IMG/VR virus record: IMGVR_UViG_3300043177_000122
Coordinates: 96,001-160,000 of that record
Source of the DNA: a virus
Taxonomy: Duplodnaviria; Caudoviricetes
DNA length: 64,000 bases
Direction: 5' to 3' (one strand)
Shown here: piece after piece, positions 1 through 64,000 of the stretch
Layout: each line of letters opens with the position of its first letter
How positions within the stretch are numbered: position 1 is the stretch's first letter
The notes under the pieces: generated by a model
The model's input: only the letters and a program-made list of their open reading frames with translations
Databases searched by the model: none
What the model was told of the DNA's origin: nothing
Translations under genes and position numbers: made by a program

Positions 1-1
1 T

Positions 2-835
2 GCTGATTTTCTTTCTCTTTTGCGTACCATTGGCCCCTTTTTCTCTGTTAATAATATGTTGCGAGCTGAGTGCTTCAAAAGTCGAATGGAGCATGGACTC
101 TCATTTTTAGAGTTCAATTACATGATTATGCAGGCGCAAGACTTCCGAATGCTTCATTTGGAAGAGGGCTGCATTTTACAAATTGGCGGTGATGATCAGT
201 GGTCTAATATCTTAGCTGGTATTGATTTGATTCACAAAAAGCATGGGCACGAAGTATTCGGTCTAACACTTCCTTTGTTAGTCAATTCTGATGGAATCAA
301 AATGGGAAAGACGGAAAAAGGAGCGGTGTGGTTGGGTCCGGCTAAAACTTCTCCCTCTGAGTTTTTTCAATTTTGGAGAAATATTCCTGACGATCAAGTA
401 GAAAAATGTCTTCTTTTCTTTACTGATATGAAACCGGGTGAGTTGATTGAATCGTCTTTTAATATCAACCATCACAAAAAAAATCTAGCATTTGAAATTA
501 CGAAATTGGTTCATGGCGAATCAATAGCACGACAGGCGCTCGAGCAGGCAGAAGCCTTGTTCGAGAAACAAGATACTTCTACTCTTGAAGCAATTTCTAT
601 CCAAGAAGGCACGCACATTCTTGATTTACTTATGGTATGTGGTTTTGCAAAATCACGTACAGGTGGTAGAAATTTAATCAATAATAGAGGGATCTCAATA
701 AACCAAGATGTTCTTACTGACCCTACGATTGTAATTTCCAGAAATCAGTTTGGAAATGAATTAATTGTGAAAAAGGGCAAGAAGAATTTCTGTCGCCTGC
801 TTATTGAGGATAAATGCCAAGACCAAGTACCGTAA
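2..835 (+). CDS. tyrS: Tyrosyl-tRNA synthetase, 5'-truncated by window edge
   Basis: QIGGDDQW and KMGKT class I motifs, C-terminal S4-like domain; frame is open from base 2. Confidence 0.93.
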   Translation, partial: ADFLSLLRTIGPFFSVNNMLRAECFKSRMEHGLSFLEFNYMIMQAQDFRMLHLEEGCILQIGGDDQWSNILAGIDLIHKKHGHEVFGLTLPLLVNSDGIKMGKTEKGAVWLGPAKTSPSEFFQFWRNIPDDQVEKCLLFFTDMKPGELIESSFNINHHKKNLAFEITKLVHGESIARQALEQAEALFEKQDTSTLEAISIQEGTHILDLLMVCGFAKSRTGGRNLINNRGISINQDVLTDPTIVISRNQFGNELIVKKGKKNFCRLLIEDKCQDQVP

Positions 836-1122
836 CTAATGAAGACCTACTAAGATGGTCTGACACAATTGATAATGATCCACTAATGTCTAAAGGTTTG
901 GCCCAGAATCCCATTATTCGGGAAGTTTGTTATGCTGGCCAATGGTTAGCTGATAAACTAGCTGAGCTAAACTGTCCAGATAATTTAATTGGTAGGATGA
1001 TGTTTACTGCGGGTCGATTATCTTTTGGTCGCCCAGACCCTTGGGAAGTTCATTTGGATATTCTTAATCGCTTTATTGATGGAACTTTGGAATTCGAAAC
1101 GGATCCCGAAGAAATTAACTAA
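814..1122 (+). CDS. Hypothetical protein
   Basis: 102-aa ORF overlapping tyrS end, same strand. Confidence 0.65.
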   Translation: MPRPSTVTNEDLLRWSDTIDNDPLMSKGLAQNPIIREVCYAGQWLADKLAELNCPDNLIGRMMFTAGRLSFGRPDPWEVHLDILNRFIDGTLEFETDPEEIN

Positions 1123-1185
1123 GAATTTTCTTAAAATTCTTATCGCTTAATGTAGGGAATCATTAATCTTTTTCTTTTGTTTGGG

Positions 1186-1213
1186 TTGACGCCAATCCTA
1201 GCATGAGTATATT
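1186..1213 (+). promoter_or_regulatory. Sigma70-like promoter
   Basis: TTGACG-N16-TATATT upstream of the MoxR gene. Confidence 0.5.
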
Positions 1214-1248
1214 GTTTAGTGAGCCCTTTTTATTTAGGAAGGAAAATT

Positions 1249-2379
1249 ATGCCAACTCCGCAACAGCCACAAATGGCCACGTCAGATTTCAATCTGCAAA
1301 AACTGAATACGAAAGAATTATCAGAGCATGTTTCTACGACCATTCAAATGGGAGGAAACATTGCTGTATTTGGCCGTCGTGGTACGGGCAAAACAGAAAT
1401 CTCTAAAACAGAAATCAAAAGGTTAGACTGTAAAGAAGTCTATATGAACCTTTCTGTTATGGAGCGCCCTGACTTAGGAGGCTATCCTGATGTTACTGCG
1501 CCTAATCGTGGCAGCGAATATGTTAATTTTTTGCTGCCTCGTTTCTATGAAGAGATGGTGGATGGCAAACAAGATGTAGTTGCCCTCCTAGATGAAGTTG
1601 ATAAGGCAGACCCATCTCTGTGGGCGCCTCTATTAGAGTTTGTCCAGTTTAGAAGTATTAACGGTAAGCCTCTGCCAAATCTGCAAGCTATTATCATGAC
1701 TGGTAACCTTATTTCTGAAGGTGGTCAGCGCCCAAGCCTACCTCTGCTAGATAGAACTGAAAAGTTCTTAGTTGAGGCAGACGCTGCTTCTTGGTTGGAT
1801 TGGGCCGGTAAATCTGGTCGTATTCATCCATCTGTTACTGCATATATTCATGATCATACAAAAGATTTGTTTGGTGCAGTAGACCCAGAAGAAAGATATG
1901 CTGACCCATCTCCTCGTGGATGGGATAGAGCTTCTCAGATTTTGTTTGCAGGCGAAGACCGAGGATGGAACCCCTCTCTTTTAAATAAGAAGGTTTCAGG
2001 TTGTGTTGGTAAAGATGCAGGTATCAAATACGCAAACTACTATGATCATTACCTAGAGGTAATTCCAATGGTAGAAAAGATTTATGCCGGGCAGAGTGTG
2101 ACTAATGAGTATCTTGCTATGCCTCCGACCAAGCAATTGGTCACCTGTATGATTGCTTGCACTCGTCTTGCAAATCAACTTGATCAGGTTGAGTTGGGCG
2201 GCGAATTACCTCCAGCCGTTAGACACATTGGTAAATTCTTGCATAAAGTCTCTCACGAAAATGTTTTGGTAGCTGTTCGCAGTCAGGTTCAAATTGAACG
2301 ACTTTGTAAGTTTAATCTAGATGAGCATCCAGATTGGGCTGATGTTCTTGGCAGAATCAACAAAGAAGTTGATCAATAA
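1249..2379 (+). CDS. MoxR-like AAA+ ATPase (copy 1)
   Basis: Walker A GRRGTGKT, Walker B LLDEVDK, sensor TGN, PSPRGW; ATG 1249 follows AGGAAGGA. Confidence 0.85.
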   Translation: MPTPQQPQMATSDFNLQKLNTKELSEHVSTTIQMGGNIAVFGRRGTGKTEISKTEIKRLDCKEVYMNLSVMERPDLGGYPDVTAPNRGSEYVNFLLPRFYEEMVDGKQDVVALLDEVDKADPSLWAPLLEFVQFRSINGKPLPNLQAIIMTGNLISEGGQRPSLPLLDRTEKFLVEADAASWLDWAGKSGRIHPSVTAYIHDHTKDLFGAVDPEERYADPSPRGWDRASQILFAGEDRGWNPSLLNKKVSGCVGKDAGIKYANYYDHYLEVIPMVEKIYAGQSVTNEYLAMPPTKQLVTCMIACTRLANQLDQVELGGELPPAVRHIGKFLHKVSHENVLVAVRSQVQIERLCKFNLDEHPDWADVLGRINKEVDQ

Positions 2380-2418
2380 TTGCTTTTTTGCTAAGATATA
2401 TGATCCAATGGAGCTTTA

Positions 2419-4098
2419 ATGAAATTTAGCAAAGTAATAGGTAAAATAGATCCAAAATTAGTATCTCAAGCAGAAGATAAGCTGTCTAAGGTATTTTTGG
2501 AATTAGCTGTTAGATATAACAATGAGCACGTATCATCCGGTATGGGCGGGGATCCATTAATCTTTAGCCTAATGTATCCGGTGGAACATGTTTGTACTTT
2601 GAATATTCCTACTGCAGCTACTGATGGTAAGAGATATTATTGGAACCCAAGGTTCATTCTTAAACTCTCACACAGAGGATTGAGAATTGTTTGCGCCCAT
2701 GAGGCATGGCATGCTATCTATATGCATCCGTCTCGTAGAGGCTCTAGAAATCCTGAGCTATGGAATATTGCTGTTGACTATATTGTTAATGGTACAGCAA
2801 TGGAAGATTTTAAAGCTCGCAAGAAAGATGCATCAGTAGAATTTACCAAGAATCTTGGCCGATACATGCCGTTTGATACTTTCTGTCAGTTTGTAAAAAA
2901 TCCATTTGCTAAGATTCCTGGCTTTGAAGATATTAGTCCTGGTATTGAAGACCCGAATGGAAATAACCCGTCTTGTAATCTTCCTGCTCCACAGGAAGAC
3001 CGCGAGTTAACTGTTCAAGAACGTAAAGAACTAGAGAAGCGTGAAAAGGGTGTTAGATTTTATTATGCCGATCCTAACCTCGATGAGGATATGAAGAAGC
3101 CTGAAAAAATCTATGATATTCTTTATGCTCTTTTACCAAAATGTTCCAAATGTGGTCGTTTAGGAGTTTATCATAAGCCCAATCAAAAGAAGGGGCAAAA
3201 AGGGCAGCAAGGGCAACAAAAGGGACAGGGCCAAGGCCAACAACCAAACCAGAATGGTCAGCCTGGACATGGTGAACACGATCATGGTGATGGACAAGCC
3301 TGTGACTGTCCAGACCATCAGGGTCAAGGGCAAGGTCAACCAAATCAGACTCAAGGACAAGGTAACGGGCCTTGCGATGAATGTGGTGGCGGCATTGATA
3401 TTTTTGGTTTAGGTGGCACCGTAGATGATCATATGGACTCCGAGGAGTCTGAGGAAAAGCTGGCCAAGCGAATTTCTGAAGCCATGGAAGCGGCAAAGAA
3501 AATGGCAGGCTATGTCCCCGCAGCCCTAGAGGAGGAACTTGGTAAATTGACTGCGCCCAGAATAACTTGGCAAGATATTATTCGCACTCGCCTCCTCAAA
3601 GCTCGTGCTGGTAGTGGGCGTAATGATTGGACTAGATTTAGAACTCGCCCAATGTTTAGTGGACTTATGGTTCCTAAGAGAAAAAATTACTATGCTCACT
3701 TTGGGTGCTTGTTAGATACTTCCGGATCTATGAGTAAAGACGATATGGCTTTCGGACTATCTCAGCTTCAATCATTGGACGAGCGCTCTGAAGGCACTAT
3801 TGTACCAGCCGACGCAACTATCTATTGGGACGAAGCAACTAAGATTAAGAAAGCTGTTGCTGAAGAAATCACTAAGGTTAAAGTCGTTGGTCGAGGCGGA
3901 ACTAAGTATGCTGAATTCTTTACTGATTATGAAAAAAATATTGGTCATTGTGATTTCTTAATTGTAATTACTGATGGTTTCTTATTAGATACTGACATAG
4001 CAGAAATGAAACATCCTGGTATCGACGTTATTTGGTTGATTACCAGCGGTAGTGTTTTTAATCCACCATTTGGTCGTGCTTTTGATTTACGTGCATAA
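2419..4098 (+). CDS. VWA-domain / putative metallopeptidase protein (DUF2201-like), MoxR partner
   Basis: HEAWH (HExxH), Q/G-rich linker, MIDAS DTSGS...GGT...ITDG; directly follows the MoxR gene. Confidence 0.85.
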   Translation: MKFSKVIGKIDPKLVSQAEDKLSKVFLELAVRYNNEHVSSGMGGDPLIFSLMYPVEHVCTLNIPTAATDGKRYYWNPRFILKLSHRGLRIVCAHEAWHAIYMHPSRRGSRNPELWNIAVDYIVNGTAMEDFKARKKDASVEFTKNLGRYMPFDTFCQFVKNPFAKIPGFEDISPGIEDPNGNNPSCNLPAPQEDRELTVQERKELEKREKGVRFYYADPNLDEDMKKPEKIYDILYALLPKCSKCGRLGVYHKPNQKKGQKGQQGQQKGQGQGQQPNQNGQPGHGEHDHGDGQACDCPDHQGQGQGQPNQTQGQGNGPCDECGGGIDIFGLGGTVDDHMDSEESEEKLAKRISEAMEAAKKMAGYVPAALEEELGKLTAPRITWQDIIRTRLLKARAGSGRNDWTRFRTRPMFSGLMVPKRKNYYAHFGCLLDTSGSMSKDDMAFGLSQLQSLDERSEGTIVPADATIYWDEATKIKKAVAEEITKVKVVGRGGTKYAEFFTDYEKNIGHCDFLIVITDGFLLDTDIAEMKHPGIDVIWLITSGSVFNPPFGRAFDLRA

Positions 4099-4592
4099 TG
4101 AATAAAAAACATTGCATATCTGGCTGTGATCATGAGAGACACGAGTCTCATCGTGAAAAATTTGCTCAGGCTAAAAAAGCCGCACTAGAAGGCCAATATT
4201 ATTGGTGTGTAGCTAGATATGTAACAGATCGAAACATTTCTCCATCAGACGCTGATGATTTAGAGTTTTTCCAAGACTCTGTCTTTGAAAGCCCTTGGGG
4301 ACGTATTCATATCTTTTTTTATGAGTGGATGTTTAAAAAGTATTATCAGACAAATCCTGATTGGTACATACTCGTTTTTACAAGCTATTTAGGGTATTTA
4401 GATAAGATATCTCCACTCTTTTCACAAGATGCTTTTTATTTTGTATTTAAGCAAAATAATATTTACCTAATAGAAGGCTTGCTTAAAATAATGCCGTTTG
4501 AAATTAAGCTACGATTCATTAAAGCGGCAGAAAAATATCCAGATATGATCCATAAAGTTCCTAAACTTAAGTTGTATAACTTATTTTCCTGA
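4098..4592 (+). CDS. Hypothetical protein
   Basis: 164-aa ORF coupled to the VWA gene. Confidence 0.65.
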   Translation: MNKKHCISGCDHERHESHREKFAQAKKAALEGQYYWCVARYVTDRNISPSDADDLEFFQDSVFESPWGRIHIFFYEWMFKKYYQTNPDWYILVFTSYLGYLDKISPLFSQDAFYFVFKQNNIYLIEGLLKIMPFEIKLRFIKAAEKYPDMIHKVPKLKLYNLFS

Positions 4593-4599
4593 CGAACTA

Positions 4600-4628
4600 T
4601 TGACAGTCACGCTCGGCATGCTTATCTT
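4600..4628 (+). promoter_or_regulatory. Sigma70-like promoter
   Basis: TTGACA-N17-TATCTT followed by GTAAGG. Confidence 0.55.
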
Positions 4629-4652
4629 GTAAGGTGTGTTATATTCACTAAT

Positions 4653-5123
4653 GTGAATAATGTAATCTTCATCGAGTTTTATAATAAACAAAATTTCCCT
4701 CCTGGCAAATGGATTTCAGAACCAGATTTGTGTTTTTGGGAAAACCAATTACCATGTTTAGCTATTCGTGACATGGGGATGGGTATCTGGAAAGGTTTTG
4801 TTGCTGTAGATAAAAGCCATCCATTGTATGGTAAGTCAGTAGAAGATATGCTGACACAATCGGTAATGCGGGATATTTTTATAGCAGTTTATGGTGGTTT
4901 AAGTGGAGCCGGGCGATTACCCATTAAATACAAAGAGTTTGCTAAAGATTCTTGGTGGATTGGCATTGAGACCTCTCATGGCGGCGATTTAATGCCCTTA
5001 CTTAATTTGGACAATAGTGATCCAAATATGGCTAAACTAATATCAACACAGACGTATAAAGATTTGCACTTTATTCGAAAAGAAACTAATAAATTGGCGA
5101 AGTTGATTTCGAAACTAAAATGA
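4653..5123 (+). CDS. Hypothetical protein
   Basis: 156-aa ORF with GTG start. Confidence 0.65.
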   Translation: MNNVIFIEFYNKQNFPPGKWISEPDLCFWENQLPCLAIRDMGMGIWKGFVAVDKSHPLYGKSVEDMLTQSVMRDIFIAVYGGLSGAGRLPIKYKEFAKDSWWIGIETSHGGDLMPLLNLDNSDPNMAKLISTQTYKDLHFIRKETNKLAKLISKLK

Positions 5124-5206
5124 CCATGACTGGTTTTATTATTCTAGACATATTACTAACTATTGGTCTCTTTTATAATTTAAGTAAAGATACCTATCGG
5201 TAATTC

Positions 5207-5518
5207 ATGAGAAAGACACCTATGACTGGTGCTACCCCGCGCTATCGATTAGAGGGAGTGAAGGGTGAGTTTTTTGATGTATTTGCTAAAAAAGCAAATG
5301 CTATTAAAGCGGCTATTCAAATGGCTACTGAATATCCAGGAACTACATTTCTAGTGGTTCGCACAACTTTTCTCAAAAAGAAAATTGTGTTTCGATTCAA
5401 ATTAGAAATTGAGTTTCAGTTTGACGATTTACAAGACGTTTATCGTGGAATCCTTGACGTTTATCAAGGCAAATTAGATAAAACCAAATATTGGAGAAAA
5501 CCAGATGTTTCTACTTGA
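5207..5518 (+). CDS. Hypothetical protein
   Basis: 103-aa ORF. Confidence 0.6.
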   Translation: MRKTPMTGATPRYRLEGVKGEFFDVFAKKANAIKAAIQMATEYPGTTFLVVRTTFLKKKIVFRFKLEIEFQFDDLQDVYRGILDVYQGKLDKTKYWRKPDVST

Positions 5519-5996
5519 AATTGCATTAACCGGTGGAATCTTAGCGATTCTTGTATTCATTCACTTTTTTGTAGATTGGATTTTTCAATCGCATGCCGAG
5601 GCAATGGTTAAGCACAATACCCCTAGAGTACGTGCCAAACACTGCTTTATTTATACATTGGGGTTTGCTCCAATCTTGATGTTGTTCCATCTAACATCAT
5701 TTGAATTATTCTTTGCTCTCAATCTTTTATTCTGGTCGCATTTTGCTGAAGACACCTATCTCCCCGTTTATCTTTGGGCAAAGTATATTCGTAAACCGCC
5801 TGAAATGACTGAACCTCGTAAAGTTGTTGGCACTGATGGTTATGTTTCAGTTCTTCCTCCTGATCCCAAAGCGGGGTTTGTCGAGTTTGTTCAAACTCCG
5901 ATGGGAAAGATTCTAATGATCGCTATTGATCAAATCATTCACATCGCATTTCTTATTCCTATTGCCTGGATGATGATGTGTCACCTAGCAGACTAA
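5505..5996 (+). CDS. DUF3307-like membrane protein
   Basis: HFFVDWIFQ ... H ... DQIIH pattern with hydrophobic segments. Confidence 0.65.
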   Translation: MFLLEIALTGGILAILVFIHFFVDWIFQSHAEAMVKHNTPRVRAKHCFIYTLGFAPILMLFHLTSFELFFALNLLFWSHFAEDTYLPVYLWAKYIRKPPEMTEPRKVVGTDGYVSVLPPDPKAGFVEFVQTPMGKILMIAIDQIIHIAFLIPIAWMMMCHLAD

Positions 5997-6011
5997 ATTT
6001 ACGGAACTAAT

Positions 6012-6368
6012 ATGAAGTGGTCAGAATTCAATTCTCTAATTTTGAGAAATCTTACAGAATAAAGTCTCTAATACTTATGGTCACTGTTATGTAGCAAGCG
6101 AAGCGGCTTACTATCTTCTTGGCGGTAAAGAAGAAGGTTGGAAGCCAATGCACATGAAGCATTTAGGATCATCTCATTGGTTTTTAAAACATGAGTCTGG
6201 ATATATCTTAGATTTAACTAGTAATCAATTCAAAGTACCACTAGACTATAATAAGGCACGTGGTGCCGCTTTTTGACCAAAGAATCTAGCAAAAGGGCAA
6301 AGAAACTTCTAATTCGCATCAAAGATTCTCGCGCCCTTGACACTCTTATTTCTAAGAATAGATTGTAA
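6012..6368 (+). pseudogene. Frameshifted small phage protein (GHCYVASEAAYYLLGG family)
   Basis: ATG 6012, frame break near 6060, protein-like GHCY...HWFL...DLTSNQF segment, second break at T5 run 6270-6274, then LTKESSKRAKKLL; may be assembly error. Confidence 0.55.
6337..6364 (+). promoter_or_regulatory. Sigma70-like promoter of rIIA
   Basis: CGCGCCC-TTGACA-N16-TAGATT-GTAAGG; the same CGCGCCCTTGACA occurs at 16915. Confidence 0.55.
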
Positions 6369-6420
6369 GGCGTGGTGCTCGGTGAGAGTGCGTTGGTAAA
6401 CCAGAGAGTTATATTGAATA

Positions 6421-8514
6421 ATGAAACTGTCCGAAGCTAAGCCGTATTTCGAATCTTCTGGAGAGATGCAAGAACATTTCTTTTCAATTCAAGATCAGGG
6501 TATGTTGTTCGACATCTTGCGTAGCAAGATGTACTCGAATCCGATCCTAGCAATTTGTCGTGAGATTACTAGTAATGCTCGCGATGCACATCGTGAAATT
6601 GGAATGGCTGATAAGCCAATTCATATCCATTTGCCATCTGGATTGGAGCCTCATTACAAGATTAAAGATTTTGGTCCAGGTATTAGTCCAGATCGAATGG
6701 TTAATATTTTCATCAAATATACCGCCTCCACCAAGCGTGAAGATAATGTTCAGACTGGTGGATTTGGTCTAGGAGCCAAGACTCCATTTTCATACTCTGA
6801 TACATTTCAGGTAACCACCGTTCATGATGGAACTCGGTACAGTTATGCTTGTTTGATTGATGATACCAAGGTTGGTAAATTGGTTCTTCTAGATCAGAGA
6901 GCAACCACAGAACCTAATAGTACGGAAATCTCCATTCCAGTCAAGCCAGTTGATTATAATCTTTTTAGGCAGTATACAGAGCAAGCATGTCGTCATTGGG
7001 ATGTTAAGCCAGTCATTACTGGCGGCAACATTGATTGGCAAAAGCTCAATAAGATTGCAGAGGGTCCTGGTTGGGCAATCACTGCCACTCATGATTATAA
7101 TCGTCATGCTAAGTTAGTCATTGACGGTATTGAGTACCCACTTCCCCTTGATGACCTTCGTAAGTATGCTGACCCCAAACTAATTGATTCTTGTCGAGGC
7201 GACTTCATTATGTACTTTGGCGTCGGTGAGCTTAGCTTATCTGCCACCCGAGAAAACATTTTCTTGGATAAACCAACCCATGATAAAATCAAAGCCAGAA
7301 TTGATCAAATCACTACAGAGTTTAGAAAAACAATTTCTGATAAGATTGATACGTTTCCGAATTTGTGGGCGGCTAACGTCTACTATTGTAAAGAACTGAC
7401 ATCTGTATTCAATAATTTACATTTCTTGGGTAAGTTGTACTGGAAGACCCATGAATTGCATAATGGGTATGTGAACGTTAAATGTGGACTGTTCGAATTT
7501 ACTAAAGGGAAGTATTCTCGTCGTCACGGTAATGACCCTAATAAACTAACTCGCTCTGGTCATGCTATTGGACCTCGCTCGCTTCACTTTGAAGAGAATG
7601 TAGAGTTGTGGCTGAATGACTTGCCTATCAAAGAGCCAACTCCTCGACATGTCAAAAAGGCTTTCGAGGATGACCCTAATTTGAAACGCATTCTTGTAAT
7701 TTGTCCCACTGACAAATATACTGAAGCGGATTTGAATAAGGATATTCATCTTGATGAGATGAAGCCAAAGAGGTTGTCGTCCATTACTAAGGCATCTGGC
7801 CGAGCCTATACTCCTCCGGCTTCTAGGTTGCTTGTTTTTAAATTTGATCTGACTGCTAGCTCTTTCCGCCAAGTGAGTTACGATAACATGGAGGAAGATA
7901 CAAACGACAAAGTTTTGTGTCTTTTAAGTCGTGATCAATCGTATGGGCGTTTGGCTACGCTTAGTAATAAACAAAATTTAAGCGTGTCAGCTTTCAAGTC
8001 TCTTTTGGAACAAAATCCCAAAATTTCTTTCTATGGAGTGGATAAAGAAACTGACCCCAAACGTCTAGAAGAAGAATTCAATGATTTCGAGACTTTGGAT
8101 AATTTTATTGATAAAAAGGTTTTCAATAATAAGTCAATCAATTATGTCGAGATTAAGTTCGCGCAACAACATACTTATTGTGTAGATGAGCGAATGCTTA
8201 AGCATTATGACGTATTAGCTCCGCTTATCACTGACAAGAGTAGTTCATTCCTAGTTCGATTAGAACTTCACAAAGTTATTAAAAAACTTAGTGGGAATGA
8301 CCGAAGCTTGTTAGATATCTACGAAGCGGCTAAGGGCGAGATTAAAGAAGTTGCTCTGAAACAATTCGTGAAAGATAACCCTAACTGGGACATTGAGAGT
8401 ATCAACCGAGCCTACGAAAAGAAGTATCCATTGTTGACTGCAATCAACACATATAATATGCATCAAGTACTTGATCATGTGGCTCATTATGTAAATATGG
8501 TCGATAAGATTTAA
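6421..8514 (+). CDS. rIIA: rIIA-like protein (GHKL/Hsp90-type ATPase N-terminus)
   Basis: REITSNARDAH, IKDFGPGI, GGFGLGAKT GHKL motifs; followed by an rIIB-like gene. Confidence 0.85.
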   Translation: MKLSEAKPYFESSGEMQEHFFSIQDQGMLFDILRSKMYSNPILAICREITSNARDAHREIGMADKPIHIHLPSGLEPHYKIKDFGPGISPDRMVNIFIKYTASTKREDNVQTGGFGLGAKTPFSYSDTFQVTTVHDGTRYSYACLIDDTKVGKLVLLDQRATTEPNSTEISIPVKPVDYNLFRQYTEQACRHWDVKPVITGGNIDWQKLNKIAEGPGWAITATHDYNRHAKLVIDGIEYPLPLDDLRKYADPKLIDSCRGDFIMYFGVGELSLSATRENIFLDKPTHDKIKARIDQITTEFRKTISDKIDTFPNLWAANVYYCKELTSVFNNLHFLGKLYWKTHELHNGYVNVKCGLFEFTKGKYSRRHGNDPNKLTRSGHAIGPRSLHFEENVELWLNDLPIKEPTPRHVKKAFEDDPNLKRILVICPTDKYTEADLNKDIHLDEMKPKRLSSITKASGRAYTPPASRLLVFKFDLTASSFRQVSYDNMEEDTNDKVLCLLSRDQSYGRLATLSNKQNLSVSAFKSLLEQNPKISFYGVDKETDPKRLEEEFNDFETLDNFIDKKVFNNKSINYVEIKFAQQHTYCVDERMLKHYDVLAPLITDKSSSFLVRLELHKVIKKLSGNDRSLLDIYEAAKGEIKEVALKQFVKDNPNWDIESINRAYEKKYPLLTAINTYNMHQVLDHVAHYVNMVDKI

Positions 8515-8526
8515 TAGGAGATAGAA

Positions 8527-9462
8527 ATGCAAAAGAGAGTTAATTGGGCGATTACCGATAATAACGTTTCGGTAAATTATGAAGGCGAATCACACATTGT
8601 GCCTCGTTCGGATGCTTTGGCCGATCGTTTGATCAAAGCAATTAAAGAGGGTCGTTTACAGGAGATTCCTGCTCTTGTTTCAGTCGCCAAACGTATCGAG
8701 ATTTTCTCGAAAGGTAACTTCAAGGTTGAGAATGGCCAGGTTTTGGTTAATGGTGTGGCCGTACCTCATGCGTTAAGCAACAAAATCATTCGTTTCTCGA
8801 ATGATGGTCTTCCATTTCAGCCATTGGTTAAGTTTGCGGAGAATCTACAGAAGAATCCTTCTTTCCGAGCTGTAAACGAATTGTTTACATTCTTGGAGAA
8901 GAATGACCACCCTATCACAGAAAACGGAAACTTCATTGCTTATAAGCGTGTTCGTTCTACGTTCAAGGATATCCACTCCAATACTATGGATAATTCTGTA
9001 GGTAAGACTGTGGAAATTCCTCGCAATCAAGTAGATGAAGACTCTAGCCGTACTTGTAGTTATGGTCTACATGTTGCTAATTGGGACTATGCTCACTTGC
9101 ATTTTGCTAGTTCAGACTCTGCCTCTGACGTTATGTTAGAAGTTGAAGTCAATCCTGCTGATGTTGTTGCTATCCCTATCGATTACAACAACTCCAAAAT
9201 GCGCGTTTGCAAGTACAAGGTTCTAGGAGTTGTCACGACTCCATACGAGCCAAGCCGGATGCTTCGAGTGGTTGATGAGTCATATGACCCTTCCAGTGAA
9301 TATGAGGATCTCTCAGAAGATGAGGATTGCGAATATTGTGGCGAAGAGGTATATGATGGTGACCGCCTCTGTACTGAATGTAAGTACGATGAGGGATCTG
9401 ATGAAGACGAGGATGATGTCGAAGAAGATCGTTATCCTTACGAAGACGAAATTGAGGGCTAA
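8527..9462 (+). CDS. rIIB: rIIB-like protein with acidic, Zn-ribbon-containing tail
   Basis: CSYGLHV, EVNPADVVAIPIDYNNSKMRVCKY; tail CEYC...CTEC in a D/E-rich region. Confidence 0.85.
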   Translation: MQKRVNWAITDNNVSVNYEGESHIVPRSDALADRLIKAIKEGRLQEIPALVSVAKRIEIFSKGNFKVENGQVLVNGVAVPHALSNKIIRFSNDGLPFQPLVKFAENLQKNPSFRAVNELFTFLEKNDHPITENGNFIAYKRVRSTFKDIHSNTMDNSVGKTVEIPRNQVDEDSSRTCSYGLHVANWDYAHLHFASSDSASDVMLEVEVNPADVVAIPIDYNNSKMRVCKYKVLGVVTTPYEPSRMLRVVDESYDPSSEYEDLSEDEDCEYCGEEVYDGDRLCTECKYDEGSDEDEDDVEEDRYPYEDEIEG

Positions 9463-10598
9463 TGCCAAATATCGCAATCCTTGGAGCAATGTGGGGAGAC
9501 GAGGGTAAAGGACACATTACCCATCGTCTTTCCCGTGGCTATGACTGGGTTATTCGTTTCAACGGTGGGGCCAATGCTGGTCACACCATCTACCGTGATG
9601 GAGTAAAGTTTGTTCATAACCTTCTGCCATCAGTAGACTTTAGGTATTCTAATGTCAAGGCATACTTGGGCTCAGGTATGGTTATTGATTTAGAAAAGCT
9701 TAGAGATGAGGTAGTAGAAGCTACTAAAACATATCCTGGGGTTGGATTAAGAATATTTGTCGACAATGATGCTTTTATTGTTGAAGCCAAACACAAAGAA
9801 GATAAAATATCTAATGGTCATATTGGCTCAACCAACAGGGGCATTGGGCCGGCTTACAAAGATAAAATCTCACGCTCAGGGAAAAGAGTTGGTGATTTGA
9901 TTTTTGGTGATGATGGTTTGGTAAATGAATACTATTCTATCATGAATGAGTTAATGGGTTTGGGCGTTACTTTTACAACTGTTTTGCAAATGGAAAAGCA
10001 TTTCCAGGTGAGTAAGCTTTTGTTTGAAGGTGCCCAGGGTGTACTCCTTGATATTAACCATGGCATATATCCTTATGTTAGTTGTAGTGATGCCACTATT
10101 GGAGGAATTATTGCCTCAGGATTTGCTTTTGCTAAATTAGATAAAGTTTATGGTGTAGCTAAGTGTTATACTACTAAGGTTGGTGAAGGTCCATTTCCTA
10201 CTGAAATTCATGGAGAATCGGCCAACGACTTGAGAAAAATAGGTAACGAGTTTGGCGCAACTACTGGCCGCCCGAGACGTGTTGGTTGGTTAGATTTACC
10301 GGCACTGCAATATGCTGTCAAGAAAGGTGGAATTACACATCTTATTCTTACTAAGTTTGATATTCTAAATGGCTTATCACAAGTTCCAATTTGTCTAAGT
10401 TATGAGTATCCTATTACCCGTGGTTATGATTTCTTTGATGCTCGCCCACAAATTACAACAATGCCTGGTTGGTCCGACGCAAAACAACCAAATCAACTTG
10501 AAACTTTCATCAAGTTGATTGAGTCTGTCGTTAATGTTCCGGTTGAATACATTTCTTGCGGCACTGACGAGTCAGATATAATAGATTGGGCGGCCTGA
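9462..10598 (+). CDS. purA: Adenylosuccinate synthetase
   Basis: WGDEGKG, RFNGGANAGHT, EGAQG, TTGRPRRVGWLD. Confidence 0.93.
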   Translation: MPNIAILGAMWGDEGKGHITHRLSRGYDWVIRFNGGANAGHTIYRDGVKFVHNLLPSVDFRYSNVKAYLGSGMVIDLEKLRDEVVEATKTYPGVGLRIFVDNDAFIVEAKHKEDKISNGHIGSTNRGIGPAYKDKISRSGKRVGDLIFGDDGLVNEYYSIMNELMGLGVTFTTVLQMEKHFQVSKLLFEGAQGVLLDINHGIYPYVSCSDATIGGIIASGFAFAKLDKVYGVAKCYTTKVGEGPFPTEIHGESANDLRKIGNEFGATTGRPRRVGWLDLPALQYAVKKGGITHLILTKFDILNGLSQVPICLSYEYPITRGYDFFDARPQITTMPGWSDAKQPNQLETFIKLIESVVNVPVEYISCGTDESDIIDWAA

Positions 10599-10610
10599 TA
10601 TAAATCAGAT

Positions 10611-11639
10611 ATGTTTATACTTGATAAAGTAGACCTTCAATTCAGGCTGATGGCCGATAAATTATTCTTTACTGATAATACAGATTTAGATTTATCCAAT
10701 TTCAAATCTTTATTTGAGAGTAATGAGTTTCATTATAATTACTTACTAGATCGATTTCATCGTAGCTTAGAGATATTTTGGGATGAAAATTTTTGGATTG
10801 ATCGTTTGGATACGCTTCTATCTTTGAATTCCAAACGACTTGATTCTGAAGTTGGTCAAATTCTACTATCTAGATTTAAAAGGATGATTGATATTCGTAT
10901 CAATCCAACTCCGAAAATAGATAGTGAATTTGTCCAATTTAATGCTTGGACCAAAGTTCGTGTCGCTAGAAAAGAAGAAATTATCTCCATCAGGGATTTT
11001 TTTACTAACCTAGTATATACTGTTAAAGTTGGTAAGCTAACTAATATCATTGGTCATTTTATTCCTCATTTGTTCCAAAATATGGAGGAGTATCTTTGTT
11101 TATTGGGCAAGAGGGTGGCTGAATCTGCTCGTAGCTTTGAAGTACTTCAGCAATTGGAGGGCCAAGGCATAACAATTGATAAAGCTCCCCTTTTTAAACT
11201 ATCTAAAAACTTGCTCTTAAAAAGAGCTTTGAATAAACCAAATAAGCGTTCACTTTTTGTTTTAATGAGCGATCCCGCTATTATGGATCATCTCAAATCA
11301 GAGTATAGCTCAAATGATCGTGGTAGGCTTATTGCCATTATTAAATCTTGTGAGCACAAAGATATTGAAGAGAATCACTTACGAAATGTGAAAAATCTAT
11401 TAGAGTTAGATCCTTCAATTGCTGATGAGTTATTTGTTATTTATGCTAACAAATTATGGGCTCGTGGCACAGGTAATCGTGGAGCTAATGTGAAAAAACT
11501 TGTTAGACTTTGCAAAACATTTCCTATTTTCTCTCCAAAAAAAGCATTAGTTTATCTTTCTACTACAGGCAAAATGGCTGACATCAAAACTCTGATAACG
11601 GCATTTCCTGAACTAAAAACATTGGCCCCATTCATATGA
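10611..11639 (+). CDS. Hypothetical alpha-helical protein
   Basis: 342-aa ORF; GATATAAA motif 6 nt before ATG. Confidence 0.7.
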   Translation: MFILDKVDLQFRLMADKLFFTDNTDLDLSNFKSLFESNEFHYNYLLDRFHRSLEIFWDENFWIDRLDTLLSLNSKRLDSEVGQILLSRFKRMIDIRINPTPKIDSEFVQFNAWTKVRVARKEEIISIRDFFTNLVYTVKVGKLTNIIGHFIPHLFQNMEEYLCLLGKRVAESARSFEVLQQLEGQGITIDKAPLFKLSKNLLLKRALNKPNKRSLFVLMSDPAIMDHLKSEYSSNDRGRLIAIIKSCEHKDIEENHLRNVKNLLELDPSIADELFVIYANKLWARGTGNRGANVKKLVRLCKTFPIFSPKKALVYLSTTGKMADIKTLITAFPELKTLAPFI

Positions 11640-11830
11640 TTTGGAATGAACTACCATATGAGCTACAACAAAAAGTTATCAATAGAATTGTAACATTATT
11701 AGAACATGAAGACGATGATTTGATGCAAGATGGTCTGATTGCCGCAGTTCATGAATTGGAAGTGTGGAGTAATACTCCTTGTGAAATAATGGGAGAATAT
11801 GGTTTCCCAGAAAAGGATCCCTTCAAATGA
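11636..11830 (+). CDS. Hypothetical protein
   Basis: 64-aa ORF, ATGA-coupled on both sides. Confidence 0.6.
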   Translation: MIWNELPYELQQKVINRIVTLLEHEDDDLMQDGLIAAVHELEVWSNTPCEIMGEYGFPEKDPFK

Positions 11831-12162
11831 TATTAGTAACAGAGAAGGCCGCTCTTAAAATCAAAGATATTTCAGATTCGGAAGGAATTGGACACTATAA
11901 TGTTCGCATTCGAGTTGTAGGTGGTGGTTGTGCCGGATTCACTCACGATATGTACTTTGAAGAGAAGATAAATGACATGGATGAAGTAGTAGAATTAACC
12001 GACTTCTACGGCACTATTAAAGTGGTCGTAGATCCAGTTTCTTTTCAATATTTAGAAAATGTAACAATAGATTGGGAAGATAGAGATTTTGCGTCAGGCT
12101 TTAGATTTATTAATCCTAATGTTACAGGCTCTTGCGGTTGTGGTAGCTCTGTGTCGTTTTAA
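11827..12162 (+). CDS. iscA: A-type Fe-S carrier (IscA/ErpA/HesB family), copy 1
   Basis: GGGCAG and NPN...CGCGSS motifs. Confidence 0.9.
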   Translation: MILVTEKAALKIKDISDSEGIGHYNVRIRVVGGGCAGFTHDMYFEEKINDMDEVVELTDFYGTIKVVVDPVSFQYLENVTIDWEDRDFASGFRFINPNVTGSCGCGSSVSF

Positions 12163-12170
12163 GGTTAGTT

Positions 12171-12482
12171 ATGGAGAATTTAGAAGAAGCATTATCTTGG
12201 TTGAAAAATACTGATAATCACCATGCGTTTGCCAGTAATCGTTTTGATAGTAATAGTGATGCTATTGAATTTGTAGAGACACTTTATGCTGCTGGTGCAA
12301 CTAAAGTTGAAATAGAAGTTGATGATTATCGAGATGACGATTACGCAGACACAATCTATATTACTTTGCCTGATGATCTTCATAAGCGCCTAGATATTGT
12401 TCCTATAGTTTTCAGATATAGACCAGATGAATTTGATGATGATTGGAATGGTACAGAACCAATTAGATTATGGTGGGATTAA
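12171..12482 (+). CDS. Hypothetical acidic protein ending LWWD
   Basis: 103-aa ORF with SD; ASNRF...YAAGA...YADT...LWWD. Confidence 0.65.
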   Translation: MENLEEALSWLKNTDNHHAFASNRFDSNSDAIEFVETLYAAGATKVEIEVDDYRDDDYADTIYITLPDDLHKRLDIVPIVFRYRPDEFDDDWNGTEPIRLWWD

Positions 12483-12485
12483 ATT

Positions 12486-12809
12486 ATGGTAATTGTGGTT
12501 CCGCAAATGCAAAATCAAAAAAACATGTGATGGCTCTTTCGTTCGCATTCCATCTGAAAAACTAAAGAATGGCGTAAAAGTATTTGGTCCAAAATCTTTG
12601 GCTACAAAGAGCGTCCCGAACCAACTGATGAAGAACTTATAAAAATGCATGAGGGCAGCGGCACTCCAGGACTGATTTGGTTTCCAGAAACTTTCTGGAT
12701 TGACTATAGGTATGAGAAAAATATAGAAGTTGCCCATCGCCTACTCAATGCAGCCTCATATGCAGATGAGGTGGCCGTCTCTACACAAGATTTAGAAAGA
12801 TTGATATGA
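12486..12809 (+). pseudogene. Frameshifted hypothetical gene
   Basis: Protein-like segments in different frames (KCKIKKTCDGSFVRIPSEK / TKEWRKSIWSKIFG...LERLI*) joined at an A5 run; stop overlaps the next ATG. Confidence 0.45.
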
Positions 12810-13120
12810 ATTCTTGGTCGTTAGCAGAAGCTTTGGTTTTTGCTAATTCATTTCGTGAATTCTTAATACCACTAGGTTTTGATATTGCTTTAACCAGAAG
12901 TGTTCTGACTAAAGGTTTCAGCGAAAAGGATATAGATATAATAATCTATCCTTTAAAGAAGATATCATCTAACTACACTAAACTATTAGAAGAGCTTCCT
13001 AAATTTGGTTTGAAATATATCCGACTTCCTAATCATAATAAAGGTTATCAGGATGATGGAAAGAATGTTCAAGTTTGGGAATACAAAAATAAACGTGCAG
13101 ATTTATTCTTTTGGAGTTAA
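12806..13120 (+). CDS. Minimal nucleotidyltransferase-like protein
   Basis: ALTRSV...G.SEKDIDIII, pol-beta-like motif (Gly replaced by Arg). Confidence 0.55.
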   Translation: MNSWSLAEALVFANSFREFLIPLGFDIALTRSVLTKGFSEKDIDIIIYPLKKISSNYTKLLEELPKFGLKYIRLPNHNKGYQDDGKNVQVWEYKNKRADLFFWS

Positions 13121-13122
13121 CT

Positions 13123-14235
13123 ATGAATAAGCATCCTGTACTAGATTTAATTGTGAAAAAGAGTCCGCACCTAAGCTGGATTCAAGATAACACCGCGCTA
13201 TTAGTGCGTCATGGCTCTCATGCTTATGGCACTAACACTCCCTCTTCTGACGAAGACTTTAAGGGCATTGCAATCCCTACTAAGAAGTATTTCTTGGGCA
13301 CTATGCATCGTTTTGAGCAAGCCGAATTAAAAGCGCCTGATCCTGATGCTGTCATCTATGACATTAGGAAGTTTTTCAATTTGGCCGCTGATTGTAATCC
13401 TAACATCATTGAGGTATTGCATACTGATCCGTCTGACCATTTTCTTGTAAGCCCTATTGGTGAAGAAATTCTGGCTCATAAGGACGATTTTCTTTCCAAG
13501 AAGATCAAGTTTACCTTTATGGGTTATTCAGTAGCTCAACTTAAGAGAATCAAGACTCATAAGCGATGGATTATGAATCCACCCAAAGAACCACCAACGA
13601 GAGCTAGTTTGGGTTTACCTGAACAAACTTTGATTCCTGCTGACCAGTTAATGGCAGCCCAAGCCGAAGTGCAAAAAGAATTGGATAGATTCCAGTTTGA
13701 TTTCATGGAAGGTATGGAAGAGTCTGCTAAGGTCGGTTTGCGCAGTACGGTCTCAGAGATGTTAGCGGAATTGAAAATTACTTCCGATCAGCACTGGGAG
13801 GCTGCCGCTCGTAAGATTGGGTTAAGTGATAACCTAATTCTTGTTATGCAACGAGAACGCGAGTATGCTGGCGCCAAACGAGAATGGGACCAATATCAGA
13901 ATTGGAAGAAGACCCGTAACCCAGCTAGGGCCGCTTTGGAAGAAAAGTCTGGTTATGATACCAAACATGCTTATCATTTAGTTAGACTGATTCGTATGTG
14001 CCGCGAAATTCTAACTACTGGCAAGGTTTTAGTAAAACGACCTGACAGAGAAGAGTTGCTCACTATTCGTAATGGAGCTTGGTCGTATGAACAGTTGATT
14101 GAATTCGCTGACCGAGAGGAAAGAGAATTAAATGAATTGTATAATACTACCACAATCCTTCCTAAGATGCCTGATAAAGATAAACTAGATCAGTTGTGTA
14201 TTCGATTGGTTGAGCGCTCTTTGTCTGGTGTATAA
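13123..14235 (+). CDS. Nucleotidyltransferase (pol-beta superfamily, phage Nuc-transf type)
   Basis: HGSHAYGTNTPSSDEDFKG, NPNIIE, YDTKHAYHLVRL. Confidence 0.85.
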   Translation: MNKHPVLDLIVKKSPHLSWIQDNTALLVRHGSHAYGTNTPSSDEDFKGIAIPTKKYFLGTMHRFEQAELKAPDPDAVIYDIRKFFNLAADCNPNIIEVLHTDPSDHFLVSPIGEEILAHKDDFLSKKIKFTFMGYSVAQLKRIKTHKRWIMNPPKEPPTRASLGLPEQTLIPADQLMAAQAEVQKELDRFQFDFMEGMEESAKVGLRSTVSEMLAELKITSDQHWEAAARKIGLSDNLILVMQREREYAGAKREWDQYQNWKKTRNPARAALEEKSGYDTKHAYHLVRLIRMCREILTTGKVLVKRPDREELLTIRNGAWSYEQLIEFADREERELNELYNTTTILPKMPDKDKLDQLCIRLVERSLSGV

Positions 14236-14253
14236 TTTCGTATCTAAGTACAT

Positions 14254-14601
14254 ATGGAAACCGAGAAAACTAATCACATTTCTATCTCATTTGCTGCTGC
14301 TGAACAAGTTAAGTTGCAACTTGAAAAGCGAGCAACTCCAGAGTCTTATATAAGGCTTGGAATTAAGGGTGGTGGTTGTTCTGGATTTTCATACGTACTT
14401 AGATTCGAGGATGATTCTCCAAAAGACCGCGATGTTGTGTTTGAACAATATGGTGTTAAAATTGTAGTTGATAAAAAGAGCTTAGTTTATCTTAACGGAG
14501 CCACACTAGATTGGGAGAAGACACTGATGAAACAAGGTTTCAAATTTGTTAATCCAAACGAAAAAGCTAGTTGTGGTTGCGGTCACTCTTTTACAGTCTA
14601 A
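14254..14601 (+). CDS. iscA: A-type Fe-S carrier (IscA/HesB family), copy 2
   Basis: GGGCSGFSY and NPNEKASCGCGHSF. Confidence 0.92.
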   Translation: METEKTNHISISFAAAEQVKLQLEKRATPESYIRLGIKGGGCSGFSYVLRFEDDSPKDRDVVFEQYGVKIVVDKKSLVYLNGATLDWEKTLMKQGFKFVNPNEKASCGCGHSFTV

Positions 14602-14614
14602 TAAAGGAATACAT

Positions 14615-14839
14615 ATGATTCACGGAATCTACTTGAGAAGCACGCCAAAAACCAAGTGGCTTTTGGTATCTCAGACCATTTCGCCAGAGATGGCCCATAT
14701 GGAAGTTGAAGCACTCAAAAAGCAGGCGGCCGAAGATGGTTTTGATCGTGCTGAAGTGGCTATTCAAACTTTTGATTCCGCTTTCTATATTCCAGAAACA
14801 TTAGTTGAACTCAAGGAACGGGAAATTCTGTTTAATTAA
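14615..14839 (+). CDS. Hypothetical protein
   Basis: AAGGA SD before ATG 14615. Confidence 0.6.
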   Translation: MIHGIYLRSTPKTKWLLVSQTISPEMAHMEVEALKKQAAEDGFDRAEVAIQTFDSAFYIPETLVELKEREILFN

Positions 14840-14841
14840 TC

Positions 14842-15765
14842 ATGAGTAAATTTGAAGATCTTCTTTATCAATTAGAAGAGGATAGTATAACTAAGAAGCA
14901 AATAGATCGTTTTGTATCATTCTTTAAGAATGACAATCTCTATAAGCCATTATTTGATAGTTACGTTTCACGGCGGCTACACAATAATATCCACCCTGAA
15001 CGACTATTAAATATGGCTTACAATATGGAAAAACACGAAACTACAAAATATCTTAGTGAGGCAATCAATGACCGGATAGCTGATAGTATAATTCTTAAAG
15101 ACGAGAATTATGATCAGTTTTATTTTATGTATCGACACGATACTCGTGATGAGTATCACATATTCAAAACTTTATTATCTAAACTAGGAGATCGTTTAGA
15201 TGATAATGTTATTAAAGTAATAAACACAATTGCTCCTATTATTAAACGAGACAAATTTGATTTGATGATTGAAGCTTTGGGGACTTTTGAATTTGGAAAT
15301 TTTCGAACCATACTATTTATGGATCGACTTTCGGCTGAAGAGCAATATTTATTAGTATCCAAAGCTTTAGAGAAAGAAAGTATTGCCGGTCTTCGTATGC
15401 TTAGATTGTCTAACAATAACCTAAAAAACGAAATACAGAAAAAAGTTGATAACGATGGAGACAAAAGTATTTTTGCCACAGCACTTAAGAATACTCTCAT
15501 TCCAATTGATACGTTAGAGGGCAATGAGTTTATAAATTTTGTTATTTCTATGTATGGAGATAAGATGCCTGCTACATTAGGTAGATTATATGTGCGGGCA
15601 GAAAAAGAGAATAGATATGAATATCTAATTACTCTTGGGAAACATAAAAATAAGAAAGATGTATTACGGACTATTTGTAAGGCCAATGATAAAAAGCTGA
15701 TTGATCGTTTCTTTTCCATCTATAAGAATAGTCCAGAGGTCAAACATCTAGTTCCTTTCTTGTGA
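14842..15765 (+). CDS. Hypothetical alpha-helical protein
   Basis: 307-aa ORF; C-terminus resembles that of 10611..11639. Confidence 0.7.
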   Translation: MSKFEDLLYQLEEDSITKKQIDRFVSFFKNDNLYKPLFDSYVSRRLHNNIHPERLLNMAYNMEKHETTKYLSEAINDRIADSIILKDENYDQFYFMYRHDTRDEYHIFKTLLSKLGDRLDDNVIKVINTIAPIIKRDKFDLMIEALGTFEFGNFRTILFMDRLSAEEQYLLVSKALEKESIAGLRMLRLSNNNLKNEIQKKVDNDGDKSIFATALKNTLIPIDTLEGNEFINFVISMYGDKMPATLGRLYVRAEKENRYEYLITLGKHKNKKDVLRTICKANDKKLIDRFFSIYKNSPEVKHLVPFL

Positions 15766-15804
15766 GATATCTGTTATATAGTCATGTGATATCCTAAGGG
15801 AAAC

Positions 15805-16911
15805 ATGACAAATGCGTTAAACTTACAAGAATTAGATCAAGAGCAGGCGCTCAATCTTACTAAATTCTTTATCCAATCAAAACATAATGTCTTTTTATTT
15901 GGAAGGCGTGGTGTTGGCAAGACTGATATTGCAATTCAAGCTGCTAAAGAATGTGGCTATAAAGTTAATTATATTAACCTAAGTGTAATAGAAAGACCAG
16001 ATTTAGCGGGCTATCCAGATATGAATGCGCCAGGTGATGTGATTAATTTCAAATCGCCTTATTTCTTACCCAAACTATTAGATGGTTATGAATCGGATAG
16101 TGTAATTCTTTTTGATGAAGTAGACAAGGCACAACCAGAAGTAACGGCTCCATTGTTGGAAATTCTACTATTCAAAAAAATCAATGGTATGCCAATCAAC
16201 GCAACCTCTTGTATATTAACCGGCAATCTAGCAAATGAAGGCGCCTATTCCAATGAGATAAGTTCAGCACTCTTGGATCGTGGCGCCAAATTCATTTTGC
16301 AATTTAATTTTGAGAAATGGGTTGATTGGGCCAAAGCACATAATGTACATGATCTTATTTTAGGGTTTTTACGCAGCGATCCTGAGTTTGCATGTGGGAA
16401 AGAAGAAAATACACTTTACGCCTCACCATCTCCAAGAAGTTGGACATGGGCATCAGATGCGCTACTGCGTGCCAAAGACCTCAAAGTGTCGGATATAGAC
16501 TCCGTCACCCAAATCATTTCTGGATATGTTGGAAGTGAGGCCGGGCTGAGATTCAAAATATGGTATGAACATTATCGTAAATTTGAACCTCACGTTCATT
16601 CTTTAATTGACCGTAGCGAAATGTCTCTCAATTATAGCGACTTAATGCCCACTGAAAAAGTAGTCTTTGTAGTGTCGGCATGTTATTACACAAAACAACG
16701 TGTCTTCAAAGACAGATCTAAGAATAGGTTTGCATATCTAGAGAACCTATGTAACTTCTTTCAACAATGTAAGGTAGAGCCTGAAGTTCAAATTATGGGG
16801 CTTCATAACTCTTTTGATTTTGATATGATTAGAGAACACAATTTGTATAAGTGTAAACCCTTTTTCGATCTCTTTACTAAGCTGAGTGAAAACGTTACGT
16901 TCAAGAAGTAA
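15805..16911 (+). CDS. MoxR-like AAA+ ATPase (copy 2)
   Basis: GRRGVGKT, LFDEVDK, TGN, PSPRSW; clear paralog of 1249..2379. Confidence 0.85.
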   Translation: MTNALNLQELDQEQALNLTKFFIQSKHNVFLFGRRGVGKTDIAIQAAKECGYKVNYINLSVIERPDLAGYPDMNAPGDVINFKSPYFLPKLLDGYESDSVILFDEVDKAQPEVTAPLLEILLFKKINGMPINATSCILTGNLANEGAYSNEISSALLDRGAKFILQFNFEKWVDWAKAHNVHDLILGFLRSDPEFACGKEENTLYASPSPRSWTWASDALLRAKDLKVSDIDSVTQIISGYVGSEAGLRFKIWYEHYRKFEPHVHSLIDRSEMSLNYSDLMPTEKVVFVVSACYYTKQRVFKDRSKNRFAYLENLCNFFQQCKVEPEVQIMGLHNSFDFDMIREHNLYKCKPFFDLFTKLSENVTFKK

Positions 16912-16921
16912 TGACGCGCCC

Positions 16922-16949
16922 TTGACATCCTAATTATAGGATTTATGTT
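16922..16949 (+). promoter_or_regulatory. Sigma70-like promoter
   Basis: CGCGCCC-TTGACA-N16-TATGTT. Confidence 0.5.
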
Positions 16950-16966
16950 CTTATTTGTGAGGTTGT

Positions 16967-17290
16967 ATGAGTAATGTTGTTCATGTAGATGATAAAAATT
17001 TCGAAACTGAAGTCCTTCAATCTGAAGTCCCGGTTTTGGTAGATTTTGGAGCCGCGTGGTGCGGACCTTGTCAAAGACAACTACCTATTGTTGAAAAGTT
17101 TGCAACCGATAACGGAAACGTAAAAGTTTGCAAAGTAGATATTGATGATGCTCCAGTTGTAGCTTCTAAGCTCGGTATTCGTGGAGTTCCCACTTTAATG
17201 CTTTTTAATGAAGGGAAGTTTGTTGGTTCAAAAGTTGGATTAACTTCCCTAGCTGAGATTAGTAACTTTGTGCTTACTAAAACTGGCTGA
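16967..17290 (+). CDS. trxA: Thioredoxin
   Basis: WCGPC active site, IRGVPTL. Confidence 0.93.
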   Translation: MSNVVHVDDKNFETEVLQSEVPVLVDFGAAWCGPCQRQLPIVEKFATDNGNVKVCKVDIDDAPVVASKLGIRGVPTLMLFNEGKFVGSKVGLTSLAEISNFVLTKTG

Positions 17291-17349
17291 GATTGCTAAA
17301 TTACAATTTAATATGAAATGAGGGCCGGCGTTTGCTGGCTTTTTACTTT

Positions 17350-17607
17350 ATGGATATTCATACTGCTGCTAAATATATGTCCCATGGTTATAGGATAAAA
17401 CGAGCTGATTGGGATTCAAGAGTTTACCTATTCATTGGTTATCATGGTGGAGTTTTACAAGTAGATAGATGTATTCATCTCAATGGTGCGCCTGACACTT
17501 ACGAACCCGGCGATTGGTATCCAAGAATCCATGATATGATTGCTGATGATTGGGAATTAATTACTGAAGGTATTGTTATGTACTTTCCAGTTACTTACGA
17601 TAAATAA
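17350..17607 (+). CDS. DUF2829 / Tad2-like protein
   Basis: A...M..G.RIKR..W at the N-terminus and W.P...DMIADDWE, the DUF2829 signature. Confidence 0.6.
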   Translation: MDIHTAAKYMSHGYRIKRADWDSRVYLFIGYHGGVLQVDRCIHLNGAPDTYEPGDWYPRIHDMIADDWELITEGIVMYFPVTYDK

Positions 17608-17609
17608 TC

Positions 17610-18006
17610 ATGTTTACATTTTTAATAATTGTATTTAGTATAATTATCTACCTTGCTATAGCAGGCACAACACATGGTTATGCAAAACATCGTTGGCCGC
17701 CAAATGTCGTTAGGAGACAAGTTCTAGTAAACTACAGGTGGGAATGGCAAGACCATGATACTAATAGTGGTAACAGAAGTGCGTCCACTATATTTTGGCC
17801 TTTTTATTGGGTTTTTTATTTGGCCATTTACCAAGATGAATGAGATAGCTTTCTCTAAAATTGAGAAAAGTGCAGGAGCCAAAGTTGCTAAGAATAAAGT
17901 TCGTATTGCCGAACTGCGGGCAACTCGTGATCAGCTTAAATCATCTAATGATGAATTAGAGCAGGCCGAAGCTGAATTGGAAAAAGAAATTGCTGAATCT
18001 ATGTAA
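17610..18006 (+). CDS. Membrane protein with coiled-coil tail, split by a frameshift
   Basis: ORFs 17610..17843 and 17755..18006 join as FWPFYWVF-IWPFTK if one T is removed from T6 at 17812-17817. Confidence 0.55.
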
Positions 18007-18014
18007 GAGGGAAT

Positions 18015-18949
18015 ATGTCTCAAGTAAAAATGGTTGTTGGATTTCCAGCGTCTGGTAAAAGTACAGTTACAAAAGATCTAATTAAGAGTGGCGCAGTATC
18101 TCTCAACAGAGATACTGAAGGTGGAACCATTGCTAGTTTGCTCCCAAAATTAGAGCATCTTTTAAAAGACGGCAAGGATGTTGTACTTGATAATACTTTT
18201 CCTACCATTGAAGTTCGCAAACCATTTATTGAGCTGGCTAAAAAATATAATGCAGATATTAATTGTACACTAATGAGTACTTCAATTGAAGATGCTCAAT
18301 TCAATGTTGTGCAGCGTGCAATTGGTTTGATCGGAGAATTTCCAACACCAGAAACTATCAAGAAAGCTAAACATACAAACATTTTTCCTCCTACCGTCTT
18401 GTTTAAATACAAAAAAAGTTTCAAAAGCCGACCGTAGAAGAAGGGTTCTCTAAAGTAGAGATACATAAGTTTGTTCGACAGATCAATCCTGACTTTACTA
18501 ATAAGGCTTTGATTGTAGACTATGACGGCACTTTGCGCGAGTGTATTGGTGGAAATGGTAAATTTCCGGTAACCAAGGCTGAGATTGAAATTAAACCGGG
18601 ACGTACCAAAGTACTAGAAGAGTACCAAAAGAAAGGGTATCGTTTATTGGGAATTTCTAATCAAAGTGGTATAGCTAAGGGCGAGCTAAGTGATGTGGTA
18701 GCTCGTAGACTTTTTGAAGTAACTAACGACATGTTAGGCGTTGATATTGAAATTAGATACTGCCCTCATCAGTCAAATCCCATTGCGTGTTATTGCAGAA
18801 AGCCACAAACAGGTGTTTTGGTGGAATTTATGTTGAAGCATAAGCTAAATCTTAAAGAGTGTCTATTTGTAGGGGATATGACTACAGATGCAACCTGTGC
18901 TAAAAGGGCAGGGGTTCCATATGTAGATCAAGCAGAATTCTTTAAGTGA
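18015..18949 (+). CDS. Bifunctional P-loop kinase / HAD 3'-phosphatase (PNKP-like), split by a frameshift
   Basis: GFPASGKST kinase; DYDGT, SNQSG, CRKP, GDMTTD phosphatase; frames join at A7 run 18411-18417 (KKKFQKPTVEEGFSKVE). Confidence 0.75.
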
Positions 18950-19000
18950 TCTACTAATTTTTTGATATGTAGGAAACCAATTCTTAAAAAGGTTTCCTAC

Positions 19001-19528
19001 ATGAGTAATGTTAGAAGATGTATTCGCTGCAAAAAAGAAAAATCAGTTTCTGATTTTTATAATGAAAAAAGATGTCAATCCTGCAAAGATTACTATGATA
19101 CTTATTACAAGATCCATAGACAGCGGGAAATAGATCGAGCTAAAAATGTTCAGAATAAAGATAGAAATAAAACTAACGCCTATAAAAGAAAGCTCAATCG
19201 ACAAACTCCTCTAAACATTTGTTTACAGCAAGCTCGTAGGAGAGCTAAGTTAAAAGGTGTACCATTTGATATTACAATTGATGATTTAGAAATTCCTGAT
19301 GTATGTCCGGTTTTAGGAATACCCCTTCAAGTTAATACGGGTCATGCTAAAGAAAATTCTTACTCGCTTGATCGTATTATCCCAGAAAGGGGATATGTAA
19401 AAGGCAACGTTGCTGTTATAAGCTACAAAGCCAACACAATTAAGAATAATGCCACAATTGAAGATTTAGAAAAAGTTTTACAATGGTTAAGGTCCATTAA
19501 TGATAGCAATCATAGCACTACTAGTTAG
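19001..19528 (+). mobile_element. HNH-type homing endonuclease
   Basis: N-terminal CxxC repeats; SLDRIIPERGYVKGNVAVISYKAN. Confidence 0.8.
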
Positions 19529-19934
19529 TATAACTAGTTTATTTTTTACCATAATTTCTTTTTGGAAAAACTCTGCCAGAGTTAACATGAAAGTAACAAG
19601 AGGCAAAATAGGATGCATAGGACCATTGTGGAAAAATGCTCATGAAGTTTTGTATTTTACAGTAGCTAATGTTGGTGGTAAAAGGGTCAAACTGAATAAT
19701 ATTGTTATGATGGCTCTTGGTAAATCAGGAGGAATATTAGTAACTCCACATTTAACTCACGCCTTTACTCCCCAAGATATTGATCCTGGACAAGATGTTT
19801 CGTTTGAATTAGCTTTAAATTCAACTGTCGCGCCTGAATATATTAGGCTTATAAAATATGGGTATGAGTTTTATGGCTGCTTAAATGATGGTCGTCAAAT
19901 AAAATTTGAAGGTGATTTAGGAGTTTTCAAATGA
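19500..19934 (+). CDS. Hypothetical protein with N-terminal membrane anchor
   Basis: Hydrophobic first 22 aa. Confidence 0.6.
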   Translation: MIAIIALLVSITSLFFTIISFWKNSARVNMKVTRGKIGCIGPLWKNAHEVLYFTVANVGGKRVKLNNIVMMALGKSGGILVTPHLTHAFTPQDIDPGQDVSFELALNSTVAPEYIRLIKYGYEFYGCLNDGRQIKFEGDLGVFK

Positions 19935-20191
19935 AACGTAAATTCAAAATCACATTTGAAGTCGATTGTAAATATCCTTATATTGAAAAGGAAACTGAAA
20001 AGTTATCAAAAGCATTTGATCAATGGCTCAAAGACTGGTCCTCCCCCGACAGTTCTGGGCGTGATATAATCCCTGTATTATATGATAGGACAGATGAACA
20101 TCAACCGAATGGTACAGTTAGGGTTAAGATTATACGAGATGGAGAAGAGATTCTCAATGCTTGGTGGGATGAATTATCAAATGATTTCTGA
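19931..20191 (+). CDS. Hypothetical protein
   Basis: 86-aa coupled ORF. Confidence 0.6.
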   Translation: MKRKFKITFEVDCKYPYIEKETEKLSKAFDQWLKDWSSPDSSGRDIIPVLYDRTDEHQPNGTVRVKIIRDGEEILNAWWDELSNDF

Positions 20192-20459
20192 AGATGATTT
20201 AAAACCAGTTATCGAAATTGGTGAGGGCTTGATAAGTGCCGTTTATTACAACGATTTGTCTGGCGAAATAAGTATTGAGAATGAAGATTATGACCAAATC
20301 TTTTTCAGAGATGATGGTAAGCTTAAGCATCATATAGAATATTTAGAAGAAGAGATTGAAGCTTTGAAAAAAGCTTATTTCAATAATATGAAAGTTTTTA
20401 AACGCGCCATTTTTCTTTTGAAAAAAGAACAAGCTAAATTTAAAAAGGCAAAGAAATGA
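20181..20459 (+). CDS. Hypothetical protein
   Basis: Coupled ORF, ATG 20181. Confidence 0.55.
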   Translation: MISEDDLKPVIEIGEGLISAVYYNDLSGEISIENEDYDQIFFRDDGKLKHHIEYLEEEIEALKKAYFNNMKVFKRAIFLLKKEQAKFKKAKK

Positions 20460-21397
20460 TTAAAGTAGAAATGTTAGTTGGTATCCCTGGTTCGGGTAAG
20501 TCTACTTACGCTAAGCAGGTGGTTGCCAAAGACCCAAACAACTGGGTTCGAGTGAACAACGATGATTTGCGTGCTATGATGAATGGCAACGTGTGGAGTG
20601 CAGACTATGAAAAGATGGTTACGGATGCTCGCAACTATCTTATCCGAGATGCTTTGAAGCGTGGCAAAAATGTTATTATCGACAACTTGAATCTTAACCG
20701 TCGTCATTTTGATGATGTGTGTAAGATTGCTAAGTCAGTCAATGCTGATATTCAGGTTTTTGAAAAAGCATTCTACGTAGAACTTGATGAGGCTATGGTT
20801 CGCAATGCTGCTCGTACTGGTGCGGCCCGAGTTCCTGATGAAGCTATGAAGAAGTGGTGGAAGGAATCTGGTGGCAAGCAGTTCAAATTCTACAAGCCGC
20901 GTGTAGAAATCTACAAAGAACGCCAAGGGTCTGCTCCAGAGTTTGCACCTCCGGTTTGGCACGATACTCTTAAAACAGCCGTTCTTTGCGACCTTGATGG
21001 TACTTTGGCTTTGATTCATAATCGCAGTCCATATGATGCCACTGATTGTGATGTCAAAGATTTGCCAAACTGGCCAGTTATTGAGACAATTATTGCTCAC
21101 TATAATGCGGGCCGCAAAATCATTTTCTGTTCTGGACGTGAAGATAAACACCGTGAGGCCACTATTAGGTTTATTGAGAAATATTGCCTAGTGGATGGTA
21201 AACCCATCGAATATGAACTTTATATGCGCAAGACTGATGACTTCCGTAAAGATTCTATCATTAAAGAAGAAATCTACCAGCAGCATATTGCAAACCAGTA
21301 CAATGTGCTGTGCGTCCTTGATGACCGTGACCAAGTAGTTGAATTCTGGCGACGGATGGGATTAGCTTGTTTTCAGGTCGCTCCCGGCAATTTCTAA
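20456..21397 (+). CDS. pseT: T4 PseT-like polynucleotide 5'-kinase/3'-phosphatase
   Basis: GIPGSGKST, DLDGTL, SGR, DDR motifs. Confidence 0.9.
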   Translation: MIKVEMLVGIPGSGKSTYAKQVVAKDPNNWVRVNNDDLRAMMNGNVWSADYEKMVTDARNYLIRDALKRGKNVIIDNLNLNRRHFDDVCKIAKSVNADIQVFEKAFYVELDEAMVRNAARTGAARVPDEAMKKWWKESGGKQFKFYKPRVEIYKERQGSAPEFAPPVWHDTLKTAVLCDLDGTLALIHNRSPYDATDCDVKDLPNWPVIETIIAHYNAGRKIIFCSGREDKHREATIRFIEKYCLVDGKPIEYELYMRKTDDFRKDSIIKEEIYQQHIANQYNVLCVLDDRDQVVEFWRRMGLACFQVAPGNF

Positions 21398-21787
21398 CCA
21401 GTTTTAGTGTAACGTGCGGGGTTCTGTTTGTTGGTTCGTTCTCTGTGACAATTAGCACATACAACTTCGCACTTTACTAACTCTTCTTTAATTTTATCGA
21501 AGGACATTCTTCGCCTGCGCATTGTACTAAGTTTCAAAAACTTGTTGCTTGGATTTACATGATCCAAATCCATTACGTAAGGCGGATACTTGATACCACA
21601 ATCTGCGCAGGGTTTGTCTTTGTATGAATTGATTAGTTCATCAAGCTCTTTGTCACGTTTCTTGGCTTGTTTGAAATAACGCTCTTTGTTCTCTTGATAG
21701 TTTTGTCTACCGGCAGCACGATGACACTCTACACAGTAGTGACTACGTTCGGGATTTTTGGATGGGTTAATTTTTGTTAAAATAACT

Positions 21788-21816
<29 letters not shown>
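21394..21816 (-). mobile_element. HNH homing endonuclease (antisense insertion)
   Basis: CADC...DLDHVNP...CEVVCANCHRERT. Confidence 0.8.
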
Positions 21817-22029
<213 letters not shown>

Positions 22030-22068
22030 ACTTTTCGGTTGCCGGCCTTGACGCCCTATTTATGAGAA

Positions 22069-22709
22069 TTATGGTATAGGTGTGAGCGAGAATTTCTCGT
22101 ATTTCCGGGCCAGATAAATTGTAGCTTCGTTATAGAGATAATGGTAAATCTTTTTAATATCATCCTTTTTTCATAGCTGAGATAATATGGCCATTATCTT
22201 GTGTATAATGATGTAATTCTACTTTAAGCTCCTCTTCTATAATAGATTTGATTTTCATTAGAAATGAAAGCGAAACACTATACATACTAAATATTTTAGA
22301 CTTTTCATCACTGCGTATGTAGATGCAACCATCGCCATCAAAGAAGCCGCGAATAAAATCTCGTCTAAATTCTTTTGGAAGACTATTTGGATATTGTAAA
22401 CTGAAACTTTTATTTGGAATACATCCCCATTTATTAAGCTGTTGACATAAATATCGGCTTGCTATGCGAAGTGAGACCATCTTACTTTTATTTCGCGTTC
22501 TATAAGAAATAGGATGATTGGCACATAGATGCTTTTTCATAAGTAACAAATGTTCGCTATCATTTGCAGATAACTCTATTGTTAATTCGTCTCCCGTGTT
22601 ACAGGCGTCTGCCATACAAAAGCCCAACCAATACGCTTTAATTGAATTTTCGATTTCATCGAAGAACGATTCATCAAACGAATATTTTTTAGTGGCGTAT
22701 TTAGAACAT
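22069..22709 (-). mobile_element. Two-motif LAGLIDADG homing endonuclease with two single-base indels
   Basis: KYSFDESFF...KAYWLGFCMADA and FIRGFFDGDG helices; C-terminal IYHYLYNEATIYLARKYEKF appears after a shift near 22180; start ATGTTCTAAA has an extra T. Confidence 0.75.
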
Positions 22710-22785
22710 TATTAATTCTGGCACACATCTAATTGACCGGATGCCATTATATAACATTTCTGTTTCACAAGGAGTATAAAGAGCT

Positions 22786-23046
22786 ATGGGCGCTATTGTA
22801 TTAGGTCTAATCTTCCTAATGGTAATTTGGGTTCTTTGGAAGATGTTTATTGATGGGTGGCTTTTTAAAGCTATTCTATTTTTCGCTGGGTGGGTCGGAC
22901 TATACGTGCTTCTAGCAGTTTATGTTGATGGAGCAAAGAATGTCGCATTCACCATGAGTAATGGGTTTTCTATGAGCTGGGCTGCGGTAGTTCCAACCAT
23001 TATTTGTTTCCTTTGTTTATTGTGTACGAAAGTTTCAAGTGAATAA
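22786..23046 (+). CDS. Small membrane protein
   Basis: Three hydrophobic segments; AAGGAG upstream. Confidence 0.65.
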   Translation: MGAIVLGLIFLMVIWVLWKMFIDGWLFKAILFFAGWVGLYVLLAVYVDGAKNVAFTMSNGFSMSWAAVVPTIICFLCLLCTKVSSE

Positions 23047-23237
23047 TGTATTGCATGAATTGTGGTGAGATTTGGCATGATTGCATTTGTATTCCTTGGT
23101 GTTGGGATCACGATTCGGTAGAGCCTTGTCAAACTTGCCAGTTTCTTAGAAAAGAAAAATTAGAAAAGGAAGCTATGTTAGCTCCTTTCTTAGTGCCTTG
23201 GTATAAACACATAATAAAGTATTTAACAGGAAAATAG
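23046..23237 (+). CDS. Small Cys-rich protein
   Basis: CxxC...CxC...C...CxxC; one of the rare TAG-terminated genes. Confidence 0.55.
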   Translation: MYCMNCGEIWHDCICIPWCWDHDSVEPCQTCQFLRKEKLEKEAMLAPFLVPWYKHIIKYLTGK

Positions 23238-23239
23238 CC

Positions 23240-23452
23240 ATGAATAAAATGTTTACAGACAATGGATTTATTTCTGAAGAAGGTAAAAAGGTTTTACAAC
23301 CACTACATGATGGCTTAATGGAAGTTGTTCGTGCTCCCGAAGTGCAAGCTATGTCTGTACAAGAGCTGCGAACTTTACAGGCTAACTTGGCTAAACTGAT
23401 TGGCGAAGTTATGTCTGGAGAGATTTTTATTCGTAATAAGCAAGGAAAGTAA
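23240..23452 (+). CDS. Hypothetical protein
   Basis: 70-aa coupled ORF. Confidence 0.6.
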   Translation: MNKMFTDNGFISEEGKKVLQPLHDGLMEVVRAPEVQAMSVQELRTLQANLAKLIGEVMSGEIFIRNKQGK

Positions 23453-23453
23453 C

Positions 23454-24698
23454 ATGAAGCTTTTAGTCCAGGAATATCTGGAAACTCATTCATTTGGAGA
23501 TTTGGCACGTGAACATGGAGTATATGCGTCATTCTCTAAATCTGGCCACAAGTTTTCATTAAACTATGATCAGATTGAAGCAAAGGAATCTAATCCATTA
23601 GCACAACAATGCCGCGGATTGATCTTATCTTCTGTTGATGGTAAACCATATGCATGGAATCCAACACCAGATGGTAAATTGTCCCGCGATGATATTAAAC
23701 CAGGACCAACCAAAATTCTCGCTTATCCGATGAATAGATTTTTCAATCATGGTCAGGGTGCAGCTGCCGACATTGATTGGTCTGATCCTAAATTGGCCGT
23801 TCTAGAAAAATTGGATGGAACCCTATGTATTGTTTATTGGGATGAATTCGTTAACAAATGGTGTGTGGCAACTCGTTCTGTGCCTGAGGCAGATCTACTA
23901 ATGGATAATGGTATCTATACTTTTCGAACTCTGTTTGAAAAAGCTTTTGTGGATACTACCGGATATGAATTCGATGTGTTTACTAGGTACTTAGCAAAGG
24001 AATGCACCTACTGTTTTGAATTAACTACGCCATACAACCGTATCGTAGTTGAATATAAAACCAATGGTGTGGCTTTACTGGCCATTAGAAATCTCGTTAC
24101 TCTAAACGAAATCGCAACGGATCACCCATATTGGGACACTCTGCCAAGGAGCCTTCCATTCGTACAGGCATACACGTACACGTCTGTGGAAGATTTGGTT
24201 AATTGGGTATCGTCATTGAATCCAATTGAACACGAAGGTGTTGTTGTTCGAGACTCAAAATTCAATCGAATTAAAGTCAAGAATGCGGCCTATGTAGCTT
24301 ATAATAAACTTCATGATCGTCTAGGTTCATCAGAACGTAACTGTATGGAATTTGTTCTTTTAGAGAAGGATGATGATGTTGCTCCATTCATGCCCCCAGA
24401 AATTGTAGAGAATATGCAAAAACTGAAAAAAGGTTTACAAAAATCCTTTATGAAGTATGATAGTGTTTATAATTTAATTACACTAAACTTGAAGGCTTCA
24501 GGTCTAGAAGGTAATAAGAAAGAGTTTGCTCTTCTTGTTACAAAACATAAAGACTTATGGCATGCACCTTTCTTCGCAATGTGGGATGGTAAAGCATCAT
24601 CTTTGAAGGATTTTATTCAACAAAATCGCAAAGATGGCACCTGGGGTGATGGTTTTTTGGATAGACTTTTAGATTTATCAAAAAAATCTTTACCGTGA
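23454..24698 (+). CDS. RNA ligase (T4 Rnl1-like)
   Basis: Motif I EKLDGT, FELTT, EGVVV, IKVK. Confidence 0.85.
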   Translation: MKLLVQEYLETHSFGDLAREHGVYASFSKSGHKFSLNYDQIEAKESNPLAQQCRGLILSSVDGKPYAWNPTPDGKLSRDDIKPGPTKILAYPMNRFFNHGQGAAADIDWSDPKLAVLEKLDGTLCIVYWDEFVNKWCVATRSVPEADLLMDNGIYTFRTLFEKAFVDTTGYEFDVFTRYLAKECTYCFELTTPYNRIVVEYKTNGVALLAIRNLVTLNEIATDHPYWDTLPRSLPFVQAYTYTSVEDLVNWVSSLNPIEHEGVVVRDSKFNRIKVKNAAYVAYNKLHDRLGSSERNCMEFVLLEKDDDVAPFMPPEIVENMQKLKKGLQKSFMKYDSVYNLITLNLKASGLEGNKKEFALLVTKHKDLWHAPFFAMWDGKASSLKDFIQQNRKDGTWGDGFLDRLLDLSKKSLP

Positions 24699-24719
24699 TA
24701 TATACGCAAATTGGAGGGG

Positions 24720-24748
24720 TTGACGCCATCGTCGGTCGACGTTACCCT
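24720..24748 (+). promoter_or_regulatory. Promoter of the Hsp20 gene
   Basis: TTGACG-N17-TACCCT. Confidence 0.45.
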
Positions 24749-24755
24749 TCTAAAT

Positions 24756-24801
24756 GACCTTCCATGGTCTTAACCTTTTTATTTTTTCGGAGGTAATTAT
24801 G
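24756..24801 (+). promoter_or_regulatory. Candidate RNA thermometer 5'UTR
   Basis: GACC/GGTC hairpin, then ACCUUU(24773-78) pairs with SD GGAGGU(24789-94). Confidence 0.4.
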
Positions 24802-25251
24802 TTATCACTTTGGAATCCATTTATTCCTGTTGTTAGGGATCGTTCTGATAGTAGAATTTCTACTAAGAACTATTTTGATCGTTTGTTTGAAGATACTTTT
24901 ACTACTATGACTCAAGACCTGTTTAATGGTCATTTGACAGGGTTAGGCATTGAGCAAAAGAAAAATGAAGATGGGTCACTTGCTGTATCCATTGACATAC
25001 CTGGCATTAAAGAAGAGGACATCACTATTGAGGTTGAAGACAATATAGTGCGTGTTAAAGGTGAACGTAAAACCGCTACCTCTTCTTATGCAGTTAATAA
25101 GAGCATTCTTATTCCAGAAGGATATTCTTCTGACGATGTAAAAGCAGAGCTTGTTGATGGTGTCTTATCTCTAACTTTGGCAGCCAAACAGTTACCACAA
25201 AAAGAGATAAAAAAGATAGCTATAAGCTCATCTCCTAAACAACTGAAGTAA
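24799..25251 (+). CDS. Small heat-shock protein (Hsp20/alpha-crystallin)
   Basis: IDIPGIKEEDI...VKGER...AELVDGVLSL. Confidence 0.88.
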   Translation: MLSLWNPFIPVVRDRSDSRISTKNYFDRLFEDTFTTMTQDLFNGHLTGLGIEQKKNEDGSLAVSIDIPGIKEEDITIEVEDNIVRVKGERKTATSSYAVNKSILIPEGYSSDDVKAELVDGVLSLTLAAKQLPQKEIKKIAISSSPKQLK

Positions 25252-25262
25252 TATAGGGAAAG

Positions 25263-25295
25263 AGGTCGGTTGATTTAACCGGCCTTTTTGTTTTT
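25263..25295 (+). terminator. Rho-independent terminator
   Basis: AGGTCGGTT/AACCGGCCT stem followed by a T-tract. Confidence 0.75.
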
Positions 25296-25323
25296 GTACT
25301 AGTAATTACGATATATACTATGT

Positions 25324-26040
25324 ATGAACAAATACATGTTTGAGAGTGATTACAGTGGAGATTCTCTACGATGGCTTACAAAAATAACTGATACGAATCT
25401 TCATCTTAATGAATATCAAAAGCTTGAAGATTTTCAAAACGAAATCATCAAGAATAAAGATTCAGCGCTAGCGTATTTTTTTGCTGCAGAGTTTGGTAAA
25501 TATAAACCGCATAGAATGCAGCAAGTAATTCTGGATAAAAAAGATCCTAAATATGCTTTTGCATTTGCGCAGTCAATACCAAATGCAGATATTAAAGCGC
25601 TACAAAATGTGGTAGTAGAGTCTAAGAAAATTAAGTATGTTACTAAATTTGCTTGTTTTATCAAAGCTGCTGATAGAAAGTTATTAGAAGACTTGATTAT
25701 CAAATCAAAAAATGTCAAGTATGCTCACATGTATCTTAAACATGTAAAAGGTGCTGATGTTAAAAAGTTCAAGCAAATTATTCTAAGTTCAGGAAAACCC
25801 AGATATCTATTCGAATTAGCAAAACATCTTACATCAGATTCTGAGCTTGAAATGGTGGAAGATTTGATTATCGCTTCACAATCATTTACATATATGAGAT
25901 TGTTTGCTGAGAAAATAAAAAAAGCTAACGTTGATAAAATTGAACAAGCGGTACTAGCAACTGACAATGGGCCTGAGATTAAGAAATTTGCCAAATATGT
26001 TCGTAAGTCTAAGATGAAACAATTCTTATTGGTAATGTAA
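25324..26040 (+). CDS. Helical-repeat protein (~25-aa ADxxxLxxxIIxSxxxxYxxxFA repeats)
   Basis: About six visible repeats; GATATATA 6 nt before ATG. Confidence 0.7.
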   Translation: MNKYMFESDYSGDSLRWLTKITDTNLHLNEYQKLEDFQNEIIKNKDSALAYFFAAEFGKYKPHRMQQVILDKKDPKYAFAFAQSIPNADIKALQNVVVESKKIKYVTKFACFIKAADRKLLEDLIIKSKNVKYAHMYLKHVKGADVKKFKQIILSSGKPRYLFELAKHLTSDSELEMVEDLIIASQSFTYMRLFAEKIKKANVDKIEQAVLATDNGPEIKKFAKYVRKSKMKQFLLVM

Positions 26041-26070
26041 GATGGATTCTCCCAAATATAATAGGACGTA

Positions 26071-26292
26071 TCATTTCCCGTTTTCACCGGGGGCGACAAA
26101 TGACGACAAGATAGCTACGTCAATGGATGCCCTACATTTCTTTATTTCCTTATTAGATTTTAGGAAGATTGAGGCGCATTTGCGTCCGCAAAACTTTTGA
26201 TTTTCGTCTCGTTTGCGTTTGATGGAAAAGTGATTATAACAGTTTAAACAGGACTTGTCGGATGTTTTTGGATAGTTTATAACTCTATTCAA
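26071..26292 (-). pseudogene. N-terminal remnant of a homing endonuclease
   Basis: CLNC...FCGRKC Zn-binding repeat with no nuclease domain. Confidence 0.4.
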
Positions 26293-26339
26293 AGTTATTG
26301 ATAGACTAAATCACATTTATTATAAAGGTCATTGGAAAC

Positions 26340-26561
26340 ATGAAAATTACAACTGAAGCTGAGAAAGAATGTCGGCGATATCTTAAGAAACGCGGATATA
26401 GAGGTCGTAATAATTTTGATATCAAAATTATTGCTGGTAACAAACCGCCTCACTTAGTCGGAGATAGTTGGCATTACGAAACACGTGGTGGAAGATGGAT
26501 TAAATATCCATCAGCTTACTCCAAGTCTGGTTGGAGTAATATGGTTTATTGCAATATTTAG
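26340..26561 (+). CDS. Hypothetical protein, probably frameshifted near its end
   Basis: Ends in TAG; another frame continues VICSANHVQISEHW...KLKT* to 26641. Confidence 0.55.
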   Translation: MKITTEAEKECRRYLKKRGYRGRNNFDIKIIAGNKPPHLVGDSWHYETRGGRWIKYPSAYSKSGWSNMVYCNI

Positions 26562-26649
26562 TTATCTGTTCTGCTAATCACGTACAAATTTCAGAACATT
26601 GGAAAGACCAGGAAATCATTAGGAATAAATTGAAAACCTAATGCGGTGC

Positions 26650-26678
26650 TTGACTCCTCGTGGCACAATCCTTATTAT
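26650..26678 (+). promoter_or_regulatory. Sigma70-like promoter
   Basis: TTGACT-N17-TATTAT. Confidence 0.55.
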
Positions 26679-26728
26679 GTGAATATTAAGATATCAAATG
26701 TACGAGGGGAACTAACAAGGAAAAACAT

Positions 26729-26992
26729 ATGGGTTTACGTAGATTTCATTTCGAAAGAACTGAAGATGCGTCCGGTGTAAGTGGTTGTGGACGAGTAGCG
26801 GAAGGTTGTCTGTTTACGGACACAGGCGAAGCAGTAGTTCATTGGTTAGGAAGCCACGGCAGCATTAACGTTTATCACTCAATTGATGACATCATTTATG
26901 TTCACGGACATGAAGGTCGTACTAGAATCGTATTTGATGATCCTCAGCCTACTAATGAAGCTAAGGAAGAGTTAAAGAAGGATGGAAACTAA
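26729..26992 (+). CDS. Conserved phage hypothetical protein
   Basis: DASGVSGCGRVAEG...W...HGHEGRT pattern. Confidence 0.65.
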   Translation: MGLRRFHFERTEDASGVSGCGRVAEGCLFTDTGEAVVHWLGSHGSINVYHSIDDIIYVHGHEGRTRIVFDDPQPTNEAKEELKKDGN

Positions 26993-28193
26993 GCGTACCA
27001 TATTTATTGGTGATATTCACGGGTGTATTGAAGAGTTCAATGAACTTTTAGACAAAGTCTCCTACAGCCCTAGTGAAGACCGAGTTATTTTACTTGGAGA
27101 CTTGATTGACCGAGGACCAGACTCCGTGGGTGTCGTGCGTAGAGCACGAGAACTAAAACTTGAATGTGTAATGGGAAACCATGAACACAAATTTATCAAG
27201 TGGTTCCGCTCGCAAGGCACCCGCGTTGGCGTCTATGATCGACGGGATTTTTATTCTCAATTATCAGATCAAGATGTAACATATATTCAAGACATGCCGC
27301 TCTACATTGAGCTGCCAGATGTTATTGCCGTTCATGCCGGGCTCAAACCCGGTATTTCCTTATCTAATCAAACAAAAGATGATCTGATGTATTTGAGATA
27401 CACTGATTCAGATAGAAAATTTATTAGCTTGAAAAAAATTAACAAGCTAGGTAAGGAAGCAACTGGGGCGAAATTCTGGACAGAGTTTTGGCAAGGTCCA
27501 AAAAGCGTTGTGTATGGTCATAACGTTCCCTCTTATGAAGACCCGCTAATCGAAGAGGCGGCGCCCGGTATATTTTGTTACGGCATTGACACCGGCTGTT
27601 GTTTCGGCGGAAGACTTTCGGCATTAATTTGGGAAACTAAAGAAATAATACAAGTGCAAGCTAAGCAGGTATACTATCAGTCAAATTTTGAATCAAATAG
27701 GCAAGGAGAGAAAAAACTATTTAATGTATCTCATGTTAGTAAGGCAGGATCTGTCAAGCGACTATTGAAAGAAATAGAAAAATGTGATTTGGTCTGTTCT
27801 AATTGTCATAGGATTAGAACACATAGTCGTAAGGAACAAAAAATGAATTACTCCCAAAATCAACTAAAGCAATTAGCACAGAATAATCCACGAGAATTAA
27901 CACGAATTTTAACCAGCCCCAATGCCGACACCCACACGTTGACATTTGGGGCTGAACTTTTAGGTGATGTTACTGATGAGCGGTTGGTACTTCCAACTCT
28001 TAGGATGCTTCTCAAACATGTTAATGCGGTTGTACGAGAAGGAGCTATGATGGGATTATCTTCGTTCTATATGGAACGAAAGCCGCCACAGGACGTTTTA
28101 GAGAAACTTCGGTTAATGTCTAAAAGCGACCCATCACCTAGCAACAAAGAATTTGCGGAAACTCTATTGAGGGATTTTGAGGTGCTTCCATGA
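26982..28193 (+). CDS. Metallophosphoesterase (ApaH/PrpA-like) fused in frame to an HNH remnant and a HEAT-repeat protein (own ATG at 27843)
   Basis: GDIHG, GDLIDRG, GNHE, HAG, GH, IDTG; then CDLVCSNCHRIRT; then MNYSQNQ...VVREGAMMGL. Confidence 0.75.
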   Translation: METKRTIFIGDIHGCIEEFNELLDKVSYSPSEDRVILLGDLIDRGPDSVGVVRRARELKLECVMGNHEHKFIKWFRSQGTRVGVYDRRDFYSQLSDQDVTYIQDMPLYIELPDVIAVHAGLKPGISLSNQTKDDLMYLRYTDSDRKFISLKKINKLGKEATGAKFWTEFWQGPKSVVYGHNVPSYEDPLIEEAAPGIFCYGIDTGCCFGGRLSALIWETKEIIQVQAKQVYYQSNFESNRQGEKKLFNVSHVSKAGSVKRLLKEIEKCDLVCSNCHRIRTHSRKEQKMNYSQNQLKQLAQNNPRELTRILTSPNADTHTLTFGAELLGDVTDERLVLPTLRMLLKHVNAVVREGAMMGLSSFYMERKPPQDVLEKLRLMSKSDPSPSNKEFAETLLRDFEVLP

Positions 28194-28705
28194 AAGAGAA
28201 AAAGGCTGATTTGTTTGAGATGATTTACGAAGATGGCGTCGATGCTATCTGTATCACCACTAATGGTATGTATTTGACTGATGGTCGAGCTGCTATGGGT
28301 GGTGGATGCGCTGGAGTATGTGCCAAGCGCTGGCCCGAGACTGCTATGCGATTGGGCAAGTGTTTGAAAAATTTCCTAACCAATGTTCCATTTGTTATTG
28401 GGGCTCTAGATGAGAAAGGCGATTATATTGAGCCAACTCTCAAAATGATCAAAGAAAAGAAATTCAAAACCCTTATCTTTAGTTACCCCACTATTGATGA
28501 TTTAATGAGCGGAGCCAAGATTGATTTAATTAAAAAATCTGCACAAGAGTTAAAAATTCTGGTGGATCGTTTTGGGCTTAAAGGGGTTGTAGTGCCGCGA
28601 CCAGGTGTTGGTATTGGTGGCCTATCATGGGGTGATGTTAAAGCCGTAATTGAACCTTATATGGATGATAGGTTTACTGTTGTCTCATTTGATCATGAGG
28701 AATAA
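28190..28705 (+). CDS. Macro-domain (ADP-ribose-binding/hydrolase) protein
   Basis: DLF...ICITTNG...AMGGGCA...PRPGVGIGGLSW. Confidence 0.75.
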   Translation: MKEKKADLFEMIYEDGVDAICITTNGMYLTDGRAAMGGGCAGVCAKRWPETAMRLGKCLKNFLTNVPFVIGALDEKGDYIEPTLKMIKEKKFKTLIFSYPTIDDLMSGAKIDLIKKSAQELKILVDRFGLKGVVVPRPGVGIGGLSWGDVKAVIEPYMDDRFTVVSFDHEE

Positions 28706-28706
28706 G

Positions 28707-28952
28707 ATGACCAAATCTATAACTAAATATAGAGTTCGCATTTCTTTTGTTGATGATTCATATTGGGATGACGGGTCCAGATGGGCCAGTGAAACATTCA
28801 AATTTAATAAACGGCAGGAAGCTATTAATTTTGCAAATAATGCTATTGCTAAAGGCATCGTAGTTGACGGTCAAAGCGGCAAAGTAGATGTTAGGTCAGA
28901 TAAAAGAGATGTTACCATCTTTAAAGACACTTCCTCAGAAATCGATTTCTGA
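28707..28952 (+). CDS. Hypothetical protein
   Basis: GAGG SD, ATG 28707. Confidence 0.6.
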   Translation: MTKSITKYRVRISFVDDSYWDDGSRWASETFKFNKRQEAINFANNAIAKGIVVDGQSGKVDVRSDKRDVTIFKDTSSEIDF

Positions 28953-28967
28953 GATATATAAAGTAGC

Positions 28968-29123
28968 ATGAAACTACTTAAGTGCAAAATTTGTATGGGC
29001 GAGGTTGATCTAATCAACAACGATCACTCTGTTAATCGAAAAGTAAAATGCCGCAAATGTGACTTTACTAACGAAAACAAAGGACCAGAAATTGTTGTAA
29101 TTAGAAAGCGTCCCGTTCTATAA
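28968..29123 (+). CDS. Small Zn-ribbon protein (missed by the ORF track)
   Basis: MKLLKCKIC...CRKC...RKRPVL*, 51 aa; GATATATA 7 nt before ATG. Confidence 0.6.
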   Translation: MKLLKCKICMGEVDLINNDHSVNRKVKCRKCDFTNENKGPEIVVIRKRPVL

Positions 29124-30054
29124 TTAATTTTTTATTGTGGCGATACCAATCAATAGTACGGATTATGCCAGTTCTCAAATTGGTTTCCGCGTTCCAATCT
29201 AGCATCTCTTTAGCGCGAGTGATATCTAACATTCTCTTAGGCTGACCATCTGATACGCTGCCATTGAAAACAATTTCTCCAGTAAATCCGGTTAGCTCTT
29301 TAATTAGGTAAGCTAAATCCCTAATAGAAATATCTGTACCCGTGCCAAGGTTAATTGGTAAGTCTGTATCTAATCCCATCACTATAGCTTTGACAATGGC
29401 GTTAGCCGCATCTCCAGCATAAAGAAATTCTCTAGTTGCCTCACCTGTACCCCAACATTCAACGGTTGAAGACTTGGTTTCAATAGCCGCTTCAAACTTG
29501 CGAATTAAGGCGGGAATAACATGGCTATTAATAAGATTGAAATGATCATGCTCGCCATATAAATTAACTGGTATCAAATGTGCACCACCAATATTATATT
29601 GCTGTCTGTATGTCTGTCCTAACATTAAAAGAGTGCGCTTAGCTATTCCATATGGAGCATTAGTTTCCTCTGGATATCCATTCCATAAATCATCCTCTTT
29701 AAATGGAACAGAGCAAAATTTAGGATATGCGCATACACTTCCTAAAGTATATATTTTTGTACATCCTGCTTGACGGGCAGCTTCAAATAGGTTACTAGCC
29801 ATTTCTATATTTTTTTGCAAAAAATCGGCGGGACTATTTTTATTAGCCAAGATGCCGCCACAAACAGCAGCCATATGCAGAATTATATCTGGTTTTTGTG
29901 CTACAACCATTCTAATTGCAAATTCTCGATCTAGGAGGTTCAAACCTTTACTAGATGGGCGTATCAAATCTAATTGGTTAAAACTAAATTCGGTAAAACG
30001 TTTTGCAACATGCTTACCAAGAAAGCCTGTGCCGCCAGTAATCAAAAGTTTCAT
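29101..30054 (-). CDS. fcl: GDP-L-fucose synthase
   Basis: GGTGFLG, LGSVCAYPK, YGIAK, PVNLYG, WGTGEATREFLY. Confidence 0.92.
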   Translation of the reverse strand: MKLLITGGTGFLGKHVAKRFTEFSFNQLDLIRPSSKGLNLLDREFAIRMVVAQKPDIILHMAAVCGGILANKNSPADFLQKNIEMASNLFEAARQAGCTKIYTLGSVCAYPKFCSVPFKEDDLWNGYPEETNAPYGIAKRTLLMLGQTYRQQYNIGGAHLIPVNLYGEHDHFNLINSHVIPALIRKFEAAIETKSSTVECWGTGEATREFLYAGDAANAIVKAIVMGLDTDLPINLGTGTDISIRDLAYLIKELTGFTGEIVFNGSVSDGQPKRMLDITRAKEMLDWNAETNLRTGIIRTIDWYRHNKKLIIERDAF

Positions 30055-31058
30055 TTGTGATGGTCCTTAATAGTTTTTTCTCTACGTGCTAATTCTAAAT
30101 CAGAATCAACCATTTCTTGAACTAGATCCATAAAACTATAGCTAGGAGACCAGCCAAGCCGAGTCCTTAGTTTAGTAGAATCGCCACATAATGCGTCTAC
30201 CTCTGATGGCCTTAGATATTTAGCATCGAACTCAATATATTGTGAGTAGTCTAAACCTAGTATTCCAAAAACCATTTTAGCGAACTCTAATACTGAGTAC
30301 ATCTCACCGGAGGCCACTACGTAATCGTCTGGCTGTGGTGCTGTAATAATCTTATACATTGCATCAGCTACATCGGCGGCATGGGACCAGTCACGTCTTG
30401 CGTCCAAATTTCCTAAATAAAGCTTGTCTTGCAAACCCAATTTGATTCGGGTCGCAGCTCTAGTAATTTTACGAGTAACAAACGTTTCTCCACGTCTTGG
30501 GCTTTCGTGATTGAAAGAAATGGCATTACAAGCATGTAGACCATAAGCCTCGCGATAATTTACAGTTGCATAATATCCTGCAACTTTAGCTACACCATAA
30601 GGACTGCGAGGATGAAATGGCGTTTGTTCATTTTGTGGTGGCGGGTGTGAGCCAAACATTTCTGAACTAGATGCAGTGAGAAATCTAGTTTGTGGACTGT
30701 TTTTACGGATAGCTTCTAATACTCGCATTACTCCAGTTCCTGTAATATCCATAGTATACTCTGGAATATCAAAGCTAACTCGAACATGACTTTGCGCAGC
30801 CATGTTAAAAAATAAATCTGGTTTAATATCGCCAATCCAATTAGCTAGAGACGAATAATCAGATAAATCGCCGTAGACCATCTCTAGCTTTCCACTATCG
30901 ATATGTGGATCTACATAAACGTGATCAATACGTTCTGTATTTAATGAGCTACTACGGCGCTTAAGTCCATATACTTTATATCCTTTTGATAATAGCAAAT
31001 CACATAAGTATGAACCTGTTTGACCTGTAATGCCAGTAATGCATGCTGTATCTGTCAT
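30051..31058 (-). CDS. gmd: GDP-mannose 4,6-dehydratase
   Basis: ITGITGQ, AQSHVRVSF, PRSPYGVAK, FNHESPRRGETFVTRKI. Confidence 0.95.
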   Translation of the reverse strand: MTDTACITGITGQTGSYLCDLLLSKGYKVYGLKRRSSSLNTERIDHVYVDPHIDSGKLEMVYGDLSDYSSLANWIGDIKPDLFFNMAAQSHVRVSFDIPEYTMDITGTGVMRVLEAIRKNSPQTRFLTASSSEMFGSHPPPQNEQTPFHPRSPYGVAKVAGYYATVNYREAYGLHACNAISFNHESPRRGETFVTRKITRAATRIKLGLQDKLYLGNLDARRDWSHAADVADAMYKIITAPQPDDYVVASGEMYSVLEFAKMVFGILGLDYSQYIEFDAKYLRPSEVDALCGDSTKLRTRLGWSPSYSFMDLVQEMVDSDLELARREKTIKDHHK

Positions 31059-31738
31059 TAACTTATCCTTACCGCAAAAGCGACACCCGGTTTATTTTCT
31101 CTATAAGAAATGTATCTGAAGTTAGGGAATGTTTTAACTAGAGCATCCCAAACTCCTTGCAGACCTTCGCAATCAATTATATCATCAAAGACCATTACAC
31201 CGCCAACATTAATATGTGGCATAGTATCCATTAAGTCTTGATAGGCTCCGTCTACTGTATGATCTCCATCCACCAAGATCATATCAAACATTTTGTCTGG
31301 GAATTGATTAAAAAATGTTGACAGTGTTACATGAGAATCGCCGCTTATAAAATTAATTGGTTTTTTGTAGCCAAATTTTGCCAACTCAGATTGTACAAAA
31401 GATGGTCCAGGGTTAGCTGAACCGCCATAATTTTCATGCCATTCATCAAATGCATAAACTTCGCACTCAGGTGATGCTATAATAACTGATGCAGTAGACC
31501 ACCCCCTACGAACGCCTACTTCAAGAAAACTTTCAGGCATGATTTGTCGAGCCAGAAATGTCATAAAGGTTCTAGTTTCTGGCTTTCCATTTTTAATCAA
31601 ATCAAGTGTGTGTGGTCCATAAACAGTATCTGTTTTAATCATATCTTCTAATAAAAGAGTGTTTTTAATATTCTCGGCTGACTTAATAGCATTTAATATT
31701 TGCTCTTCTGGTAATACAGATAAATTATGAACTCTCAT
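31058..31738 (-). CDS. Class I SAM-dependent O-methyltransferase (Methyltransf_24-like)
   Basis: FLEVGVRRGWS, ILVDGDHT, DDI. Confidence 0.8.
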   Translation of the reverse strand: MRVHNLSVLPEEQILNAIKSAENIKNTLLLEDMIKTDTVYGPHTLDLIKNGKPETRTFMTFLARQIMPESFLEVGVRRGWSTASVIIASPECEVYAFDEWHENYGGSANPGPSFVQSELAKFGYKKPINFISGDSHVTLSTFFNQFPDKMFDMILVDGDHTVDGAYQDLMDTMPHINVGGVMVFDDIIDCEGLQGVWDALVKTFPNFRYISYRENKPGVAFAVRIS

Positions 31739-32868
31739 GGGCTAAATACTCCGTTAATATATTCATTGGCAGCATTAATGATATATGTTTGCTCTTCGGA
31801 TGTTAATTCTGGAAAGCTCGGTAAAATAAAACATTCTTTGTTTAGAAGGTCGGCTACTGTACAAACCGTACCACCATCAACATTTGGGTTCTCTGCCAAG
31901 TGGCTATGGTTATATATAGAATAGAACATTGGTCTAATTTCTATTCCACGGGCGGCAAAGAAACTTTCCGCATCTGAATATGCATTTTGTCCAATGACAC
32001 GAATACCAAACATCCAGTTAGAATTGGCAGTATTATCTTCATTAATTTGAATTCTAACCTCATCTCTATCTTTAAAGGCGTTTCTATATGTGTTGAAGAT
32101 ATCTCTTTTCATAGCCAGTATCTGTTGCAAATAATCTAATTGACCATATAAAATTGCTGCTTGTATATTAGTCATACGATAATTGTAACCCAATTCTTGA
32201 TGAATAAATCTAGTAGATGATTGTCCTTGCCCTTGTAATATCTTAGCGTATTCGTAAGCTTCTTGCGAATCTGTTACGAAAGCTCCACCTTCACCACTAG
32301 TAATATTTTTGTTTCCAAAAAATGAAATAGCAGAAGCAAAACCGGCTCGTCCAGTCGCTAGGCCACCATAACCGCCTAAGAATCCTTCACAATTATCTTC
32401 GACAAAATAAGTAGTAGGATATTTTAATTTTAGAGCGGGAACGTTAATGACATTTCCAATGTTATGTACAATCAGTACATCAGCATCTGGATAATCTTTA
32501 AGTGCAGCGTCTAACTGGTCTAAATCAATATTCCAAGTGTGCAAGCTAGCATCTATTGGAATTAGATGATATTTCTGATCAAACAAAAAAGCATTCCAGG
32601 CCGCTACATAAACATTATTTGGAACAATGATTTTTCTTTTAGTGTTATTTTCTGGAGGATGCGCTTTGTATAGAGTTTTAGCCATGAGATGACAAGCACT
32701 TGTTCCATTATTAAGAGGTATTACATATGGTGTATGCAATAAATCTTGAAGTCGTTCAGTGACTAATGGTAAGTATTTGCCCTGTGAGGATATCCAAGTG
32801 GAATCCAATGCATCATGAGCGTATTTTAAAGAATCAGGTGGTAGATATGGTTTGTAGACTGGAATCAT
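31735..32868 (-). CDS. DegT/DnrJ PLP aminotransferase (perosamine-synthase-like)
   Basis: EDNCE, SFFGNKNITSGEGG, GYNYRMTNIQAA. Confidence 0.9.
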   Translation of the reverse strand: MIPVYKPYLPPDSLKYAHDALDSTWISSQGKYLPLVTERLQDLLHTPYVIPLNNGTSACHLMAKTLYKAHPPENNTKRKIIVPNNVYVAAWNAFLFDQKYHLIPIDASLHTWNIDLDQLDAALKDYPDADVLIVHNIGNVINVPALKLKYPTTYFVEDNCEGFLGGYGGLATGRAGFASAISFFGNKNITSGEGGAFVTDSQEAYEYAKILQGQGQSSTRFIHQELGYNYRMTNIQAAILYGQLDYLQQILAMKRDIFNTYRNAFKDRDEVRIQINEDNTANSNWMFGIRVIGQNAYSDAESFFAARGIEIRPMFYSIYNHSHLAENPNVDGGTVCTVADLLNKECFILPSFPELTSEEQTYIINAANEYINGVFSP

Positions 32869-32869
32869 G

Positions 32870-33175
32870 TTAGTACGTCTTATGTTGGTCTTGGATAAAT
32901 TGCCCGTTATTTAAGTCTTCGCCTTTAGTGGCAGCAGAAACTACTTCTGCTATTTTTTTATCAACTTCTAGAATCATAGCTTGTCTTTGAACATTTAAAT
33001 CCATTGATTTTTTGAATGCATTGAAAAGTTTTAGCATTCCTTCTTCTGATCCATAAGCTGCCTTAAATTCCTCGAAGGTCATTTTACGAACAATATAAAG
33101 CTCTTCTTGGGCCAAAAACATTTTTTGATTGACAGTTGCTAATTTATCTATTAGAGATCCGATTGTATCAGCCAT
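32870..33175 (-). CDS. DUF4254-like helical protein
   Basis: TIGSLIDKL motif. Confidence 0.55.
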   Translation of the reverse strand: MADTIGSLIDKLATVNQKMFLAQEELYIVRKMTFEEFKAAYGSEEGMLKLFNAFKKSMDLNVQRQAMILEVDKKIAEVVSAATKGEDLNNGQFIQDQHKTY

Positions 33176-33181
33176 ATTACC

Positions 33182-33868
33182 TCACACTGTTATGCCGCCG
33201 TCAACTACTATAGATTGGCCTGTAACAAATTTAGAAGCATCAGATAAAAGAAATTCAATCACAGAATTTACATCATCAACAGTTGCTAAACGACCAAGTG
33301 GTGTTCTTCTAGTGATTTGTTCTTTCTGTCTAGCATCTAGCGATTTAGACATATCCGTTTCCATATACCCCGGCAAAACAGAATTAATTCTAAATCCCTT
33401 AGGACCCAGTTCCCTAGCTAAACTTCTTGTCATTCCATCTAATCCGCTTTTAGTAGCAGCATAAGTGGCTAAGCCTGCATAGCCTCTGACTGCTATAATA
33501 GATGAAACGTTGACAATAGTTCCTGGTTTTCGAGCTTTTAATCTTTCTCTAATGTATCTTTTAGTTAAAATAAGGGTAGAAATCAAATTAACTTGAACTA
33601 ATTCCGTAATAGATTCTTCTCCTTGCGTAGCTAATAGACCATCAAATGCAATAGCGGCATTATTAACTAAACAGTCTGCATTTTTAAAGAATGAATCTAA
33701 CAGACCAAATGTACTAGGATCTTTGAAATTTACTCCGCTAATATGTGTAAATAATTTACTATCAGATTCTGAACGAGCACATCCTATAATAGAGTGTCCC
33801 TGTTTGGCTAAATATTCTGCCGTAGATTTACCAAGTCCTCGACTTGTACCAGTTATAATAATATTCAT
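33182..33868 (-). CDS. SDR oxidoreductase (FabG-like)
   Basis: TGTSRGLG, NNAA, YAATK, PGYMET. Confidence 0.88.
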   Translation of the reverse strand: MNIIITGTSRGLGKSTAEYLAKQGHSIIGCARSESDSKLFTHISGVNFKDPSTFGLLDSFFKNADCLVNNAAIAFDGLLATQGEESITELVQVNLISTLILTKRYIRERLKARKPGTIVNVSSIIAVRGYAGLATYAATKSGLDGMTRSLARELGPKGFRINSVLPGYMETDMSKSLDARQKEQITRRTPLGRLATVDDVNSVIEFLLSDASKFVTGQSIVVDGGITV

Positions 33869-34857
33869 CTTTTAATCTTATTAGCTGATGTCAGCTCTAT
33901 TGTAGTTACCTGTGTTATTTGAAGAGGCACAGCATATTTAGGCAGTTTTTGAGTTAGCAATAATTTCAGACTTCTAGGGTCAATATCTCCTACATATTCT
34001 AGCCCGACTATTTGCCCTAGTAGTTGATTTGCGATAGGAAATGCACGACATTGCTTGATCTGAGGAATGCTATTAACAGTATTTTCAACTTCAGTTTGCG
34101 TAGTTTTAGCGCCGCCCACATTGATAACCTCAGTATCACGACCTATGAAATAAGCTCGACCATTTTCATATTTCCACATATCACCATTTTCTAAACGTGG
34201 CATTTTATCTTCCGGGAAGCCCTCTAAACCGTCACTACAAGAACAAAGATCACCAGATTCGGTTGTTGCATAAATGTGAGTTATTCGTGCATTAGGAAAT
34301 AATGTTTTAGCATCGTCTAATATTTTTTGTGTGGCGTATTCTCCACCAAATGTAATCTGTTTAAGAGGAGCTTTTTGAAATCTATCTGAATCAGCAATCA
34401 TCATTTTTCTAAATAATGATGGTGTCAAACTAATATGTGTAACCTGATCAATACAGTTAAGCATATTATTAATTGATAGGTCTTCCGGAATAACTAGTTT
34501 GGCATTTGTCTTCATACAATGAATTATTACCGATAGACCTGCCCACCTAGCCGGATTATAAGTTAATAACCATATATCTTGTTCACTACCTTTACCTTTT
34601 TTGTTTTGGTAAATTTGTTCAAAGTCTTTCCAAATTAATTTAGGAATTCCGGTTGTACCAGAAGTACGCAAAGCTATGCTTCCACCAGAAGGAAGAGATT
34701 CTACAAAATGGGCTTCTTTACATTCAACAATCCAATCAAATCCAGGAGCTGGCTCTGTTGATAAAGCAATATTATTGTTAATATTCAATAATGATATTAA
34801 CTTTTGTACCTCTGCAATAAACTTGCCTTCTTTACCAATCCAACATTTATAGTTCAT
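33865..34857 (-). CDS. AMP-binding acyl-CoA/acyl-ACP ligase-like protein
   Basis: TSGTTGIPK, YATTE, GRDTEVINVGG, KYAVP. Confidence 0.82.
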   Translation of the reverse strand: MNYKCWIGKEGKFIAEVQKLISLLNINNNIALSTEPAPGFDWIVECKEAHFVESLPSGGSIALRTSGTTGIPKLIWKDFEQIYQNKKGKGSEQDIWLLTYNPARWAGLSVIIHCMKTNAKLVIPEDLSINNMLNCIDQVTHISLTPSLFRKMMIADSDRFQKAPLKQITFGGEYATQKILDDAKTLFPNARITHIYATTESGDLCSCSDGLEGFPEDKMPRLENGDMWKYENGRAYFIGRDTEVINVGGAKTTQTEVENTVNSIPQIKQCRAFPIANQLLGQIVGLEYVGDIDPRSLKLLLTQKLPKYAVPLQITQVTTIELTSANKIKR

Positions 34858-35111
34858 AATTTTTGACTCTTATATAATAATTCAGCAAGCTGTGAAACAG
34901 TACGAACGTTCCTCCAGTCAATGCCATCTTCATTAACCTTACTACTAACAAATGTTTCACCAGCTAACATAATAGAAGCAAAATCTAGACTATCAATACC
35001 TAAATCTAGAATGACACTATCCCCACTGATTTCATTTCTGTTTATCTTTCCAAGAGAGACATCCTCAATTACTAATCTCAAATAGTTAATAATATCACTT
35101 AGCGATTTCAT
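34854..35111 (-). CDS. Acyl carrier protein
   Basis: DLGIDSLDF phosphopantetheine-Ser motif, 85 aa, acidic. Confidence 0.82.
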   Translation of the reverse strand: MKSLSDIINYLRLVIEDVSLGKINRNEISGDSVILDLGIDSLDFASIMLAGETFVSSKVNEDGIDWRNVRTVSQLAELLYKSQKL

Positions 35112-35661
35112 AAAATTCTTTCTCCAATGCTAATAATCGTTCCTTATTTCTTTTACCAATTAGACGCATTGGGTTGCCAGCGACTACGGTAAATTCTGGA
35201 ACTGTTTTGTTGACAAAACTTAGCGCCCCAACAGAGCAGCCGGTTTCGAGCGTAAGGTTAGGCATGATAACCGAACCACATCCGATTATAACGTGTTTCT
35301 GTAGTAAAACGGGGCCTCCCATAACTTTTTTGAATCTATCAGGAATAGTTGGATTAGTCATCCAACCTTCAGAATAGTCATCAGTAGTTGTAAAAATGTT
35401 AACTCGTGAAGAAATTCCAACAAAATCTTCTATAGTAATTGGTGCACCACCTGCGCCCAATTGTGTGTAAAGAGAGATATGTATATTATTACCTATACGA
35501 ATAGTATTTTGAGCAGAGAAAAAACAAAATGCATCAATGCGAACATTATCTCCAATGTGAACATTTTGTGGATTTAGAATGCGAACTGAAGAATCAATGC
35601 GTACATTTTTACCGCAACTTCCTAATTTAGCTAAATCTTCTTCTGTATGAAAATCAGACAT
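35095..35661 (-). CDS. Hexapeptide-repeat (LbH) sugar acyltransferase
   Basis: IGDNVRID...IGNNIHI repeats, DDYS, VAGNP. Confidence 0.85.
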   Translation of the reverse strand: MSDFHTEEDLAKLGSCGKNVRIDSSVRILNPQNVHIGDNVRIDAFCFFSAQNTIRIGNNIHISLYTQLGAGGAPITIEDFVGISSRVNIFTTTDDYSEGWMTNPTIPDRFKKVMGGPVLLQKHVIIGCGSVIMPNLTLETGCSVGALSFVNKTVPEFTVVAGNPMRLIGKRNKERLLALEKEFYEIAK

Positions 35662-36574
35662 GCAAACTCTCCTCAATCAAATTTTCCACAGCATGATGTG
35701 CTGTTACAGTACTTACAGTGATTTTGGACGTATAATGAATAGTGTCTCTAAACTTATCTCCTAACCAAAAGGTATTCTCTTTTGCTGGTATCATATTAGA
35801 GAAGCAAACATGTTTTTTGGGCTTTCCGAATAAATTATCTTGAATAAAAGAGAATGTATAAGCGCCCGATGCCCTACCAACTATAACATCACAATACGTA
35901 CTAACAAATCCATTTTCATTTAAATCGAAACCATTTTTACCGATGATAGCCGATGAATATATAATGTTAGAATGTTGTGATTGGTTAAACTGACTTTCAT
36001 GATTGGTAAGTATAAATAGTTTATCTTGGTGCTTTGAAGCTAGGCTAATTACAATTGGTAATAGTGGGAAATTATCTGCCTGCCCCGAGAGTGCATTACC
36101 ATTTGCAATTAATACTTTCATTCCGGGTCTTTTTTCCAAAAAATCTTTTGCAGATCCAATATGATACTTAGTGAAATCTATTTGAGGAAACCACTTGGTA
36201 GGATCTGACTCAATTTCTGATAATGTGAAATTAAAATAGTTCTTGCAAATTTCATCAAACATAACATACAAGCAATCAAATGTGATTCCATATGTGTTCA
36301 TATAATAGAAGCGGCGCTGAGCATACCAAGTATTAATGAACATAGTATCTCCCCTTACAAACACTCCTTCATGTTCATGCCAGTTAAGCGGAATTACATT
36401 ATATCCTAAGTCAGGTATGTCGGCAATACAGTTAGAATTATTCTTATGAGAGTATGAAATATTTACATCTGGAAATCTATGTTTAAAAGCAAGAGATAGT
36501 TTTCTAACAAACTCTCTAGATACATGTATGTCTCCATTGTGAAAATGGTTATAGAAAACTATATTTTTATACAT
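35654..36574 (-). CDS. Putative glycosyltransferase (GT-B-like)
   Basis: HNGDIH N-terminal motif, DVIVGRASG; island context. Confidence 0.5.
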   Translation of the reverse strand: MYKNIVFYNHFHNGDIHVSREFVRKLSLAFKHRFPDVNISYSHKNNSNCIADIPDLGYNVIPLNWHEHEGVFVRGDTMFINTWYAQRRFYYMNTYGITFDCLYVMFDEICKNYFNFTLSEIESDPTKWFPQIDFTKYHIGSAKDFLEKRPGMKVLIANGNALSGQADNFPLLPIVISLASKHQDKLFILTNHESQFNQSQHSNIIYSSAIIGKNGFDLNENGFVSTYCDVIVGRASGAYTFSFIQDNLFGKPKKHVCFSNMIPAKENTFWLGDKFRDTIHYTSKITVSTVTAHHAVENLIEESLHV

Positions 36575-37137
36575 TATAAACTCGAAGCAGGAATAGTGAG
36601 ATAAGGCTCTGGCACAACATCAGCCATCGTATAGTTACGAACACCAGAATTATGAACATGATAAGTTCTAATGGATTTACTTGGGTTACTAACAGCATAG
36701 CCCGCTTTATGAAACTCATAGGCTATTCTATTGTCGCAACCTCTGGTGCCCAAAGTAAAATCACCAAACACACCTTCTACTTTACCTTTGAAAATCCAGG
36801 TATCTTGACTGTCGGGCCTATCAAAGAAACGCACAAAAGCATCATTGCCTAACCAATCCCAACGACTTAATGCGTATAGTTGTTTTGGTTTTATGTTTTC
36901 AACTAGCACAATAGTTTCATCAAAAAAAATATCTGAATTACAGATGATATTGATGTCATCTTCAGTAGACACTTTATTAATCTGATCAAAAAAGAATTGA
37001 TAAGTCGGCTTACTAGATGATTCGCAAATGATTGTAGTAATCAATTTGTTGTTCAAGTTTCTTTGTAAACACATATCAATTTCTCGTTTACGTAATGGAT
37101 GTTTGTCTTCGTAGTAATTATAGAATAATCTTATCAT
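36574..37137 (-). CDS. Putative GT-A-like glycosyltransferase
   Basis: NSDIFFD, SQDTWIF, GCDNRIA, H.HNS. Confidence 0.5.
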   Translation of the reverse strand: MIRLFYNYYEDKHPLRKREIDMCLQRNLNNKLITTIICESSSKPTYQFFFDQINKVSTEDDINIICNSDIFFDETIVLVENIKPKQLYALSRWDWLGNDAFVRFFDRPDSQDTWIFKGKVEGVFGDFTLGTRGCDNRIAYEFHKAGYAVSNPSKSIRTYHVHNSGVRNYTMADVVPEPYLTIPASSL

Positions 37138-37138
37138 C

Positions 37139-38095
37139 TTACACCAAATGTATTAAGTTAGTTATGTGTAGTAACTCTATAACCCTAGAAGTAAATGTAT
37201 GTTCTTTTAGGACTCTTTGATAGCCATTCATACCAACTTGTTTAGCAATATCTGGATTTGCTTTACAGTAGTTAACAATATCTACAATCTCTCTAGTTGA
37301 ACGTACTGTGAAAATTTCCTTACCTTCAATAAAGTAACTTTCTACTCCTGGAAAGTGCCAAGAAATTGTGGGGCGGCCAGATGCCATACAAGCCAATAAC
37401 CTATCTGAGAAATAGTGTGATACATTATTGAAGTTGCTTATACTTAGAGTACATATACTTTGATTATAAATATCATTAGATAGTGATGGGTCAACTGTTG
37501 GTGCAGGCGGTATATAACCAGAGCCAAAAATACCAAAACGAGTACCAAAGTTACTTCGTAGGGTATCAACTACTCCTACTCTTAAACTACCATCTGGAAA
37601 AGTGTGACCATAATTATTAGCCAAGAAGCTTATATCATATTTAAAATCTGTTAGATTTTTAGGATAGTGGGTCCTAGGGTTATATCCAATTTGCCAATAT
37701 TTAACATTGTGACATCCAGATTGTTTATACATGTCCAACTGGCCAGTGCTTGAAATTAGTGAGTAATCAACTACACTAGAGGTACCAGTAAATTGAGCTT
37801 GTGCCTGAGCCCTTACATCTCCGGTCCAATTAGTAATAACTACACCAGGCACAATATTACGAGCCTCTTGTATAATACTGGCATCCATAATACCGGTAAA
37901 TTGAAGTTGCATATGAATTAAATGTGGCTGTAATGTTCTTACTTTTGAAAGAAACTCATGTGAAACAGTACCTTTACTACGAGTTCTATCCCATAGTCCA
38001 CAAAAATCAAATACATCTAATTTGGCCCCAATATTTTCAAAAGCTTCTATCATGCCGGGCTGATGTCCAATTGGTAGATAAAGAACTCTTAACAT
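37139..38095 (-). CDS. Glycosyltransferase (CgeB/Glyco_trans_1_2-like)
   Basis: YFSDRLL..MASG, G..RVLKEHT...R. Confidence 0.75.
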   Translation of the reverse strand: MLRVLYLPIGHQPGMIEAFENIGAKLDVFDFCGLWDRTRSKGTVSHEFLSKVRTLQPHLIHMQLQFTGIMDASIIQEARNIVPGVVITNWTGDVRAQAQAQFTGTSSVVDYSLISSTGQLDMYKQSGCHNVKYWQIGYNPRTHYPKNLTDFKYDISFLANNYGHTFPDGSLRVGVVDTLRSNFGTRFGIFGSGYIPPAPTVDPSLSNDIYNQSICTLSISNFNNVSHYFSDRLLACMASGRPTISWHFPGVESYFIEGKEIFTVRSTREIVDIVNYCKANPDIAKQVGMNGYQRVLKEHTFTSRVIELLHITNLIHLV

Positions 38096-39885
38096 TAGAT
38101 ACCTACCAATTTCTGGACGGCCTCAACTAGGCTTGCATTATAGGTTTCATTGAATTTTGCTTGAGTTTTTGGAATTTCATTCATAAAAGTATTTATTGCT
38201 TTGTTAATATTTTCTGGTGCAGGATATGTAGAATTATTCTGAGCAATCATAACAGATCCAATCAAATTAAGAAAAGCTTGATTGTTAGTAATTATTGGTA
38301 ACGATAAAGCCCCCGCCAATTTCAAAATACCAGACATATAATAAGTATTTGTGGATATGTCAATAACTGCTTTTGCACCCATCAATAAATTAGAGATACT
38401 GGTAAAAGAAACAGTATCAGAAACAAACTCTGCAAATGTTGGTAGCTTGACACGGGTGCCGACAATGATTAACGTGCCAAAACGTTCCTCCCACAAATTC
38501 AATAAAAGTCTTGTAATATTTTCATCCTTTTCAAAATACAAAAAGTAATCATACTTGAAAGCCTGTACATTAAGCATTGGCCATGGCTTATCGACTCGAA
38601 GTACATTGGCTTCAGGAATAGATTTCAAAATTTCTTGTGCATTAATTAGAGATGGTGTTAGTATAGTTTTGCAGCTTCTTAATTTGTCAATATGTTGTTG
38701 AGTTAAGTTGCCATGAAACCATTCATCAACCCAAACTCTATCTCCGCTAACTAAAGTATCTAGTGAACACATAATAACATTAGGTGCGTCTAGAGATTTT
38801 TTAAATTCAGCCATTGCAATGGCTTTAGAAGATACAGAAATGTTTGGAAAGAATGGTGCAATTTTTCTCATCCAAAGTCTAGAGCTTGGAGAATTTGGTA
38901 AAATGATTCCCGAGTTTTGGAAGGTTGCTGGCGGCTCAAATACATCTGTTGTAATGAGCGCGAATTCTTTACTATTACGCAATACTTGAAAATTCAACGA
39001 ATCTGGCGTAGGCTCTGTATAATTGTTTGAAGTGTAAAAACTTGGAACACCTGGATGTTGTAGTCCCTCAGCCACTATACGAGAGTGCATTGGTGGCCGA
39101 GGAGATGCGGTAAGAACCGTTGGTACTCCAGTATTTTGAATGTTAGAAACAAAAGTTGAGGGAATGTTTGGCGAACCAAAATGGAAATTAGGCGCAGATG
39201 GCGGTTGAACAACTACTGCGGGTTGAGCACCAACATATGGTAACATTAACCCGCTTTCATTTTTGACAGCAAACCAAATTCTTCTTTTAAAAAGGCTTGT
39301 GCTATTATCATTTTGTGAGGCCCAGTCGTATTTATATTCTCCGGAATTAAACTTTGGATTATCAAATCTCTTAAAACTCATACCACAATTAGTAAGAATG
39401 TGCTCAACATAAGCTGCGCTAGGGCGACAACCCGAACCATTATAGGCCAAATCATAAACTTCTTTGCCCTCTTGTATGGTGACCATTTTTTCAGGATCCT
39501 CTGAATCTAAAACGGCAGTTTCTAAAACCAGATATGTAGTTGAAGAACAAACAGCTTTTAAATGCTCTTCAATTGATGATAAATGACAAATCAAACCCAA
39601 ATCTAGAACCATATCGAATTTAGATCCGAAGAATGGCCATGGCCCCTCTAAGTTTGCTCGGACAACTTTAACACCAGGAAACTTCTTTGATACTACTTTA
39701 AGATGGTCTTGTCTAGCATCTACTGCGGTTATTTCTGCGCCTAAACGGTATAAAGTGCCACTTAAATCAGCATACCCACAACCTAGATCAGCTATTTTCT
39801 TGCCATAAAAGAATTTATAACCATAGTGGTCAACAATACCTTTAATACGCTTTTGGTTCCAATCGAAATATTTTCCGTCAAACAT
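38095..39885 (-). CDS. SAM methyltransferase fused via a Pro-rich linker to a degenerate GT-like domain
   Basis: IADLGCGYA, VDAR, LGLICHL; P/S-rich linker. Confidence 0.7.
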   Translation of the reverse strand: MFDGKYFDWNQKRIKGIVDHYGYKFFYGKKIADLGCGYADLSGTLYRLGAEITAVDARQDHLKVVSKKFPGVKVVRANLEGPWPFFGSKFDMVLDLGLICHLSSIEEHLKAVCSSTTYLVLETAVLDSEDPEKMVTIQEGKEVYDLAYNGSGCRPSAAYVEHILTNCGMSFKRFDNPKFNSGEYKYDWASQNDNSTSLFKRRIWFAVKNESGLMLPYVGAQPAVVVQPPSAPNFHFGSPNIPSTFVSNIQNTGVPTVLTASPRPPMHSRIVAEGLQHPGVPSFYTSNNYTEPTPDSLNFQVLRNSKEFALITTDVFEPPATFQNSGIILPNSPSSRLWMRKIAPFFPNISVSSKAIAMAEFKKSLDAPNVIMCSLDTLVSGDRVWVDEWFHGNLTQQHIDKLRSCKTILTPSLINAQEILKSIPEANVLRVDKPWPMLNVQAFKYDYFLYFEKDENITRLLLNLWEERFGTLIIVGTRVKLPTFAEFVSDTVSFTSISNLLMGAKAVIDISTNTYYMSGILKLAGALSLPIITNNQAFLNLIGSVMIAQNNSTYPAPENINKAINTFMNEIPKTQAKFNETYNASLVEAVQKLVGI

Positions 39886-39918
39886 GCTTGTCCAATCCTA
39901 ATCATTATTAGATTTTAT

Positions 39919-40665
39919 TCACAGTGAAGGGTCATTGAACGGAATAAAACACGGTTTCACCCTGCTCATATAGGCGTAACAATTTTTTTGAAATTTAGTC
40001 AAATTTTCTTGGTGTTGTTTAGTTTTAAATTCACGATACTCTCCCACATCTAAATCCCCTTCACCAAAATGAGAGCCTTTGCCAGGAAGGTATCCAATTT
40101 CCCAACCAGCCATTCTAGCTCGGAAATACCAATCAGCGTCTTCTTCGCCATATAAACCATAATCTAATGTGAAGAATCCAATCTTTTTATGCAAATCACG
40201 ATGAAAAACTGAGCAGGCTGTACCTAAATTACCATCAGATTTCTTTTGGAATGATTTGCCATTTCTAGTAACTAGTGGATATTCGGTTCCTTCAAAGTTA
40301 ATTCCAATTGCTAATCTAGGATTGTCTTTGATTAAATCAATACATTGACGTAACCAATCATAATGAACGTCAATATCATTATCTATAGTACATAGATACT
40401 CTGCTTCTGGTACCAATTTATCTGCTAATTGAAGGCCTTGATTTCTTCCCACTGCAATTCCTCTGTTTTCTTTGTTAAAATGTAGTGTAATCTTTGCAGT
40501 ATTTTCTTTAACCATTTCTGTTAGCCATTCTTGAGTTCCATCAGTAGATCCATTATCTACAATTATTAAATGATAAGTACCAATTGTATTTGGAAAGAAA
40601 CTATTAAGCATTCTTTTGGTTAAATCGAGGCGGTTATAAGTAACCATCATAATAGCAGTTGTCAT
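39919..40665 (-). CDS. GT2 family glycosyltransferase
   Basis: VTYNR, VDNGSTDGT, IDND, YGEEDAD. Confidence 0.88.
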   Translation of the reverse strand: MTTAIMMVTYNRLDLTKRMLNSFFPNTIGTYHLIIVDNGSTDGTQEWLTEMVKENTAKITLHFNKENRGIAVGRNQGLQLADKLVPEAEYLCTIDNDIDVHYDWLRQCIDLIKDNPRLAIGINFEGTEYPLVTRNGKSFQKKSDGNLGTACSVFHRDLHKKIGFFTLDYGLYGEEDADWYFRARMAGWEIGYLPGKGSHFGEGDLDVGEYREFKTKQHQENLTKFQKNCYAYMSRVKPCFIPFNDPSL

Positions 40666-40727
40666 GGTATCTCATATATCTTGATCACGATAGAATGCGA
40701 ATTTCGGCATATAGAAAAGGAAATGTT

Positions 40728-41117
40728 ATGTCATACAGCGAAAAAGTAATTGACCACGCAGAAAACCCACGAAATGTTGGTACATTGGATAAGGATGACC
40801 CAAATGTTGGTACAGGTTTGGTTGGGGCTCCAGCTTGTGGTGATGTTATGCGCCTCCAAATTAAAGTGGATCCTGTAACCGATACCATTATAGATGCTAA
40901 ATTCAAAACTTTTGGTTGTGGTTCTGCCATTGCCGCATCATCATTAGCAACTGAGTGGATCAAGGGTAAAAGCATTGATGAAGCAGAGGCTTTAAAAAAT
41001 TCTGCTATAGTAGAAGAGTTAAGTTTGCCACCAGTCAAGATACATTGCTCAATTCTTGCGGAAGATGCTATTAAGAGTGCCATAGCAGATTTTCGAAAAA
41101 AACAGTCTCAGAAATAA
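40728..41117 (+). CDS. iscU: Fe-S scaffold IscU
   Basis: YSEKVIDH, PACGDVM, FGCGSAIA, LPPVKIHC. Confidence 0.95.
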   Translation: MSYSEKVIDHAENPRNVGTLDKDDPNVGTGLVGAPACGDVMRLQIKVDPVTDTIIDAKFKTFGCGSAIAASSLATEWIKGKSIDEAEALKNSAIVEELSLPPVKIHCSILAEDAIKSAIADFRKKQSQK

Positions 41118-41568
41118 TGCATTATTCCGTATTACAATACGGAGCAATGTATGTTAGGAAAAGACTGGAAAATAGTTAAATGGATTGATAACTTCAATCA
41201 CTTTTAGACCAAAAGAAACATCACTAGAGAAGATTGCAAGACAAGCTTTAGAAGAGTTGGGTATAAAATTTAAAAGCAAATTCTGGATCAATATCAAAGG
41301 CTATTCTCCCAAAGAATATGATTTCTATATTCCGAGCTTAAATCTCTTACTAGAAATCGATGGGGAATATTGGCACTCATTACCTAAAAATGTAAAGAAT
41401 GATAAATACAAAGATGAACTAGCTAAGATTGCAGGATACAAACTTCTTCGTATCCCAGAAAAGTTAGTACTTGTCGATTTGATTAAAAAATCCATAAAGA
41501 AAGAGGAAGTTAATGGCAATGATAATTCTGGGCCAGAGTTGTTGCCCACTATGCAGCAAAATACTTGA
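41117..41568 (+). mobile_element. DUF559/Vsr-like PD-(D/E)xK endonuclease, frameshifted near 41176
   Basis: YDFYIP...LEIDGEYWH...D..KD...GY.LLRI. Confidence 0.65.
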
Positions 41569-41764
41569 AAAGGGAGATGAGTTAAAGGCATATCCAGCTT
41601 TCTTGCCTCAAGATCATCGTTTTGGAAAATTTTCTGGTGCTGCCTTCCATAAAACATGTGCCGAAGCAGATCCTGATTTTACTAGCGTAGAGGATATGTT
41701 TTATGTGTACAAAAAAAATTATGGATGGCCGCCCAAGATTGGCCGCCTAAAAATGGAGTGGTGA
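41513..41764 (+). CDS. Hypothetical Cys-containing protein, frame break at A8 run 41711-41718
   Basis: CPLC...FH..C. Confidence 0.5.
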   Translation: MAMIILGQSCCPLCSKILEKGDELKAYPAFLPQDHRFGKFSGAAFHKTCAEADPDFTSVEDMFYVYKKNYGWPPKIGRLKMEW

Positions 41765-41943
41765 TCTATGAACAATGTTTTCCAGAAGACGGTACAGAGC
41801 CAGAATGGTTCTGGGCAGACAAAGACATGTGGGAAGAATGGAATGCCGCTATGGAAAAGGCAGATCAAGAGCGGAAAGAGCGCATGGAAGAATCCCTAAG
41901 AAGAGAGCGGGAAGCCTGGCGGTATGTGAGGGACGATAACTGA
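41725..41943 (+). CDS. Hypothetical protein
   Basis: 72-aa ORF; 5' end uncertain. Confidence 0.45.
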   Translation: MAAQDWPPKNGVVIYEQCFPEDGTEPEWFWADKDMWEEWNAAMEKADQERKERMEESLRREREAWRYVRDDN

Positions 41944-42127
41944 AGAAGAATTACAAGTAATTATTGAAAAAATTAAAATTCGTTTAGCAACGCCTGAAGG
42001 TCAGGAAGCTCTTAGAAAGGCGGCCGAAGCATCTGCTAAAAGAGTACAAGAGATAAAAGAAATGACTAAAATTCCTTGGGAATGGATGCATAGACCAGTT
42101 GACTTCTAATAACTAAGCATTAACTGT

Positions 42128-42709
42128 ATGTTGCCCTCAAAGATTCGCAGAAGGATACTTAATAAATTGGCCCAAGGCGTCCTGGGCTCACCTGCGTCTC
42201 CACCTTTCCCAACGTCTCCATCGTCTCCTAATGCTCCTACAGAGCCATCTTCGACCATGGCCATCAAGAAGGGGCTTTCACCACCAGCGTCCGATATGAT
42301 GAATTTATCTATTGGATGGGGTACTTGGGCGCAATATATAAATAGTTTAGTAGGGAAATTGGATAAGGCCATTATTGCTGGAACAGAGCAAGAGTATAAT
42401 TTTAAAGATTTGTTCCAAAATAGGTTTCCATCTGGGGTAGATACTAATTATGCTCCACCAAATCCTACAAAAGATCTTATTGCTTTTGGAAGGCTGATAT
42501 TCCAAAATATTATGAATAGCGGTATCCCATTCACAGGGCCTCTAAAGAATGAAGATATGCGTGCTAAAGTGGATTTGCTATTAGGCGCCCCCGAATTAAC
42601 TAAACTGCAACAAGTTAATCAAGCTGGCCCGTTACGTAATGTAGATGTGGATTTGAGTACCGTTAGAAGCGATTTACTTACTCTGAAAAATTCTATTCCA
42701 GTCACATAA
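42128..42709 (+). CDS. Hypothetical (possibly virion) protein with N-terminal ILNKLAQ motif
   Basis: 193-aa ORF; Pro/Ser linker after KLAQ. Confidence 0.65.
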   Translation: MLPSKIRRRILNKLAQGVLGSPASPPFPTSPSSPNAPTEPSSTMAIKKGLSPPASDMMNLSIGWGTWAQYINSLVGKLDKAIIAGTEQEYNFKDLFQNRFPSGVDTNYAPPNPTKDLIAFGRLIFQNIMNSGIPFTGPLKNEDMRAKVDLLLGAPELTKLQQVNQAGPLRNVDVDLSTVRSDLLTLKNSIPVT

Positions 42710-42773
42710 GTTATATTTTGTATTATGTCAAACAAAATTAAATAATGTCAAATAAGTTGATATATGTTTATAT

Positions 42774-43436
42774 ATGCCATATTGTATTCGATGTTATCGT
42801 GATAAATTGTCTTCAGAAATGAAGTCTGCCAAAATATGTCTTTTGTGTGCGGCCAAACGACGAAAATATTATGATAGAAATTCTACTAATCTTAGAAGAA
42901 AATCAAAGAGATATTATAAGAAGACACGAGCTGATAGACTATCTTGGCAAAAGAATTACTATCAAACGAATATAGAAAGTAGAAAGAAGTATAATAAAAA
43001 GTACTATCAAAAACATAAAGAAGATATAATAAAGCACATAATACTGAAAGCAAAACAACGTCGTAAAAATGATCCTGTTTTTAGATTGAGAAAAAGAGTG
43101 TCTGCTGATGTTTGGAGAATGATAAAAACAAATGGTGGAACTAAAAATGGTTCTGTTATTAGGTTTTTGCCCTTTTCAATAAAAGAACTTAAAGAACATC
43201 TTGAAAAACAATTTGAACCATGGATGAATTGGAGTAATTGGGGTGTTTACAGAAAAGATATTTGGGATGACAATGATTCTACCACTTGGACTTGGCAAAT
43301 TGATCATATAATACCACATTGTAATTTTCAATATTCCTCGATGAAAGAGCAGTCTTTTCTAGATTGTTGGTCATTAACTAATTTGCGACCAATCAGCTCT
43401 AAAGAAAATCTAGAAAAGAATAGGCGAATTAAATGA
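42774..43436 (+). mobile_element. HNH homing endonuclease
   Basis: K/R-rich repeats, WQIDHIIP...CWSLTNLRP...N. Confidence 0.8.
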
Positions 43437-44224
43437 GCACCTCTAAACTAAAAGACCGTATTGAACGATATCAATCGGTTACCGACCAAAGATTACTCGA
43501 CCGAGTACCAATTATTATTTGTGTCAATGGGCGAGGTTTTTCTAAAGTAACTCAATTGCTCGACAAGCCTTATTGTCCTAAATTCGCTGAGTGCATTCTT
43601 TCCACAACTTTGCGCCTGTGTAATGATGTAGAAGGTGCTTTATTTGCTTATCAATTCAATGATGAGATTGTTGTAGTAACTCGTAATGATCAAAATATTG
43701 ATACAAATCCATGGTATGATAATAAGCTACAAAAAATCTGTTCAGTAACCTCCGCTATTGCTACCATGCATTTTAATGATTGTGCAACTACTGTGGATCT
43801 TAATATGACTGGAGACCCTATTTTTACTTCCCAAGTTTTTACGGCGCCAAATATAGGAGAAGCTATCAATACTATTATTTACAAACAGCAACAAAATTTT
43901 CACACATCTATTCAGTCTGCTTGTTTGTATGAGCTTATTAGGAAGTACGATAAGAATACCATTAAAGAAATGATGGCCGGGCTGAGCATTGATGAGAAAG
44001 TAGATTTGTTAGCACAGGAGGCAGATATTAACTTCAATGATTATCCTACCTCTTTTCGTCGAGGGGTGGCAGCCTATAGAGTTCCAATTGTATCTGGTGA
44101 ATCCATGAGGAACAAATGGTATCTCAATACGGAGCCGCCAATCTTTACCAAAGATCAATCATTCCTGACTAATATCTTTAAGAATGGCGCCGATATCTTC
44201 AGACAGGAGAGTTTTTCAAAATAA
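43433..44224 (+). CDS. Thg1-like (tRNA-His guanylyltransferase / 3'-5' polymerase) protein
   Basis: PIIICVNGRGF and AYQFNDEI motifs; first catalytic Asp appears as Asn. Confidence 0.8.
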   Translation: MSTSKLKDRIERYQSVTDQRLLDRVPIIICVNGRGFSKVTQLLDKPYCPKFAECILSTTLRLCNDVEGALFAYQFNDEIVVVTRNDQNIDTNPWYDNKLQKICSVTSAIATMHFNDCATTVDLNMTGDPIFTSQVFTAPNIGEAINTIIYKQQQNFHTSIQSACLYELIRKYDKNTIKEMMAGLSIDEKVDLLAQEADINFNDYPTSFRRGVAAYRVPIVSGESMRNKWYLNTEPPIFTKDQSFLTNIFKNGADIFRQESFSK

Positions 44225-44253
44225 TTCGGTTAATTTTTTAGGATTACCGGACG

Positions 44254-44281
44254 TTGACATCTAGGCATAAGTGGTTATATT
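44254..44281 (+). promoter_or_regulatory. Promoter of the tRNA-Thr array
   Basis: TTGACA-N16-TATATT. Confidence 0.6.
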
Positions 44282-44294
44282 AGATGTACGATAA

Positions 44295-44368
44295 GCTGGC
44301 TTAGTATAATGGTATTATTCCGCTCTTGTAATGCGGAGAACCGAGTTCGATTCTCGGCGCCAGCTCCA
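44295..44368 (+). tRNA. tRNA-Thr(UGU)
   Basis: GCTGGC/GCCAGC acceptor, loop CTTGTAA, TTCGATT T-loop, U73, CCA. Confidence 0.88.
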
Positions 44369-44384
44369 AATATTAGAGTAATAA

Positions 44385-44459
44385 GCCCACGTAGTATAAC
44401 GGTTATTACCCGTCTTTGGTAAAGACGAAAATTGAGTTCGACTCTCAACTTGGGCTCCA
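44385..44459 (+). tRNA. tRNA-Thr(GGU)
   Basis: CGTCT/AGACG stem, loop TTGGTAA, U73, CCA. Confidence 0.88.
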
Positions 44460-44462
44460 TAA

Positions 44463-44537
44463 GCTGTAGTAGTACAATGGTACTGCACTTCCTTGGTACG
44501 GAAGAGACTACAGGTTCGATTCCCGTCTACAGCTCCA
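44463..44537 (+). tRNA. tRNA-Thr(GGU)
   Basis: GCTGTAG/CTACAGC acceptor, CTTCC/GGAAG stem, loop TTGGTAC, U73, CCA. Confidence 0.88.
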
Positions 44538-44538
44538 A

Positions 44539-44649
44539 GCTTTTATCTAATGCTAGTAAGACTAGCACCGGCAGAACCCCCGGTAACAGACCTGACAGTG
44601 GCAGTCGAATTAACGATAGATGGTTGAAGGATGTTTGATAAAAGTCACC
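44539..44649 (+). ncRNA. Unidentified structured RNA inside the tRNA array
   Basis: 9-bp closing stem GCTTTTATC/GATAAAAGT enclosing hairpins TGCTAGT/ACTAGCA, CCGG/CCGG and TGAC/GTCG. Confidence 0.5.
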
Positions 44650-44650
44650 T

Positions 44651-44724
44651 GCTGATATCGTATAGTGGAATTACGCTGCCCTCGTAACGCAGACACATGA
44701 GTTCGATTCTCATTATCAGCTCCA
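44651..44724 (+). tRNA. tRNA-Thr(CGU)
   Basis: GCTGATA/TATCAGC acceptor, loop CTCGTAA, U73, CCA. Confidence 0.88.
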
Positions 44725-44750
44725 TAGCTACGCAAGGAGCTATTTTTGTT
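44724..44750 (+). terminator. Rho-independent terminator after the tRNA array
   Basis: ATAGCT/AGCTAT stem with GCAA loop and T-tract. Confidence 0.65.
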
Positions 44751-44762
44751 TAAGAGGCTATT

Positions 44763-44993
44763 ATGATTCCTTTTGAAAGAGTAGCGGAATGTATTCGCAA
44801 ATTGCAAGCTATAGTGGATGTTGAATCTAATTCTCTTAAAAAGCGTACATATAAAGATCTTTTAGAAGGACTGAAGTTAGCATATGACTCTATTGTTAAA
44901 GACAATATTCCATGTCCGCCAGAAATGGAGGAATCAGTAGGTAAATCACTTAAAGTTATTGAAGATCTATATGCTAGAATTGCGTGCAATTAA
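44763..44993 (+). CDS. Hypothetical protein
   Basis: GAGG SD, 76 aa. Confidence 0.6.
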   Translation: MIPFERVAECIRKLQAIVDVESNSLKKRTYKDLLEGLKLAYDSIVKDNIPCPPEMEESVGKSLKVIEDLYARIACN

Positions 44994-45226
44994 CAAGTAG
45001 AATCATGAATAAATTATTTGATGCACTGTTGATAATTGACCATTTTGGGTGGAAAAACGATTTGGATCCAAAATTCAAACCATTTTTCGACAAGGTATAT
45101 GATTATGCCGCAAATCTTTCAGATAGCGATCTTACTAAAGAAGATTTAGCTGTTGTTTCTTTGATAGATCGTATTTTAGAAGAGAAATTTCAAGCGCGTG
45201 ATGCAAAGGATTTTAACAATAACTAA
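44984..45226 (+). CDS. Hypothetical protein
   Basis: 80-aa ORF (alternative start 45005). Confidence 0.55.
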   Translation: MQLTSRIMNKLFDALLIIDHFGWKNDLDPKFKPFFDKVYDYAANLSDSDLTKEDLAVVSLIDRILEEKFQARDAKDFNNN

Positions 45227-45227
45227 T

Positions 45228-45578
45228 GGGGATGACATAGATTCGACGTGGTTTCGAATTATCGAAATGATGCAAACAGAGGATGATTGCCCCTCCAAAA
45301 GTAATCAACGTATAAATGCAAACGATAATGCATTTGCAATGGCCGCCTGAGGGCACCATTCGTTCCTAGATAAGACTGCTTGAGTAATCAATGGAACGCC
45401 AACCCACAAAGCTGGTTGATGAATATGGCTACGATGTTCAACAACAAGATTAACAGTAGATAGCTAGCCGGAGCGAATTCTTGCAGCGTTGTTGATAACG
45501 CCAATATCAACTAAGTTTGTGAATGAGTTTTGATAAGGGCATATCGCGGACTCGGCTGCAATGCCGACATCTCCACCA
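45228..45578 (+). ncRNA. ssrA: tmRNA, tag (A)ANDNAFAMAA*
   Basis: GGGGATG/CATCTCC-ACCA acceptor with G3.U70, ATTCGAC near the 5' end, tag ORF 45318-45350. Confidence 0.92.
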
Positions 45579-45621
45579 TTTTAAACTGCACATCTCCACA
45601 TGCGCCGATATATAGTTGTGT

Positions 45622-46171
45622 ATGGAAAAGAAAATCATACTAAACTGCGCTCATTGTGGAGAATCATTTGAAAAAGAGGCTCGTGAGCATCGCCGACAAT
45701 TAAAAGAAGGAAAAGATGTTTTCTACTGCTCTCTTTCTTGCGTATGTAAAGAGCGAAATAAAAACAACCCTCCTAAAGGTAATGTAAAAAAATCTTCAAG
45801 CAGATAACCGAAGAGATGAGTACACTCAGTTTAGATGGTTTGTTAATCGTGGTAATTACAGAGGTAAGAGGAAGAGAAAATACGGATGCGATCTAACTGT
45901 AGAGTTTCTTAAAGAATTGTGGGATCAGCAAAAGGGCGTTTGCCCATTTACTGGATGGCAATTGATTCTACCACAAGATTCTTCTTATGCTTGGGATGAA
46001 AAGAACCCAGCTAATGCTTCTCTGGACAGAATAGATAATTCTAAGGGCTATATGCAGGGCAATGTTAGATTCATTTCAGTTATGGCCAATTTAGCAAGAC
46101 AAACATTTACAGACGAACAGGTTAGAAACTTTTGCAAAGCCGTGGTAACAAATGAAATGGCCACTTCGTGA
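45622..46171 (+). mobile_element. HNH-type endonuclease split by an A7 indel (45786-45792)
   Basis: CAHC...YCSLSC, then LWDQQKGVCPFTG...ASLDRIDNSKGYMQGNV. Confidence 0.75.
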
Positions 46172-46634
46172 TAAAACGCCCGCAATTCCTGAAGAAAGAG
46201 CTGTGGGCGATTTTGCTTTTAGGCGCTCCTTCTATTATCATCCCGGAGTAGACGTTTATTGCGGATTTGGGCAAGAAATACAGGCGATTGAAGAAGGTGA
46301 AGTTGTTCACATGGAAAACTTTACTGGGCCTAATGCTAATCCTCCTAGTCCATGGTGGCTAGAAACCTGGAGTATTCTTATTGAAGGAGCTTCAGGCGTT
46401 TTAGGATATTGTGAAATTAAACCATTTCCACATATTAAAATTGGAGTCAAGGTTAAAGCGGGCGAACTAATCGCTACTGTTATTCCTGTTCTTAAAAAAG
46501 ATAAAGGTAATGGTACGACCATGCTTCACTTTGAACACTACGAAACTGGAACTAGACACCATGTAACGTGGGAATTAGACACCATCAAACCCGAAGAATT
46601 AAAAAACTCTCGTTATTTGCTAGAAAAAAAATAA
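46152..46634 (+). CDS. M23-family peptidase-like protein
   Basis: HPGVD (HxxxD) and MLHFE motifs. Confidence 0.7.
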   Translation: MKWPLRDKTPAIPEERAVGDFAFRRSFYYHPGVDVYCGFGQEIQAIEEGEVVHMENFTGPNANPPSPWWLETWSILIEGASGVLGYCEIKPFPHIKIGVKVKAGELIATVIPVLKKDKGNGTTMLHFEHYETGTRHHVTWELDTIKPEELKNSRYLLEKK

Positions 46635-46663
46635 TCAACCAATAATTGGATATATACATCGTT

Positions 46664-47260
46664 ATGAGCTATCTATAGAACCATCTAATTAAGCAAATGA
46701 AAGAGTGTCCACAAACGGATACTCAATCTGTGTATGAACACGGTGTCTCTGTAAAAGAGCACATTTTTGAATTGATTTCATTTTTAAAAACAGGACAAGT
46801 GCCTGAAGGTTGGAGATTACCTGACTGGATGCATATGTATCGAGAGCAGATTCTAGCCTCGCTTCTTCTAGAGGATATCATCAAAGCCTACGCAGTCTTC
46901 CATGATTGTGGTAAACCTTATTGTCTAATAATAGATGATAAGGGCAGAAGACATTTTCCTGACCATCCAGAGATATCACACAACGTTTGGCTTGCTGTTA
47001 GCAATAACAAAACGATTGCTAAGTTAATTCTTATGGATATGAAAATTCATACTATGAAGGCAGCAGATGTTGAAGAATTCTGTCAGCATCAAGAAGCTAT
47101 CACTCTCCTCATTGCAGGATTAGCTGAAGTACATAGTAATGCAAAGATGTTTGGCGGCATTGATTCTGAATCCTTCAAAATCAAATGGAGTCAAATTAAC
47201 AAACGTGGCAAAGCAATTTGTCGTAAACTATTTGGAGAACATCATGTGTCTATAGGTTAA
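46664..47260 (+). CDS. HD-domain phosphohydrolase with in-frame TAG at codon 5 (46676-46678); downstream in-frame ATG at 46697
   Basis: EHG...FHDCGK...FPDH; ATG 46664 lies 7 nt after the GATATATA motif. Confidence 0.75.
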
Positions 47261-47594
47261 AGAAGGCGATAAGCTTTATGTTATTACTCGTGCAGATTTG
47301 GAACCGGGTTATCAAGCAGTGCAGAGTATGCATGCATTGAGACAATTTACGGCAGAGCATCCTGAGGTCGATAAGGCATGGTTTGAGCAATCAAACTATC
47401 TTGGACTTCTTTCGGTGCAGAATGAACAAGAACTCCTGCAGTTGTTAGAACAAGCAAACAACCAAGGGATTCAAGCTTCAGCTTTCCGAGAACCCGATAT
47501 TGATAATCAAATGACAGCCATTGCGTTATCACCTGGCCCTAAGTCTAAAAAGCTTTGTAGCCGTTTACCACTAGCATTAAGAGGTAAGCCATGA
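47244..47594 (+). CDS. Pth2-like peptidyl-tRNA hydrolase with in-frame TAG at codon 4 (47253-47255)
   Basis: GGAGA SD, ATG TGT CTA TAG GTT..., then KLYVITRADL...QAVQSMHA...REPD...TAIAL. Confidence 0.78.
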
Positions 47595-47842
47595 GCAAAT
47601 GGATTGATAAAGAGCGTGGGCCCGAATGTTTCTGTGGCATGCCAACTGGAGTATATATTAGTGAAGATGGTAAGGCATGGTTAATGTGTATCTTTCATGA
47701 ATATGAAGCGGGAGCAATGTTCCCGCTCCCTAGAGATGGAAGACCTGATGCCTGGCCTGATATTCCTCGTGAAGAGATAAATGAGCTAATGAAACGAGGA
47801 GCAGAAGAAGATGAACAAGAACCTATTTCAGAAGATGGATAA
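47591..47842 (+). CDS. Hypothetical protein
   Basis: PECFCG...CIFH; coupled ORF. Confidence 0.6.
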   Translation: MSKWIDKERGPECFCGMPTGVYISEDGKAWLMCIFHEYEAGAMFPLPRDGRPDAWPDIPREEINELMKRGAEEDEQEPISEDG

Positions 47843-47996
47843 AAAAGAATACGATTACTGCTCATGTTCGGGCCATTGCTGTGACAAACCAGAGCGATTT
47901 TGCCCTGTTCACGTTTGCGAAGCAGAAAATTTCTGTGAAGAATGCTTTGTTTCAGAATGTGCTAATTGCCACAAATCATGTGCGTGTGACCTATGA
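47835..47996 (+). CDS. Cys-rich metallothionein-like small protein
   Basis: 12 Cys and 3 His in 53 aa. Confidence 0.55.
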   Translation: MDKKEYDYCSCSGHCCDKPERFCPVHVCEAENFCEECFVSECANCHKSCACDL

Positions 47997-48346
47997 AAAA
48001 GACTAGTATAGCATCTTTGCAAGAACGTTTAACTGATTGGTTGCCATGGGATGAAGCTATGTATCAGGTTGGAGCTACTCTTGGTTTCTGGCCTGAGTTT
48101 GGCGCACCTCATGATAACGATCCGTGGCATGGCGTTAAAGACGTTATGCACACTAGAAAACATGAACCGCTAGGTGCTATACTGGAATGGTTTCTCAAAG
48201 ATTTGGTTGAAGTGGGTTGTCTTGAATCAAAAACAGTCGAACTTGAATTCGAATTTTCAAGTGGGAAAAAGACCACGATTCCAATCGCGCATTATCGTTG
48301 GAATGTAAAATATAAAGGACCGGCAGATTTAATATCAATGTTATAA
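47993..48346 (+). CDS. Hypothetical protein
   Basis: 117-aa coupled ORF. Confidence 0.6.
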   Translation: MKKTSIASLQERLTDWLPWDEAMYQVGATLGFWPEFGAPHDNDPWHGVKDVMHTRKHEPLGAILEWFLKDLVEVGCLESKTVELEFEFSSGKKTTIPIAHYRWNVKYKGPADLISML

Positions 48347-48347
48347 T
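48339..48347 (+). promoter_or_regulatory. Extended -10 promoter for the CUA-tRNA pair
   Basis: TG-T-TATAAT, 5 nt before the first tRNA. Confidence 0.6.
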
Positions 48348-48352
48348 GTAAT

Positions 48353-48426
48353 CCGCTCTTGGTATAGTGGCTGTGCCGTCGACTCTAAATCGACAGAGCC
48401 GTGTTCAAATCACGGAGAGCGGGCCA
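48353..48426 (+). tRNA. Amber suppressor tRNA(CUA), C1-G72, G73
   Basis: CCGCTCT/AGAGCGG acceptor, perfect GTCGA/TCGAC stem with loop CTCTAAA, TTCAAAT T-loop, CCA. Confidence 0.88.
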
Positions 48427-48436
48427 AATAATATAT

Positions 48437-48508
48437 GCGCCGTTAGCTCAGTGGTAGAGCGGGAGCCTCTAAAACTCACGGTCGAGGGTTCAAATCCCTC
48501 ACGGCGCA
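48437..48508 (+). tRNA. Amber suppressor tRNA(CUA), G1-C72, A73, CCA not encoded
   Basis: GCGCCGT/ACGGCGC acceptor, canonical D-arm, loop CTCTAAA on a weak stem (GAG/CTC plus two mismatches). Confidence 0.78.
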
Positions 48509-48537
48509 CAAACTACTATTATGATATATAATCTAGC

Positions 48538-48720
48538 ATGAACAAATTTATGACTAGATTAGAAATGCAAACACGTGTTAGAACAATTCGAGAAGAATTG
48601 GAAAATAGGAATAAAACTGGTATGGCCAAAATGGCAACCGACGATGGTGCCCCTATATCTACTGAAGACTTGCAAAATGAAATGTTTTCATTGATTTACA
48701 GATTGAGTAAATTTGAATAA
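48538..48720 (+). CDS. Hypothetical protein
   Basis: 60 aa; GATATATA 7 nt before ATG. Confidence 0.6.
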   Translation: MNKFMTRLEMQTRVRTIREELENRNKTGMAKMATDDGAPISTEDLQNEMFSLIYRLSKFE

Positions 48721-48727
48721 GTAGGCT

Positions 48728-49240
48728 TCAAATTAGTGATTTCTTTCGCAATCGTTTACGAAGTGCTGGATCACTACATCCGAGTTTTTTTGAAACTGCA
48801 AATATGCTATTTTCAGCAATCATTTTTATGAGTGATTGATCATCTGGCCAATTAAATCTATCTTGGGTTGTTCGACAATGATTGCATAGCCCAGATACCG
48901 ACACTCTACTTCTATAATTTCCACATTTTTTGCAAGTATAATTTCCCGTTCGTTTTCTATTTATCGCATTACCACCAGCATAGTTTTCCGTTTGAGAGTG
49001 ACAGTTAGGGCAAAGAAATCTTAAATTCTCTATTCTATGATCTTTGTTATCTCCATTAATGTGATCAACTTGTAATGTAAGAATGTTTCCATTCCACTCT
49101 GGCCCTAATCCACAGATTGCGCATTTATATGGCAACAGATTGTACTTCAAGATTTTAGTTTTAAGATGTGATCTAGTAAAAGTAGAATTTTTTACTAATG
49201 CTTCCTCAATTGGGATTTCGTGGTCGCCTTTTTTATACAT
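48728..49240 (-). mobile_element. HNH homing endonuclease with C-terminal HTH
   Basis: LQVDHINGD...NLRFLCPNCH. Confidence 0.85.
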
Positions 49241-49288
49241 GTAACCTCACTTAATCTAACCTTTGTATGCATGTCAATGCATAGTTTT

Positions 49289-49780
49289 ATGAAAGAACTT
49301 CGTTTGGAAATAGAACTTGTACCACAAACCTCATGGATGAATAATGTCCGTTCTATATTAACTGCTGCACAATGGGATATTCTAAGAAAGCAAGTATCTG
49401 CTGCTGCTTGGGATACTTGCCAAATTTGTGGTGGAGTAGGCCCAGAACACCCAGTTGAGTGTCATGAGATTTGGGAATATAACGATAAGACCAAGATTCA
49501 AAAATTAGCCGGAATGATTGCATTATGCCCCAATTGTCATTTGGTCAAACATTTTGGTTTTGCTAGAGTTACAGATAGAGAGGAAATTGCTTTCAATCAT
49601 TTTATGAAAGTCAATAGTCTTAAAAAAATTCAAGCAGAAGCCGAGATTGTTAAAGCATTTGATATTTGGAGAAAACGTAGTGTGATTGATTGGGAACTTG
49701 ATCTATCTGGACTAGAGCGGTACGGAATAGATATTTCTAAAATTCGGAAGCCGCTAATGAAACCTTCGGAGACTGAGTAA
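49289..49780 (+). CDS. HNH-fold phage protein
   Basis: CQICG...ECHEIW...LCPNCH.VKH; start uncertain (49271-49289). Confidence 0.65.
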   Translation: MKELRLEIELVPQTSWMNNVRSILTAAQWDILRKQVSAAAWDTCQICGGVGPEHPVECHEIWEYNDKTKIQKLAGMIALCPNCHLVKHFGFARVTDREEIAFNHFMKVNSLKKIQAEAEIVKAFDIWRKRSVIDWELDLSGLERYGIDISKIRKPLMKPSETE

Positions 49781-49832
49781 GAATAACACTTGATAAGATA
49801 CTATGATATACTACATTACTAGTGGTGGTAAA

Positions 49833-50222
49833 ATGCCTTCTAATACAGACGAATCTAAAAGATATTGGCTTTTAGAGGATCCTCGTAAAACCGGACTTAA
49901 GAATGGGTTACGACAATTAACAATTGAACAGTTACAAAGAGTTATCGATTATCAAGGTGAAATGGTTCTGGACAGCTATAATTATGAGGGTGGAAAATTT
50001 TGTCCTTTAACGATAGCGGTTGAACTAGATAAAACAATAATTAACCCAACACATGAAAAAGTTTTCGATGCCTTGACAAGTATGGGTTATAAAGTTTACA
50101 ATACTCGTGGGATTCCAGGCGAGTTTTACACAAATAATAGGCTGGAAGATTTGCTGGAAGCAGCAAAAGAAGTGTTACAGGAGAAAACAAATCAGAATGC
50201 AAACTGTAAATCAATCAAATAA
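49833..50222 (+). CDS. Hypothetical protein
   Basis: Coupled ORF. Confidence 0.6.
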   Translation: MPSNTDESKRYWLLEDPRKTGLKNGLRQLTIEQLQRVIDYQGEMVLDSYNYEGGKFCPLTIAVELDKTIINPTHEKVFDALTSMGYKVYNTRGIPGEFYTNNRLEDLLEAAKEVLQEKTNQNANCKSIK

Positions 50223-50748
50223 TCAGCAGCGTGAATACCGTACTCGTATCAATAAATTCATTCGTGTTCCTCAAATTCGTGTAGTGCTTGCCGATGGTTC
50301 CAATGCCGGCATTATGAATACTTATGAGGCTTTGAAAATGGCACAAGACCAAGGACTTGATTTGGTGGAGATTAGTCCTAAGGCACAACCACCAGTCTGT
50401 AAAATTATGGACTATGGTAAATTTAAGTACGAAGAGAAGAAAAAGCTTCAAGCTGCTAAAAAGAATCAACAGATTCAAGAACTTAAGGAGCTAACTTTTC
50501 GACCCAACACTGATGAGAATGACCTAAAACATAAGCTTTCTCAAGCTAAAGAGTTCTTAGCTGATGGTGACAGGGTTAAATTTGCAGTACGTTTCCGTGG
50601 TCGTGAAATTGTCCATCAGGATATTGGTAAAGAGAAGTTAACTTGGATTCTTCAGGAATTGAATGGTTTAGTATCTCCTAATCCGCAAATTTCTTTAGAA
50701 GGAAAAATTATGTGGATGATTGTTTCTCCTACTAAACAAAAGTCATAA
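50197..50748 (+). CDS. infC: Translation initiation factor IF-3 (possible AUC start at 50191)
   Basis: RIN..IR...R, DLVEISP.A.PPVCKIMDYGKFKYE, FL..GD.VK...FRGRE. Confidence 0.93.
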   Translation: MQTVNQSNNQQREYRTRINKFIRVPQIRVVLADGSNAGIMNTYEALKMAQDQGLDLVEISPKAQPPVCKIMDYGKFKYEEKKKLQAAKKNQQIQELKELTFRPNTDENDLKHKLSQAKEFLADGDRVKFAVRFRGREIVHQDIGKEKLTWILQELNGLVSPNPQISLEGKIMWMIVSPTKQKS

Positions 50749-50758
50749 TAGTAGGAAT

Positions 50759-50835
50759 GTCCCCGTAGTCTAAAGGATAGGCACCAGTTTCCTAAACTGG
50801 CATTAATGTTGGTTCGAGTCCAATCGGGGATACCA
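50759..50835 (+). tRNA. tRNA-Arg(CCU)
   Basis: CCAGT/ACTGG stem, loop TTCCTAA, A20, CCA. Confidence 0.88.
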
Positions 50836-50852
50836 CTGATATATTTGTTGGC

Positions 50853-51317
50853 ATGAGAAACAAGAACTTTTCTTCCGAAGGCCAACGTAATTCCGACAAT
50901 CTAATATCTTTATTGAGACATCGCCTACATGATAATGGTAAGGTTAAATCTAATGATGCTCATGGCAATATTATTTATGTCGATTGTGATGTGTACAGTA
51001 AATCAATGCTAGAAGCATTCATTGATCTTGCGGTTTCCGAATTCAATGCCACTCCTGAGTTTACTGATTTTACATTAGAAAATAGTAGATTTGTGGACTG
51101 CTTTGCTGAAGTGATCATAGAGGGCGCCACTCTATATGCCTTATCTTCTAAGGCTTTGATTGAGCGCGGTCGTGAGTTTCAGATTGCAGATGACGGCGTT
51201 AATTTTCAGCCGCCTGCCATATCAGATATGCTTAATACTCAATTTAGTACGCTATTAGCACATCATTGGGATAAGTTGAAGCACATCAAGGCTAGCATTA
51301 AGTCCTTCAACAAGTAA
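50853..51317 (+). CDS. Hypothetical protein (possibly virion neck/adaptor-like)
   Basis: 154-aa helical ORF; GATATATT 7 nt before ATG; function is a guess. Confidence 0.6.
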   Translation: MRNKNFSSEGQRNSDNLISLLRHRLHDNGKVKSNDAHGNIIYVDCDVYSKSMLEAFIDLAVSEFNATPEFTDFTLENSRFVDCFAEVIIEGATLYALSSKALIERGREFQIADDGVNFQPPAISDMLNTQFSTLLAHHWDKLKHIKASIKSFNK

Positions 51318-51333
51318 TGATATATATTCCGTT

Positions 51334-52071
51334 ATGAAGAACGGAATTATATTGGCCGGCGGCACCGGCTCCCGTTTGATGCCTTTAACCCAAGTTGTTA
51401 ATAAACATTTGCTAGGTGTCAACGGAAAATTTATTATTGACTATCCAATGGATACCCTTAAGAAAATGGGTTGCCAGGACGTTACTGTAATTTTGGGTGG
51501 TAATCATTATGCCCAAGTAGCAGGCTATCTCGGTGATGGTAGTCGCTATGGCTTGAATTTAAACTATGTCTATCAGGCTGAGCCAAAGGGAATTGCCCAC
51601 GCGATTAATTTGTGCAAAAGATTTGTCTATGATGATTCAGATTTCTCAGTAATTCTCGGTGATAATATTTTCGAAAATGTTCCACGATGGAATAATCCAG
51701 ATTGGAAGACGAATCCTCGTGCTCAAATTTTATTAGCACACCATCAAGATCTGAAACGCTTTGGTGTTTGCTCTGTTGATACAGATGGCAAAATTGCAAA
51801 GATTGAAGAGAAACCAAAAGAGATAGACCCTAATTATAAAAATTTAGCAATGTCGGGTTGCTATCTTTTCACTTCACGATTCTTTGAATATTTTGAGCAG
51901 CTCAAGCCTAGCGCTAGAGGCGAGTACGAGATTACTGATATTGTTCGCCATTATTTAAAAGATGACAATTTATCTTACTCGGTTCTTGACGGCCTATGGA
52001 GTGATGCTGGGACTCATGAATCTATTGCTTTTGTAAACAACTACTTCTATACTAAATCTCAAAATCATTGA
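51334..52071 (+). CDS. rmlA: Glucose-1-phosphate thymidylyltransferase
   Basis: GIILAGGTGSRL.PLT...KHLL, Q.EP.GIA, LGDN, EEKP, RGEYEITD, W.DAGT. Confidence 0.9.
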   Translation: MKNGIILAGGTGSRLMPLTQVVNKHLLGVNGKFIIDYPMDTLKKMGCQDVTVILGGNHYAQVAGYLGDGSRYGLNLNYVYQAEPKGIAHAINLCKRFVYDDSDFSVILGDNIFENVPRWNNPDWKTNPRAQILLAHHQDLKRFGVCSVDTDGKIAKIEEKPKEIDPNYKNLAMSGCYLFTSRFFEYFEQLKPSARGEYEITDIVRHYLKDDNLSYSVLDGLWSDAGTHESIAFVNNYFYTKSQNH

Positions 52072-52111
52072 TATAGTAGCTTCGTATTAGTAATTAACGA
52101 TTCGAGGCATT

Positions 52112-52969
52112 ATGAAAGTATTGACATTAGGCAACGGGTTCGTAGCCGATCATTTACCGTATGATAGAGTTCTAAAAGGAACTGAACGTGTTGAGCCATA
52201 CCGAGAAAATTTAGCATACCTTCTTGGGCGTGATAAACCAGATGTGATTATAAATTGTCTTGGCAAGACTGGCCGACCCAACGTAGACTGGTGCGAGTCA
52301 CATAAAACAGAAACTTATATGGCCAATGTAACAATGCCACTTATGATTGCAGAATGGTGTGAAAGTAACAATGTTCATTTGATTAACATTGGCTCTGGCT
52401 GTATCTATTTTGGCCCATCTCCTTACAAAGGTCATACTGGGGGGGCTAAAGATCCTGGTTGGCGAGAGGATGATTTTGCTAAACCAGAATCTTTTTATTC
52501 TAAAACTAAATATGCTTGTGACATGATGATTGGTTCTCTACCACATGTTACTACATTACGTATCAGAATGCCGGTATCAGATAAATTTGTACCGCGTAAT
52601 TTGATTAGTAAGCTTAGGGGATACAAACAAGTAATTGATATCCCAAATTCCATGACGATTATGAGCGACCTAGTTCGTTGTATTGACTGGGCAGCCACTA
52701 ATCAACCTAGTGGTATTTGGCATGTTGCTAACCCACAGCCAATGACGGCAGCCCGCATTATGCAAGAATACCAGAAATACTTTCCAAAACATCAGTTTGA
52801 AATTATCACTGAAGGACAACTGGATCAGTTGACAATTGCTAAGCGCTCAAACTGTATCCTTAACACGGATAAACTTAGGGCAGCTGGATTCAAGATGAGT
52901 GATTCTGAAGAGGCTCTTGCTAGTTGCATGGCTGAGTACGTTCAAGATATGCGGAGAAACAATGTCTAA
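52112..52969 (+). CDS. NDP-4-keto-6-deoxyglucose epimerase/reductase (RmlD-fold, NRS/ER-like)
   Basis: GKTGRPNVDWCE, GSGCIY, FYSKTK, LRIRMP. Confidence 0.82.
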   Translation: MKVLTLGNGFVADHLPYDRVLKGTERVEPYRENLAYLLGRDKPDVIINCLGKTGRPNVDWCESHKTETYMANVTMPLMIAEWCESNNVHLINIGSGCIYFGPSPYKGHTGGAKDPGWREDDFAKPESFYSKTKYACDMMIGSLPHVTTLRIRMPVSDKFVPRNLISKLRGYKQVIDIPNSMTIMSDLVRCIDWAATNQPSGIWHVANPQPMTAARIMQEYQKYFPKHQFEIITEGQLDQLTIAKRSNCILNTDKLRAAGFKMSDSEEALASCMAEYVQDMRRNNV

Positions 52970-53156
52970 TAAGAATGTTACGATTGATTTAAAAGCTAGA
53001 AAAGATAAAGACGGCATGATCTTCTATGTTGGCAAGATCAAGGCTCCAGTTTTAATTGACTGCTCCCAAGGCGCCGTGTTTTTAGTTTTCGTTTCAGATC
53101 ATGGTGATGAACAATTACAAATTGCGTTAATGGATAATAAAGAATTGGATGATTAA
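52962..53156 (+). CDS. Hypothetical protein
   Basis: GGAG SD, 64 aa. Confidence 0.6.
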   Translation: MSNKNVTIDLKARKDKDGMIFYVGKIKAPVLIDCSQGAVFLVFVSDHGDEQLQIALMDNKELDD

Positions 53157-53455
53157 TGCCCAACCATTTTGAAATCCTATGGGAAAAATGTGAAAACTTT
53201 CAGAAAGAAGCTAATGCTGGAGCTAGCGTTCAACAAGTTATTGAAGAGCTAGTGATGAAGATTAGTTTGTATAAAGCAATTGATACTAAAACAGAGATTC
53301 CAGAGGAAGATCGACAAAAAGTAAAATCTCGCACATTAGGCGAGATTTTATTGACACTAACAGCATTATCCCTCAAAGATAATATCAATGTTTATGATGC
53401 TTTAAACATAGCGCTTCAATATAGAAGTATTGATCATTACGTTAGAAAAACTTAA
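53156..53455 (+). CDS. MazG-like helical protein
   Basis: EEL...LGEIL..L..LS....NVYDAL pattern. Confidence 0.45.
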   Translation: MPNHFEILWEKCENFQKEANAGASVQQVIEELVMKISLYKAIDTKTEIPEEDRQKVKSRTLGEILLTLTALSLKDNINVYDALNIALQYRSIDHYVRKT

Positions 53456-53814
53456 ACTCTTTCAATGTAAAAATTACCCATTGGCATTCCTGGTAGCCCT
53501 TCTTTTTGCAAAGCAACAACGGCTTCATAGATTTTATCTTCTAATGCTTTAGGATTAGCAATATTTTGTTGTGAAGAATACATTACTTTGAATGCCGCTC
53601 CGCCTTGTAATTCTGATTGAGAAATTCCAATGCTTGCAATTTGAGAGGCATGTGGTCCTAGCTTATGTCTAATGGCCACAGAAATGTTCTCTTTAACCAC
53701 ATGGCGTGGCGCTAAATGTTGAGGTGGTAATTGCTGTTGTGCAAGCTTAGTAATAATCTTTTGTTGGTTTGAAGCAATTTTTAATAGCTTCTCTAAAATC
53801 TTTTTTGAATCCAT
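53452..53814 (-). CDS. Hypothetical protein, N-terminal KLLKIASNQQKI motif (paralog 1)
   Basis: AGGAG SD; motif shared with the adjacent gene. Confidence 0.7.
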   Translation of the reverse strand: MDSKKILEKLLKIASNQQKIITKLAQQQLPPQHLAPRHVVKENISVAIRHKLGPHASQIASIGISQSELQGGAAFKVMYSSQQNIANPKALEDKIYEAVVALQKEGLPGMPMGNFYIERV

Positions 53815-53843
53815 AAACAACTCCTGTATGAGATATAATTTTA

Positions 53844-54188
53844 TTAGTCGGTAAACACAACAAAAATATTAGATAGTTCAGGTTGGTCTGGTTTCTGTGT
53901 AGATACCATAGTCTTAAGCTGTCTAATGAATTTTTCGCGAGTAACATTGTCTTTGGGGGCGCCGGCTACTTTGACAGTGTATCCGCCCATAACTTGAATG
54001 TCAGCGGTTACATCTACCTGAGATGCATTAAATCCGTTATTGGCGGCCGTGATTTGTGCTGCGCTTTTTAAATACACAATATTAGGGTCTTGCTCTTGAG
54101 TAAGGCGTTCCAAAATCTTCTGCTGATTAGAGGCAATCTTTAGAAGCTTGCTAAGAATAATTTTCTCTTTGTTATTCATGTTTTCCAT
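53844..54188 (-). CDS. Hypothetical protein, N-terminal KLLKIASNQQKI motif (paralog 2)
   Basis: Identical 12-aa motif. Confidence 0.7.
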   Translation of the reverse strand: MENMNNKEKIILSKLLKIASNQQKILERLTQEQDPNIVYLKSAAQITAANNGFNASQVDVTADIQVMGGYTVKVAGAPKDNVTREKFIRQLKTMVSTQKPDQPELSNIFVVFTD

Positions 54189-54624
54189 CCAAACTTTGTT
54201 GTAACAAGTAAACCGCTTCCTCGCGACTACTTGCGGTTGCCATTATCATATCATCCAAACCCAGTGTTAGCTTGCCCTCTTCTTCAAAGCAGTTATAAGC
54301 ATCTTTGGAGAACTTTAGAAAATCCTTTTCTGCCAGCAAGGACATCTGAACTGGTGACCCTTCTAGATTTTTATACTTTAGTAATACCTTGTGTAGCAAT
54401 TCAGTCTGGAGATCATAATTAAGGCACTGGTCTCCAAAAACACCAATGAATTTTTCCGCTGCTAAATCAAGGTTTTCTAATGTAGACTTATACAGCCTTT
54501 CAAAAAGCAAATGATCACCATAGAATGACACACCTTTGATAGTCCAATGATTATGTTGGTGAATTAGGGACAATGCTTTGAGAGTTGCCACATACAAAGC
54601 CCCGACTTTACTGCATTTATCCAT
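54172..54624 (-). CDS. Dps/ferritin-like protein
   Basis: HQHNHW..KG..F..DHLLF..LY...D..AEK. Confidence 0.7.
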   Translation of the reverse strand: MDKCSKVGALYVATLKALSLIHQHNHWTIKGVSFYGDHLLFERLYKSTLENLDLAAEKFIGVFGDQCLNYDLQTELLHKVLLKYKNLEGSPVQMSLLAEKDFLKFSKDAYNCFEEEGKLTLGLDDMIMATASSREEAVYLLQQSLDGKHE

Positions 54625-54802
54625 GAGCTGGTCCTAGAAGTTACGGATTAATATGGAACCGCACAAAGATATGCTTTTATTGGTAGCTTCCTCTAAAATA
54701 GTATTTTTTTCAAAAGTATATCAATTTTGAACTAGATCTCGACAACGATGAGGGGGATCTATAGGGGGAGTATAATGTTATATATGATCCTAGGATTTTT
54801 AG

Positions 54803-55153
54803 ATGAAAAAACAGAAAACAATCGTACCTTTTTACTTCAAGGACATGACTCACCAACAAATGGTTGATCATCTTAACGAGAATTATCCCATTAGTCTTAA
54901 ACATAATGAAGACATAATTAATAGAATACATGCCAGATACCCAGTACTAGATAAGTCTGAGGTAGGAATCATAGTGAAAGCGGTTTTTGCTAGCTTTCGC
55001 GACCTGTTAATCCTGGGAAAAATTATGAATTTCAATAGTTTATTTTTTGACACAAAATTGCATTTCTTTGATTACCGCCGAGCCGGCCGTATATTACCAT
55101 CCTTGAAAGTTCGCATGTCTACGCCACCTAAGCTGAGGAAACATGACAAATAA
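54803..55153 (+). CDS. HU/IHF-like DNA-binding protein
   Basis: SEVGIIVKAVF..F.D.L..G helix pattern; basic arm. Confidence 0.5.
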   Translation: MKKQKTIVPFYFKDMTHQQMVDHLNENYPISLKHNEDIINRIHARYPVLDKSEVGIIVKAVFASFRDLLILGKIMNFNSLFFDTKLHFFDYRRAGRILPSLKVRMSTPPKLRKHDK

Positions 55154-55487
55154 AGAATTCGAAGATTTTTTGATTGATGACGATTCGGATGAAGAGATTG
55201 AGGAGGTTAAATTAGATATTGACCAAATCAAAGCAACTTTATCAGATTATTCAAATCAGAAACTTTGTGAAATGATTGTTTGTGATAGATATTTTGGTCT
55301 GGAAAAGAAAGTATCAACTATTTGTATGGAAGAGTTAGCTAGACGACGTCTAGCCGGAGATCCTTTTAAATATGAGGATCATATTGCAGAAATAACTAAA
55401 GAAATGCCAGAGCTAGGTTTATCTGCCACTCCAGACATAAGAACTGTTCTTAATCAAGCCATTAGTAGAAAGATTAATGCTCAATGA
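55143..55487 (+). CDS. Hypothetical protein
   Basis: GAGGA SD, acidic N-terminus. Confidence 0.6.
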   Translation: MTNKEFEDFLIDDDSDEEIEEVKLDIDQIKATLSDYSNQKLCEMIVCDRYFGLEKKVSTICMEELARRRLAGDPFKYEDHIAEITKEMPELGLSATPDIRTVLNQAISRKINAQ

Positions 55488-56032
55488 ATCGTAATTTAAC
55501 CGAGCAAATAGCTTTGCATGTTTTAGCTAATTTAGGGGTTGTATCTGCCAACTTTGTAAACAAAGAGGCAACACAATCAATCATAAATAAATCATACTTG
55601 TTGCCTGAGAAAATCTCTTTTGAAGATAATGGGCAAATAGTTCGTAAAAACATTTACGGGTGCCAGGTATCCATAGCTGATTCTAAAGAGTTGCGATTAT
55701 TATTGGCAGATTGTACACAAGATAAAGAGTTTCCGGAATTTGCACTGTTAGTACAGCTAAAAGATGCTCCTGCTTTCGGCATATATATGATCATTTCTAA
55801 TGATCAAATGGATTCTGAAGTTTTAATTGCTGTCAGTGCCGATAAACAAAATTGGATGCCATGCAGTGTATATTTACAAGCTACATTTTTAGCAGGCATG
55901 GAACAATTAAGAGATGTTGGTTTTGGTTGGACTAAAGCGACAAACTATTCGGAACATCATCAGCAGTTACTTTCTTTTATCAAATTCCATCATAATATTT
56001 ATCAGGAGGCAAATGAGGGGCAAGAAGAGTGA
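55484..56032 (+). CDS. Hypothetical protein
   Basis: 182-aa coupled ORF. Confidence 0.65.
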   Translation: MNRNLTEQIALHVLANLGVVSANFVNKEATQSIINKSYLLPEKISFEDNGQIVRKNIYGCQVSIADSKELRLLLADCTQDKEFPEFALLVQLKDAPAFGIYMIISNDQMDSEVLIAVSADKQNWMPCSVYLQATFLAGMEQLRDVGFGWTKATNYSEHHQQLLSFIKFHHNIYQEANEGQEE

Positions 56033-56486
56033 TCAAGCATTCGTTGCCGAATTCATTTCTGAAGCTGTTCAACATGGTATTGAGACTCCAGAGGAAATAG
56101 TTCGAGATGCGAAGAAAAAGATTGAACAAATTGATGAAGATATTAGGGCTGTTGAAGCTAAAAAGATTCTAAGATCAAAACTTGTAGATGTTATACTGAC
56201 TTTTGAGAAAAAATCAAAAGAGACATCTGAGACGGCAAAGTTTCTTTCGTTTTTTAAATTAGATTATCCTGGTCACTGCAAGCTTATTTGTGAATGGGTT
56301 AAAAACAAACCTATTGATATTGGAGAAAAATTTCAAGTTCTTGGTACTGGAGAAAATGATCCACACATGAGATATTCTATTAAACAACTTTTAGAATGTA
56401 AAGTTTTAAGTAGGGTTGGTAGTCAAGTTATGCGTGGTGAAAGATATAATGAGTATATGACATTTGTATTACGCGAGGTCAAATGA
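56013..56486 (+). CDS. Hypothetical protein (possible winged helix C-terminus)
   Basis: AGGAGG SD, ATG 56013. Confidence 0.65.
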   Translation: MRGKKSDQAFVAEFISEAVQHGIETPEEIVRDAKKKIEQIDEDIRAVEAKKILRSKLVDVILTFEKKSKETSETAKFLSFFKLDYPGHCKLICEWVKNKPIDIGEKFQVLGTGENDPHMRYSIKQLLECKVLSRVGSQVMRGERYNEYMTFVLREVK

Positions 56487-56848
56487 TTATTCTAGTACAG
56501 GATAGAAAAGATAATTTACATCTCTCAAATTATACTCCTTATAATGGTCACAAGTATACTCTTTGTAATCTCATTTACTGTTTAAAAGATATTGTTAATA
56601 CGATAGCGTTAGACAATACATTCCCTGGTATTTGTCGTACTTGTTATGAAAATTATGAGGCCATGTATCTTGATGATTTAGATTATGATCCACGTATTGC
56701 TCATAGCTCTTTAAACAAAAATTTAATCTATAAGTACACTGATACTTCTAAGCAGTATTCAAGCCTTGATGTAAAACACTGGGATGCAGTTAATAAAAAT
56801 TGGGGAACATTACGTAAGTTACAGCGTAAAGTGACTGTGAGGAAATAA
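56483..56848 (+). CDS. Hypothetical protein
   Basis: H...C...C..C pattern; coupled ORF. Confidence 0.6.
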   Translation: MIILVQDRKDNLHLSNYTPYNGHKYTLCNLIYCLKDIVNTIALDNTFPGICRTCYENYEAMYLDDLDYDPRIAHSSLNKNLIYKYTDTSKQYSSLDVKHWDAVNKNWGTLRKLQRKVTVRK

Positions 56849-57174
56849 TGCCTTTAAGTATAAGCAAAAGAGATTTGTGGCATTATGTAAATCGAAAAAT
56901 CAAGCGTTTAATTCATCACTATCATGTCTTCAGTGTTATTAGTCTTTTGTTTGAAGAGATGCTTAGAGATTTAAAAGCCGGTAAAGAAATTAAGATTGTC
57001 AATCTTGGAACTTTAGTACTCAAAGATACGACTCCACGCAAATATCATGATGTAAGGTTTCACCGTGTAATGGAGTCTCCTGGTCACCGTGTCATGAGAT
57101 TATTTTTAGCCAAACCTATTCGTAAAAAATTATGTGAATCCCTAGATCTTGACAAGAAAATGAAGGGTAATTAA
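56848..57174 (+). CDS. HU/IHF-like DNA-binding protein
   Basis: LFEEM...LKAGKEIKIVNLGTL....PRK. Confidence 0.7.
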   Translation: MPLSISKRDLWHYVNRKIKRLIHHYHVFSVISLLFEEMLRDLKAGKEIKIVNLGTLVLKDTTPRKYHDVRFHRVMESPGHRVMRLFLAKPIRKKLCESLDLDKKMKGN

Positions 57175-57175
57175 A

Positions 57176-57562
57176 ATGAGAAAAAGAGGACCGCGTCCAG
57201 TGGTGTTCGTTTGTGTAGGGATAGATCCAAATAAGCCAGGCGACCCAATATCAAAACAAATTACGGCTGCTTCTCAGAATGAAGCGGCTTCTTTGTTTTT
57301 TGAGATGACGAAGGTGAAAGCTAAAAATATTCATGGCCCATATAGACCTAAAAGGGCTCAAGTTTTAGAGAACACTCGTAACATGAGATTTGGTGAACAA
57401 TCTAAAAAAGCAATTTATAATGATTGGGAAGTTACTGCCTTTTATCTAAAAGAACCTGAGAACCATGCATATTTAGTCTTTCAGAGAAGAGTTGATGGTC
57501 AAAAGCTAGCAGCCCCCAAAGGCACTGTCATTGTGCCCATTTCCGATTTGAGGTTATCATAA
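57176..57562 (+). CDS. Hypothetical protein
   Basis: 128-aa ORF. Confidence 0.6.
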   Translation: MRKRGPRPVVFVCVGIDPNKPGDPISKQITAASQNEAASLFFEMTKVKAKNIHGPYRPKRAQVLENTRNMRFGEQSKKAIYNDWEVTAFYLKEPENHAYLVFQRRVDGQKLAAPKGTVIVPISDLRLS

Positions 57563-57912
57563 TGAATAAAACCTTTCTTAAAAAGATAAAGGCTTTGTTA
57601 TTAGAGCAAAAGACAGAGCTGATTAAATCTACAAAACAAGATTTAGCTGTAGATACCGATGGCGATGAGACTGATGAAATTCAAGCCAACCAATTGATTG
57701 AATTGAATAACCAGTTAATAGTACGCTCATCTGCTAAAATGTCTCAGATTGATGCGGCTCTTAAACGTATTGAAGATGGTACGTATGGACTATGTCAAGA
57801 TTGCGAAGAATCTATCCCCGAAAAAAGACTACTAAGTAATCCGTATTTTCAAACTTGTGTATCATGTGCTGAAGAGCGTGAAGCAGAAGAAAAACAAAGA
57901 AAGAGGTTTTGA
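57562..57912 (+). CDS. dksA: DksA/TraR C4 zinc-finger protein
   Basis: DETD coiled-coil tip, AL.RI..GTYG.C..C...I...RL......C..C. Confidence 0.88.
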   Translation: MNKTFLKKIKALLLEQKTELIKSTKQDLAVDTDGDETDEIQANQLIELNNQLIVRSSAKMSQIDAALKRIEDGTYGLCQDCEESIPEKRLLSNPYFQTCVSCAEEREAEEKQRKRF

Positions 57913-58499
57913 TCTTGAATACATTAGTATTAGAACAAACTGAACATGGCGAAATGCCAATGGATGTGTATCAGAAATTGGCTAACGACCGAATTTTGTT
58001 TATCACAGATTACATTGATGACGCAATTGCAACTGATATTATTGCAACTTTGCTTTTAAAAGATCATGAAGATAATGAGAAAAAGATTACACTTTTTATC
58101 AATTCTCCAGGTGGCGATATTCGTAATACCTTTATGATCTATGACGTCATGATGCTAATCAACGCTCCAATTGAGACTGTTTGTATTGGTGCAGCAATGG
58201 ATGAAGCTGCAATCTTATTGGCGGGCGGCGAAAAGGGCATGCGACTAGCAACTAAGAATTCTATTATTGCTGTAAGTCAGCTTGTTAATAATTGGCATAT
58301 GCATACCAATATAACAAACGCTAAGAATCTCATGGAACAATTCAAAATCGATAACGATCGTTTAGTAGAAATTATTAGCAAATCAACTGGTAAAAGTGTT
58401 AAACAGATTAGGGAAGATTTTGATCGTCGAGTATTTTTCACTGCTTCTAAAGCGTTGAAGTATGGTTTGATTGATAAAGTTGTAACACCAAACAAATGA
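57909..58499 (+). CDS. ClpP-fold protein lacking the catalytic triad (ClpR-like)
   Basis: FINSPGG present; AASMG becomes AMDEA, MIHQ becomes AVSQ, DRD becomes DRR. Confidence 0.8.
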   Translation: MILNTLVLEQTEHGEMPMDVYQKLANDRILFITDYIDDAIATDIIATLLLKDHEDNEKKITLFINSPGGDIRNTFMIYDVMMLINAPIETVCIGAAMDEAAILLAGGEKGMRLATKNSIIAVSQLVNNWHMHTNITNAKNLMEQFKIDNDRLVEIISKSTGKSVKQIREDFDRRVFFTASKALKYGLIDKVVTPNK

Positions 58500-58507
58500 G
58501 ATAGACA

Positions 58508-59098
58508 ATGCCCAAACAAGATCATGATCATGGTGCGCCATTTCAAGCCCCCTTGCTTAGGGGTTATGCTGATAGCTATCTCAAGATGTCAAAAAATCGA
58601 GCTATCTTTTTTGCAGAAGATGTGAATGATAAAGTTGCTGCAGAATTATCTGCTCTGTTACTTTACTACGATAACATTGATCAGGAAGAGCCTATTCATT
58701 TGTATATTCATTCTAATGGTGGTGCTGTTAGTGGCCTTAGTAATATTTATGATGTTATGCAAATGATTCACGCCCCAGTTAAAACAATTCTGTTGGGTAA
58801 ATGTTATTCTGCAGGAGCTGTTTTATTAGCTGCTGGCACTAAGGGGGAACGTTATGCTCTTAGAAGCTCTAACGTTATGATCCATGGTATACAATTTGTA
58901 TTTCCTCTTCCTGGCGATGACATTACAACATCTAAGAATTATTTGGAATTCATAGAAGAAAACAATGATCTTTTGATGAAAATTCTAGCTAAGCATACCG
59001 GTCAGCCGCTTGAAAAGATTAAGGCAGATTGTTCTAGAGAATATTGGATGGACGCTAAGTCTGCCAAAGAATATGGCATTATCGATCATATATTGTAA
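58508..59098 (+). CDS. clpP: ClpP protease subunit (catalytic Ser/His present)
   Basis: IHSNGG, CYSAGA, MIHG, SRE at the Asp position. Confidence 0.85.
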   Translation: MPKQDHDHGAPFQAPLLRGYADSYLKMSKNRAIFFAEDVNDKVAAELSALLLYYDNIDQEEPIHLYIHSNGGAVSGLSNIYDVMQMIHAPVKTILLGKCYSAGAVLLAAGTKGERYALRSSNVMIHGIQFVFPLPGDDITTSKNYLEFIEENNDLLMKILAKHTGQPLEKIKADCSREYWMDAKSAKEYGIIDHIL

Positions 59099-59099
59099 G

Positions 59100-59543
59100 A
59101 TGAGTAGCATCATTTTTGATTTAGTATATTCTGATTATGACTGGCAGGAGCATCATTTTATACAAGCTCCCGAAGGTACTACATTAGAAGATTTTCAAAA
59201 TCTTTGTGACCACCTTATGCCAAAGGCTGGTTATAAGGCAACTCTTAAAAGATCATCACCTAAAGTTGGAGGATGGATTTGTTGGAGTGATGTTGTGGAG
59301 TCGTTGGTATCCTTGTTAGAAAAACAAGGATACCAACGAATTATTCTTGGTTCTTATGTGGTTAATGGTGGTGTTATTGTTAGACCAGAGGAGTCTAAGA
59401 ATAAAGATAAATTAGGTTTTTCTTATCAAGCTATTGCCTCTTATAATGGTAAATTAGAAAGAAAATTAGCAGAAGAGCGAAAAGCTAAGAAACTATTGCG
59501 AATTGGTGTTTTAAAGAAAAAGATGGTTCAAATCATCAAATAA
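59100..59543 (+). CDS. Hypothetical protein
   Basis: ATG 59100. Confidence 0.6.
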   Translation: MSSIIFDLVYSDYDWQEHHFIQAPEGTTLEDFQNLCDHLMPKAGYKATLKRSSPKVGGWICWSDVVESLVSLLEKQGYQRIILGSYVVNGGVIVRPEESKNKDKLGFSYQAIASYNGKLERKLAEERKAKKLLRIGVLKKKMVQIIK

Positions 59544-59560
59544 ATACGTATATCTCACCA

Positions 59561-59692
59561 TGTGCTCATTTAAAGTCCAATTGTGTGCCTTGCTATAAAG
59601 TTTGTAATATAATGAAGAAGAACTTTAGCATGGAGTATTTTACCACTCATATCAAGCGAATACTAGATAATCTGAGCGGGATACTAAAATAA
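59561..59692 (+). pseudogene. C-terminal remnant of an HNH endonuclease
   Basis: SNCVPCYKVCNIMK...E.F..HIKRI with no start codon. Confidence 0.55.
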
Positions 59693-59704
59693 ACACATAT
59701 TGTT

Positions 59705-61102
59705 ATGGAAAAGACTGCTAGAAAACCATCTATGGATCCAGCCCAGGAGCGATTAAGACAGAATAAGGCTATTTGGAACAAAGAAGTATCGACTTTTATC
59801 AATGATTTGATTCACTTCAAGAAAACGATGAATGGTTGGCCTTCTAAGTTTTTCAAAGAGCGCTCTCGTATTACTCAGCCTATTCCGGCTGATCCGGCTA
59901 CTATTATTGGTTCCTTGGCTGGCGATTTTCAAGAGATTGTTCAGAAAGGCAATAGTCTTATTCAAGAGCAAATTAATTATACTAAGAACCGTCGCCAAAA
60001 ACAACCGAAACAACTCAATCTTCCATTACCGGAGCCAACTCAAAAAGCACCAGAACCACCACAACCTCCAACTCCTGATTTGTCAAAACAGCTTTCTTTA
60101 GGGTTGAACGCCTCAGAAGAGCACATTGAGTTGTTTAAAGTAGCTTCCGACATGGAATCTAAATATCTTTTAGAGTCACAAGCTTCTAATCCAGTTACTC
60201 GTTTCATTGCCAGGTTATTCAATCCAAAATTTGGTTTTGGTGAAGCTGCTCGTATGCGACGTTTACGTATGACAATGTTAGATAGTTGTGCTAAAACTTA
60301 TAAAACGCTTAAAATATTACAGGCCACGATAGTTAAGTCATCAGATGATAGTATTGAACAGTCTCATAAAATGATGACAATGGCTTGGAATAACTGGAAT
60401 ATAGTTTATCGACTTGTAACTGCGTTCAAAGGATTAAAACCTAATGACGTTAAAGAGTCTGGCGGTCTAATTGAAGATCCTGAATTGGCTAGAGAAAGAG
60501 AAGCTGAACAAGGATATGAAGAGATTGGCAATAAGCTGCAGCCTGCTAGTGAGCCAACTCATGGAGTTCCAACATCTGATCTGGTAAAAGATTTTCAGTC
60601 TGCTGTCAATTACCTAGGTGCAGTCGTACAAAATCAAGAGTTCCAAAATCTTAATTCTTTTGTGGAACAACTTAAAGCGGCTCCTAATGATAAAAAAGTT
60701 GGCCTATTAGCTAAGTCTTTCATAGCATCAGACTATGCACAAGCTTTGGCGTCTACCAATCAAGAACTTGGAACTATGGGAAGTTCTTTCCAAGATATTA
60801 TGCAACAGCATAAAAGTAAACCAAAGAAAGAAGCGCAGGAATTTCGTGGTTGGCTTGGTAAAATTAGGCATCAACTAATTCCGGGCGGCACCTCTGGTTC
60901 AAGACTAGAAATCTATAATACTATTGATCAAACAAAGAAAGACGTAGATGCGTTAATGAATTTGCTTGAAAAGGGATATGATCGAAATAGTATTGAGAAG
61001 CAGGTTGTTCAAATTCATCGCCAGATGTCTTCGCTTCGTACTATGATTAGGTCTTTGTTTTATTCTATTAAGCCCGAGAAAGCTTCTTCACCGTTTTTCT
61101 GA
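59705..61102 (+). CDS. Large hypothetical helical protein (possibly virion-associated)
   Basis: 465 aa, Pro-rich linker, internal similarity of TRFIARL/GWLGKIRH segments. Confidence 0.7.
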   Translation: MEKTARKPSMDPAQERLRQNKAIWNKEVSTFINDLIHFKKTMNGWPSKFFKERSRITQPIPADPATIIGSLAGDFQEIVQKGNSLIQEQINYTKNRRQKQPKQLNLPLPEPTQKAPEPPQPPTPDLSKQLSLGLNASEEHIELFKVASDMESKYLLESQASNPVTRFIARLFNPKFGFGEAARMRRLRMTMLDSCAKTYKTLKILQATIVKSSDDSIEQSHKMMTMAWNNWNIVYRLVTAFKGLKPNDVKESGGLIEDPELAREREAEQGYEEIGNKLQPASEPTHGVPTSDLVKDFQSAVNYLGAVVQNQEFQNLNSFVEQLKAAPNDKKVGLLAKSFIASDYAQALASTNQELGTMGSSFQDIMQQHKSKPKKEAQEFRGWLGKIRHQLIPGGTSGSRLEIYNTIDQTKKDVDALMNLLEKGYDRNSIEKQVVQIHRQMSSLRTMIRSLFYSIKPEKASSPFF

Positions 61103-61108
61103 GGTCAA

Positions 61109-61513
61109 ATGGAACAAGGATATATTTATCTACATGAAAGTATCTTTCCTTCATTGCTTGCCATCTCATCAGATGAACAACAACGCGGGCTGATGCATCA
61201 AGAGTGGCCCCCTCCAGTCATGACCTTTGTGTATGGAGCCCCACGAACTAATCGATTTTGGATGAAGAATACTCCTAGTCCTTTAGATATTGTGTTCTGT
61301 CATAATGGGAAAGTATCGGAGATTTGCTTTGGTGAACCAAATTCTACTGAGGTTATAGGTTCGAAAGTTAGCGATCTTGTCATTGAGTTACCATATGGAA
61401 CAGTGGATTCAATTGGTTTGAAGATTGGTCAATCAGCGGGACTCGTTCTCCCTACACCAGATGACCTACGCAAAATTTTTGCTACAAAATACGGATTATT
61501 TGTAAAATTCTGA
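61109..61513 (+). CDS. DUF192 family protein
   Basis: QQRGLM...M.F...FWMKNT..PLDIVF. Confidence 0.85.
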   Translation: MEQGYIYLHESIFPSLLAISSDEQQRGLMHQEWPPPVMTFVYGAPRTNRFWMKNTPSPLDIVFCHNGKVSEICFGEPNSTEVIGSKVSDLVIELPYGTVDSIGLKIGQSAGLVLPTPDDLRKIFATKYGLFVKF

Positions 61514-61559
61514 TACCCCTTGCCTTATCAATTTGTATGATTATATTGATGGGGACGAC

Positions 61560-62543
61560 ATGGATACTATACAGCAATTCAACCAGATTTTAAACAACTT
61601 TAACATCAAAGCTACTTGTCTCAGTGTGAATCAGGTCGATAACTATGTTTATTATGATCTGAAGCTGCATCCACGAGCTAAGGTTAAAGAGATTCAGAAA
61701 TACAGTGATGAAATTTCTTTGGCACTCAAGAAAGGTAAACCAAGCGTAAAGGTACTTCATGAACAAGGTGTTGTACGAGTAGAGTTTGCTTCTCCACGAG
61801 AAACTCCTTTGAAGTTGTTTGATTTGTTCACCAATGACAATATTCCCAATGGTGGTCTTGTTTGTTTACTAGGCCAAACAGTTGATGGTAATAAAGTATG
61901 GGTTGATTTATTAGATAACCCTCATTGTTTAGTTGCTGGCACTACGGGTTCTGGTAAAAGTACATTACTACATAATGTTATTGCTAACGTATTTAATTAT
62001 AATGATGCTGATTTATACCTAATTGATCCAAAACGTATTGAGTTTACTCGATATGAAGGGATTCGCGGCACTCAGGTATACAATACATATGATGATACGG
62101 TAGAGTTTTTGTCTAATATGATTGAAATAATGGAAGATAGGTATACTAAACTACGAGCTGGGTGGGATGTTTCTGCTTTGAAACCAGTCTTAATTATTAT
62201 TGATGAGTTTGCTGATTTGGTTATGCAAGACAAAGGAGATCTATTTTTTGATAAACTATGTCGTCTTGCCCAGAAGTGTCGAGCCGCACGGATTTCTATT
62301 ATGATTGCCACGCAGCGCCCCTCTGTTGATGTTATCAATGGAGCGATTAAAGCTAACTTTCCGGCCCGTATTGCCTGTAAAGTTGCAAGTCATGTTGATT
62401 CTAAAGTTATTTTAGATGCAGTGGGTGCAGAAAATTTACTTGGAAAAGGCGATGCGCTGTTACGCGACAATAATCACAACATGGAGCGTTTCCAGGTGGC
62501 ATATACAGATGCAACTGAAATTTGTGAGATTTTCGGAGTCTAA
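61560..62543 (+). CDS. ftsK: FtsK/SpoIIIE motor-domain protein (no TM or gamma domain)
   Basis: PHCLVAGTTGSGKS, IDPK, IIDEFADL, ATQRPS, KANFPARIA. Confidence 0.85.
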   Translation: MDTIQQFNQILNNFNIKATCLSVNQVDNYVYYDLKLHPRAKVKEIQKYSDEISLALKKGKPSVKVLHEQGVVRVEFASPRETPLKLFDLFTNDNIPNGGLVCLLGQTVDGNKVWVDLLDNPHCLVAGTTGSGKSTLLHNVIANVFNYNDADLYLIDPKRIEFTRYEGIRGTQVYNTYDDTVEFLSNMIEIMEDRYTKLRAGWDVSALKPVLIIIDEFADLVMQDKGDLFFDKLCRLAQKCRAARISIMIATQRPSVDVINGAIKANFPARIACKVASHVDSKVILDAVGAENLLGKGDALLRDNNHNMERFQVAYTDATEICEIFGV

Positions 62544-63880
62544 TGGAAGCTGCTGTGAATACATTAAATTTGATGGATGTTGATTTTCTAGTAGAGAATT
62601 TCCTCAAAGAACGCGAACAAGGAATTGCTACCCTACATCGAATCTATTTCAAGAATGGCAATTCTTTATCATTACGTGCCTTAGTTGAGAGTTTAAAAGA
62701 TGAGTTGCGTACTGGCTGTGTTACATTCATTAACAATGCATCTCCTGTAGATGAGATTAATGATTATCTTTTCTATATTGTAAATGCTTTTTGCAAAAAA
62801 CAAGCGCTCCCGAGTTTTAAACATAAAGCTGAGTATATTTGTCCCGGTTGTGTTTTCTTGGGCAAAGAATATGGCGTGTTGAACTTTAACAAAGTTCTGT
62901 ATTGTGATGAGTGCGAAGAAGAACTAAAAAATACTACTGATCCTAAAATGGTTTATTTCTTTAAAACTTTTTATCGTCATAACAAAAATGGATATCGATG
63001 TCCTGATTGTGAAAGATTTATTCCGCACCCAATAGATAATTCATATACAGTTTCGTGTCCATATTTTGATTGTTTGTTTGTAGGTGCCGTAGGTGATCTA
63101 AACAAAATGCATCATCCTACTTCAAAGTCTAATCCTGAGAAATTAATTCTTGATGCTTCTCACGATGGTTTATCTTTAAAAGACAATATTCAATCTCAAG
63201 ATGTAGATGTACAAACTCAATTAGAGTTTGCTGAGGATATGCAAGATAAGATTAAGTCCATCAGGGAAATCATAGAGACACAAAGTAATAATGCAGCGTA
63301 TAGTAGTTCTAGTGCTACCGTGAAGCATAAACAGTGTGTTTATCAGGCATTTTCTAATTTATTAGAACGTCACCCTGAAGAAATGGTTGCATATATTCTT
63401 CATAGCACAAATAGTCATATGGGCTTTCAACATAAGATATTTCAAGAGTATGTTTCATTATTGGAAGCATCTTTACCTTTTGTAATTTTCAAAAATAGAC
63501 AACCGGTAAAGATTGACAACATTATGGACGCTAATCTAGGTATATTTGATGAAATCTCCATTTTTGATGGTATTGTTAATGATAAACTAGTTATCAAAAA
63601 TGAGACTAAAGATTTCTATATTGGTGGTAGAAAAAGCACTTATGCTAAACCTTATTATATTGGTAAACTATTAAACATAATAGAGAGGGGCTCTAAAAAG
63701 ACTTTGCTGTCTAATGTTAAAGAGTATACTTTCTCTAAAATTTATATGCAAGACATTAGACCCGGTACGTTAGTTACGGTTACACATCTTCGAGTGCCGC
63801 CCCATTATCAAATGGGCGGGATGACTTATGTTAATAGAATTAGAAAGAAGATTGTTGAAAGGGCTAGGAGTATCATATGA
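62543..63880 (+). CDS. Multi-Zn-ribbon hypothetical protein with a sigma-like linker
   Basis: CPGC, CDEC, CPDC, CPYFDC; LDASHDGLSLKDNI segment. Confidence 0.65.
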   Translation: MEAAVNTLNLMDVDFLVENFLKEREQGIATLHRIYFKNGNSLSLRALVESLKDELRTGCVTFINNASPVDEINDYLFYIVNAFCKKQALPSFKHKAEYICPGCVFLGKEYGVLNFNKVLYCDECEEELKNTTDPKMVYFFKTFYRHNKNGYRCPDCERFIPHPIDNSYTVSCPYFDCLFVGAVGDLNKMHHPTSKSNPEKLILDASHDGLSLKDNIQSQDVDVQTQLEFAEDMQDKIKSIREIIETQSNNAAYSSSSATVKHKQCVYQAFSNLLERHPEEMVAYILHSTNSHMGFQHKIFQEYVSLLEASLPFVIFKNRQPVKIDNIMDANLGIFDEISIFDGIVNDKLVIKNETKDFYIGGRKSTYAKPYYIGKLLNIIERGSKKTLLSNVKEYTFSKIYMQDIRPGTLVTVTHLRVPPHYQMGGMTYVNRIRKKIVERARSII

Positions 63881-64000
63881 GAATGCAATCTTTTAAACTT
63901 CTATCTAAATCGGAAGTTATCAAAATTAACATTTCAGAGTCTTTTATGGCCCGCGCCCGCTGTAAAGAATGTGGTAAAGGGCCAGATTATTACTATGGCA
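63877..64000 (+). CDS. Hypothetical protein, 3'-truncated by window edge
   Basis: MRMQSFK...CKECGK. Confidence 0.55.
   Translation, partial: MRMQSFKLLSKSEVIKINISESFMARARCKECGKGPDYYYG

Follow-up and report, generated by a model that had tools for sequence, protein, structure and literature searches.

A threonine-only tRNA block within the amino-acid-sorted tRNA set of a huge freshwater phage

The genome of a huge freshwater phage carries a run of four tRNA genes that all bear threonine anticodons. Is such a run a unit directed against a host defence that destroys tRNA-Thr, as had been proposed from the letters and open reading frames of this DNA (the sequence-only reading), or does it reflect the way in which the phage arranges its whole tRNA set? 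The window analyzed here, 64,000 nt in length, is part of an IMG/VR record that represents a single 358,993-bp virus genome with 38% G+C and a CheckV completeness estimate of 83%. There are precedents for phage tRNA sets, for tmRNA and for nuclease-resistant phage tRNA-Thr. New are a block architecture that extends across a clade, 4-bp anticodon stems that are specific to certain isoacceptors, the breadth of the tRNA lineage carrying U31.U39, and a small RNA inside the block.

The threonine tRNA genes and their surroundings

Four tRNA-Thr genes were identified on the + strand at 44295-44724 of the window, with ARAGORN and the Rfam model RF00005 in agreement. ARAGORN folded them into cloverleaves, and their RF00005 scores ranged from 50.7 to 57.5 bits (gathering score 29). 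The first gene is tRNA-Thr(UGU) (44295-44368, +, 51.3 bits), followed by two tRNA-Thr(GGU) genes, copy 1 (44385-44459, +, 50.7 bits) and copy 2 (44463-44537, +, 57.5 bits), and by tRNA-Thr(CGU) (44651-44724, +, 54.5 bits). All of the anticodons are of the NGU type with G35 and U36, and all four genes share G1-C72, C2-G71, U73 and an encoded CCA. Their D-stems are A/U-rich, displaying GUAU...AUUA in the UGU, GGU copy 1 and CGU genes and GUAC in GGU copy 2. Position 31.39 is mismatched in UGU (U31.U39) and in CGU (C31.C39), and it is paired in both GGU genes (U31-A39 in copy 1 and C31-G39 in copy 2).

A sigma-70-like promoter (TTGACA-16-TATATT) was predicted at 44254-44281 (+). It agrees with the consensus at 11 of 12 positions, and both of its hexamers are kept in the related loci L001, L002 and L003. 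At the other end of the block a hairpin of 6 bp with two G-C pairs (44724-44743; RNAfold, -5.6 kcal/mol) is followed by five U, and this weak element (44724-44747, +) is a possible leaky terminator. The hairpin was not accepted in a terminator scan of the region. The sequence-only reading had described the locus as a promoter-to-terminator unit with the same four tRNAs, the same acceptor ends and odd GUA(U/C) D-arms in all of them, and the same two mismatches at 31-39. The tRNA features were all confirmed and the promoter is well supported, while the terminator part of the description is only weakly so.

The pairs G1-C72 and C2-G71 are the acceptor-stem pairs of the identity set of E. coli threonyl-tRNA synthetase (ThrRS). 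The array tRNAs of the relatives likewise all start with GC and finish with GC before U73. A fifth 'Thr' gene, with the anticodon AGU and located at genome position 25119, displays A1-U72 and A2-U71. The identity pairs are absent from it, and therefore it may not accept threonine at all. Searches of the record, itself only 83% complete, found no domains of a class-IIa synthetase (ThrRS type), RtcB or SmpB. Since no ThrRS gene was found there, the block tRNAs would have to be charged by the host ThrRS, which would account for the retained acceptor identity pairs. Megablast gave no match between the region and deposited phages.

Directly upstream of the block, with its end 70 bp away, lies a gene encoding a Thg1-like protein (43433-44224, +; Pfam PF04446, E=4.2e-17, 62.7 bits), a member of the tRNA 5'-end repair and 3'-5' polymerase family. 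With this protein as the guide, 16 related IMG/VR loci were collected (63-90% identity). Behind the Thg1-like gene, 15 of the 16 loci have between one and five tRNA genes, and those that could be typed are all Thr (L001 has one untyped tRNA-like gene in addition). The downstream order in these loci is usually a tmRNA and, further on, a CUA tRNA. In the window the tmRNA gene is located 500 bp downstream of the block (45228-45578, +; Rfam RF00023, 104.2 bits, full length, model positions 1-374). Its tag, ANDNAFAMAA, corresponds to the C-terminal end of the translation of the ORF at 45198-45350, and the same tag was given by ARAGORN for L002. In L002 and L005-L008, too, the Thr block was followed by a tmRNA according to ARAGORN, and in L005 and L006 this gene comes immediately after the CGU tRNA. 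Beyond the tmRNA there are a Pth2-like gene, two tRNAs with CUA anticodons and a tRNA-Arg(CCU). The surroundings of the Thr block are a tRNA-maintenance island with Thg1-like, tmRNA and Pth2-like genes.

Sorting of the tRNA set and origin of the block

The genome encodes 57 tRNAs, every one on the + strand. Among the 56 neighbour pairs, 28 joined tRNAs for the same amino acid, against an expectation of 2.64; this number was never attained in 100,000 shuffles. The largest block was that of Arg with five genes, followed by Leu, Ser and Thr with four each, Asn, Lys, Val and Gly with three each, and two-gene blocks for Ala, Gln, Phe, Asp and Pro. The Thr block is one among about a dozen amino-acid-sorted blocks. 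Since such blocks exist for each amino acid that has several tRNAs, the Thr-only make-up carries no special information. It is a by-product of the organisation of the whole set and no signal of a Thr-specific function.

The same organisation was found in relatives. In G001 (480 kb) the same blocks occurred in the same order, with 26 of 56 same-amino-acid neighbours against 2.35 expected, and in the more distant G002 the sorting was weaker (7 of 36 against 2.0 expected). The cultured Xanthomonas jumbo phage XacN1 showed 5 of 27 such neighbours, runs of two at most and a single Thr gene. Its tRNAs are mostly mixed, which marks strong sorting as a feature of the present clade and not of tRNA-rich phages generally.

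Thr is supplied by five genes for 6.55% of residues (0.76 genes per %), and Arg reaches 1.65. Among the four-codon boxes Thr has the highest number of genes per residue (0.30-0.66 in the others), and it is the sole box with U, G and C at position 34 (A34 is present too, elsewhere in the genome). The Thr supply is only mildly high and not in strong excess. The sequence-only reading had regarded a Thr-only operon as unusual and hence as Thr-specific counter-defence, and it had held that sorting of the whole set with no Thr excess would speak against this idea. Such sorting is what the genome displays, and the argument from composition does not stand. As the tRNAs of the clade are all organised in the same way, a Thr-only operon is not usable as evidence for a Thr-specific defence.

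Sequence comparison suggested that the block has grown largely in place. For pairs of same-amino-acid tRNAs the identity was 59.4% within 2.5 kb and 47.8% when the two were far apart (p=3e-6); between tRNAs for different amino acids it was 44%. The higher identity of block-mates indicates shared ancestry beyond what charging identity requires. Within the Thr block the identity was 59-70%, and to the distant AGU gene it was 38-49%. In this genome the GUAU D-arm was confined to the Thr block. In a tree calculated with masked anticodons, the UGU, GGU and CGU orthologous groups fell into one GUAU-arm family that also included the AGU gene of L001 and L003. One family across several isoacceptors is what anticodon change after duplication would produce. 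The L001 orthologues of GGU copy 1 and CGU were identical to the block genes, and the UGU gene differed from its L001 orthologue solely at positions 31 and 39 (U.U here, C.C in L001).

The third slot of the block was the exception. It is occupied by AGU in the closest relatives (L001-L003) and here by GGU copy 2, which is of another lineage. GGU copy 2 grouped with the GGU of L006, was only 59% identical to copy 1, and was unrelated to the slot-3 tRNA of L001. A single-base A34/G34 switch of the anticodon was ruled out, as the tRNA bodies are unrelated. The module of GGU copy 2 and the 113-nt RNA behind it is common to the present genome and the more distant L006. In the closest relatives slot 3 is always an ACY reader, either AGU or GGU. 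The block members thus do not all descend from a single ancestor, and the different origin of the slot-3 GGU indicates duplication plus one replacement. Because block-mates are just 59-70% identical, the duplications must be old, and some members may have been acquired separately. The clade is a clear example of a virus in which local duplication, changes of the anticodon and the replacement of cassettes, in fixed syntenic slots, have produced a near-complete tRNA set.

A structured RNA between the third and fourth tRNAs

The 113-nt spacer between GGU copy 2 and CGU (44538-44650, +) encodes a conserved structured small RNA with no family assigned. It was 77% identical to a sequence in the same position of L006 (L006:8056-8157). 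Compensatory changes were present in 8 of the 31 predicted pairs, and the loop motifs were invariant. A covariance model built from the spacer RNA (R1) detected a third copy at L039:3539-3662 (E=8e-4), and an exact scan of viral contigs for the loop motifs returned the L006 contig alone.

The spacer RNA had no match among the Rfam families at E<=10. The Y-RNA models were included in this search, by which a YrlA or Y RNA was ruled out. Membership of the handle-RNA family of this genome was rejected as well, since model R1, searched against the handle RNAs of L017-L019, gave no match; the four handle RNAs themselves aligned poorly (MAFFT). The GGUUCGAnnCC T-arm mimic of the handle RNAs is absent from the spacer RNA.

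The stretch in full was present only in the two metagenomes that are its probable sources. Metatranscriptome contigs from relatives (90-97% alike) matched parts of the tRNA genes, of the spacer RNA and of the tmRNA, although such contigs show neither transcription, ends nor levels. In one contig from a further relative, the first GGU tRNA was joined directly to a homologue of the spacer RNA. The spacer RNA is presumably released by tRNA end-processing, and it constitutes an undescribed small RNA riding within a tRNA block.

Anticodon stems and possible functions of the block

The isoacceptors differed consistently in their anticodon stems. Considering the window and the 16 loci together, position 31.39 was non-Watson-Crick (C.C, U.U, A.C or C.A) in 24 of 24 UGU, CGU and AGU tRNAs and paired in 15 of 15 GGU tRNAs, which thus have 5-bp stems, a split that represents few independent lineages. 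The pairs 27-43 to 30-40 were canonical in all 39 tRNA-Thr of the clade. At 28-30/40-42 the block tRNAs displayed CGC/GCG (UGU), UGC/GCA (CGU), and GUC/GAC and UUC/GAA (the two GGUs), none of which contains a CNG motif. E. coli thrU has CUG/CAG there, and thrU, thrT and thrW of E. coli all have a paired 31-39, standard D-arms and A73. Mismatches at 31.39 were not limited to Thr, as they occurred in 8 of the 57 tRNAs of the genome, Thr and others.

Taken together, these results favour a reading to which we assign a probability of about 0.75. According to it, the Thr block belongs to a sorted tRNA set, arose by duplication and anticodon change and is charged by the host, and, less certainly, its 4-bp stems may serve nuclease evasion. 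The block sits in a fixed slot between the Thg1-like gene and the tmRNA, within a near-complete sorted complement of 57 genes. Local duplication of a phage-type tRNA-Thr (GUAU D-arm, G1-C72, C2-G71, U73, CCA) would have started it, and anticodon changes after duplication would have led to UGU, GGU and CGU, and to AGU in relatives. Slot 3 probably turned over later, with AGU in the closest relatives and the unrelated GGU cassette plus the small RNA in this genome and in L006. The block is predicted to be transcribed from its own sigma-70-like promoter and would be processed to four tRNAs and the 113-nt RNA. With this block the phage would be able to decode every ACN codon by itself, and the doubled ACY capacity suits its codon use. 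Less certainly, the 4-bp stems of UGU, CGU and AGU would make poor substrates for anticodon-stem nucleases of the OLD or PARIS type, and the phage could keep translating Thr codons while host tRNA-Thr is destroyed.

Two defence systems bear on this last step. P2-OLD kills by cutting the anticodon stem of host tRNA-Thr(UGU) at a paired CNG motif, and the eight coliphage tRNAs that gave rescue were, without exception, Thr(UGU) (Govande et al., 2025, PMC12445682). The resistance of the phage tRNA-Thr maps to the anticodon arm, stem shortening included; it requires an altered CNG and a shorter stem together, stem shortening alone being insufficient (PMC12445682). Among the other E. coli isoacceptors, Thr(GGU) was refractory to P2-OLD and Thr(CGU) mildly susceptible (PMC12445682). 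For the PARIS effector AriB, the prime target is tRNA-Thr(UGU), Thr(CGU) is targeted to a minor extent and U39 is a key determinant, and the toxicity is rescued by phage tRNA-Thr(UGU); cutting of Thr(GGU) was not reported (Belukhina et al., 2025, bioRxiv 10.1101/2025.02.04.636281). The split between 4-bp and 5-bp stems in our phages mirrors this susceptibility ranking of E. coli, UGU > CGU >> GGU. By analogy, the UGU and CGU tRNAs of the block may be nuclease-resistant. We hold this reading, which is unrelated to the Thr-only arrangement, as reasonable but somewhat less likely than not.

The stem type of the UGU gene is widespread, with hundreds of occurrences among unrelated phages. An A/U-rich D-arm tRNA-Thr(UGU) with a pyrimidine-pyrimidine 31.39 was present in all seven deposited phages sampled from 232 matching records (Pseudomonas, Escherichia, Erwinia, Enterococcus, Vibrio, Rhizobium and Acinetobacter phages), and the U31.U39 arm was detected in at least 120 IMG/VR viral contigs. 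Among 60 distinct examples, in which the U.U at 31.39 was fixed by the search pattern, 47 had an A/U-rich D-stem. Their neighbours spanned all 20 amino acids, and a Thr neighbour was present in seven. The wide occurrence of these seemingly atypical features indicates a common phage tRNA-Thr lineage that is normally found in mixed arrays. The stem split and the spread of this type tie data from uncultured phages to the 2025 finding that tRNA-Thr is a favoured nuclease target. A broader proposal is that phages in general use the 4-bp stem to counter anticodon-stem nucleases (Toprim/OLD/PARIS-type) directed at tRNA-Thr, a measure extended here to UGU, CGU and AGU and leaving the refractory GGU normal. 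We consider this rather doubtful. If it were true, tRNA-Thr nucleases would exert selection widely and well outside E. coli, given that the U31.U39 lineage occurs in phages of Proteobacteria and Enterococcus and in uncultured viruses, and 31.39 would be a readable signature in metagenomes.

The 4-bp stems could also tune decoding with no role in defence, either by an 'extended superwobble' (e.g., CGU reading ACA) or by offsetting missing host modifications. A survey of bacterial tRNAs found 4-bp anticodon stems in 5.6% of them, with the highest frequencies in Met(CAU), Sup(UUA) and Thr(CGU), and showed experimentally that tRNA-Trp(CCA) with such a stem reads UGA (Fakih et al., 2026, PMC13092985). 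The stem was present in 18.5% of bacterial tRNA-Thr(CGU), and the proposed effect of 4-bp stems was a broader decoding range (PMC13092985). In the present genome and two relatives, stem mismatches were restricted to tRNAs without G34 (0 of 49 G34 versus 21 of 100 non-G34 tRNAs) and were also found in Gln, Val, Glu, Pro and suppressor tRNAs, which looks more like a rule of the wobble base than a Thr rule. Such a wobble-related rule fits the non-G34 pattern at least as well as the nuclease reading does. However, every Thr isoacceptor is already encoded by the phage, hence no wider reading is needed. In addition, the published effect was tested mainly at the 27-43 end (PMC13092985), and the E. 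coli nuclease ranking fits the stem pattern equally well. Decoding without defence appears unlikely to be the explanation of the stems.

Codon supply would be a simpler account, in which the block matches a high use of Thr codons, especially ACU and ACC, against a poor host tRNA pool and defence plays no part. The gene number of the tRNAs correlated with amino-acid frequency (Spearman 0.67, p=0.001) and with codon degeneracy (0.71). The Thr codon counts were 3398 for ACT, 1157 for ACC, 1920 for ACA and 568 for ACG. ACU and ACC thus made up 65%, the ACY readers are the ones that are doubled, and the constant ACY reader in slot 3 of the closest relatives points in the same direction. However, Ala, Val and Gly have a similar ACY-like demand and fewer genes, and supply leaves the conserved non-Watson-Crick 31.39 and the coordinated change from C.C to U.U unexplained. 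As a pure explanation it is unlikely. That the array is a dedicated Thr-specific counter-defence unit whose Thr-only composition is itself adaptive, as first suggested, is very improbable: tRNA-Thr(UGU) is indeed preferred by two defence nucleases and phage tRNA-Thr rescues, Thr tops the four-codon boxes with U, G and C at position 34, and the block lies among tRNA-maintenance genes, but all amino acids with several tRNAs are blocked alike, the relative supply of Arg is more than double that of Thr, the duplicated anticodon is not the targeted UGU but GGU, a type refractory in E. coli, and in other phages the same tRNA-Thr(UGU) type works as a single gene in mixed arrays.

The favoured reading, a duplicated and host-charged Thr block within a sorted set, can be compared with several known systems. 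The nuclease-resistant coliphage tRNA-Thr(UGU) and the UGU gene of the block have in common an altered anticodon arm, no CNG, four stem pairs and retained acceptor identity pairs. The pair lost in coliphage tRNA-Thr6 is 27-43 and not 31-39 (PMC12445682), whereas the mismatch in our clade is at the loop-proximal 31.39, occurs in CGU and AGU too and lies in a Thr-only block. The bacterial 4-bp-stem tRNAs share one open terminal stem pair with the block tRNAs, and Thr(CGU) ranks with the most frequent bacterial carriers; that survey was devoted to bacteria, never mentions phages, and proposed a role in decoding and not in defence (PMC13092985).

The widespread phage type, represented by Pseudomonas phage M5.1, Escherichia phage ukendt, Erwinia phage phiEa104 and Enterococcus phage phiEF17H, has the GUAU-type D-arm, G1-C72/C2-G71 and the pyrimidine-pyrimidine 31.39 in common with the block. 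It carries A73 and occurs as a single gene, in a mixed array or alone, whereas the present type carries U73 and has been duplicated into several isoacceptors. Tens of tRNAs are likewise known from other huge phages, with a reported maximum of 67, together with suppressor tRNAs, tmRNA and genes for tRNA repair (Al-Shayeb et al., 2020, PMC7162821). The 28 unique tRNAs of XacN1 are mostly mixed, whereas in the present clade a block may comprise as many as five genes, and 50% of the neighbours share an amino acid.

Structured RNAs within and downstream of the Thr block

A structured RNA of 113 nt (window 44538-44650) was detected between the second GGU tRNA and the CGU tRNA of the Thr block. It displayed a closing stem and the invariant loop motifs GGCAGAACCCCC and GACAGUGGCAGUC..ACGAUAGAUGG, and matched none of the Rfam families. 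A homologue was identified at L006:8047-8159 in a related IMG/VR locus and a more divergent one at L039:3539-3662 in a more distant relative. The handle/Y-like RNAs of the whole record (G000) were considered as its family, and the 113-nt RNA was distinct from them. In the closest relative, a tRNA-like gene (L001:7101-7178) takes the place of this RNA within the Thr block; the gene has an abnormal anticodon loop, and ARAGORN reported it as 'tRNA-???' with the two-base anticodon 'cg'.

Window 45228-45578 encodes a full-length phage tmRNA with a score of 104 bits and the tag ANDNAFAMAA; ARAGORN run on the window made no tmRNA call there. A search of the G000 record, which is 83% complete, detected no SmpB domain. 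In G000, two small conserved ORFs lie between the Thr block and the tmRNA (44763-44993 and 44984-45226), while in the related loci L005 and L006 the CGU tRNA is directly followed by the tmRNA.

tRNA repertoire and repair genes of the whole record

No tRNA-Trp was found among the 57 tRNAs of the incomplete G000 record, which covered all 19 other amino acids; since the record is incomplete, a Trp gene may sit in the missing part. Two tRNAs carried the anticodon CUA, and of the 427 long ORFs only 25 terminated at TAG. The solitary tRNA-Arg(CCG) (G000:C1:57094-57167) shared 74% identity with the tRNA-Gln(UUG) at 31361, the highest identity between different amino acids within G000, and this sequence similarity suggests a Gln-type body with a changed anticodon. 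The main tRNA region contains a gene of the RNA-ligase family (G000:C1:37508-38026; PF09414, 31 bits), which, together with the Thg1-like gene, points to a tRNA-repair toolkit.

The fifth 'tRNA-Thr' of the genome, with anticodon AGU, is encoded outside the window (G000:C1:25119-25192) and displayed A1-U72, A2-U71, C73 and A31.C39 without an encoded CCA. Its amino-acid identity is doubtful because the acceptor-stem pairs common to the array tRNAs are absent. The 480-kb relative G001 encodes an AGU gene in the matching position.

Anticodons and 31.39 mismatches in related genomes

Unusual anticodons were recorded in G001 (L024-L026) and the more distant G002 (L039). An ochre-reading UUA tRNA in G001 was flanked by Ala and Gln blocks, and the A34 tRNAs among these relatives were Phe(AAA), Tyr(AUA), Pro(AGG) and Leu(AAG).

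Genome-wide, mismatches at 31.39, the last anticodon-stem pair on the loop side, occurred only in tRNAs without G34. They were present in 8/36 non-G34 tRNAs versus 0/21 G34 tRNAs in G000 (p=0.02), 9/38 versus 0/18 in G001 and 4/26 versus 0/10 in G002, three related genomes whose counts are not independent.

[quoted passage not shown]

Follow-up and report, generated by a model that had tools for sequence, protein, structure and literature searches.

An in-frame UGA at codon 26 serves the autoregulation of prfB, the RF2 gene; infC, which encodes IF3, the factor that polices start codons, is autoregulated by way of its AUU start. Minigenes of the lambda bar type, ORFs of just two or three codons, cause peptidyl-tRNA drop-off and are toxic when Pth is limiting. 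Among jumbo phages that use the standard code, amber suppressor tRNAs are, to our knowledge, often found without a known purpose. Two cultured phages of this kind, XacN1 (PMC5852040) and RsoM2USA (PMC8504454), have an orphan amber suppressor tRNA(CUA); the papers describing them examined read-through of 3′ stops only, and named no target, the XacN1 authors having searched for one (PMC5852040, PMC8504454). In code 15 phages (Lak, crAss-like, and others), TAG is read as Gln by way of phage suppressor tRNAs, and stop loss has been proposed as a precursor of phage recoding (bioRxiv 10.1101/2021.08.26.457843).

The locus considered here comes from a 359-kb freshwater phage genome (record IMGVR_UViG_3300043177_000122; CheckV completeness 83%); positions are those of the window, the whole 64,000-nt stretch analysed. 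Two overlapping genes, for a putative HD-fold phosphohydrolase and a Pth2-fold protein, each have an in-frame amber codon shortly after the start, and are followed by two tRNA(CUA) genes. It seems probable that they form an operon gated by suppressor tRNA, in which synthesis of HD and Pth2 would require the phage suppressor to outcompete RF1. No published description of suppressor-gated HD/Pth2 genes was found in the literature, and megablast found nothing matching 46100-50900 among deposited phages.

The HD and Pth2 genes

Both ambers can be read directly from the sequence, as a sequence-only reading of the window had done earlier. The HD gene (46664..47260, + strand; 198 codons if its TAG is read through, stop TAA at 47258-60) begins ATG (46664) AGC TAT CTA TAG (46676-78) AAC CAT CTA ATT AAG CAA ATG (46697). 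The amber is in-frame codon 5, is followed by A, and is kept in relatives; the first ATG past it, at 46697, is codon 12. The Pth2 gene (47244..47594, + strand; 116 codons with read-through of its TAG, stop TGA at 47592-94) overlaps the 3′ end of the HD gene by 17 nt. A Shine-Dalgarno sequence, GGAGA (47234..47238, + strand), lies 5 nt ahead of its start, which reads ATG (47244) TGT CTA TAG (47253-55) GTT AAA GAA GGC GAT AAG CTT TAT GTT ATT ACT CGT GCA GAT TTG (47298); here the in-frame amber is codon 4, and the next base is G. The sequence at both ambers agrees with contigs from two freshwater runs, at 13x and 27x, that may be the source samples; these contigs match 46400-48600 with no differences.

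With read-through, the Pth2 protein matches Pfam PTH2 (PF01981) at 33.8 bits (gathering cut-off 23), residues 10-102 aligning to profile positions 2-104 from the K of KLYVITR onward. Its AlphaFold model has a pLDDT of 94.7, with strand β1 at residues 10-16, and the best 14 PDB matches of the model are all Pth2 enzymes (2zv3, 3erj, 1q7s, 1wn2, 1xty; TM 0.70-0.76, E 4e-7): the predicted structure is that of a true Pth2 fold. Direct reading finds no ATG, GTG, or TTG between the amber and TTG 47298, and because residues 10-16 form β1, a start at this TTG would remove that strand; both points had been made from the sequence, and the Pfam match and the model bear them out. The archaeal Pth2 equivalog models were missed (NF003314, 26 bits vs. 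126; TIGR00283, 21.5 vs. 82). With equivalog scores this low the protein belongs to a divergent phage clade, and the same substrate is therefore not guaranteed.

The HD protein matches no Pfam family at E ≤ 0.01, HD models included, and its sole family match is phrog_14850 (function unknown). The metal-binding motif H...HD...D is present: H80-D81, H97, H101, D125, H129, and H157 are invariant in 12 aligned homologs, and H26 is nearly so. In the model of the read-through protein (pLDDT 92.6), helix 3-14 runs across the TAG position. Immediately 3′ of the TAG, I9 and M12 are invariant and L8 nearly invariant in the 12 homologs, a conservation that comes with synonymous codon changes. The best structural match is to the Aquifex CC-adding enzyme in its HD region (O67911, TM 0.65, E 9e-4; 3wfq, E 4.5e-3); 1xx7, YfbR, and the HD domains of GlnD also match. 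Probabilities for these matches are 0.9-1.0, with weak E-values. By this model, the fold appears to resemble most that of the HD region in class II tRNA nucleotidyltransferases (CCA-adding enzymes).

Suppressor tRNAs and local context

The two CUA tRNAs noted downstream of the Pth2 amber are called as tRNA genes by both ARAGORN and Rfam (gathering score 29) at 48353-48509, a distance of 1.1 kb from the Pth2 TAG, or of 0.76 kb counted from the stop that ends the gene. The first, type A (48353..48426, + strand; Rfam 47.2 bits), has a C1-G72 pair, G73, an encoded CCA, and a 3-bp D stem, and has no blastn relative among phages. Type B (48437..48509, + strand; Rfam 65.7 bits) has a Lys-like body 84% identical to phage tRNA-Lys genes, with A73, a C31-A39 mismatch, and no encoded CCA. 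Each gives a cloverleaf above the gathering score with a 7-nt anticodon loop, and the loop sequence CU-CUA-AA is common to both and to 16 relatives. A −10-like element, GTTATAAT (48340..48347, + strand), lies 5 nt ahead of the first.

A promoter-like motif, AATAA-TTG-GATATATA (46641..46656, + strand), ends 7 nt ahead of the HD ATG. It is of a type seen before the phage's tRNA genes, and is kept upstream of HD in five relatives (L001, L002, L004, L005, and L014); its spacing would imply a leaderless or near-leaderless HD mRNA. The claim that GATATATA marks ten gene starts in the window did not hold: the exact 8-mer occurs seven times on the + strand, with an ATG 7 nt downstream in five cases (nine genome-wide). 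Loosely defined, the motif is not enriched over shuffles in the whole genome (14 vs. 9.7), and its only telling aspect is its placement ahead of tRNA genes: 9 of the 14 AATAA-N3/4-G(A/T)TATA sites in the genome are upstream of one, 8 of them by 7-16 nt.

The locus is part of an island of translation genes that includes, upstream, a phage tmRNA gene (45228..45578, + strand; RF00023, 104 bits). tmRNA was found in L002-L004 as well, and the phage genome encodes its own IF3.

Use of TAG in the phage genome

The gate had been proposed to be specific to these genes rather than part of a whole-genome recoding, and the genome agrees. Coding density is 91.7% under code 11, to which reading TAG as sense adds nothing, and no credible in-frame TAG was seen in the phage genome beyond those in HD and Pth2. 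Early TAGs are not enriched genome-wide over TAA or TGA (14, 17, and 19 matches), and nowhere in the genome was a mid-gene TAG found to be flanked by coding signal on both sides. As a terminator, TAG is used by 30 of 461 phage ORFs, and by none of the 110 of at least 300 aa. Read-through extensions past TAG-ended genes are no shorter than those past TAA or TGA (median 9 vs. 8 and 8), and so give no sign of backup stops. No gene with an RF-1 domain (RF1, RF2, or ArfB) was found in the phage genome, which is 83% complete.

Conservation of the in-frame stop

In-frame stops are kept in more than 100 related loci, finished genomes of cultured phages included (Xanthomonas phage XacN1, Ralstonia phage RsoM2USA, Tenacibaculum phage pT24, Yersinia phage fHe-Yen9-04, and Serratia phage BF). 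Of 64 unique HD loci, 58 have an early or mid-gene stop: an early TAG in 42, an early TGA in 3, a mid-gene TAG in 5, a Pth2-HD fusion with an N-terminal TAG in 6, and a longer leader in 2. Among the 1037 other long ORFs of these loci, 15 have an early in-frame stop (1.4%, vs. 42/64 for HD; Fisher p 7e-47). The conserved TAG near codon 4-5 that the sequence-only reading had put forward for HD-Pth2 homologs is thus found, at codons 3-4 of Pth2 and 2-8 of HD, with varying flanking codons. It persists in homologs to about 35% identity (span 35-95%), and the same N-terminal stop is found across phages of Gammaproteobacteria and Bacteroidota hosts. There is purifying selection on both sides of the stop in relatives, and the start signals (SD or promoter) are spaced for the ATG upstream of it. 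The base following the stop is A in 58, G in 17, C in 7, and T in none (n = 82).

HD always retains a Met 6-7 codons past the stop. In Pth2, a canonical start between the stop and β1 is absent in 34 of 34 and 32 of 35 relatives, i.e., in 66 of 69 genes, and the stop is commonly followed by ATT or ATC (24/35). Mid-gene TAGs occur at HD codon 47 in Yersinia phage fHe-Yen9-04 and Serratia phage BF, and at codons 46, 53, and 116 elsewhere; Pth2 is also found with a mid-gene stop, at about codon 66. XacN1 ORF364 and RsoM2USA gp91 are homologs of the HD gene in the window, with ATG-AAG-TAG and ATG-AAA-TCG-TAG, respectively, just before the starts as annotated. Fusions of HD with Pth2 are found in XacN1, pT24, and metagenomic loci, and have the stop at their N-terminal end; as both gene orders occur among these fusions, the two proteins probably work as one unit.

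The overlapping HD frame does not account for conservation of the Pth2 TAG, which L004 and L009 keep without overlap, and the CTATAG palindrome is not the signal, relatives having TTATAG, TCGTAG, TGGTAG, and CCCTAG. Mycobacteriophage Myrna, with a TAG directly before the annotated GTG of its Pth2 gene gp84, was not counted as a case: a GGAGG is well spaced for this GTG, so no read-through is needed. ARAGORN places a tRNA(CUA) 130 nt downstream of the Myrna gp84 region.

Suppressor tRNAs were sought in the 10-kb flanks of HD/Pth2 loci and counted per unique locus. For the 69 unique Pth2 loci, 30 have both TAG and CUA, 29 have neither, and 5 and 5 are discordant (odds ratio 35, p 2e-9): the in-frame TAG and CUA tRNAs co-occur. 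The TGA variants (L055, L069, and L163) each have a tRNA(UCA) and no CUA (Fisher 0.007 on the HD set). A CUA tRNA is also found near stop-free HD/Pth2 genes (L038, L080, L086 (Acinetobacter phage ME3), L129, L133, L135/138, and L144), and L033 has TAGs with only a UCA tRNA nearby. At about 20 TAG-bearing HD loci there is no suppressor within 10 kb; it may sit elsewhere, as in the terminal repeats of XacN1.

A possible suppressor gate

TAG conservation, CUA co-occurrence, and the TGA/UCA switch support the earlier suggestion that full-length Pth2 and N-complete HD would need the phage CUA tRNAs, and we infer read-through at both UAGs. Ribosomes would initiate at AUG 46664 (HD) and AUG 47244 (Pth2), and meet a UAG after four and three sense codons. 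If host RF1 wins there, only a tetrapeptide or tripeptide would be released; should a charged phage tRNA(CUA) prevail, translation would go on to yield HD and Pth2 enzymes of 198 and 116 aa. Because the two compete at UAG, HD/Pth2 output would track the working suppressor:RF1 ratio. The identity of the inserted residue is probably irrelevant, since the stops occupy N-terminal or loop positions that vary, and different phages have different tRNA bodies. HD retains a Met after the stop, and a slightly shorter HD could therefore arise by re-initiation without suppression. A strong suppressor should also read the 30 TAG-ended phage ORFs and host genes, at a cost.

Both products are predicted tRNA-3′-end enzymes; a Pth2 fold would point to ester hydrolysis of peptidyl- or N-blocked aminoacyl-tRNA. 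The purpose that we infer and prefer is a coupling of clean-up enzymes to phage tRNA activity: enzymes clearing or limiting the tRNA by-products of suppression and translation would be timed to the activity of the phage tRNA set. Whether such a gate serves for timing or for feedback is speculation, as is a rationale based on minigene drop-off for the operon in the window. More doubtfully, HD-Pth2 might act on the suppressor tRNA itself or on acylated-tRNA by-products, the early UAG gauging charged suppressor against RF1 and so setting or limiting read-through in a self-referential homeostat. If true, this would parallel RF2 autoregulation by means of a tRNA, and could give the phage a way to detect attacks by the host on tRNAs or RF1.

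Alternative explanations

The early stops might instead end leader peptides, with no read-through: a mini-ORF of 3-4 codons would be followed by re-initiation at HD ATG 46697 and at a non-canonical Pth2 codon, and the CUA tRNAs would serve something else. The invariant Met of HD 7 codons past the stop fits this, the ATT or ATC after the Pth2 stop (24/35) could be a weak start, and the phage has its own IF3. In the window, however, the stops are followed by AAC and GTT, neither of them a start codon, and 66/69 Pth2 genes have no ATG, GTG, or TTG ahead of β1. The stop-to-Met peptide of HD is conserved as protein and modelled as a helix, stops in mid-gene (HD codons 46, 47, 53, and 116; Pth2 about 66) cannot be leaders, and the pairing of TAG with CUA and TGA with UCA is not predicted; we regard leader-peptide control as unlikely. 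It also seems quite improbable that we are seeing the beginnings of whole-genome recoding, with TAG freed as a stop and drifting neutrally into genes, of which HD and Pth2 are merely the first. The same two genes have the stop at the same N-terminal place at 35-95% identity, where neutral capture would scatter TAGs; no further gene of this genome shows one in frame, and there are independent TGA/UCA versions. What speaks for it is the presence of suppressor tRNAs, the rarity of TAG as terminator (30/461 ORFs; 0/110 of at least 300 aa), and stop loss as a proposed precursor in phages (bioRxiv 10.1101/2021.08.26.457843).

In a metagenome assembly, nonsense codons in two neighbouring genes could be assembly artefacts or inactivating mutations, and deposited annotations do show homologs as truncated or split. 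But the contigs of two runs are identical, and more than 100 loci keep the stop, some of them in cultured phages with finished genomes, with selection purifying on either side of it; that explanation is already effectively refuted, and we give it almost no credence. Scarcely any more can be given to a programmed +1 frameshift at the HD stop (GGT TAA A, 47255-61), making an HD-Pth2 fusion that bypasses the Pth2 TAG. The Pth2 frame is indeed +1 relative to HD, the HD stop is 2 nt past the Pth2 TAG, and XacN1-like phages have HD-Pth2 fusions. But there is no slippery sequence, a Gly-tRNA on GGU would re-pair poorly on GUU, and the HD TAG is left unexplained. The genes are separate in relatives: in L004 and L009 they are 14-43 nt apart, HD ending before the Pth2 ATG, and Pth2 still has ATG-x-x-TAG and its own SD. 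A frameshift fusion was rejected for the window on these grounds.

Implications

If a suppressor gate is indeed at work, it would name a conserved target for orphan suppressors, two genes for tRNA-3′-end enzymes behind one early stop each, with a lock that changes with its key (TAG with CUA, TGA with UCA). The question of suppressor targets thereby becomes testable in at least five cultured phages. Some annotations need correction: XacN1 ORF364, RsoM2USA gp91, and pT24 BPT24_235 have been called too short, and fHe-Yen9-04 g408/g409 is a single gene called as two. Short metagenome contigs with the HD-Pth2 pair have been translated with TAG as Q, apparently through code-15 gene calls. Control of single genes by a dedicated suppressor tRNA would be a natural example relevant to genetic-code expansion, and the gate may be a stepping stone toward full TAG reassignment in phages.

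Comparison with known systems

As with prfB and infC, the mRNA of a gene of the translation apparatus would contain a recoding site near its start, and synthesis of the product would thereby report the state of the machinery. In prfB, ribosomes bypass the stop by shifting frame by +1, and the protein made is itself a competitor at the site; bypass in the window genes would be by tRNA suppression. The likeness to the lambda bar minigenes is in the arrangement, an ATG with 2-4 codons and a stop, here heading a peptidyl-tRNA hydrolase gene; the bar minigenes have no in-frame protein continuation and no cognate suppressor.

XacN1 and RsoM2USA are phages of the same kind as this one, with the same tRNA(CUA); their N-terminal HD/Pth2 stops went unnoticed in the papers describing them. 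Like the code 15 phages, this phage would use its own tRNA(CUA) for in-frame UAG in a standard-code host, and the idea that in-frame stops make expression conditional on a suppressor, proposed for those phages (bioRxiv 10.1101/2021.08.26.457843), is the same. There, tens to hundreds of genes are involved, mostly late and lysis genes, with many in-frame TAGs and a collapse of coding density under code 11. Here, by contrast, tRNA bodies are heterogeneous, no RF gene was found (in a genome 83% complete), and a phage with the standard code has two genes for tRNA enzymes with one stop each, nearly always at codons 2-8.

The HD and Pth2 Genes and Their Products

The gene for the putative HD-fold protein (HD) reads, on the + strand, ATG (46664) AGC TAT CTA TAG (46676-78) AAC CAT CTA ATT AAG CAA ATG (46697), and its frame stays open past the TAG until TAA 47258-60. 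Seven bases before its ATG lies a promoter-like motif, AATAA-TTG-GATATATA (46641-46656, +). The overlapping gene for the Pth2-fold protein (Pth2), also on the + strand, has a Shine-Dalgarno GGAGA (47234-38) that overlaps the 3′ end of HD and stands 5 nt before ATG 47244; it continues TGT CTA TAG (47253-55), GTT AAA GAA GGC GAT AAG CTT TAT GTT ATT ACT CGT GCA GAT TTG (47298), and is then open until TGA 47592-94. In the window as in the relatives, the Shine-Dalgarno sequence or promoter is positioned for the ATG upstream of the in-frame stop. The sequence-only reading of these starts, the ambers and the nearby tRNAs was borne out with one exception: GATATATA had been said to mark ten gene starts in the window, but the exact 8-mer followed at 7 nt by ATG occurs at five (28953, 45607, 46649, 48523, and 51319, all +), and nine times in the genome. 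Contigs of two freshwater metagenome runs (13x and 27x) have the same sequence, with 0 differences over 46400-48600; these runs may be the source samples, so that their identity is weaker support than cross-genome evidence.

The Pth2 product matches Pfam PTH2 above cut-off, from residue 10. Its AlphaFold model (pLDDT 94.7) places strand beta-1 at residues 10-16, so that the TTG 47298 start chosen by the ORF caller would delete this strand, and the best 14 PDB matches of the model are all Pth2 enzymes (TM 0.70-0.76). It scores far under the NCBIfam equivalog cut-offs, which by sequence puts it in a divergent phage clade within the Pth2 fold. The HD product matched no Pfam family; its H...HD...D pattern is invariant in 12 homologs, and the structures nearest to its model (pLDDT 92.6) are the HD-containing regions of class II tRNA nucleotidyltransferases (3WFO-3WFS; TM 0.65 to the Aquifex CC-adding enzyme), followed by GlnD HD domains. 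In the bacterial CCA-adding enzyme, the HD domain acts on tRNA 3′ ends as a 2′,3′-cyclic phosphodiesterase and phosphatase, activities that the phage product may share by analogy. By comparative evidence HD and Pth2 are a functional unit: PHROG 14850 links them, and they are fused in both orders, HD-Pth2 in phage XacN1 and the related phage loci L060, L062, and L070, and Pth2-HD in phage pT24 and loci L043, L047-L050, L064, and L085.

Conservation and Probable Translation of the In-frame Stop

Conservation of a TAG near codon 4-5 in homologous pairs had been proposed as a check, and it is found. The Pth2 TAG is retained in the 16 related viral loci compared first, while neighboring codons vary (ATG TGT CTA/CTT TAG, ATG AGT TTA TAG, ATG TCG TAG), also where the two genes do not overlap. 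A wider survey took in 64 unique HD loci whose N-terminus was readable: an early TAG is present in 42, an early TGA in three, a mid-gene TAG only in five, a TAG at the head of a Pth2-HD fusion in six, and a longer leader ahead of the TAG in two; in two further loci the TAG is in Pth2 only. The same stop pattern lies upstream of 15 of 1037 other long ORFs at these loci (1.4%; Fisher p 7e-47), although related phages are non-independent samples, and this p-value, like that for tRNA association below, overstates the number of independent events. The stop is mostly at codon 3-5, and the base after it is A in 58 cases, G in 17, C in seven, and T in none (n = 82); in E. coli amber suppression, a purine after the stop favors suppression over release. 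Among the database matches (P0003-P0122), many full-length Pth2 proteins beginning MCLQVKEGDKLY or MCLQ stem from short contigs, and long contigs of the same family yield truncated calls; wherever the DNA could be read, the Q of the MCLQVKEGDKLY proteins is a TAG. Gene callers seem to adopt a model with TAG as Q where a short contig contains hardly more than the HD/Pth2 pair.

Several observations bear on whether the stop is read. No ATG, GTG or TTG lies between stop and beta-1 in 34 of 34 stop-bearing Pth2 genes of a first survey and 32 of 35 of a second, the two overlapping in part, with some contigs common to both. In HD, residues L8, I9, and M12, after the stop and within the confidently modeled first helix, are conserved with synonymous codon changes, and the stop-free homologs at L013 and L016 start 2-4 codons before the same motif. 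The HD TAG is codon 47 in Serratia phage BF and in Yersinia phage fHe-Yen9-04, whose single HD gene is deposited as two, g408 and g409; in other loci the TAG is at positions 46, 53, and 116. Judged from these sequences, the in-frame stop must be translated.

Suppressor tRNAs

Two tRNA(CUA) genes found by ARAGORN follow on the + strand. Type A (48353-48426; Rfam 47.2 bits) has C1-G72, G73, an encoded CCA and a D stem of 3 bp, and its 5′ end is preceded at 5 nt by a GTTATAAT box; type B (48437-48509; Rfam 65.7 bits) is Lys-like, lacks an encoded CCA, and has a C31-A39 mismatch where the anticodon stem closes. In nearly all close relatives, too, a tRNA(CUA) gene or a pair of them lies within a few kb. 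The predicted co-occurrence of TAG and CUA tRNAs was recovered among 69 unique Pth2 loci, searched over 10 kb flanks so that "no suppressor" means none nearby: 30 have both and 29 neither, while five have a TAG without CUA (two of them with tRNA(UUA), which also decodes UAG by wobble) and five CUA without a TAG (odds ratio 35, p 2e-9).

The most telling evidence for the tRNA link is covariation of stop and anticodon. The HD gene of L069 begins ATG ACA TGG TCG TGA beside two tRNA(UCA) genes, that of L055 begins ATG TCA TGA beside one, and Pth2 of L163, with a TGA in mid-gene, again has two tRNA(UCA) genes nearby; the 10 kb flanks of all three loci lack a CUA tRNA. Together with the two fusion orders, these cases speak for independent evolution on more than one occasion. 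The CUA tRNAs comprise at least four unrelated bodies with one loop, CU-CUA-AA, which argues that selection is for a stop requiring the phage's suppressor, not for one particular amino acid.

Some loci have other arrangements. A tRNA(CUA) lies beside a stop-free HD or Pth2 gene in L086 (Acinetobacter phage ME3), L038, L080, L129, L133, L138, and L144. HD of L033 (~9930-10560) has two in-frame TAGs, N-terminal and at position 46, and tRNA(UCA) is the only suppressor among 27 tRNAs within 10 kb. UUA (ochre type) tRNAs adjoin Pth2 in L146, L152, L153, and L123; two of these Pth2 genes have an early TAG, and those of L152 and L153 have no in-frame stop and end in TAG. In L099 (Mycobacterium phage Myrna), a TAG directly precedes the annotated GTG start of Pth2 gp84 (2977-3336), and an annotated tRNA-Ser 130 nt downstream (gene 86, 3466-3537) has anticodon CUA according to ARAGORN.

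Genome Context and Expression

The window takes up positions 96001-160000 of one phage contig of 358,993 bp (38% G+C). By the standard code, 91.7% of this genome is covered by 461 non-overlapping ORFs, unchanged when TAG is read as sense. The pattern ATG, 1-5 codons, stop and at least 80 open codons occurs genome-wide with 14 TAG, 17 TAA, and 19 TGA, and the TAG matches other than HD and Pth2 look like chance; no genomic TAG with 50 open codons on each side had coding signal on both. This agrees with the earlier suggestion of a gene-specific gate, not whole-genome recoding. As a terminator TAG is rare, ending 30 of 461 ORFs and none of the 110 of at least 300 aa (74 TAA, 36 TGA), which may reflect avoidance under active suppressors or spurious short ORFs behind the 30.

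The 57 tRNA genes serve all amino acids except Trp and are arranged in blocks by amino acid, including four tRNA-Thr genes at 44295-44724. A tmRNA gene (45228-45578, +; Rfam RF00023, 104 bits) was found, ARAGORN reporting none in the window; it has the same place in L002-L004, with tags ANDNAFAMAA, ANDFAFAEAA, and ANDNAAPMALAA. An IF3 gene (IF3_N and IF3_C) lies at 50107-50748 (+). In the longest ORF the N-domain does not begin until residue 48, so that translation probably starts downstream of that ORF's first codon; bacterial infC has a non-canonical start codon, and this gene may too. No gene with an RF-1 domain was found in the phage genome. HNH endonuclease ORFs lie within this translation-gene island at 45616-46171 (+) and 48728-49240 (-); the first consists of two segments (45616-45807 and 45917-46171), perhaps parts of a single gene that is broken or frameshifted.

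The GATATATA-7 nt-ATG arrangement resembles a -10 element from which leaderless mRNAs are made, and the HD mRNA, too, probably lacks a leader. A related motif, AATAA-N3-G(A/T)TATA, lies 7-16 nt before the 5′ ends of this phage's tRNAs, so that their transcripts may begin almost at the mature end. As the HD operon has the promoter type found before these tRNA genes, operon and tRNAs are probably expressed together.

A Probable Translational Gate

The best reading of these comparisons is that the early UAG is a translational gate on HD and Pth2. Only a tri- or tetrapeptide would result if RF1 acted there, and charged tRNA(CUA) would yield full-length HD and Pth2. Re-initiation after a leader peptide does not account for the mid-gene stops, for the Pth2 genes without start codons between stop and beta-1, or for the covariation of codon and anticodon. 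Neutral drift toward a new code is at odds with a stop that recurs in one pair of genes at one position, and sequence error or a pseudogene does not fit a conserved stop. Frameshift fusion of HD to Pth2 fails as well, there being no slippery site and no support from relatives.

As to purpose, we favor a coupling of suppressor activity to enzymes that would deal with its by-products: where natural TAG stops are read through, ribosomes should stall and stray peptidyl-tRNA should arise, and the tmRNA gene adjoins. Alternatively, HD and Pth2 could exert negative feedback on acylated tRNA, on the model of RF2 or IF3 autoregulation.

Relation to Known Systems

The evidence for a gate is comparative throughout, and extends to cultured phages. 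In-frame stops stand just ahead of XacN1 ORF364, an HD-Pth2 fusion (ATG AAG TAG), phage RsoM2USA gp91 (ATG AAA TCG TAG) and pT24 BPT24_235, a Pth2-HD fusion (ATG AAA TAG). For XacN1, read-through of 18 amber stops was reported to reveal nothing, and the suppressor target was not identifiable (PMC5852040); the RsoM2USA paper names no target (PMC8504454). A full-text literature search found no published description of a two-gene lock. Recoded phages in the literature show recoding on a genome scale, whereas the phage studied here appears to have a lock on two genes.

Follow-up and report, generated by a model that had tools for sequence, protein, structure and literature searches.

Paired CUA-anticodon tRNAs in a freshwater jumbo phage and two putative hydrolase clients with early in-frame TAG codons

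Phage-encoded suppressor tRNAs and stop-codon recoding are already known. CUA tRNAs of standard-code phages have been described for years: XacN1 carries two in each terminal repeat and RsoM2USA carries one, in both cases without a known target, as the XacN1 paper itself states (PMC5852040, PMC8504454). The papers on these two phages considered only protein extensions past annotated stop codons and identified no client; the candidate client described here has its TAG at the 5' end of the gene. Like the phage studied here, XacN1 and RsoM2USA are standard-code jumbo phages with large tRNA sets and an HD homologue containing an early in-frame TAG, and XacN1 shares with it the combination of a G73 and an A73 tRNA. 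In the present phage the tRNAs are located in the operon of the candidate clients, whereas those of XacN1 are about 200 kb from the client.

In crAss-like and Lak phages using code 15, TAG is decoded as Gln (10.1101/2021.08.26.457843, PMC9523058), and a phage CUA tRNA overrides the host stop, as proposed here. In-frame stops in recoded phages have been proposed to delay the translation of chosen genes (Borges et al., 10.1101/2021.08.26.457843; PMC9523058). Tens to hundreds of late genes are recoded in the crAss-like and Lak phages and appear fragmented in code 11, whereas only two neighbouring genes are affected in the DNA studied here. The in-frame UGA of prfB resembles the proposed module in that an early stop ties output to decoding or termination activity, but it acts through a frameshift and a release factor instead of a tRNA. 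Laboratory amber suppressors of E. coli include supE, derived from tRNA-Gln, su7, derived from tRNA-Trp, and a synthetic tRNA(CUA) series. These have CUA in the same CU-CUA-AA loop as the tRNAs described here; however, they are single-base mutants of a resident tRNA, whereas the present pair is old, conserved and without a close sense-codon paralogue. In a synthetic suppressor-tRNA feed-forward loop (PMC7969014), a gene and its suppressor are co-induced as in the proposed module, but the loop is engineered. No description of a natural tRNA-based stop-sensor loop was found in the searchable literature, and neither was a link between the CUA tRNAs of standard-code phages and amber-locked HD or Pth2-like genes. 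New here are the recurrent G73/A73 pairing and the acceptor swap of XacN1, together with the TAGs in HD genes of cultured phages and an evaluation of the promoter.

The window, that is, the whole stretch of 64,000 nucleotides that was analysed, corresponds to bases 96001-160000 of a 358,993-bp IMG/VR phage record with an estimated completeness of 83%. The record represents a freshwater jumbo phage (359 kb) with 55 tRNAs besides the two described here. A megablast search of the locus against GenBank phages gave zero matches. ARAGORN detected two tRNAs with the anticodon cta (48353-48426 and 48437-48509), which scored 47.2 and 65.7 bits, respectively, with Rfam RF00005 (gathering score, 29).

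48353..48426, + strand: tRNA-a, anticodon CUA, C1-G72, G73, 4-nt variable loop, CCA encoded (ARAGORN, Rfam)
48427..48436, + strand: 10-nt inter-tRNA spacer, unchanged relative to the nearest relative, L001, although the neighbouring coding DNA has diverged with indels
48437..48509, + strand: tRNA-b, anticodon CUA, G1-C72, A73 (48508), CCA not encoded (ARAGORN, Rfam)

A preliminary description of this DNA had proposed two tRNAs with the loop CU-CUA-AA on different scaffolds, the first with C1-G72, G73, G9 and a 4-nt variable loop and the second with G1-C72, A73, a canonical D arm and no encoded CCA. ARAGORN, Rfam and the sequence agreed with this on every point. The variable loop of tRNA-a reads AGAG, and tRNA-b has CAAA in place of CCA at its 3' end. 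Both tRNAs have GG in the D loop, a TTCAAAT T-loop, and CUA in a 7-nt loop with U33 and a purine at position 37, the last three being the features by which an amber suppressor was recognized. The minimum-free-energy fold of tRNA-a is the cloverleaf (z = -3.6). Neither body is related to the other or to any of the remaining 55 tRNAs, the best within-genome identity being 50/74 for tRNA-a and 54/73 for tRNA-b. The label tRNA-Pyl, which ARAGORN assigned because of the anticodon alone, was rejected on the basis of the GG in the D loop, the standard T loop and the 4- and 5-nt variable loops, a Pyl-type body having a small D loop that lacks G18G19, a 3-nt variable loop and a 6-bp anticodon stem. The anticodon stem of tRNA-b consists of only three Watson-Crick pairs between the mismatches G27.A43 and C31.A39; this short stem had been missed in the preliminary description.

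The region 46600-48560 was reproduced without any difference in contigs of two freshwater metagenome runs (depths, 13 and 27), both of which may be source samples of the record, and the CTA anticodon was present in all orthologues and relatives. A sequencing error, against which the preliminary description had already argued, is excluded because of these identical contigs and the retention of CTA in all relatives. L001 encodes a Pth2-like protein 95% identical to that of the window. Relative to L001, tRNA-a has exactly two changes, both compensatory at the level of the pair (U28-A42 to C-G and C50-G64 to U-A), and no unpaired changes. In tRNA-b, the changes in the anticodon and T stems were compensated, and three substitutions were found in the T-loop. 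Another relative, L100, has the tRNA-a body with a different but again self-complementary anticodon stem. In the alignment of the tRNA-b family (six sequences), 92% of the cells were paired and seven pairs had changed on both sides; the observed covariation values were reached in none of 500 shuffles. Positions 27-43 were unpaired in five of the six members, and positions 31-39 were likewise unpaired in five of six. A CUA-anticodon tRNA reportedly reads UAG more efficiently when its 27-43 pair is unpinned (PMC13092985). As judged from the ARAGORN and Rfam calls and these patterns of substitution, both tRNAs are real genes under selection.

The preliminary description had further assigned the pair a dedicated promoter that would allow separate timing.

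48339..48347, + strand: extended -10-like TGTTATAAT, overlapping the TAA stop of ORF 47993-48346 and matching the phage motif

TGTTATAAT is a perfect extended -10 located 5 nt before C1 of tRNA-a. The motif (T/G)G(A/T)TATA(A/T)(T/A) was found 8-22 nt (mostly 8-14 nt) before the first tRNA of 14 other clusters, and of the seven TGNTATAAT sites not covered by crude gene calls, six are followed by a tRNA or CDS after 5-14 nt. A real promoter at 48339 is plausible, since TGTTATAAT fits the recurrent phage motif and the placement of the TGNTATAAT sites. Because the hexamer is only 5 nt from C1, transcription would start at or inside tRNA-a. In L001 the same stretch reads ACACTTTGA and the motif is absent; relative to L001, TGTTATAAT arose through four substitutions in the stop region of the upstream ORF. 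In L100 the tRNA pair begins 8 nt past the stop codon of the Pth2-like gene, and the motif is not conserved. Thus, the extended -10 itself and its fit to the phage consensus held, but separate timing is not conserved, because TGTTATAAT is absent in the nearest relatives. Comparison with these relatives points to co-transcription with the operon as the conserved state.

The upstream operon and the tmRNA gene preceding it contain the following features.

45228..45578, + strand: phage tmRNA gene (Rfam RF00023, 104 bits)
46649..46656, + strand: GATATATA promoter-like motif, 7 nt 5' of the HD-gene ATG (near-leaderless start)
46664..47260, + strand: HD-hydrolase-like gene with TAG at codon 5 (46676-46678), likely client 1 (sequence, homologues)
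47244..47594, + strand: Pth2-like gene with TAG at codon 4 (47253-47255), likely client 2 (sequence, PF01981, homologues)
47591..48346, + strand: two small ORFs (47591-47842 and 47993-48346) between the clients and the tRNAs (ORF list)

The HD and Pth2-like genes overlap and are located 1.1-1.7 kb upstream of the tRNAs on the same strand. The GATATATA motif and its spacing before the HD gene are identical in L001-L004 and L006, and no terminator-like site was found on the + strand from 46649 to 48510. The two small ORFs had no Pfam or PHROG match. PHROG 14850 matched the Pth2-like and HD proteins alike, and a PDB sequence search with the HD protein found nothing. The ATG of the Pth2-like gene at 47244 has GGAGA 5 nt upstream. 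The PF01981 match begins 6 residues past the TAG. Among possible ATG, GTG and TTG starts, only TTG 47298 follows the TAG, and its use would remove the first strand of the fold; the gene thus requires a start 5' of the TAG. An amber-locked module was defined by an in-frame TAG in a Pth2-like gene, an HD gene or both, together with a CUA tRNA in the same phage, usually within a few kb; the window phage shows this combination, with a TAG in each of the two genes.

The same arrangement was found in relatives. Twelve IMG/VR relatives of the Pth2-like gene were examined, with identities as low as 38%; every one starts with M-x(-x)-TAG and has at least one CUA tRNA within 4 kb. L100 and the huge-phage records L015 and L016 likewise have the TAG start and a CUA tRNA. 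The TAG of the HD gene was present in all eight close homologues and also in L066, LR745206, XacN1, CM1 and RsoM2USA. The codons between this TAG and the next ATG vary synonymously among the HD homologues, and in alignments the helix downstream of the TAG coincides with the N-terminus of homologues that lack a TAG. Among cultured phages, XacN1 ORF364, an HD-Pth2 fusion, starts with M-K-TAG, and the HD homologue of RsoM2USA starts with M-K-S-TAG. Stenotrophomonas phage CM1 has M-K-TAG and no Met between the TAG and the conserved core. The Pth2-like part carries the TAG in Salmonella phage Arash (M-L-TAG), Acinetobacter phage ME3 (M-T-TAG) and Tenacibaculum phage pT24 (M-K-TAG). The canonical Pth2 of XacN1 (ORF295) is without TAG, the client in this phage being ORF364. 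In five Rak2-like phages (GAP32, fHe-Yen9-04, XbC2, Kaldavass and CBB), the HD-gene TAG is at codon 47, upstream of the HD motif, and read-through is therefore needed for the whole HD protein; the annotations divide this gene into two. The column aligned to this TAG contains Q, K, Q, H, T, M, F, S, F, V and V in homologues and is too variable to give an answer on the inserted amino acid, as expected of a site that accepts any residue.

A CUA tRNA was found in all seven cultured phages checked (XacN1, RsoM2USA, GAP32, fHe-Yen9-04, Arash, ME3 and pT24), compared to a background of 13 of 80 tRNA-rich viral loci (16%). Its distance from the client is usually 0.5-3 kb, XacN1 being the exception mentioned above; in GAP32 and fHe-Yen9-04 the CUA tRNA is about 2.3-2.5 kb downstream of the HD gene. 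L018 has the TAG and no CUA tRNA within 5 kb, and L017 has no TAG and a UUA tRNA instead. An HD homologue was absent from ten other CUA-bearing phage or viral records, and a PF01981 match was absent from the five most complete of these, indicating that CUA tRNAs have other uses elsewhere. Mycobacteriophages HyRo and Phabba were considered as carriers and excluded: the TAG is directly 5' of the annotated GTG, which also has the better Shine-Dalgarno spacing, and ARAGORN called their CUA tRNAs on ambiguous 9-nt loops, the Phabba tRNA being annotated as Arg-tct. Both were left out of the carrier counts.

The TAGs might instead be true stops of leader ORFs of 3-5 codons followed by re-initiation, with the CUA tRNAs unrelated to them (relics, anticodon-nuclease decoys or non-translational RNAs). 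The codon after the TAG in Pth2-like genes is nearly always GTN or ATN, the HD genes have a conserved Met 5-10 codons past the TAG that is a possible start without read-through, the phage encodes its own IF-3, and in the mycobacteriophage records the annotated start is the GTG that follows the TAG, all of which would suit such re-initiation. However, the codon after the TAG is AAC in L100 and AAC or AAT in the HD genes, and a TAG at codon 47, as in the Rak2-like phages, is incompatible with a leader stop. Dozens of lineages invariably use TAG and never TAA or TGA as the leader stop, although TAG is the rarest stop in the present phage. The linkage to CUA tRNAs, set against the 16% background, and the compensatory evolution of the tRNAs also stand against leader ORFs, and we consider this explanation very unlikely.

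The tRNAs are best read as the key to an amber-locked module, because the client TAGs are conserved and nearly always have a CUA tRNA nearby. It is reasonably probable, on comparative grounds, that both tRNAs are working amber suppressors and that their conserved clients are UAG codon 5 of the HD gene and UAG codon 4 of the Pth2-like gene.

Read-through of these two codons could also be part of a general code switch, in which TAG is used as sense in late genes as in code-15 phages, or the early stage of one, the upstream TAGs being the first recoded sites. TAG is the rarest stop of the genome, terminating 26 of 445 crude ORFs. It ends 21 of 195 ORFs in the first 123 kb and 5 of 250 in the 123-359 kb part (Fisher p = 1.3e-4), where it is about five times rarer. 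This depletion fits a genome living with an active suppressor, and stop depletion followed by suppressor gain is the proposed route to recoding (Borges et al., bioRxiv 10.1101/2021.08.26.457843). In addition, unseen genes exist in a record that is 83% complete. Against a switch, 90.5% of the genome already lies within ORFs of at least 100 aa under code 11, and treating TAG as a sense codon brings little further coverage, less than doing so with TGA or TAA. Long open frames after the stop are no commoner for TAG-ending ORFs than for other ORFs, and ATG-x-x-TAG leaders showed no genome-wide enrichment. Genome-wide TAG recoding (code 15) was rejected on these three results; the phage is otherwise on the standard code. 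Furthermore, the TAG recurs in the same two gene families even between phages as distant as those of Tenacibaculum, Salmonella and Xanthomonas, a targeted and not a drifting pattern. A code switch, complete or beginning, is accordingly quite improbable, and the amber-locked module remains the preferred reading.

The tRNA pair shares a 7-kb island with the tmRNA, Pth2-like, HD, IF-3 and Thg1-like genes, and tmRNA is also located upstream in L002, L005, L006 and L007. IF-3, the factor policing non-AUG starts, is here encoded by the phage itself. Given this gene content, the host could be the main target, in that the suppressors extend UAG-ending host proteins or override a termination-dependent response; we regard this as unlikely. 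Equally unlikely is the accompanying proposal that the TAG-gated hydrolases, together with tmRNA, clear stalled ribosomes and peptidyl-tRNAs in proportion to the suppressor. An early UAG would be a natural sensor of suppressor activity, and the CUA tRNAs of module-free phages must have another use there; both points favour a host-directed role. Suppression would also affect the 26 ORFs of the phage itself that end in TAG, however, and as these are ordinary ORFs a strong suppressor would be costly. A host-directed role is compatible with the amber-locked module and would extend it. We infer that a phage running an active suppressor and cleaning up after it would fit both the content of the island and the depletion of TAG.

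The preliminary description had raised the possibility that two different amino acids are inserted at UAG. Of this, two charging identities are plausible: seven of the eight module-bearing phages with two CUA tRNAs combine G73 with A73, using at least four different G73 scaffolds. The carriers are the window phage, L001 and L100, which have the tRNA-a body; L002 and L003, which have a second G73 body; L007, with a third; and XacN1. The exception is L016, with U73 and A73. In XacN1 the two CUA tRNAs have the same sequence from position 8 to 65, and all their differences fall in the acceptor stem and discriminator. Selection for two acceptor identities is supported by this acceptor swap, for which another explanation is hard to find. 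It is possible, though doubtful, that the two suppressors (G73 and A73) are kept deliberately and that UAG is decoded via two synthetases, either as an ambiguous codon or as a fail-safe lock. If the fail-safe version is true, the lock could be opened in a range of hosts or despite an attack on one synthetase or tRNA; if the ambiguous-codon version is true, two amino acids would occur at one site. The XacN1 pair is a natural experiment for this two-identity reading.

The 5' half of tRNA-b is shared by 80 viral tRNAs, of which 72 were typed, including 46 Lys and 17 Arg. tRNA-b has A73 and U35, and its A38-A39 differs from the usual Lys loop. For tRNA-a, several Gln/Glu features are present (G73, G3-C70, G10, the 4-nt loop and U35), while 1-72 (C-G) and 2-71 (C-G) are contrary, and it is not close to the phage's own tRNA-Gln. 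A home-made isotype classifier (80% cross-validated accuracy) gave Lys 0.49 and Arg 0.46 for tRNA-b, with a training set biased by the same 5'-half search, and for tRNA-a an unstable result of Arg 0.86 by logistic regression versus at most 0.16 by random forest. Its isotypes were not usable, given the Lys/Arg tie for tRNA-b and the disagreement between models for tRNA-a. On these features, Lys-like is the best guess for tRNA-b, and tRNA-a has no clear isotype. Normanly, Kleina and Miller reportedly found in 1990 that many CUA tRNAs are charged by GlnRS or LysRS, both of which read U35.

The preliminary description had noted that the loop is one base from that of tRNA-Trp; descent from tRNA-Trp was not supported. 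A separate tRNA-Trp(CCA) is encoded by the phage at the syntenic place. With C1-G72 and a 4-nt loop in tRNA-a, and with A73 and a 5' half found mostly in tRNA-Lys in tRNA-b, neither matches the su7-type Trp body (A1-U72, G73, 5-nt variable loop). The CUA tRNAs as replacements for a missing tRNA-Trp were also rejected, a non-canonical tRNA-Trp(CCA) being located at G000 42629-42702. This tRNA was absent from the ARAGORN and Rfam lists and was found by a pattern scan and relaxed ARAGORN; two relatives have a canonical tRNA-Trp at the syntenic place, where that of the window phage is odd-shaped. Similarity of the anticodon and T arms of tRNA-b to the same-genome tRNA-Trp (window and G001) was judged to lie within chance expectation: T stems of the GAGGG/CCCTC type are common, and the pattern is not followed in G002 or G004.

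TrpRS and TyrRS are encoded by the phage. As a candidate charging enzyme, TrpRS was found in this phage and three relatives with two CUA tRNAs and was absent from seven other records, most of which are incomplete and interrelated. No GlnRS/GluRS, class II LysRS or release factor was found in the 359 kb. Since these synthetases were not found, host enzymes probably charge the CUA tRNAs.

The expression and charging of the tRNAs, the inserted amino acids and the purpose of the lock are inferred from sequence comparison, and the following mechanism is proposed. The operon would be transcribed from the GATATATA promoter at 46649, probably with a second transcription start at 48339 in this phage. 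The tRNAs would be cut out of the operon RNA, CCA would be added to tRNA-b, and both would be charged by host synthetases, G73 and A73 probably corresponding to a Gln/Glu-type and a Lys-type identity. Ribosomes starting at 46664 and 47244 would stop after 3-4 residues until charged CUA tRNA builds up; with the suppressor present, the early UAG would be passed and both hydrolases made. Hydrolase output would thus follow suppressor activity, because only a peptide of 3-4 residues would be made without it. With the UAG at the extreme start, there would be little waste and no truncated protein left. The UAG sites, in an N-terminal tail or variable loop, would tolerate any residue, and the tRNA bodies and discriminators would therefore be free to vary among phages.

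Several of the genes concerned are split or truncated in GenBank (GAP32_398/399, fHe-Yen9-04 g408/g409, Arash gp84c, pT24 BPT24_235 and XacN1 ORF364), which bears on their annotation, and two GenBank records give the CUA tRNA another label. Compact CUA scaffolds may serve genetic-code engineering. The G73/A73 pairs, if the two-identity reading is true, would be natural cases of one codon served by two tRNA identities. A conserved client, if true, would make the puzzle of the phage CUA tRNAs testable in phages of Salmonella, Acinetobacter, Cronobacter, Xanthomonas and Tenacibaculum.

In public annotations, the HD and Pth2-like genes, which are likely clients of the amber suppressor tRNAs, are cut in two or shortened at the in-frame TAG. 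The affected entries, with their positions in the locus of each phage, are the following.

L121:1474-2040, GAP32_398/399 of phage GAP32
L120:1480-2046, g408/g409 of phage fHe-Yen9-04
L140:3838-3990, gp84c of Salmonella phage Arash
L138:3752-4570, BPT24_235 of Tenacibaculum phage pT24
L118:1510-2349, ORF364 of Xanthomonas phage XacN1

The HD and Pth2-like domains are fused in XacN1, CM1, and pT24, and both domain orders occur. Of the 270 positions of PHROG 14850, 6-73 align with the Pth2-like protein and 86-268 with the HD protein (window 46679-47591). The CUA tRNA of Arash (L140:4976-5050) is publicly labeled tRNA-Phe. The doubtful CUA candidates called by ARAGORN in two mycobacteriophages are without public annotation (HyRo) or labeled Arg(tct) (Phabba).

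Based on crude ORF calls across the whole phage record (G000), TAG ended 21 of the 195 ORFs in the first 123 kb versus 5 of the 250 in the remainder (Fisher, P = 1.3e-4).

In one huge-phage record (LR745208, locus L017), a tRNA with another stop-reading anticodon lies directly 3' of a Pth2-like gene. This gene has no in-frame TAG, and an in-frame TAA is located 16 codons upstream of its likely GTG start.

L017:5411-5487, UUA (ochre-reading) tRNA

The phage encodes two class Ib synthetases, directly preceded by an Arg tRNA cluster, and, beyond the window (some 53 kb 5' of its first base), a noncanonical tRNA-Trp(CCA).

G000 95567-96835, ORF of a TyrRS-like class Ib synthetase (C-terminal part, window 2-835), about 400 aa with an S4-like tail
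G000 93516-94490, TrpRS-like class Ib synthetase, 319 aa
G000 42629-42702, noncanonical tRNA-Trp(CCA); second location, L109:1466-1540

The phage carries TrpRS as well as tRNA-Trp(CCA), and three relatives likewise encode a TrpRS. In the tRNA-Trp(CCA), immediately preceded by tRNA-Ser(CGA), a loop of 3 nt closes the 4-bp D stem, C31 is mismatched with A39, and the 3' end consists of G73 and CCA; the copy at G000 42629-42702 was not called by ARAGORN (default settings) or Rfam. A 480-kb relative keeps this tRNA with compensatory changes in the D and anticodon stems. In two other relatives, the syntenic position is occupied by a canonical tRNA-Trp.

The motif (T/G)G(A/T)TATA(A/T)(T/A) was found 8 to 22 nt (mostly 8 to 14 nt) upstream of 14 tRNA clusters in G000 and 7 to 8 nt upstream of some ATGs. 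This motif resembles an extended -10 promoter from which transcripts would have a very short leader or none. On the 3' side of tRNA-b, the stretch AAACTACTA..ATGATATATA (window 48523-48540) is kept in three relatives (L002, L003, and L007). Directly beyond the tRNA pair and a small downstream ORF, the opposite strand carries an endonuclease gene, which may be a homing element within the tRNA island.

Window 48728-49240, minus strand, HNH endonuclease gene

XacN1 also has an adjacent pair of CUA tRNAs.

L137:548-706 (XacN1 36047-36205), CUA tRNA pair

Positions 8 to 65 are identical between the two copies. Of the 7 acceptor-stem pairs, 6 differ, and the only other change is at the discriminator (A73 versus G73). 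The anticodon arm GGAGC-CUCUAAA-ACUC, or its AGAGC or GGAGU variants, is nearly common to the CUA tRNAs of four phages, namely, tRNA-b of the window phage and those of Arash (L140:4976-5050), XacN1 (L137), and GAP32 (L134:1274-1346), while the remaining tRNA bodies differ. The near-identical anticodon arm could reflect either a common origin or convergence onto an efficient suppressor arm.
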